Positions 1-64,000 of a DNA stretch of 64,000 nt are shown here, piece by piece (position 1 is the first letter of the stretch; each line of letters opens with the position of its first letter). Source of the stretch: Hormiphora californensis (Eukaryota; Animalia; Ctenophora); assembly GCA_020137815.1 (NCBI GenBank), contig CM035354.1, positions 5,704,001-5,768,000 on the forward strand, given 5' to 3'. A program made the position numbers and the translations under genes. Below the pieces are notes generated by a model. It searched no databases, was not told where the DNA came from, and saw nothing but the letters and a program-made list of their open reading frames with translations.

Positions 1-470
1 TGCAGTGATTTGAAGGGGTTATCTAGCTTGTGTTATTATTGTCGTGGGAAGGAGAAGCGTTGTGTCTTCCTTTGCAACCTTAGTAACGGTAACTATAGCA
101 GTGTGTCGGTATACGTGAACCCCCTCCCCCCGGGCCCCTCCTCTTATATCCTATCATGATTGTCAGGGAGCTCGATCTGATGCTTTTGGTGGTTAGTGAG
201 AGATACAAGAGAGGGAGAGGTAGAAAATGATAGCACATGTTGTTGTTGTTGGAATTGATGGTGCGTTAGTCAAGGAAGTGTGTGTGTATGTATGTTCGTG
301 TGCATCACCCACCACACGTAGTGCACAGTTATTATTAACTCTCTTTCTCTCTCTCACTTTCTCTCTCTTTCTCTCTCTTTCTCTCTCCCTCTGCTACATC
401 CCTCCCGCAGTGTGCATTTTCCCTACTAATTGCCTTTTGCGTTGAGAGAGTGCCTTGTGCACATTTAGTC

Positions 471-3400
471 ATGTCTGATCCCCTGATGAGGCGCTACCAA
501 GTTAACATGGCGGCCCTGGAGCCTCCAGAAATAACTCGACACTCCCATCAAACCCGAAATATTCCCTTTCGGCAGTATTCCGATACCCGGAAGTTCTCCT
601 TCTTGCGGTTGGAGAAGGAGAAGAGATCCAAATCATTCAGTGATATCCGATCTACAGGTAAGATATCGCCTGATGATGATTCCCTGGCAGTAGTCCCATA
701 TTATCATTGACCATTGATCATGAGAACGGTTTTGGTTTTGGGGGTCCCTTTTGGCCTATTTCAGGAATAAAATCCTCCATTTTCACGCAAATTTTTATTA
801 ATTTGAGAATTAAAATGATTTAGAGTTTGTATGGGGGGTTTTAAACTCCCAATTTTTTCTCCGGGTGCCCGTAGTGGCCGTGTTCATAAGTTTCCTTTTT
901 AAAATTTGACCTCATGCATTCTTTTGGAAGGGGGCCTAAAAGTTTTGGGGATTTTTTGGGCATCCCTAGGGCATCAGAAAGGGCCCGGGGGCAACCCGGG
1001 GAGAGGTGTCCCCCTGTGGGTTTTCGAAATTCCATTCTCCCCTTTTTTTCCCCGGGGTTTTTGGGGAAAAGGGAAAAACCCCCCCGGTGGGGCCCCGCTT
1101 GGGGGGATTTCCTTCCCCCCTTTTTCCCCCCCCCCGGGGGGGCCCCCCCCCCCCCTCCAAAAAGGGGCCCCCCCAAAAAAAAAATTTTTTCCCCCCCCCT
1201 TTCATTTCCTTCTCGTCACAAACTTTAACTCAATTAACCGTAACAAGCTCATTCTCTGCTCACGGTTTTACTTTCTCTATTTTTCCTTTATTTGAGTTTT
1301 TGTTTCCCGAAAAACGGAGGGAACCATTGGAGTGTGGCTCGCTGCACTAATTCATCTCTCGCACACACATACAGTTGAAATTTTTTTGGGGGAGAGTGAA
1401 GTGGGTTGAGAGTGGGGGGGGAAAAGGAAATGGGGGAGGGGGGAGGAGGGGGAGAGGGGGGGAAAGGAAGTAAAAAAGGGGGAGGAGGAAGAGAGAGGGG
1501 AGAAGGGGGACGGGGGGGAGAAACGAACGGGCGATTCCCGGAAGAGGCCAATTTTCATCATTTTAAATTTTGGGTCCCCTTCGCTTCCGCCCCCCCAACC
1601 CTACCTTCGGGACCAGGCTACTGGAGACAGACCAAATAATGAGGGGGAGGAAGAAAGATAGAGAGAGAGAGAGATGGATAGGAGGGAAGGAGTAAGATAG
1701 ATGTAGAGAGGGGGAGGGGTGTCTCTCTTTCAGCTGGCTAGTTTTCCGTTTATTATTGTCTTCACAACAAACTTCCGCACTTTAGCCCGCAACACCTCCC
1801 ACTTTGCCATTGCTTTTGTTTCACGCGGTATTGATTTCCCCCACCCCCACATAGATAACGCGGGGGAGATCAGCTGCTCTGTTAAACACCGCTCCCCCAC
1901 AGTTCCGACTATATACAGCAGAAGTTGTATATTATTAAACACACCGGTTGCTGACTTTTTTTTCCCACTCATTCATTCGTCCAAAACTCGGAGAGCTCTC
2001 AGCTCTCTACTCATTCATGAAATATTATGGTGATACCCTGTTTTCCATCCGGTTTGATACCGCAAATCTTCTCCCCCCCCCCCCGGTTTTTTGCGCGTTC
2101 TTATATTTTGTCCGAAAGTGTTCCTATTTATATCACTTTCTTCTCTTTTGTAGCGGAATCTAGTCCCCCAGGGAACCGAATAATGTAAGGGCGATTTTTG
2201 GGACCCCCAATTTTTCGGAGCTTCTGCAGTCCCTTCGTTTTCCCCCGGGAGTTGTTGTCATCAGTGAATATAGCTCCTGGCAGCTTGTAGGACGGGGGCC
2301 CTTTTTTTGCTTTATTCACATCTTGGGTAAATGTTTTAGAGTCTTGTTAGGATTGGTTTTTTTTTACATGACGATATAGTAGCAGGGGAAAGGGGAGTGC
2401 CCTGTTAACAGAGCCTGTTAGTTTGGTTTAATATCAGGAGTGTATCCCCAACCAATTGGGGGCAAAATGGGGGGAAGGTTTGGTTTTTAAATGTTCTTTT
2501 TCTAACAACTTTTTTCAGTTGCCCTAAAAAACAAACGTCAAGCCCAACGCCCCTTGAATCAAAACGTAAGATACTTTGGATTTTCGCCTAAAATATTAAA
2601 ATATATTATTTTTTCTCACATTGCGTGCCATTTTAGATCTCTCTAGGGCCCCAATTCCTCTAAAATTTTAAGGAAACCCTTGGGTCCCTGTAAACACCCA
2701 AAAAAACCCCTTTAAATATCAGCTGGTAAAATTTTCCCCTAACCCCTTTCCCCTCTTCCCCCGGGGTTTAAAAGATCCATGGACAAAGCCTCTAAGGACC
2801 ACAGCGGAGGGAAAATTCTTCAACGACCTCTAGCTGAGAAAATTTTTCTTCCGACCCCCTCCCCCCTATTTGTATGGAAACTTTAAGAGATCCCCCAAAA
2901 TCTTAGAGGGGGTTGTCGGGCAGATGACCTTCCCGGTGTCCCCAGAACCTACAATATTGGGAGCTCCTCTCCCCGTCAAGGTCCCAGTCCTAGGGTTCTT
3001 TGGATGTTCAAAAGTTTAAAAGGGCCCAAAAGTTTTGGGGGTGGGGCCCGCAGGGGGAGTGCCATCCTCTACCCAAGTGCATTGGATGACCTGTTTACCC
3101 ATACATTGGACTTCTGGGACATTCTACGAGATCTGAGGGACCAGAAATCTCCTGATACAGTACATGAGATGATGGTGGGCAAGGCGATATGTGACTACTA
3201 CAGTAATGAGCAGGTCAGGAAGGCGTTCTCTTCCTCCAGTACAAAGCCTCCAAACTGAAGACAGATGCGTGGTATGCGGAAAAGCTGAAGGAAAAGTTTA
3301 AACCCCTGAACGACTACTTGATGAACCACCGTCTCAGTAACAAATCCAGCCACATTGATATCTGGAGTCTATAGCGAGAACAACACCCCAGACCATCGGA

Positions 3401-4299
3401 CTTGTAAGGAAGTTGTTGGAGAACACTGACCCGCTTCACCCGGATTACACCGCCATGGAACAGGCAGTGAAGGCAGTGGAGGGGTGTGCAGCAGCCATGG
3501 ATCTCGGTCAACTCCTCCAGGACTACCAGAGTCGGTTCGAGGTGAAAGGGAAGTGTCCCAAGGAATTCAAGAACTTCCAACTGACAGGATCAAACAAGAG
3601 GAGGTGTATCCGGGCGGAGAAGGTACAAGGATGCAAAGCAGGAGGAAACAACAAGGCGGTCAAGGAAGCAAAGAAGAGTGAAGTGATTCTGTTGCTGTAC
3701 ACAGACTATATTGTAATCCTGAAGGATAGGGATAACAAGGTGTATCTGCAGTGCGAGGAATGGCCAACAATCAGGATTAAAGATTGTCTGATACGAGATC
3801 ACCTTGCTGGAAAGTTTTGTTTCATGTTGGTCACCAATACCAAGAGCAAGACGTCCATTGATTTACCCTCTCTCTACTACTTTACCACGACTGATGACGC
3901 TAAGAAGAAGGCCTGGATGAGGGAAATCCAGCAGGCGATAGATAATGCCAGGATGGAGGGACCCGTACCACAACCCGCCCCAGTTAGCTCTGAATCCGAG
4001 GAGAGCGACCCGGAGAGCCAACATGATCGATCCATTACATTCGAACAGGACCGAAATCTACCTTCCTCAACTCCAGGTACAGTTACTATACAGTGTAGTG
4101 GGGGTCCAGGTATCTTGTAATATTAGCATTTAGTGGAGTGGGGCTCCGGGTAGTAAATCTTATAGTTATGGAATTTAGTAGAGTGGGGGTCCGGGTAGTA
4201 TGTAGAATAGCGTACCAGCTGTGATTGCAAATTACATATTCCCCGGCCCCGCGCTTTTCGCACATATGACATCTGTAGCTTTAATATAAAGAACGCCAG

Positions 4300-4356
<57 letters not shown>

Positions 4357-5892
4357 CGTCTCTCCATTGTACAGTTAAAATATTACATAAGGGCCGGGGC
4401 GGTAGCGGTTCATAGGAGCAATTCTTTCATAATATAGTCCCCTCTCTCTCTGACACCTTCCATCTCCAACAGATTCGACACGACAGTTAGAGGGAATAGA
4501 GGAACGCTCCGGCGATGAGGTAACTAGAGTCTGACACTCATAGTTAGACAGGAGAGAGAGAGTAAGAGAGTGAGAGTGAGAGTGAGAGAGATAATATAGT
4601 TTTATCACTCACGCCCTAAACTAACGATGTGTCGCTATGAATTACTATACCTCTCGTTACCCCAGCCCAACATAGCTAACACTTCTTTATATTTCTAGTC
4701 TGAGCAGGAGGATTGTGATTTAATGGGTGACACTGCCTCCATTCTACGATCTTTGTCTCCCGCCGTGGCTCCCTCCCGTAAAGATAGAGCCGTGTTGAAA
4801 GGGGCTAACCCAAGACGATCTATCAGCCTTCACGTCTCAGAAAAACAGGTATAATTCCCCCCTGAGAGGGAGAGTTTGTTTAGATTCTCATCTCTCTCTC
4901 TATTCGCCTAGGATTTAGGGAGTATATATAGCCGAGACCCCTATTGTTTATATCCCAATATTATTACATATTCTTTTCATTTTTAGAAAAAGGTCGAGGA
5001 GAATCGCCGGCATACTACTTGTCTCTCTAAGGAGGAGTTGAATGAGGCCATGAGCATTCAGGATAACCCTATACGGCACCACCAGAGCGCCGACTCTGGA
5101 TATGTCGCGGAGGAGAACTCAAACTCTGAAGAAGCTCATCTAACAGAGGTTTGTTATTTTTTTGCCTTGTTCGACCCTCTCTTATTATTGGTTTAGAAAT
5201 CATATTTTTTAGTACTGTGTAGATTGTTTATTTAGTAACTATACTGTGAAGAAATTTATGGAATTTTTCAAAAAACATATGAACAAGTAATTATCTAGCC
5301 CCTATCATAGGGCCCCTGAAATTCTGGCATTTAGCCAGTGTCGTCTTGTGGCTTTGCCCTGACCTACTGTCGCCCACATCCCCCCACTCACACCCCCCTC
5401 TCTCCCCTCAGATCTCTTTGAATTCCCCCGATTTGGGATCGGTCCAGGATCTCCTCCGTTTCGTGATGCAGAAAGTTGACCGCAATTCCCGAACTATTCG
5501 ACAACTGCGTGACGAGTCTCAACAGAAGAGTGAGATTATCGAGCGGCAGGCGTTGGAAATCCGCGAGTTGAAGGACCAACAGTCGGGGATGGGTGACCTG
5601 TCCAGTAAAGTTTCCGGGTAGGTCAAATTAGAAGATAATAATAATTCTCAGAAGAGATATTTTCTCCCTAAACTCCCTAAATCTTTATTTATTCCGATTT
5701 TTATCTCCCCTTTATCTCTCCCTCTTCCATTCCACTAACTCTCCACCTCTCCCTAGATTGGAAGCGGAGTTGGCGGCCTTGCGATTGCACCTATCCCGCT
5801 CACAACAGCACACTCCTCGATCAAGGAGAGCGACTTACGACCCTACCGACGAGTTGACCCTATCTGAAAACCCACCATCAACCCGAGTTTAG
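471..5892 (+). CDS. Dbl-family RhoGEF (DH-PH domains, C-terminal coiled coil, PDZ-binding C-terminus)
   Basis: DH C-terminal signature LLENTDPLHPDY, then a PH-like region (EVILLLYTDYIVILK...KKAWMREIQQAI). Exons: 471-657 (probable first), ~2770-4076 (frameshifted in a low-quality stretch), 4473-4519, 4699-4848, 4987-5148, 5412-5617, 5757-5892. Downstream exons are GT-AG and phase-consistent, ending ...PSTRV*. The link to the 5' exon is uncertain. Confidence 0.75.
720..3060. other. Homopolymer-corrupted low-quality sequence
   Basis: Abnormally long G/C/A/T runs not seen elsewhere in the window; they coincide with broken reading frames in the RhoGEF DH exon. Confidence 0.7.
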
Positions 5893-6088
5893 CTGGGAGT
5901 CTGCAGTGCAGAGACAGTTCCCCTAGTTGTTTTGTATTTTGTTAAGTTTTTAACTAACACTCTTTCTTTGTTGTAAAATTGACTGTCTAATGTCTATATA
6001 ATGTGAGAGTTATATTGAATGGTGGATGAATTGTTTTAAGCTGTGCTTGGTTCTACAAGAATATTCAAAACTGAAGATGAGACATATC

Positions 6089-6549
6089 AGCAGTCATTAA
6101 TAGACAACAATAAAGTGCCCTTAGTTATACTACCCTGGGTAGTTTGGGTATCAGTGGTCATCCGACATATTCCGACGTGAAATTCGACGTGAATCTCGAC
6201 CTGGAATGAGGCGCGCATCAGAGAGAAAATGATGTCGCGCTTCAACTTTTCTCTCTCGTTAGTCTTTGTGTCTCTCTCACTACGAATGCGCGCCTCATTC
6301 CAGGTCGAGATTCACGTCGAATTTCACGTCGAGGTATGGCAATTATGTCGGATGACCACTGTATCTCGGAAACTAACAAGAATATTATCCCTGATATCTT
6401 CAATTAAAATATCTCTTTAGACCAAGTAGGATATCTGCCTCAGTTCAATCAGAATACTGTTATACTTGTAGATATCTGGGATAGTGTCCTGGTCGGTATC
6501 TGTGATACCCAAATTATCCAGGACACAAACTTGTTTATTAATGACTGCT
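6089..6549. mobile_element. Degenerate foldback/MITE (host of a nested MITE)
   Basis: Terminal inverted repeats agcagtcattaata...tattaatgactgct. Inner arms (ctgg.ta.tttgggtatc...tatccc.gatatct.caa) align once the nested element is removed. Confidence 0.7.
6152..6361. mobile_element. MITE with CAGTGG termini and 3-bp TAT duplication
   Basis: TIR cagtggtcatccgacata/tatgtcggatgaccactg plus a long inner inverted repeat (cgacgtgaaattcgacgtgaatctcgacctggaatgaggcgcgcat); flanked by tat on both sides. Confidence 0.85.
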
Positions 6550-7552
6550 ACCCATTAACTTATTGCTACCGTGACGACGCGAGTGTGTCTGTGTGTCTAT
6601 ATCATCTCTTTCCCTAATAGAGATCCATCATTTTACGTAACTCAAACATTCAATATTCTTTCCAAGTAAAGATTTATATCCGGGTTTTTATTTTACCACA
6701 TCTGTTAACAGAACGACTGTTGATCCTGCGTGTTATCCCTGACTTTCAGTGGTCACTGGTCAATGATCTTTTCCAGCGAGCCCTACTAGTGGTCATGGAC
6801 CACTTCTAGGGCTCGCTGGTAATGTCCTAGAGTAACTCATGACTACATATCATGAATGGGGCCCGCTCGGAGAACCCAATCAGCTGACACTGCCATGGAT
6901 TTTGGCAACAAACAACGGGCTGGAGCTGGCTTCTGATCTGAGACGCGCGCACGCTGCCTTGACCCAGGTCTATCGCGGGCGCGCGACTGGTATATACGGG
7001 GATTTTGTCGCCGCGCCTTCCATACAAGCTGGGGGTTTGTGTAACTGGATATAGTGGGAGCTGGGGATAATGAGACATCAGCCTCAAATTGGGGAAGCTG
7101 ATACAGCGGGGGCCTCTGATTAGCTCCCTCCCCTCCTCTCTCATTTATGAGTGTGGATTAGTTACTGTGTGCGTCTGTCAGTGAGGTTATTAGGACGATA
7201 CGGAGGGTACTGCAGGTACCTGGTACATTTATTATACGAAAAGGGTTAAAACTTCTGTCTTTTTTTGTTGACTCAACAAGTCTTTTTGGCTTCTCTCTCT
7301 CAATACAGCTTGGTTACGAAGAGCGTAGTTGCTATGTAGTCCTAGGAAAAAGGTAATTACCCAACAAATTAAGACAATTAGCCACAATTACGAACCAATT
7401 AGAGTCCTAAATTGGACTGTAATTACAATTTCTCTCATACACGTACATGCTCTTTTCTGTGACATACACTCACATATTATTCAATTTGTTACACCGATTA
7501 CAGTGTGTAGCAGCAGTCGTTTAGCCGGAATGATAGACTTATTAAGAAGGGG

Positions 7553-7747
<195 letters not shown>

Positions 7748-8071
7748 GGATAGAACAGGGGCCAGGTATGCCTGGAAAACCCTCTCTCACGGTATTTTAT
7801 TTTTTCTTCCACTGGACCTCACTGGACTTACTCTTTTGCCTTTCTTTTAGTTTCTCCATCTACCTCTATTCTTTAATTAAACCTTATCCTCTCTTTCTCT
7901 CTCTCTCCATCTCACTTTCTCTCTGTCTCATTCTCTCTCTCTTTCGTGCTCGCTGCTCGGCGGGAGCGGAAGGAGGATATAATTAGAGTAATTACGAGGT
8001 AATTATGAGCAATTACCGGGATAGAAGAGAGTGCCTTTCCGTTATACTGCTGTTACAAAGAACAAAGAGAA

Positions 8072-8123
<52 letters not shown>

Positions 8124-8920
8124 GGGAAAGAGAGTGAGAAGGAGGATCGGTTGAGAATTATGAGCGAAAAGAGGAGTGAACAAAGGGATGAAAGAGAGGA
8201 GAAAAGAGAAATTGAAGAGGAGAGAGAGAGAGGAGAGTGAAAGAAAGAGAGAGAGGTTAAAGATGAGACTGTGAAGAAGAGAGAAAGAGGATATTTGTAG
8301 AGAAAAATTGAGGAGAGCGTCATTGAGTCGTTGAGGAGTGTTGTGTGTGTACGTTTGTCCAATCTGTTAGTGACAACACAAATAAACAAACTTATGACTT
8401 ATATACGCATACATAATATAAGGCAGAAGATAAATGTGGAGATGTTATAGATTTGGAATCGCTGATACATCAGCATCTACTGCACTACACAATACTGAAC
8501 CTGAAATCTGAACCTGAAATCTCTGATCTCTTGTTTGGGCAGTGTAAAAAACCTCTCGACTTGTCTTGATCAAACCCTTTGCTTTGGAGCGCGGGGAGAG
8601 AGGGTCGAACAAGGCAACTCTCGATATATCATATTGTTGACAAATATTTGCATTGATGTTGTGTGACTATTTGTGACCAGCTGTCGGCCCGTGTAACTAT
8701 TTGTTGGTCTGATGTATAAGTGTCTGTTAACCTGGATGTGTAAATATTGCGTTCACAACAGGAGTATATTCAATAAGTAGTGCACGAGGATGGTGATATA
8801 TTATACTACACGCGCCCGGCCCTCTCAATTACTTAATTGGGCTGTAATTATTCCCCTATTATCTAATTGCCCTCACTGCTCATGTAAATTTGCTAAAGTA
8901 AAACCCGAACATACAGAGTA

Positions 8921-8951
<31 letters not shown>

Positions 8952-9908
8952 GAGAGAGAGGAAGGGAGAAAGATAGAGAGAGAGAAAGCTAAGATAAAGA
9001 CAGAGAGATAGCGTGGGGGGATATAGAGAGAGATGGTGAGAGAGAGAAGTAGGGTATACAGTGAAATAGTGAGACAAAAGGCGTCATCGGGATGTCAACT
9101 AACTCCCCGATAGTTTACCAGTACACATCACACACCCACCCACACACAGAGCTACATGTGAAGCTCCACCAAAGTTTGGAGAATCGGTGACCACCCCATA
9201 ACAAACCAATGCATCTCTTATTCACCTCAATTCCAAATTCAAGAACCACTTGCCTTGCTCGATGCTCTCTCACCAGCCACCACGCCCAGCGACGAAAAAA
9301 GCAAAAAACCGCAAGGAAGTAGGAACTGGTGAAGATCGTGAATGAATTGAAAACCATTCCATGTCAATTGTCAAGTTACCATTGCAACCGGTAATTTTAC
9401 CCACTTTATTGTGAAAGTTTTCAGTGTTCAGACTATCAGCCATCTTAATCTATCCATTTCTTCTGACAGTTATAAATTCAAACTATTACATCAGTCCATC
9501 GACCATCAGCTATCTAACTTGAATAATGGTCGATAATTTAGTTTCTCTAGTATTCTTTGTAACAAGGATTATTCTTCTTCAGAAAGTAGAAACTGCCATC
9601 CAGAGAAAATGAGAGGTAAAAGAAGAGAGAAAAGGACATAGATCTAAAAAAGAATATATGGGGGAGGGTGATAGAAAAAGATAATGGAGAGAGAGAGAGA
9701 GGTTTGGGATAATAGAAGATAATGGGTGGAGGGCTGGTACAATTTAGGTGTTCTTCACCTGCCAATGGGTGGACATATATTGCCTTTTTCACGTCCCCCT
9801 TGCTTTGTGAGGTAATACAAGTGGTGGACTATTAAAAGACTCTCTGTACTCGCGCTAATGCATTCCATTATACCATATATGGCTGGATCACTCCACAATT
9901 AACTGACA

Positions 9909-10584
9909 ATCCTCCCTCCCCTCCCCTGGTGTTTGCTGAAAAAGAACTCCCTCCCCTCCCCTGGTGTTTGCTGAGAAAGAACTCCCTCCCCTCCCCTGGT
10001 GTTTGCAGAGAAAGAACTCCCTCCCCTCCCCTGGTGTTTGCTGAGAAAGAACTCCCTCCCCTCCCCTGTGTTTGCTGAGAAAGAACTCCCTCCCCTCCCC
10101 TGGTGTTTGCTGAGAAAGAACTCCCTCCCCCCCTCTGGTGTTTGCTGAGAAAGAACTCCCTCCCCTCCCCTGGTGTTTGCTGAAAAAGAACTCCCTCCCC
10201 TCCCCTGGTGTTTGCTGAGAAAGAACTCCCTCCCCTCCCCTGGTGTTTGCTGAGAAAGAACTCCCTCCCCTCCCCTGGTGTTTGCTGAGAAAGAACTCCC
10301 TCCCCTCCCCTGGTGTTTGCTGAGAAAGAACTCCCTCCCCTCCCCTGGTGTTTGCTGAGAAAGAACTCCCTCCCCTCCCCTGGTGTTTGCTGAGAAAGAG
10401 CTCCCTCTCCTCCCCTGGTGTTTGCTGAGAAAGACCTCCCTCCCCTCCCCTGGTGTTTGCTGAGAAAGAACTCCCTCCCCTCCCCTGGTGTTTGCTGAGA
10501 AAGAGCTCCCTCTCCTCCCCTGGTGTTTGCTGAGAAAGACCTCCCTCCCCTCCCCTGGTGTTTGCTGAGAAAGAACTCCCTCCC
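9909..10584. repeat. 35-bp minisatellite, about 19 copies
   Basis: Unit ctccctcccctcccctggtgtttgctgagaaagaa in tandem with few variants. Confidence 0.95.
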
Positions 10585-11077
10585 TGTACCACTCAGTACA
10601 GTGTACTGTACTCCAGTATTATGAGAAGAGAGGGCTGGTGGTTCGGGTGACTGGTGTGGACCTACTTCTTGATCGTGTTGGTGGGGGTAGACGGTGCTTG
10701 TTATTGAGGTAAGTTGATGGGGGGCTGTTGATATGATGGGGGAAACAACACGTGTTGAATTTGGATTGATGAGGAATGTGACTTAAGATACAGATATAAG
10801 TTATTTAAACACTGAAGATGACCCTTTCGATGTATCATGGTAGTGCGAGTGGTGAAACTTTATACACCCCATTTGATAATAGGTGGTTATCGGTGTGCTG
10901 ACAGGTGGCCTCCATCCCCATTGGTCAACACTAGTCACGTGACAAAATTCCTGCAATTTCATTGGCTCATCACCGAGGATAGAGATGTTTGTATACACTC
11001 ATTAGCTAACTATGTAATGGCCTCATTATCTAATGAGCCCCGAGAGCAAGGGAGAGAGAGATGAGGAAAGGGATAGA

Positions 11078-11241
<164 letters not shown>

Positions 11242-11820
11242 TAGAGATTTAGGAAATGTGGCGGTTGGAGGCTGTATATAATCACCCTGCTGTTAGTTCT
11301 AAAGAATGAGCATATATCATCTATATATTACTCTTTCATAAAAGCAATTGGCTCTCTCCCTCCCTCTCCGGGCCTCCTGCGTACAAAATACACGCATACA
11401 TACACGTTCGTTATAACTTCTAATACACATCGGCACTCCAATGAGAGAGAGAACAGAGGGGAAATTAACGAGAAATAGATGGCCCGAGAGAATATATATA
11501 GGGACAAAAGAAAGAATGAAGGGCCATTGCTTCTTCAGCCGCCATGAATTGGTACCCGGTCTCAACAGTTTTCCTAGGTTTTCTCCTTCTTCCTCCGTTT
11601 TCTCCTACCTTCCCCCAGAGTCTCCAGAAGTAAACCATATCAACGCGTGCTGTGTGCACGTGTCGCGGCCGAGTCGTCAAATTGGTTTGCTCGGTTGGCT
11701 AATGAGACAATAGGATAATCGAGTGATAGAGAGGAAACAATGCGCAAAAACCCTTCCTTACACAGAGATAGAGGGAGAGAGAGGGAGAGAGAGGGAGAGA
11801 GAGAGAGAGAGAGAGAGAGT

Positions 11821-11876
<56 letters not shown>

Positions 11877-12529
11877 GAGTTCCGACACCAGTGAAGGTAA
11901 AGTACATGTGTTTTTCTTATGCAGATGGTGTGCACTAAACATTCTATTATTCCAGGTTGAATTGCAGCCTTTCTTCCTTACACCACCCCTTCCTCATCTC
12001 ATTTTACCCATTCTGAATTCTCCCCACCCTCTCTCCCTATTTTCCTACCCCCCTCTCTCTCAGTATGTGTTACCCTGCAATTACAGTGATTAGATACAAA
12101 TTGAGAGGGACTACAGGTCCTTGAGACACCCCCCAGGAAGGGGGGGTCAATTAGCGAATTTAATTGCTCCCACACACACACACGAACAATTTGACATGTT
12201 TGACAGGGGTTGTCGGCTCGACTATTATTGTAAGAGAGAGAGAAAAAGAGGATTATAGATGAAACACATAATAACCCTCTCAGCTCTCTTTCAAAAAGAA
12301 ACATAACAACAGAAAAGGGACCACCTACAGTCTGGTCCACCAACCACCCCTTCTAATCCACTCCCTCCTACAAGCAATACTACTTACTGGAAATCGTACT
12401 GTATAACTGTTATTATTTGTTGGTTTTTACCTGTTATTAAAATTGAAAAGTCATATTTTGTAAGTGTAGAATCGAATGTGAAAACATACTATATTTTCTC
12501 AATCCTCTCTATTGTCATTCTCTAATTAA

Positions 12530-13807
12530 GGGTACACCTCGGCAAAATTTTTGTCGAGTGCCCGCTTAGCTCTCCATATGGGGTTGTAGGGCATACCAAG
12601 CCGACCTCAAATATGCAATTTTAGCCCTTAACTCGAATTCATATTTTTGCTACAGCCCCTCAAAGTTTGACCCTAAAAACCGGTTTTTAAGGTCCCTAAA
12701 TTTTATTTTTAGGGCTAGAAAGCTGAAAATTTAGGGATTCATAGAGGATACCAAGGTGTATAGCTCAAACAGAAATTTTTTGAAATGGAGCTCAATTTTT
12801 TGTCTGAGACTATTTTACTTTTTTTGACTTTGAGGTCATATTTGGACATGTTCCTATGGACCGTTAAGGCTAAAAATTGGATATTTGGTGCTCCTAACAA
12901 TTGTCAAAGTAGCCACAAATTTTCAGGAGGTCCGAATTTGAAATGTGGCCTACAGGTTTCTTTTTGTAAAGCACATATTTTAGGAAAACTTAAAATGGCT
13001 ATATCTCAAAAACGGTAGGTCCTAGCGATCTAATTTCGTGCTAAATCGATTCAGCGGGTCCGATTTTGGGGGGGTCGTCTCTTAGACATTTTGCTCTAAG
13101 TCTAACCGTTTTTTCAGAAATCGTATTTTAAGGTTTGTACATGTTTAGCAGAAATGCTTCTAGCTAGAGCTAATCTTACCTATTTCTGCTAAACATGTAC
13201 AAACCTTAAAATACGATTTCTGAAAAAACGGTTAGACTTAGAGCAAAATGTCTAAGAGACGACCCCCCCAAAATCGGACCCGCTGAATCGATTTAGCACG
13301 AAATTAGATCGCTAGGACCTACCGTTTTTGAGATATAGCCATTTTAAGTTTTCCTAAAATATGTGCTTTACAAAAAGAAACCTGTAGGCCACATTTCAAA
13401 TTCGGACCTCCTGAAAATTTGTGGCTACTTTGACAATTGTTAGGAGCACCAAATATCCAATTTTTAGCCTTAACGGTCCATAGGAACATGTCCAAATATG
13501 GCCTCAAAGTCAAAAAAAGTAAAATAGTCTCAGACAAAAAATTGAGCTCCATTTCAAAAAATTTCTGTTTGAGCTATACACCTTGGTATCCTCTATGAAT
13601 CCCTAAATTTTCAGCTTTCTAGCCCTAAAAATAAAATTTAGGGACCTTAAAAACCGGTTTTTAGGGTCAAACTTTGAGGGGCTGTAGCAAAAATATGAAT
13701 CCGAGTTAAGGGCTAAAATTGCATATTTGAGGTCGGCTTGGTATGCCCTACAACCCCATATGGAGAGCTAAGCGGGCACTCGACAAAAATTTTGCCGAGG
13801 TGTATCC
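12530..13807. mobile_element. Palindromic non-autonomous DNA transposon, Kolobok-like
   Basis: 626-bp arms (12530-13155, 13182-13807), about 3 mismatches seen, 26-bp spacer. TTAA on both flanks with GG..CC termini (Kolobok RR..YY pattern rather than piggyBac CC..GG). Confidence 0.85.
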
Positions 13808-14023
13808 TTAACATTACTTAATGAGTCTCCAATTACCGACAAAAATAAGAGAGAGAGAGAGCTGACTGATAAAGCGGGGGAATGATAATAATCCTCTTGG
13901 TGGCGGTATAATTATCATCGGAACACACTCTCTCCCTCTCTTTCTCTCTCTGAACGCAGCACGAAACAGAAAACAACCAGCACAAAACCTAAACATGGTT
14001 CACAGAACCTCTCTCTCTCTCCT

Positions 14024-16573
14024 TCAGTCTGTCGTTTCCACCTTTGTCTGCTGTGTTGTTTCTATGACTCTCAACTGTTGCTTCCTGATTAGATTCCGCT
14101 CCTTATCGCTAGCGGCCTGCTGTTGCTGAATGTCCAAGATGCTCTTCTGCAACTCCTCCTTCAGCTGCGAGTGCTCCAATATGGCTCGTGTCGTCTGTTC
14201 AGTAGTAGCCATGGAGATAGGAGATTCCGATTTGACCACCCGGAGATGCTCCGGAATATTTATTTCACTGCAATTCTCGTCCCGGGAATCTTGGCGCTGT
14301 TCTCGGGAGAAAAGATCGTAGTACTGGGAATATTCTACAGTCTCCTCGTCCTTACTGCCACCCTTCTTCCACTTTTGTCTTCTGTTTTGGAACCAAACCT
14401 GACAGGGGGAGGGGGTGGTATTAAATAATCTTCTTGCCTTTTCCGAGAAAAGATAAATCGCTATAATGATGCTTTTGCGGGGAATAATTGGTGGTGATAG
14501 GGGGGCTGAGAGTGATAGAGAGTGATTGAGAGGGATTCAGAGATCGTAGAGGTGGATAGAGAGGGAATAAAAGAAAGGTAGATAGAAAGAGGGACTTAAA
14601 GAGAGGGACTTGAAGAGATGTAGATATAGAGAGAGACAGATAGAGAGCTGGAGGCCCCAAATTGGTCAAATGACCCATAACAGCTTTATCCTTTCTTATT
14701 CCTAATGGACGCGATACACTAGTAAAATAGTGGTAATAATAGCACACAACTCGATTTGTGGTGGGGGACCCCTCATATCCCCCCGATTCAAGAGGTTTAT
14801 TCAACAGGGTATGAGGGGGTTGGGTTACAGTACTATAACTACTTAGCTGAGAGGGAGAGAGAGATAGAGAGAGAGAAAGGAGTGATTAATAAGGTGATAA
14901 CCATTTTGCAAATGAGTTATTGAGACAAATGCCCAAATTACCTTGATTTGTTCGTCTGTCAGATCCAACTTCTGAGCGAGGATCATACGGTCTTCTGTGC
15001 ACAGATATTTCTTCTGTTTGAACGTCTCCTATAACAAATCACAAGGTTATTGAATACGAAGTACCAACGTCGAACAGATGTGATATTCTCACTACCACCG
15101 GGTTATACAGGGGTTGATTTCCTTGTTCGACCCTCTCTCCGTTAGAACAAGGAATGTGATAGTGATGTAATAGAGGGGGGTGATACAGAGATTATTTGAT
15201 AGTGACCTACCTCCATTTGCTTCAGTTGTTCCCAGGTAAAGACGGTTCGTGGTTTGCGGCTGTTTCGACCGTTCATTATGTGTAATGCACTGCCGTCAAA
15301 TTTATACTCAGATGCCCCTAGAAGGAAGAAGTTAATTACAATAACTGTGTGTAGTGTGTAACTAATTAAATCCGAATTTAATTAATCAACTAATTAAATC
15401 TGAGTTTATTAAGACTCTCCCTGCTTCTTACATTGCATAGTACCAAGATGCCTGCCTCGTTGGGGATCTGAGGTAGTTTCAGCCGATGTAGCTAACTTGT
15501 CCGAGAACATGTATGCCATACTCGGAACGGCAGTAGTCCCAATTTTATCTAGGACACGAGTCTTCTGCTCAAGTAGAGACAGATCCTGGACTTTAGAGGG
15601 AGATAGTGCGTGGAAATCAATTCCCCTGTCACTCATTTGTAGCAGTCGCGTACCTAGGGGTCGAATGATGTTAAAGATATCCTACCCAATCAAGGGTGGG
15701 TTGAATGACCTAAACTAAGCCAATACATTTCTTGTGACTCATTGTCTCATACCTGCAGAGCTAAGGTTGGATGAATCAGACCGAGCTCTGAATGTCAGTG
15801 GAGTGCTATTATTGAGAGGAGTGGAGGGAGTTGACCCCTCTACACTCTCATCCCCCGCCTTCTCCTCCTCATCCTCCTCCCTCTCCGAGGTAGTCGGAGA
15901 ACCCTGGAGACTCATCTTCCTGGCAGCTTCCTTCACAAACGTAGGTTTAATTACATTGTCCGACAGGGTGGGGAATGGGAAGTTGTTGTTGTTGTTGTCA
16001 ACTTGGCGTGATAGTTCCTGTTGGCGCTGCAGAATCTCTGTAGATGATCGCGTGGCTGGTTTCTCTTGAAAACTCTTGAACGATCCACTGTACTTAGCGA
16101 TCTTTGAAGGGCGTTCTGGAGATTCGTCCGTTTCAGTCCTGAAGTGGGCAAAACAAACATTAACTTCATATCTAACATCCTTCTTTAGCTGATTTCATAT
16201 CTTTTAGAAGCCCTAATCGACTGAATTTTATGTGATCTTACCTGGGTCGATCATATTTAGAATCTTCATCCTCAGACGACGGACTTGCACTTCCCGGTTT
16301 GATAGTGTCAACTGTGGGAGGGTGGAGTTTGAATTAGTGAAGAGGAAGGACTTGCACTTAATTCACTGTCAACTAGGGGGAGCCGGGGAGTTAGTGAACC
16401 GTGTCCAGGGGGTTTCTCTAATTACACTTACCAAACCGAATGACCTTAACAGCCACATCAAGAAGGAAGATAAGAAACTCGTTATCAGATTTTTGTTGGA
16501 AGTGCAGCTCCGTTTTTTGTTTATGATACAGCTTTAGGACATCAGGGTTGGCGACAATAGGTTGAACCTCCAT
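14024..16573 (-). CDS. ANTP-class (NKL; Barx/Bsx-like) homeobox transcription factor, about 458 aa
   Basis: Seven phase-consistent exons: 16573-16432, 16311-16242, 16138-15753, 15653-15444, 15317-15211, 15028-14942, 14398-14024. Homeodomain SRKPRTVFTWEQLKQME|ETFKQKKYLCTEDRMILAQKLDLTDEQIK|VWFQNRRQKWKKG. Confidence 0.9.
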
Positions 16574-16599
16574 TCTAGTGGATGATGTTAATGTTAATG

Positions 16600-17860
16600 T
16601 AATATAGTCATATAACACTTTATAGTGTAAAATAATGGAGCACACACCAACAGTCTACGCTTCACATACTCGCTCACTGTCAAAAGTGGTACTGTCCAAA
16701 GTTTAAGGATTGCAATTAAAGAATACGCGACGGTTATCGGAAGACCGCTATAACACCTTATATAATTTTCTAGAACAGGTTAAAAAGTTAACAAGTTTAA
16801 ATTATAATTGTGTCCCTCATGCACTACTCGTCGTGACTCGTGTAGTATACGACTCACGAGCTTCAAATGTATTACGCAGTATGTACGGCAACTAGTTATA
16901 ATGATGTAAATTATGCATTTAATATACCGCTCAACAGTGAATATATACACAGAAAATACGTCCCAACACAGATACACCAATTGTTGACCCTGAGCCATTT
17001 CAAACGATGATGAAAATTGAAAAACACGATAAAAATGAGAATCGCGGCCGAACAAACCCAAGAAACTTTATCCAATCGCCAATGCACATACAACTTAACT
17101 CAGCCCCTGGACCCTGCTTGCACACCCGCTGGGGCTGCGCCCCTGCTTGTGGGGGGTTCACTTCTTCACACCCCCTGACCGAGGGCCGAGGCTGTCGCCC
17201 CGGACACCCAGCGACTTGCTTGCCAGCGCCGTCCCTGAACTCAGAAGACTAGAGACACCAGTGACCAGACTCCAGAGAGTACAACAGGAGACCAGAAACG
17301 GTAGACTTTTTGAATTTTTCTTTTGGAAAAGTTTCAGTTTGGGTCGTTTTTTGTTTTGGTTTTTTTTAACCTGATATGAATTCAGGCCAAAACGCGCGCA
17401 TCAGGAGCATGCAGCGCATAAAAAGCGTAAAATGTGGCGCGCCTTCATCTTCGGAGCGTGCGGTAAAAAAACTTTAAAGATTTTTGAGTTGTGTTTTTAT
17501 TTTTCCTGGAAGGCGCTGCGTCGGCCGTTATCCCGCACTGCGGGGCGTGTGGGTTGTGACACAACCCACACACCCACAGTCATAGGGTACCCTATCACAT
17601 TACGGTCTTTTAATTCTCTTTCCAATGTTATGAAGTCATTTTATCAGGAACCGGAAATATCATAAGAATTGTAAAAAAGGTTAAAGGGGATGAACAGTTG
17701 AAAAAATGAGATTAGCACATGCCAATTATTCTTTTTACTGTTTACAGTTCAGTACAGACTTTGAGTATGATATTTTACGATTTAAATTAGATTTGTCATT
17801 TGAATCCTCTTGTCAAAATCCAATTCTTCCTGTTTCGGTATAACTAGTTAGCTCCTGTTT
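16600..17860. promoter_or_regulatory. Probable divergent promoter region between the homeobox gene and EML
   Basis: Head-to-head genes; GC-rich block 17100-17240, candidate 5'UTR donor at 17301, CGCG-rich cluster 17390-17550. Confidence 0.45.
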
Positions 17861-17871
17861 AGGAGTTAGCC

Positions 17872-33977
<16,106 letters not shown>

Positions 33978-34392
33978 GACAATCTTTAGTAGTCACTATC
34001 ATGTGTTATATTCCTTTCTTTGTTTGCTGAAAATACAGGCAGTGATTAGGACACTGATCTCTGCTACAGGTGGAAAACATGCCTGCCAATATCTTTCTCT
34101 CTCATTTAATCGTTAAAGTACAAAAATAGTGATCTGTCATTTATTTTTTTAAATAATAGAGTGAATTGTTGATGTCACGAGCGTATATGTTTTTGAACTG
34201 CATATTTCAGATAACTATATAAATTATTTTGTTAGCTAAAATAGAAATTGCAGTGCGAAAATGTTATTGTTGTAATAATACCCATTTCTAGCCAATATGG
34301 CTACAGATCCCTTTTTTGCAAAGTCTCTTTGTTTTGCGAACTGTAAAATTTATAGTTAACGTTTGAGAAAATCATTCAACGTGTTTTCATTG

Positions 34393-34618
34393 TAAAGTCG
34401 GATTTTTTGAAACTGTCACCCCCCTGAAATAACAAAATTTGCCATATCTCCGGTTCCTGATGAGATAGAGACTTGAAATTTGGAGGTTCGGAAGAACTTA
34501 GCAAGATCTTCGTAACCTCCAAATTTCAAGTCTCTATCTCGTCAGGAACCGGATTTATGGTCATTTACGAAATTTGAAAATACCCAGGGGGGTGACAGTT
34601 TCAAAAAATCCGACTTTA
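34393..34618. mobile_element. Foldback MITE
   Basis: TIR taaagtcggattttttgaaactgtcacccccctg and a near-perfect inner palindrome (ccggttcctga.gagatagagacttgaaatttggaggtt). Confidence 0.85.
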
Positions 34619-34769
34619 TAAATGTGTTCAATTTATTCAAAACAAGCTAAAAAATTACGTCATAAAAAGTGGCGCGCAAAAGAGACGCGCGCAGTAAATG
34701 CTTTTTTACGCGCGTTTTGAAATTCTTACATCTTAATCTGCATCAGCAAAAAATGGTCCAGCAAACCAT

Positions 34770-35345
34770 TTGGCATACGTTGCAGGCCCCTTATAATATA
34801 ATATAAGGGGCCTGGAGGGAATACCGCGCTAGGGGGGAATACATAATCAATCATATCTCCAGTTACAGATAAGGTACAGAAATCGTTTTGGTAGCGTTGG
34901 AAAGAGGAAGATAACAGCTTTCAAATGCAACCGGTTTCAGGTCTCTATCTTATCAGGAACAGGAGATATGAACCAAACTCCGCAAAATCGAGTGCGGTAA
35001 AATAAAAAATTCGAGATTTTAATTAAAATTTGAAACAAAGTGTCCCTGCAGGGATCTGTGACGTCACTTTTTGAAAACAACCAATCTTTGAACGGCTATT
35101 GCTCAGCCTCCTCAAGTCCAATTAACTTCTCTCAAAAACAGCAAGGTAGATAATTGTCAGATCTAACAGCTAGTGAAAGAATCAAGCAAAACGGACTTCA
35201 GGGGCCAAAGTTATAAGCACCGCCGTTTTTTCGACCGCAAAGTTATTTTCGACCCAGCCGGGCTCAGGCCAAACGCGCGCGCGGCATTCCCTCCAGTCCC
35301 CTCGTTGCGGGGGTGCGCGCATGAGGGGGCTGCAGCGCATTCCAA
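34770..35345. mobile_element. 576-bp MULE-like non-autonomous element
   Basis: TTGG..CCAA imperfect TIRs; 9-bp TSD gcaaaccat (34761-34769, 35346-35354); ends match the 79-bp copy at 47316-47394. Confidence 0.88.
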
Positions 35346-35846
35346 GCAAACCATTTTTTGTCACTTTTTTTCCACAAATCGTTTTCGGTTTTCCTCGCGC
35401 ATTCTCGTCAATATTGTAGGTAATATCGTGTGTTTGGGTCACAGCGGGCAGCCGGAAGGTGCCATTTTATTGTTAACATGATAAACTCTTTTTGAAATTG
35501 ACATTTCCATGCTCGAAACCCCACGCTTCGCCTCTCAGAACCAGAGAAAATTCGACAGATTCGTGTTGGCTACGCCTGAAAATTCAAATCTGGCTGCCGG
35601 AACTGCAAATATTAGGGAATTTAGGTACAGGGTGTTCATTTTGGATCTTTACAAGCGTTGGGCTTCACCCAGAAAAAAGTTGACAAGATTAGGTCATGAA
35701 ACTTCATACTTAGACTACTAGGTAAATAATTAATTAGCTAATTAATTAATTAGGTAACGGAGTTAGTTCAGCTCAGATTCCTGACTCCTGTATTAGAGGA
35801 AGTTACTTTTTATTTAACATAACTTAACACAGTATTTATTTTATAG

Positions 35847-36762
35847 GTAAAACTCTTACTGACAAGTTCCCGGAATTCATGGCAGACATTGCAATTCGAC
35901 CCATCCTCTCTCAGATACTTGTCCTAAAGTCAACTGCAACGGGACAAAACCTAGTCGTCGGGAATACCCATCTATTTTGGAATCCTGAGTATGCAAAAGT
36001 TACATTCCTGCACGCCCATGCGTTGTGCACCAAGTTACAGCATGTTAGAGGGAAGTTTGGAAATGCCCGGGTGGTTTTATGTGGCGATATGAACTCTCAG
36101 ACAACTTCACTTGTCCATGAATACTTCACATGTGGGCGTGTTCAGGCGGTGAGTAAAGTAGAAGTTAGTAACTATGACTTACTTAAACTGCATATATTAC
36201 TTACCAATTAATTATTGACGGAATTTTAATCACACACTACAATGAATCACACACTCTCTTCAGGACGGAACAGAGTTAGGAGACTTCTGCACCTCTAAAA
36301 TCCAGAATCCTCTGTCCCTGAAACTTGCTCGAGGGGAACCCAACTTTACCAACTATACAGCTGACTTTAAGGATGTTATCGATTATGTTTTGTGTGACTC
36401 GCAATCCCAGGTAAACTTTCAAAGTACAGAGGGAGGTACAGATAATTAATTAGGATCGGTTAATTGTTGGTTGGCAAATTCAGCTCAGCTGAAATTTTGT
36501 TCTCTTCTTCCGATTGGACGAGATGATTATGTTTTATTCGTAGTTGGACTGCTCCCCTTACCCCCTCCCTTTGCCTTGCTCGACCCTGTTTCACAACTTC
36601 CCTTTGCCTTGCTCGACCCTGTTTTACAACCCCCCTCCCCCTCAGGTAGTAGCTGTTACACCCTCCTCAGATATAACGGACCTGGAGAGGAGTGAGGGTT
36701 GTCCAAGTGAGATCTTCCCATCAGACCACCTCCCAATCATATCCGATATTGATTTTCCCTAG
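35847..36762 (+). pseudogene. PDE12: 3' fragment (3 exons) of a PDE12/CCR4-like EEP phosphodiesterase, 5'-truncated at the Helitron end
   Basis: Exons 35847-36148, 36264-36410, 36646-36762 encode NTHLFW, CGDMNS, FTNYT..FKDVIDYV and PSEIFPSDHLP; AATAAA near 36912; no upstream exons present. Confidence 0.75.
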
Positions 36763-37123
36763 ATAGCTACAGTGATGTCAGAGCTCGCAGATAATTTTAG
36801 GGGAGTGTGTGTGCAAGATTATAAAACAACTGATGAGCGAATTCTCTGTATTTGGTTTGTGCTTCTGATATTTATTCTGGGACTGTTTTACTTTTAAACT
36901 GTTTAGAAGAAAATAAATTGTTTTTTGGAGTCAATAATTGATATTGTATTGAGAAAAAATAACGCAACATATGAATTTTCCAGCTTCAACATCGATTTTT
37001 ATTTCAAAATATTTGTTTAGATTTTGGCTTGAGATTTTTTAACATATGATAGGGCGCAAATGACAAATGACAAAGGTCCCCTAATTAGGCACAATGTCTC
37101 CCTAACTAGGCACTATATGTGCC

Positions 37124-38798
37124 CTAATTTGGCACCATTGTGTAGACATGATTAATAACCGTGCACCAGTCCCGATCCTTTAACTGATATCGATTCTTGA
37201 TCACTTCAACCGCAGCCACAGCATCATGGAAATCCATGCCATCCGGCTCAAAAGGGTTGGGATCAATATAGGTCTGTCGAGCCACCATGTTAAACACTTT
37301 GATGATGGACGCCACGGCGGTTTCCTGAGTTTCCATGGTGGCCTGTACTTTATACCCTGTCAGGGAGTTGATAACCAGAACAGTGACACACTCTTTAATA
37401 CAGTTCATCTTTTGTGAGATTTGTTTGATCACTGAACCCCTCAATTCCTTCTTGCTCATCCGGCCATCTCCCTCTGTGTTCTCCAGAAGGAAGATTGTTG
37501 AGGTTAACATGGGTTGTCCAAATAACTTTGCGACGATGTCTAGGAAACAGCAGGTCAGTTCGGAGAGCTGGTTATCTTCGGTTAACTCAAGGACTATCCA
37601 AAACGAACTCATACCAAATCCTGACTTGTATTTTTTCTTAAACTTCAGGTGATTCGCCATGGAGATGATTTGATTTTGTGCAATGCTAACCGCGATCTTT
37701 TCACTACTATCGATAGAGGCAGACACATGGAGCCGCAAGCCCAACCCGTATACCTTGACCGCCTTTATTTGGCTATACCGGAGTTTGTCCTCTTTGATTG
37801 ACATCATTTCTCGTATCATCCTGCTCTCCTCACCCGTATTTTCCTCATTATTCAGCTGTAGGCTGTAAACACCCCGCTTCTCGGCGTAATCATTTCCAAA
37901 GATGTCCTCTATATCATTACCAACGGGGTTCAGAAAGCATTTGAATGCCATGTTACCCAGTTGTCGGGTTTTCTCCGTGCTTTTCCCAACCACCACCATG
38001 TCGCACCTTGGGGGAGTAGGGAGTTAGTGTTTTAGGGGAGGTCGGGGGAGTAGGGATTAGGGTGTTTTGTGGGAGGTCGGGGGGGTTTTGAGCAAAGTTG
38101 GTGAAAAATTTAGGAAACAAATCAATCACATTATCATGAAACTCACCGGTTTTGTATAAACATCTTGATTTTTGTAATGAACTTGTGCTGCTCAGACATG
38201 GGACGTCCCATGAACATATTCCAGTCATAGTCCTTCTCTCTTTCAGACATCATTCCTCCAAAGTAGTCAGGCATGTAGGCTGTCCTGGAATTAGGTTTGC
38301 TAAAATCGCTAATACTACAGTCCTACTTAACTTGTTCAAATGTTCAGACTGTCAGAGAATTGAAGTACATTATGAACGGTACAAATCACAGCTACTTGAA
38401 CTAACGATTAGTTACTAACCTGAATCGAGCGTTAGTTGACAAATTTCTCTGATCATCCTCTGCTTCTTCATTCCACAGTTTCACCTCATTCCACCTCCCT
38501 TCCCCGCTAGAAGTTGGATTTGTGGACTTGGAAGCCTTTACATTACCTCCGGCCTTTGATCCTTGTTGACCATGCTCAGTAACTGCGTTTTAAGGGAGTG
38601 TCGTCGTGGTCGATTCAGCTCTACGGTGCTGGTATATAGTCAACGAATAGCAAACAACACGATTTAGTAATGGCATGTTTTATGAAATCTCTTTTTGTAG
38701 TCAGTAACATGGCACCTGTCTGATAGAGCACTTAGGGGAATACTTTGGGCGAGGAGGGCGAGGTCGATGAACATTCGTTCTATGCTGGCGTCACTCAT
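37124..38798 (-). CDS. Uncharacterised protein with a degenerate AIG1/GIMAP-like P-loop domain (Helitron cargo)
   Basis: Confident exons 38284-38147 and 38006-37124 join in phase 2 (..MFIQNR|CDMVVVGKSTEKT). Candidate upstream exons 38798-38716 and 38628-38547 join in frame only through a weak acceptor at 38322. Family call is by eye from VVVG-x5-KT and FWIVL..LDIVAKLFG..TIFLL. Confidence 0.55.
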
Positions 38799-39231
38799 AA
38801 CTGCCATTCATTCCTCTCGCAATCACGGTGTCAACAGTTCAGCCAAAGAAAATCCGCTGTCATACCGGTCCAATCCAAGGACGGGTCAATCGCACGTTGT
38901 CCTTTCTGAGTTAGAGAATGATGTTGGTTGTTGTAACGCGCGGTAACATGCAGACAGGTATTCGCGCGCAAATTCGTCAGATCCGAAGAGCGCGCTTCTT
39001 CAAAATGTCAGGAGCGCGCGAAATAAAACATCCTCCGTTGTGATACTCCGCGCTGCGCGGCTTGAATTCGGGAAACAAAGTGGGATTTTGAACTAAAAAT
39101 CTGAGACTCCTGTGTCAGTTTTCTGTTTCTCCGTTTTCAACGTGCGTTTTAAGCTTATTTAAAGCGTTGTGACTTGTAGTTCCCTAAGCCTACCTCTTCC
39201 AACTCATTCACTCACTTAGGTCCACCACGGT

Positions 39232-39531
39232 ATGGATAACAAAGGCCTGTATGACACGGAGAGAACACAAAAATATCTAAACACCCATCAAATCCCTGAA
39301 ATAATCGAATCACTCCTCACGTCAGTTGCATTTTACCGGCCTGTGGACCCGTTCAGAGTCATCCTTCAAAACCTACAAAGGCTGAAAAATGGAGAAATTC
39401 CAGGTGCGCTTATTTGGGACAGTTTTATTGAGGAGTCAGATGTTCCATGTGAAAAGATTTTCAAACCGTCTTTTATCGAACAACATATTTTTGACAATCC
39501 ACTAGAGTACCCGTTTGCTGGGAACCCGTGA
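39232..39531 (+). CDS. Small RIIa/Dpy-30-type dimerisation-docking domain protein (Helitron cargo)
   Basis: KYLNTHQIPEIIESLLTSVAFYRPVDPFRVILQNL fits the YL..H.I..L..RP.DP pattern; acceptor at 39219; donor 4 nt after the stop. Confidence 0.6.
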   Translation: MDNKGLYDTERTQKYLNTHQIPEIIESLLTSVAFYRPVDPFRVILQNLQRLKNGEIPGALIWDSFIEESDVPCEKIFKPSFIEQHIFDNPLEYPFAGNP

Positions 39532-40492
39532 CCTGGTAAATGGTAATTTATCCTCATATAACCGGTGACATTTGTGTTTGATTTTTAAATGATAATTTGT
39601 TTGTTCCTTAGAGCAATGAGTCTCATAGTAGGAGCGGTTAGATCAGCACGTGCAGAAAGTCGCGCGCCACCCTAATCTCAGGTTACTCTACGGCTTCATT
39701 TTGCCATCCAATCCAAAAGGACCTTCATCAAACCTGTAATCTCCTCAAGGAGAAGCGAAAACTTGAGGGACATTTCTGATAATGATTGGATGCGACCTCG
39801 AGGAGATATGACAATGCGCAAAAAGGGGTGGCATGCGACTTTAACCACGTGGTGATCTAACCGTCACTATATCATACACCTTGGGTTTTTGAAAAAACGG
39901 CCATTACAATTTTGGCGAGGCGGGTAAATCATTTACTGTAACGCGCGAATTTTCCCAAAAAAGCGCTGTTTTTTACGCCGCGCGCGGAACCTAGAATTAC
40001 GCGCGCAGTGTAAAATTTTAAAATTCATTGAAAATTTCCTCGCGTTTTATGTCGCCAAAAAAAGTCGACGAAAAATTCCAAATTCGTGAATTTAAATTAT
40101 AAGAACTCCGGTTAGTTCTCATCTTGCCAATCCGTTTTCGGGAACCCTGGCCAAAGGACATTAAAATTCACATAGCGACCAAGTTTCATATCGATTGGAT
40201 AAGATTTTGGGTGGCTACGGTGAAAAATCGTATTTGGCATTTTTAACTTTCCCGACGCGATTTACGACCCTTAAACATTGAGTTACGGGAAATCACTATA
40301 AATAAAATGAAGTTCAAACGATTCTCTTTCCCACTATTGCGTTAGTTTTTTGATTTAGAGCCGTTTTCAGGGCTCTAGAAGCGTTTGAAAAATGTAGGTC
40401 TTTTTGTCGCAATGACGTCACCCCGTGACGTCACTGCTGTAAAGATCGGATCAAAAATCTGAGCCCGTACTTACATCCGCCTTGGTCCAAGG

Positions 40493-40852
40493 CCCAGTGG
40501 CTTTTTATAGCGAATGGGCGAATCCCATTCGCAGCGAGAAATTTGACTGACAGCAGAAAAATAGAGAGAAAAATCCCTGTTTTGCTTGCTAATGCTGCTC
40601 TCACACCTCATTAGTGCTCTTATGTGATCGTTACATGTTTAGAGAGCCACAATTGCTAGAAACGGGCACGGATTTCGATTAGAGATCCCAATTGTTAGCA
40701 GTTATTCCCGCTGCGCCAGCGGAATTACAGCGGAATGTGAGAAGAACGAGAGCAGAACGACTGCTGCCACAGCAGCAGCGACAGCGGAATGGGATCTAAT
40801 CAGGTTCTGTGACATGCGATTCGCAGCGAGATTTTTCTAAAAAGCCACTGGG
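40493..40852. mobile_element. 360-bp MITE with 8-bp TSD inserted in the Helitron core
   Basis: TIR cccagtggcttttta/taaaaagccactggg; TSD gtccaagg (40485-40492, 40853-40860). Confidence 0.88.
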
Positions 40853-41558
40853 GTCCAAGGTACCCGTGTACAAATTTTTAGGGGTCTAGCTCAAAAACTG
40901 TGGGAGGAGTTTGAAAAACCAATTAACGGACAGACTGACTAACATTATGGGATTTATTATATGGATTCTATACCCTCATTCAAGGTTCCTGGGGGTTTTG
41001 GAGCTTTAGGACCCCAGGAAGTGTGTTTTTGGCATCAAAACTACCAGAAGGAATTTTTTGCTGGTGCTGAGACTTTGCTAAAATGTTTTTTGGGTATTTT
41101 CTATGTCAATCCTAAAGTTTCATAGAGATTGGATGTGTTTTTCAGACTCAAAATTTCGATAAAAGTGGCTGGAAAGGCTCGAAAACAGCTCAAAAACGGC
41201 TAAAATTGAGTCTTTCCAGCCACTTTTTACAAAATTTTGAGTCTGAAAAACACATCCAATCTCTATGAAACTTTAGGATTGACATAGAAAATACCCAAAA
41301 AACATTTTAGCAAAGTCTCAGCACCAGCAAAAAAATCCTTCTGGTAGTTTTGATGCCAAAAACACACTTCCCGGGTTGCTAGAGCTCCAAAACCCCCAGG
41401 AACCTTGAATGAGGGTATAGAATGGTCCAAGTATGAAGTTTCATGACCTGATCTTGTCAACTTTTTTCTGGGTGAAGGCCAACGCTTGTAAAGATCCAAA
41501 ATGAACACCCAGTACTAGACATCCATAAAGTAATAGACTTTCTGCAATAGCTCCTACA

Positions 41559-44500
41559 ATGTCGAAGGTGGCAGAGGAGACTGCTCCAGACCGGGAGGTT
41601 AAAAAGATGACAGAAGAGGAGATAGACGCCATGGACAAATCAGAACGAGGGGCCAGGGGTGCACTGAGTCTGCTGGCTGTAGTGATCCTAAGTGCTGCCT
41701 ATCTGGTAGCGTTCTGTTCACGTCTCTTTGCCGTGATCAGGTTTGAGAGCATCATCCATGAGTTCGATCCTTGGTTCAACTACCGTGCTACCCATCACAT
41801 GGTCCAGAATGGGTTCTACAACTTCCTGAACTGGTTCGATGAGAGGGCCTGGTACCCCCTCGGTCGAATTGTAGGAGGGACAGTATACCCAGGACTTATG
41901 TTGACTTCTGGAGGTATTCATTGGATCCTACAGGCTCTCAACATACCAATCCACATCAGGGATATCTGTGTCTTCCTCGCACCCATCTTCAGGTTAGTAT
42001 TTCATCGCAGAAATGTTAATATATTGATGCCGTGATTGATATAAATTATGCTAGTTAGTAGATATTGGTGTTTGTCAGTTGATTCCATGATATAACGTTA
42101 TTCCCCACAGTGGTTTGACGGCGGTAACGACGTTTTTCCTGACCCGTGAATTGTGGAGTACCGGGGCTGGTCTTCTCGCTGCCTCCTTCATTGCTATAGG
42201 TCTGTGTGATGATTTGTTAAACCAAGTTTACCGAATTTTACCATGTGTGCATGTCTCCTGATCCCCTAAAATTTTGCCTATCTAGACTTTGGCACGCCCC
42301 GGCGGGGCGGCCCCGCCCACGAAACAAATGTAAAGGAGGGTTAGAACATAACAACTAAAATTAACTTTATATCGCCCCTAACATTTTCCCCTTTTCCAGC
42401 GCCTGGTTACATTTCCCGGTCAGTGGCTGGTTCCTATGACAACGAGGGAATTGCAATATTCGCTCTCATGCTAACATTCTTCCTATGGGTAAGTTTAACA
42501 TTTCTAATTATATATTACGATAGTGACATTGCTCAAGAAGTAACTTTAGTAATTCTAGCCACGAATATTCCCGGCTCATCTCCCCCACCCACTACTAGAT
42601 TCGAGCAATGAAGCACGGTTCGGTAATGTGGGCGGTACTGGCAGCACTCAGTTACTTCTACATGGTATCCGCCTGGGGAGGGTATGTGTTCATCACCAAC
42701 TTGGTGCCCCTTCATGTTCTGATCGTGCTGCTGATGGGGAAATACAATAGCCGCATTTATATCTGTAAGTTGGGGGCGGGATTATCTTCTAGTGGCTGTG
42801 TTATTTCGCCTAATTATTACAGAACTTCAAATAGTTTGAGTGAGTAGTAGCAACACCTCTCTCAAAGAACACTGTGTACCTAACACCCCCTCCTCCCAGC
42901 GTACAGTTCCTAACATTCCCTCCTCTCTCCTCCTCACAGCGTATAACAGTACCTAACTCCACTCCCCTCCCAGCGTACTGTACCTAACATCCCCTCTCCC
43001 CCCCCCCCAGCGCTCACTATCTAACACCCTCTCCCCTCACAGCGTACAGTACATTCTACATAGTGGGTCTGGTGTGTAGTATGCAGGTTCCCTTCGTTGG
43101 TTTCCAACCCCTCAGAACTAGTGAACACATGGCTGCATTCGGGGTGTTCGGACTAATCCAGATAGTAGCGTTCCTTCACTATCTGAAAAGTGTAACATCC
43201 AAGAAACAGTTTGAGGTTTGTAATTATATTTCATCCATGACACTGACTGACAAATTAAATTACAAGCCGATCTTACAGTCACAGACACACAATAATTTGC
43301 CGAAGTTAATACATACATTACATGTCTACTGTCACTACTCTCAACCCCCCCCCCCATTGCATTTTAGGTTCTATTCAAGACAGGGTTCCTATTGTCCGCA
43401 GTGTTAGGATTCATTCTCATTACCTGCCTAACCTGGGCCGGATACATTGCCCCCTGGAGTGGACGGTTCTATTCTCTCTGGGATACCGGGTATGTCACAT
43501 TTCATTGATGCCATTCCCTCTTCACACGGCTGCTAGTGTAGGGATGACTGCGTCACCAAGTGATTTCCCTGGACTTATTGCTATTAGCAACAGATTACAG
43601 AACAGGGTTAGCAACTTGCTAACACTGTTATATACCTGATTCACGTTCTATATCTAGGTGACTAAAACATTCCCCCATAATATGGGGGAATGTTTTAGTC
43701 ACCTAGATATAGAACGTGAACATATTATGTTTTCAGGTACGCTAAGATTCACATTCCCATCATTGCGTCTGTGTCAGAGCACCAGCCGACTACCTGGGTG
43801 GCCTTCTTCTTCGACCTCCACATCATGGTGCCTCTATTTCCTGCTGGAGCATGGATCTGCTTCAAGCACCTAACCCCTGAGCGTGTCTTTAGTAAGTCAA
43901 GAGAGAGAGGGGGTTACTTAACCCCTGAGCGTGTCTTTAGTAAGTCTATAGAGAGAGGGTTACTTAACCCCTGAGCGTGTCTTTAGTAAGTCTAGAGAGA
44001 GTTATATGGATAGCCGGAACTATGTGTTCTATGTATTACTAGACGAATGTTGAGGTGGGGCACACACACAACTACACACTTGCAGAGCTCGTTGTATTTA
44101 AAAAGATGAAATAGGAAACTCATTTTATATGCAACCCTATATATGGTAGAATTGGCGCTTCAACATTTTATGTTGCCCAACCTCTTCATGAGGCAACAAA
44201 GGGGGGATATTGTAGTAGGTGACCAAGCTAGCTAGATGGTTCTTTTATAAAGAGTTAATAATAAGATGAGTAGAATTGTATTCAAAATGTTAGGGTGATT
44301 CCCTATATACTGTAAAACCAGATATTTTCACGACCATTAATTTTCGCGATTCGATCAAAATTGACTATTTTCGCGGTTTTAATTTTTGCTAATCCCACTG
44401 CCACCCCCATTTCACGGTCCTAGTCTATTGTCTAATTACGCCAAGAGTGCAGTCATCATTGCCATGAGACACCACTCACCAGACCTGCATTGCTGATTGG

Positions 44501-46856
44501 CTCTAAGAGATAGCCAATCAAGGATGAGAAAAATCGTCCAAAATATTTTCGCGGAATTTATTTTCGCGGATTTTCCAGCCAAAAATAAAGAGCGAAAATT
44601 AAAACCTCACGAAAATTAATGGTTTTACAGTATAAAGTTTGAACTGTTAAATCGAGAGAAAAACACTGCTATCACCCCTAACTACCCTCCCTCCCTCCAG
44701 TTCTCCTGTACGCCGTGTTTGCCTCCTACTTTGCTGGTGTGATGGTCCGGTTGATGCTGACCCTCACCCCGGTAGTGTGTATTCTCTCTGCTATTGCACT
44801 TAGTGTCATTATGGAGAAGTACCTCGCCAAACCTGCCACCACTGTCCAGGTATATTAACGGACAGAATTCACTGTTTCGTCAACACGGGACTTTTCACCC
44901 GTATAATGGGGTTGTGTGGCTCACACCGCGAGCACGCTCTTTGAGGGTTCGGATAATACGGGAGGGTAAGGGTTATATTAATAAATACAAGTAAATGTAA
45001 ACCAGATGATTCTCAGGAACAGAATGATGATGGAACACCTAAACAGGAGGATAACTCTCTGAGTGTTGTGATAATGACAATCCTGGCCCTTCTCTCACTC
45101 TTCTCATTTCCATTGCACATGGATCACATCCTCAGCCTACAGTTCACCCAGTATTGTTCTCGCTACCAATGGGCCTAGAGGGTACGTTGTATTGTTATTT
45201 GTTTGGTTGGTGTTCGGTAGATCGAGCAATGCACATTGTTCCGAGTCCTTCACACCATTTGGGCTTCATTTGAATCCCAGTTGTGGTTTATAAACGTAAC
45301 GCGCCTCGACTCACTTGTGTCAAAAGTAAAGGTATTATGGCGCGTGCGCGGCACAACTGTGATCTGGCATACGACACCGGCCTCATCTTCAGCAACTGTT
45401 GCAGCTGTTTTTTAGCGGATATCCATTCACCCACAAAAGCCATTTAATGCGGGGCCCAATTAAGAATTATCCAAATATTCCTTTACACTTCTCCATTTCA
45501 GTACTCGACATATTCTTGATGATTTCCGAGAGGCGTACTACTGGCTGAATCAGAATACACACGATCTTAGCAGAGTTATGAGTTGGTGGGATTATGGGTA
45601 CCAAATTGCAGGCATGGCGAACAGGTAAATGTTTTAATGCAAATGGAGTTAAAGAAGGTGAACAATATCTTGCAAAACTTCAATCTCTGGGGCGTGAGTG
45701 TGCTTGATAAAGTTCGATGCAGGAAGTTAAACTGATGGCTTTCAGGACGACATTAGTTGACAACAATACATGGAATAACAGTCATATTGCACTGGTGGGT
45801 AAGGCCATGGCAAGTAACGAGGAGAACGCTTACAAAATCATGCAGGATCTTGATGTGGATTATGTGCTGGGTGAGTAATGGATCGTCTGATATTGCAGTT
45901 GGAGTAGTGTTGGTTATAATCAAATGAGACACCTTCATAACATTTTCTCTCTCTCTCAGTAATATTTGGTGGTATGATAGGGTACTCTGGTGATGATATT
46001 AATAAGTTCCTGTGGATGGTGCGGATTGCGGAGGGAGAACACCCACAAGATATTCAGGTAACAAACAGGAGACTAGGAGAATATAGTCGGGGGCGTTGTC
46101 CAATACCCCCTACTCCCTTCTATAGCGCCCAACTCCCGCTTTGTATTGTCTTGGTTAGTTAGTAATAATAAATTATAGTGCTAATAAAATGGAAACCCCT
46201 TCCATTCCTAACACACCCCATTACAGGAGGGCCGTTACTTTACAGAACAAGGAGAGTACAGGGTAGATTCACGTGCATCCAAGATCCTAATGGAGAGTCT
46301 CATGTACAAGATGTGTTATTACCGGTTTGGGGAGGTCACAGTGGATCACAGGCAACCAGCTGGGTTCGATAGGACAAGGGATACGGTTATAGGAGACAAG
46401 AATGTTAAATTGACTCATGTTGAGGAAGCATTTACAACTACAAACTGGCTCGTCAGAATCTACAAGTAAGTTGATGCAATTATGATCTTCCTACAAAACA
46501 GCTTGATTTTAGTAATGTGACTGCTATATACGGTACACGATTGGTTAACAGTTGTTTTAAAAAGCATATATTTCCAGGGTAAAGAAGCCAGGAAATCGAG
46601 ATAAAGTGAAAACACATAAAAGTAAAAAGGACAAGCCATTGGTAAGTACACACACTTATTATGAACTGATTAAGGGCATTACTTCATTCTTACTTATCAT
46701 GAAGTGATTACGGGTATTTGTTTTTAATTTTGAGATGAGATATCTGTTGGTATTATTCCATATGCTAACACACATCCAATGTTCCAGAAATCAAGAAAGG
46801 GAGAGAAAGGCTCTGTGGGATCAACTGTGACGACATCCCGGGGAGTTCGGAAATAA
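41559..46856 (+). CDS. STT3B: Oligosaccharyltransferase catalytic subunit STT3B
   Basis: Motifs [42 protein letters not shown] (B-type), [14 protein letters not shown]. Exons: 41559-41992, 42111-42199, 42400-42488, 42599-42764, 43043-43215, 43368-43489, 43737-43891, 44701-44849, 45017-45181, 45502-45624, 45746-45870, 45960-46057, 46227-46465, 46578-46641, 46788-46856. One +1 frameshift near 45107. Confidence 0.95.
42282..42356 (-). mobile_element. Short Helitron-like element, copy 2
   Basis: GC hairpin ggcggggccgccccgcc upstream of AGTCTAG on the minus strand; shares a 31-bp block with 29523-29603. Confidence 0.5.
44310..44630. mobile_element. TA-flanked MITE
   Basis: TIR ctgtaaaacca/tggttttacag with subterminal attaattttcg repeats; tata on both sides. 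Confidence 0.8.
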
Positions 46857-47315
46857 CGGTCACAGTGACTTTAATAATTATTATATTTTCGATTACCCTT
46901 ATCAGCTAATTTAAGTTATAACAATATCTATGCCCTTTTTTCTTTGGTTTTAACTGATGACAGGGTGTCTGATTTTGGAGTATGTGTGTTTCTTACTCTG
47001 GCGTTGCAGATGTAGATTTTTTAGCAACACATTTTTGAAGTTCTTCTCCTTGTTCGCTGCTGAGTTCTTGTTAACCAAATTGAGATGAGGTTGTGCTTAA
47101 TTTGTTTGGGTGGAATAATGGAACATTGCCCATCTGTAAAATGAACGGGTGAACCAATGACAAACTTAGTAATTTTCAGTACTTGGTTACGCGCGAAATA
47201 ATTAAGAAAGCGCCGCGTAAAGACGCGCGATTGCGCGCGAATGAATTTAATTTTCAAAATTAAAAAGTTTTTTTCCCAACATTTTAAAATCACAAAAACA
47301 AGTTCTCTGTTTTTG

Positions 47316-47394
47316 TTGGAATGCGCTGCAGCCCCCTCATGCGCGCACCCCCGCAACTTATATTATATTATAAGGGGCCTGCAACGTATGCCAA
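47316..47394. mobile_element. 79-bp MULE-like mini-element
   Basis: 9-bp TSD ctgtttttg (47307-47315, 47395-47403); internally deleted, inverted copy of 34770-35345. Confidence 0.9.
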
Positions 47395-47657
47395 CTGTTT
47401 TTGCCGTTTGCGTCTCGTGTTTGCCAAATGCCATCGTTTTTCCGGTGTGCTGTGTTCACTTCTTAATTGATTCATAACATGTCCTAACATGATTCAAATG
47501 CTTATGAATAGCTTAAAATCAGATTTATTGAGTTTAATTTGAAAAATACTTAAATTTATAACTTGGATCCTTTTGGCATGGTTTCAGTTTCCAAATCAGC
47601 TATTCTCCCGAGTGTCAGATATCACATAACTCTGTTAGGTTCAGCTATGATGTAAGT

Positions 47658-62291
<14,634 letters not shown>

Positions 62292-62649
62292 GTAAGGACA
62301 GATTTGTCTCACAAAAGACTGTCCTATCCGAACCGGGCCGAAGGCTGCACTGTGTAGCGTGCACAAAGAAATAGTCGCCCAAATAGTCATGTAGTATGTA
62401 TAATGCCGCCAATTAAAACGATGTTAAATCATTTCAAAGTACTTGATAATTAAAACCCATAAAATTTTCTTTCCAAGATTTTTTTTTCAAAGAAATAATA
62501 GCCATAACAGATCAAACATTTGCATTGTCCATCAACACATCATAGCTATGGTCGGGCCACCCTGTCGCTAATGATAAATACAATGTACCTATCATGGGGA
62601 TAGGGCGACCGACGTCCGACCTCTGATTTTATATCAAACTTGTCTAAAA

Positions 62650-63397
62650 CTATTCCGTTATTATCTCCACTCCACACTCCATCAGCTCACCATCATTACA
62701 TCGACAAATTTGGTAATTCCCATCTTCAATCACAGGGACATGAGCTCCATTACTGGCCCATCCGTAGTTCCCATCCCAGTTTTTGTAGTAGCACTTGTCG
62801 TGACACACTCTCGGTGTACATCTCGCAGCACCACCCTTGCCGCACCTGCACCTATTGCACCCATTGTAGTATCTGTCACCAACAAACGCCCTACCATAAC
62901 TACCATCAGGTCCAGCAAACATACAGCAGTCCGTGCCTTTTGTGCACTCGGCATCTGAAATTAAATTAAATGTAGTAATGTGTGGTAAGGCCATTATGGT
63001 ATGCGTATGGCCTAAGGGTCGCAACCTGAGTTAAATTATTCATACTAGATAGCTTTTAAAGTGAGAGAGAACAGCAGGGATTTTCATAAAAAGTTATCTG
63101 GATACTCCTTGATGGCTAACTAAAACTTTAGTGAAAACCTATATATTTGTCCATTGACTCAATTTGACTAATATGGATAAAATGTGACTTACAGCCGGCT
63201 TCACAAGTACACACTTCGCATCCAAAGTCCCAGGTATCACCATCTCCCATACTGAAAGCACTACACGGAATTGGCCCTACAGCATCACGGATGATCTCCA
63301 TCCAGATATCATGCTTTATATCCACCGGAGGTGCAGGCTCAAAACAAGCCAGAGGCACAAAACAAGCCAGTAAGACCACAACTGCAACTCCCTTCAT
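62650..63397 (-). CDS. Secreted cysteine-rich protein with three pacifastin/VWC-like modules, nested antisense in an IQGAP intron (169 aa)
   Basis: Exons 63397-63193 and 62954-62650 join in phase 1; signal-like MKGVAVVVLLACFVPLAC; CEVCTC..G..CT and CNRCRC..GG..CTPRVC modules. Confidence 0.8.
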
Positions 63398-63470
63398 GAT
63401 TTATTACAACGAATTAGAACAACAAACTGTTGGAATTAAACTTTTAAAAAAATAATGGGTTGAAGGACTA

Positions 63471-63479
63471 CTTTTATAC
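63471..63479 (-). promoter_or_regulatory. TATA box of the nested gene
   Basis: GTATAAAAG on the minus strand about 75 bp upstream of the ATG at 63397. Confidence 0.5.
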
Positions 63480-63635
63480 CGAGCTGATGCTGAATGCATA
63501 ATTCGATTCGGAGAAAATATCTCAAAAGTAACAAGGGGTTTGTCTTCCGGGTATCCCGGAAATACCCGGATACCCGGAAATATAAAAATATCGATTTATT
63601 TATTTAATATTATGACAAGGACAGAATTGAAACTT

Positions 63636-64000
63636 TTCTCTGTCACCTTATCTGTACTTCTCTGTACACCTTATCTGTATTTCTCTGTCACCCTATCTGT
63701 ATTTCTCTGTACACCCTATCTGCATTTCTCTGTCACCCTATCTGTATTTCTCTGTACACACAATCTGTATTTCTCTGTCACCCTATCTGTATTTCTCTGT
63801 CACCCTATCTGTATTTCTCTGTCACCCTATCTGTATTTCTCTGTCACCCCATCTGTATTTCTCTGTCACCCTATCTGTATTTATCTGTCACCTTATCTGT
63901 ATTTCTCTGTCACCCTATCTGCATTTCTCTGTCACCCTATCTGTATTTCTCTGTACACACAATCTGTATTTCTCTGTCACCCTATCTGTATTTCTCTGTC
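63636..64000. repeat. 22-bp minisatellite (tatttctctgtcaccctatctg)
   Basis: Tandem copies running to the window end. Confidence 0.95.

Follow-up and report, generated by a model that had tools for sequence, protein, structure and literature searches.

Non-autonomous rolling-circle elements of the Helentron/DINE-1 (Helitron2) type are linked to gene duplicates, and Helentrons carry sub-terminal inverted repeats and use TT targets. In Helraiser, the canonical Helitron ends comprise a 5′-TC and a CTAG-3′, which join an A|T target without duplication (PMC4778049). The experiments described for Helraiser demonstrated bypass of the 3′ end, with a 1.6-kb cassette captured in about 11.7% of events and capture without the hairpin in at least 36% of events, and its new ends needed no good palindrome (PMC4778049). 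Among the bat cases described, a related Helitron was found beside the parent gene in three and was not found in 26 (PMC4224331), while the maize elements described captured DNA stepwise from scattered genes, and 99 of 100 sampled internal termini lacked an intact CTAG (PMC3288121). Although the mechanism is accepted from cell-culture work, natural bypass cases rarely preserve the evidence. Here we describe a probable and unusually clean natural case of this known gene-duplication mechanism, Helitron end-bypass, in a 64,000-nt stretch of contig CM035354.1 of the ctenophore Hormiphora californensis (the window), in which a span of less than 6 kb holds the start of the element, its missed end with the old target base, a new end drawn from host sequence and an empty-site control, and bypass and gap repair can therefore be tested against each other directly at one locus.

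Located ~0.6 kb upstream of an STT3 gene, the insert sits in a Tc1/mariner-type foldback (MITE) flanked by TA (35626-27 and 41513-14). The foldback is split on the plus strand into a first part (35626..35717, TA plus 90 bp of left arm) and a remainder (40966..41514) holding 215 bp of left arm, a 27-nt loop, an intact 305-bp right arm and TA. The two left-arm pieces, 35628-35717 (90 bp) and 40966-41180 (215 bp), sum to 305 bp; they differ at 14 positions from 41208-41512, reverse-complemented, in an alignment that needs no gap. The insertion of 35718-40965 is thus real, as its excision restores the 305-bp arm, and the alignment bears out both the clean 5,248-bp insertion proposed in a first-pass annotation and its use of the opposite arm as an internal empty-site control, against which a target-site duplication is absent. 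On the minus strand, the insert reads A|TC...CTAG|T with a junction ambiguity of one base (A), confirming the termini read earlier: the 5′ TC is joined to the target A (40964..40966, junction 40965/40966), and the canonical 3′ CTRR joined to a target T is present as CTAG|T at 35718 and again internally at 39502. With frequencies taken from the window, a random breakpoint would show this combination of end motifs with a probability of ~1e-5, or 2.5e-5 allowing either orientation.

The transposon part of the insert is a 1,464-bp, high-copy, composite, non-autonomous Helitron-like core (39502..40965, minus strand) with a nested MITE at 39635-39863. It had been taken to span only ~0.87 kb (~40097-40965), and CGCG blocks beyond it had been read as promoter-like genic DNA, neither of which held up; the blocks (~39920-40060) fall within the high-copy repeat. 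Within 39502-40965, no ORF exceeds 65 codons and no RepHel ORF (HUH nuclease plus helicase), the mark of an autonomous Helitron, was found. Depth stepped from 374-836 (bin 39058-39338) to 25,657-85,493 (bin 39339-39619) in all three DNA runs, and core bins reached 25,000-200,000 compared with about 300-900 for genes, giving a sharp 3′ edge at 39502; the bin containing the 5′ end of the core also contains foldback arm, so that the family boundary at 40965 is blurred at base level. A metagenome pattern scan for the core 5′ terminus gave 0 matches. An X1 contig terminates at 39501, and a 782-nt X5 contig matches 39043-39501, its remaining 323 nt having no placement on the stretch, which suggests that the X5 contig is a Helitron-free continuation past 39501 and, given the X1 break there, that both forms exist in one sample. 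Four signs coincide at 39502, namely the depth jump, the X1 contig end, the X5 contig divergence and the stop of tblastn homology. We did not accept a hairpin at 40094-40116 as the core 3′ end because it is not followed by a CTRR and depth stays high as far as 39502. As a separate and weak lead, sequence near 40123 resembles the 39502 end and might be an older 3′ end, with 23 of 1,000 shuffles scoring equally; the consensus of the X5 loose ends is even closer to the 39502 end than that sequence is.

Directly abutting the native 3′ end lies the cargo, 3,784 bp of colinear, intron-bearing DNA with one near-complete AIG1/GIMAP-fold gene and two gene fragments, rather than the ~4.4 kb with about three genes of the first-pass annotation. 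The fragment next to the core is the first 90 codons of an F-box/LRR gene (39232..39501, plus strand) cut by the Helitron. We take this gene to be FBXL13/DRC6-like; judged from homologues, the full gene encodes ~770 aa with an RIIa/Dpy-30-like domain, an F-box and LRRs. What had been annotated as an RIIa-like ORF is the truncated 5′ piece of this gene; a near-length search for its relatives found none because they are long, and the F-box/LRR homologues took the place of EFCAB10, its best PDB match (E 0.006). The truncated frame continues for nine codons inside the core to a stop at 39531, whereas tblastn homology ends at 39501 for homologues P0021 and P0023 and one codon later for P0022. The next residue after the cut is Phe in P0021 and P0022 and Ala in P0023; since Phe codons begin with T, the sequence before insertion was probably CCA|T, an A|T target at 39501 thus being indicated by the two closest homologues. 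At 39501..39505 on the minus strand, the core retains its own CTAG|T, including this former target-site base, behind a weak hairpin.

At the other end of the cargo, the 3′ part of a PDE12-like gene (35718..36762, plus strand) comprises exon pieces 35718-21, 35847-36148, 36264-36410 and 36646-36762, forming 189 open codons; 159 of 171 residues are identical to the homologue P0001, confirming the earlier assignment. The gene had been described as cut mid-intron. Instead, the de novo 3′ end, CTAG on the minus strand at 35718..35721, is exonic: on the plus strand it forms the last 4 nt of an exon before a GT donor, encoding a Leu codon and the first base of Gly, and the spliced model reads L-G-K-T, matching P0001 from residue 525 onward. 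The 5′ part of the gene is not present in the window; a full-length PDE12 protein is known from the relative Pleurobrachia bachei, and an intact donor PDE12 did not turn up for H. californensis. Position 36289 is T in all three DNA runs, giving Phe as in P0001, and the window encodes Cys.

Between the two fragments, the AIG1-like gene (37124..38582, minus strand; exons 38582-38420, 38284-38147 and 38006-37124) has 393 open codons with a putative start codon position. Foldseek matched its model (pLDDT 68.6) best to GIMAP7 (E 8e-6) and Toc34 (E 2e-4) with TM of about 0.41-0.46, supporting an AIG1/Toc34-type G-domain by predicted fold only. The AIG1-like label therefore stands for the fold and not at the level of sequence, as a Pfam search found no match, including none to Pfam AIG1, and a PDB sequence search likewise gave no support. 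GKS/T is the P-loop motif, and it is missing in all aligned homologues covering the position, making the P-loop degenerate. When metagenomes were scanned with the AIG1-like alignment, 36 pattern matches came up, but none could be confirmed as a locus. The low-depth region 38583..39231 lies between the head-to-head AIG1-like and F-box/LRR genes and, judged from gene orientation, probably holds the promoters of both. In RNA run X21, one record matched, on a repeat, leaving the cargo and STT3 uncovered, so that the run has no bearing on expression.

The listed cargo contigs, from two samples, are 99.3-99.8% identical to the window, differing at 3 of 1,581 (X1), 5 of 1,883 (X5) and 12 of 1,607 (X6) letters with 1, 1 and 24 gap letters, respectively; the foldback arms diverge more, at 14 of 305 letters. 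The transduction event is likely to have been very recent. Unique cargo bins in X1 lay mostly at 374-1,149, compared with 330-914 across STT3 and 665 at the 3′ end of EML, showing no excess over flanking genes, so that a third copy is not visible, contig depth being noisy two- to three-fold and not a measure of copy number. An argument that sample S2 lacks this haplotype, based on the missing window STT3 allele in X5 and X6, was dropped because the filter removes conserved-gene records; X1 has such a hole too.

Eleven CTAG occur in the insert, only three of which precede T on the element strand, at 35718, 37106 and 39502. Canonical hairpins span 16-20 nt and lie about 11 nt before the 3′ end. 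A 22-nt AT-only palindrome (35727..35748, minus strand), located within an intron of PDE12 and separated by 5 nt from the terminal CTAG that follows it, could possibly have served as a cryptic terminator, a weak hint from sequence. It had been counted as a Helitron hallmark, but its 9-bp stem folds at -4.0 kcal/mol, which 10% of 370 cargo 40-mers equal, and it therefore carries no evidential weight alone. The hairpin upstream of the native CTAG at 39502 folds at only -2.4 kcal/mol.

Taking these observations together, we consider it highly probable that a non-autonomous Helitron residing in the F-box/LRR gene overran its own weak terminator and ended at a host CTAG. The cargo adjoins the native 3′ terminus, and the new terminus is host-derived; colinear, intron-bearing cargo in this position is the geometry predicted by end-bypass, and the first-pass proposal of end-bypass gains support from the persistence of the element's own CTAG and former A|T target base at 39501/39502, exactly where the host gene is cut. 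Homologues and contigs suggest a donor locus in the order PDE12(+), AIG1-like(-), F-box/LRR(+), where insertion of the core at A|T would have split the F-box/LRR gene after codon 90 and before codon 91. By analogy with Helraiser, a RepHel transposase encoded elsewhere, acting in trans, would have nicked the 5′ TC and displaced a strand, overlooked first the CTAG at 39502 and then another CTAG|T at 37106, and stopped at the exonic CTAG at 35718, the observed end point, perhaps owing to the intronic AT palindrome just passed. In this way, 3.78 kb of neighbouring host DNA would have been copied together with the 1.46-kb core and delivered as the 5,248-bp unit that is seen 90 bp into the foldback arm, at an A|T that was not duplicated. 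Against this stands the weakness of both end hairpins, although a stronger hairpin with CTAG|T (-6.7), at 37106, did not halt the process. The missing donor PDE12, the cargo depth no higher than that of flanking genes, the lack of listed contigs across the junctions and the blurred 5′ family boundary also count against it, and no RepHel partner came to light.

The identical final sequence would result from gap repair, with core copies in both the foldback arm and the F-box/LRR gene and a break in the first repaired from the second into donor flank, rejoining through 4-5 nt common at the CTAG. The core is indeed high-copy, and insect Helitrons are reported with filler-DNA capture at 2-13 bp junctions, but the filler DNA described there is internal to the element and does not extend past the 3′ terminus (PMC6544945). 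As this route also requires two independent insertions and rejoining precisely on the element's last four bases, we regard it as improbable.

Depth without excess over flanking genes would suit a block that was moved, not copied, by excision or rearrangement at Helitron ends, leaving the haplotype without an intact donor. However, that depth is noisy, the X5 contig passes 39501 into other sequence and, with the X1 break, points to both forms in one sample, and the circles described for Helraiser point to replicative transposition (PMC4778049), so we give a moved block very little credence. An assembly chimera fusing the donor and STT3 loci through repeats would draw on the repeat-rich genome, and none of the listed contigs spans 39501/39502 or one of the outer junctions. 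Only the right junction could be explained by jumping through the core, whereas the left junction connects the arm to a unique exon with at most 5 shared bases, at the exact base completing the 305-bp arm, making a chimera extremely improbable.

The insert sets 5.2 kb of DNA, with two likely promoters, a short way upstream of STT3. We offer tentatively, and lean somewhat against, a fuller account in which one rolling-circle event in the very recent past duplicated an entire host gene together with its promoter, starting from a Helitron whose insertion had disabled a ciliary F-box/LRR gene on a donor allele that was rare, with insertion and donor still segregating. If so, the transduced copy would be a fossil of a purged or rare donor allele, and end-bypass could be tracked allele by allele in wild populations. 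A literature search, mostly outside subscription journals, found no earlier report of Helitron gene capture in ctenophores, to which this case would extend it.

The element shares a short GTCY-type repeat near one end with Helentron/DINE-1 elements but, unlike Helentrons, has TC/CTAG ends and an AT target. Its closest likeness is to the 3′ transduction described for Helraiser/Helibat1, with TC/CTAG ends, A|T insertion without duplication, a bypassed right end and a new downstream end (PMC4778049). By contrast with the Helraiser experiments described, the event here is natural, not engineered, the core is non-autonomous, the cargo is 3.78 kb compared with the 1.6-kb test cassette, and the native hairpin is weak and AT/GC-mixed. 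As in the multi-terminus gene-carrying Helitrons described from maize (PMC3288121), an internal 3′ terminus accompanies pieces of several genes, but in this element the internal CTAG|T has stayed intact, and its cargo appears to be a single contiguous block. Bat compound Helitrons such as HelibatN539 likewise captured host DNA beside a Helitron by end bypass; in those described, the new 3′ end came from a second Helitron (PMC4224331), whereas here it is host exon sequence, and the former insertion site is retained inside the cargo.

The 5,248-bp insertion (35718-40965) lies in eukaryotic DNA with short introns, between an EML-like gene ending near 33978 (plus strand) on its 5′ side and the STT3 gene starting at 41559 (plus strand) on its 3′ side. 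When the window was compared with itself, a foldback emerged whose arms are 40965-41180 and 41208-41423; in addition, 35625-35715 matched 41425-41515 over 91 bp. Joining 35628-35717 to 40966-41180 restored a 305-bp arm that aligned without gaps, with 14 mismatches, to the right arm 41208-41512, and the rejoined foldback carried TA at each end, confirming the clean insertion without target duplication proposed in the first-pass annotation. The minus-strand ends, TC after A and CTAG before T at an A|T target, were also as proposed, with 1 base of ambiguity, and would occur jointly at random with a chance of ~1e-5 given the window base frequencies. The palindrome adjoining CTAG carries little weight, as it is AT-only and 10% of 370 cargo windows fold as well.

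At this CTAG end, a spliced PDE12 model with an exon end at 35718-35721 and a GT-AG intron reads L-G-K-T with 189 open codons, and from residue 525 of P0001, the full-length PDE12 of the ctenophore Pleurobrachia bachei, 159 of 171 compared residues were identical; the closest protein relative came from that species (94% identity). Because the model matches P0001 across 35718-35721, the terminal CTAG belongs to a host exon, with the palindrome in the following intron, correcting the earlier placement of this end mid-intron. The upstream part of PDE12, including its first catalytic-domain motifs, had no match anywhere in the window.

The transposon boundary, previously placed near 40097, moved to 39502. 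In contigs from three public DNA runs of two samples (X1, X5 and X6; the longest 8 of >32,000 pieces listed per run), depth was gene-like (374-836) through bin 39058-39338 and at least 25,000 from bin 39339-39619 in all three runs. Among the contigs listed, one from X1 stopped at 39501, and another from X5, 782 nt long, matched 39043-39501 and then departed from the window sequence, while 39502 carries CTAG|T, one of only 3 among the 11 CTAG in the insert. As depth jump, contig breaks and CTAG|T coincide, the Helitron core is 39502-40965. The core is composite: contigs link 39548 with 39923 and 39636 with 39904, and an inverted repeat occupies 39635-39863. No ORF >65 codons was found in 39502-40965, so the transposase must come from elsewhere. 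The native 3′ terminator at 39502 is a weak hairpin (−2.4 kcal/mol). The segment 40123-40147 resembles the native 3′ end 39502-39527 with CAAG replacing CTAG (23 of 1,000 shuffles scored as well), and is perhaps an older bypassed terminus.

A 99-codon ORF at 39232, formerly read as a separate RIIa-like ORF, proved to be a gene cut by the core. It had 21 protein matches at E ≤0.001, of which the best three (770, 276 and 767 aa) aligned only up to query residue 91; all three contain F-box domains, to which the 770- and 767-aa proteins add LRRs, and we take them to be FBXL13/DRC6 relatives. Their tblastn homology ended at 39501 in two cases and at 39504 in the third. After the shared FDNP, the two closest relatives have Phe and the third has Ala. 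Codons for Phe begin with T, so the core probably inserted originally at CCA|T, an A|T target as used by Helitrons. The core's former target base is preserved inside the insert, at the 39501/39502 edge.

Between the PDE12 and F-box/LRR fragments lies an AIG1-like gene (37124-38582, minus strand, 393 open codons) with 17 homologues (P0003-P0019), the full-length ones ~380-430 aa. The protein had no Pfam match and no PDB sequence match, and none of the 17 homologues has a Pfam domain on record; its predicted structure (pLDDT 68.6) best matched GIMAP7 and Toc34. The AIG1-like designation thus holds for the modelled fold, with a degenerate P-loop, and not for sequence matches. The family is unannotated, combining this AIG1/GIMAP-like fold and degenerate P-loop with a highly conserved C-terminal motif, and the source was a ctenophore in both homologues for which it was checked or inferred. 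The 3,784-bp cargo is indeed a gene-bearing block, but instead of about three genes it holds one near-complete gene, its start codon not pinned down, and two gene fragments.

Other repeats also occur in the window. A second nested insertion has its own empty site, 34763-34807 plus 35304-35350 matching the uninterrupted 47401-47312 (minus strand); its ~500-bp insert is bounded by inverted ends of 24 nt, and contigs link 34793 with 35302. One copy of the site is upstream of STT3, the other upstream of an IQGAP-like gene with a CH domain. Further foldbacks, mostly intronic and with arms including 768 and 630 nt, occur at 29646-31216 (TA-flanked, like the one holding the insertion), 12526-13811, 34390-34621 and 43640-43720. 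A short high-copy family (36566-36631, 42287-42354 and 29510-29603) has conserved ends near 36571 and 42354, which many contigs link with a few variable letters between. Tandem arrays comprise 35-bp units (9814-10689), coding-like 15-33-bp and 9-18-bp units (18523-19115), 18-bp units (25628-25814) and a 112-bp duplication (28340-28563). STT3 contigs from X5 and X6 (41613-42273) differed by ~4-7% from the window (39 of 650 in X5), mainly in a regular third-position pattern, with the flank 35345-35650 identical, and could represent either an allele of deep divergence or another copy of STT3.

The internal CTAG|T sits at the edge of high-copy DNA, a host gene is truncated there, and the final CTAG is host-derived. 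We consider it probable that this arrangement arose by end bypass. The F-box/LRR gene would first have received the core; later, a RepHel acting in trans would have nicked the core's 5′ end and failed to stop at its weak native terminator, and read-through would have passed another CTAG|T at 37106 and ended in PDE12, the whole unit then integrating into the foldback. With Helraiser in cells, the same bypass is more frequent without the hairpin and new ends lack palindromes (PMC4778049).

Gap repair between two core copies would be an unlikely alternative to this end bypass; a block that moved leaving no intact donor is quite improbable, and misassembly very improbable. Cargo depth did not exceed that of STT3 or EML in any run, which counts against duplication, although such depths are not copy numbers. 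No donor-locus DNA was seen upstream of the terminal CTAG, and no contig among those listed bridged the outer junctions. Listed cargo contigs differed from the window at 0.19% (X1), 0.27% (X5) and 0.75% (X6) of letters, versus 4.6% between the foldback arms; SNP heterozygosity is ~2% in a related ctenophore (PMC8527503). The contigs of all three runs differ from the window at 36289 and 39269; at 36289 the window encodes Cys where the contigs have Phe, as in P0001. These differences are compatible with a recent minority copy or with errors in the assembly.

The element has the terminal and target features of a canonical non-autonomous Helitron and does not qualify as an autonomous one; its hairpins are weak, and contig depth marked a sharp 3′ edge of the repeat family at 39502 but no 5′ edge at base level. 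Among the papers listed by our literature search, no report of Helitron or rolling-circle gene capture in ctenophores was found. End-bypass capture is described for Helraiser (PMC4778049), bats (PMC4224331) and maize (PMC3288121). In maize, 99 of 100 internal termini of multi-terminus Helitrons lack an intact CTAG (PMC3288121), whereas the internal CTAG is intact here, and unlike the bat compound Helitron (PMC4224331), the present unit ends in host sequence. The mechanism itself is known; the locus adds an unusually complete record of a single event.
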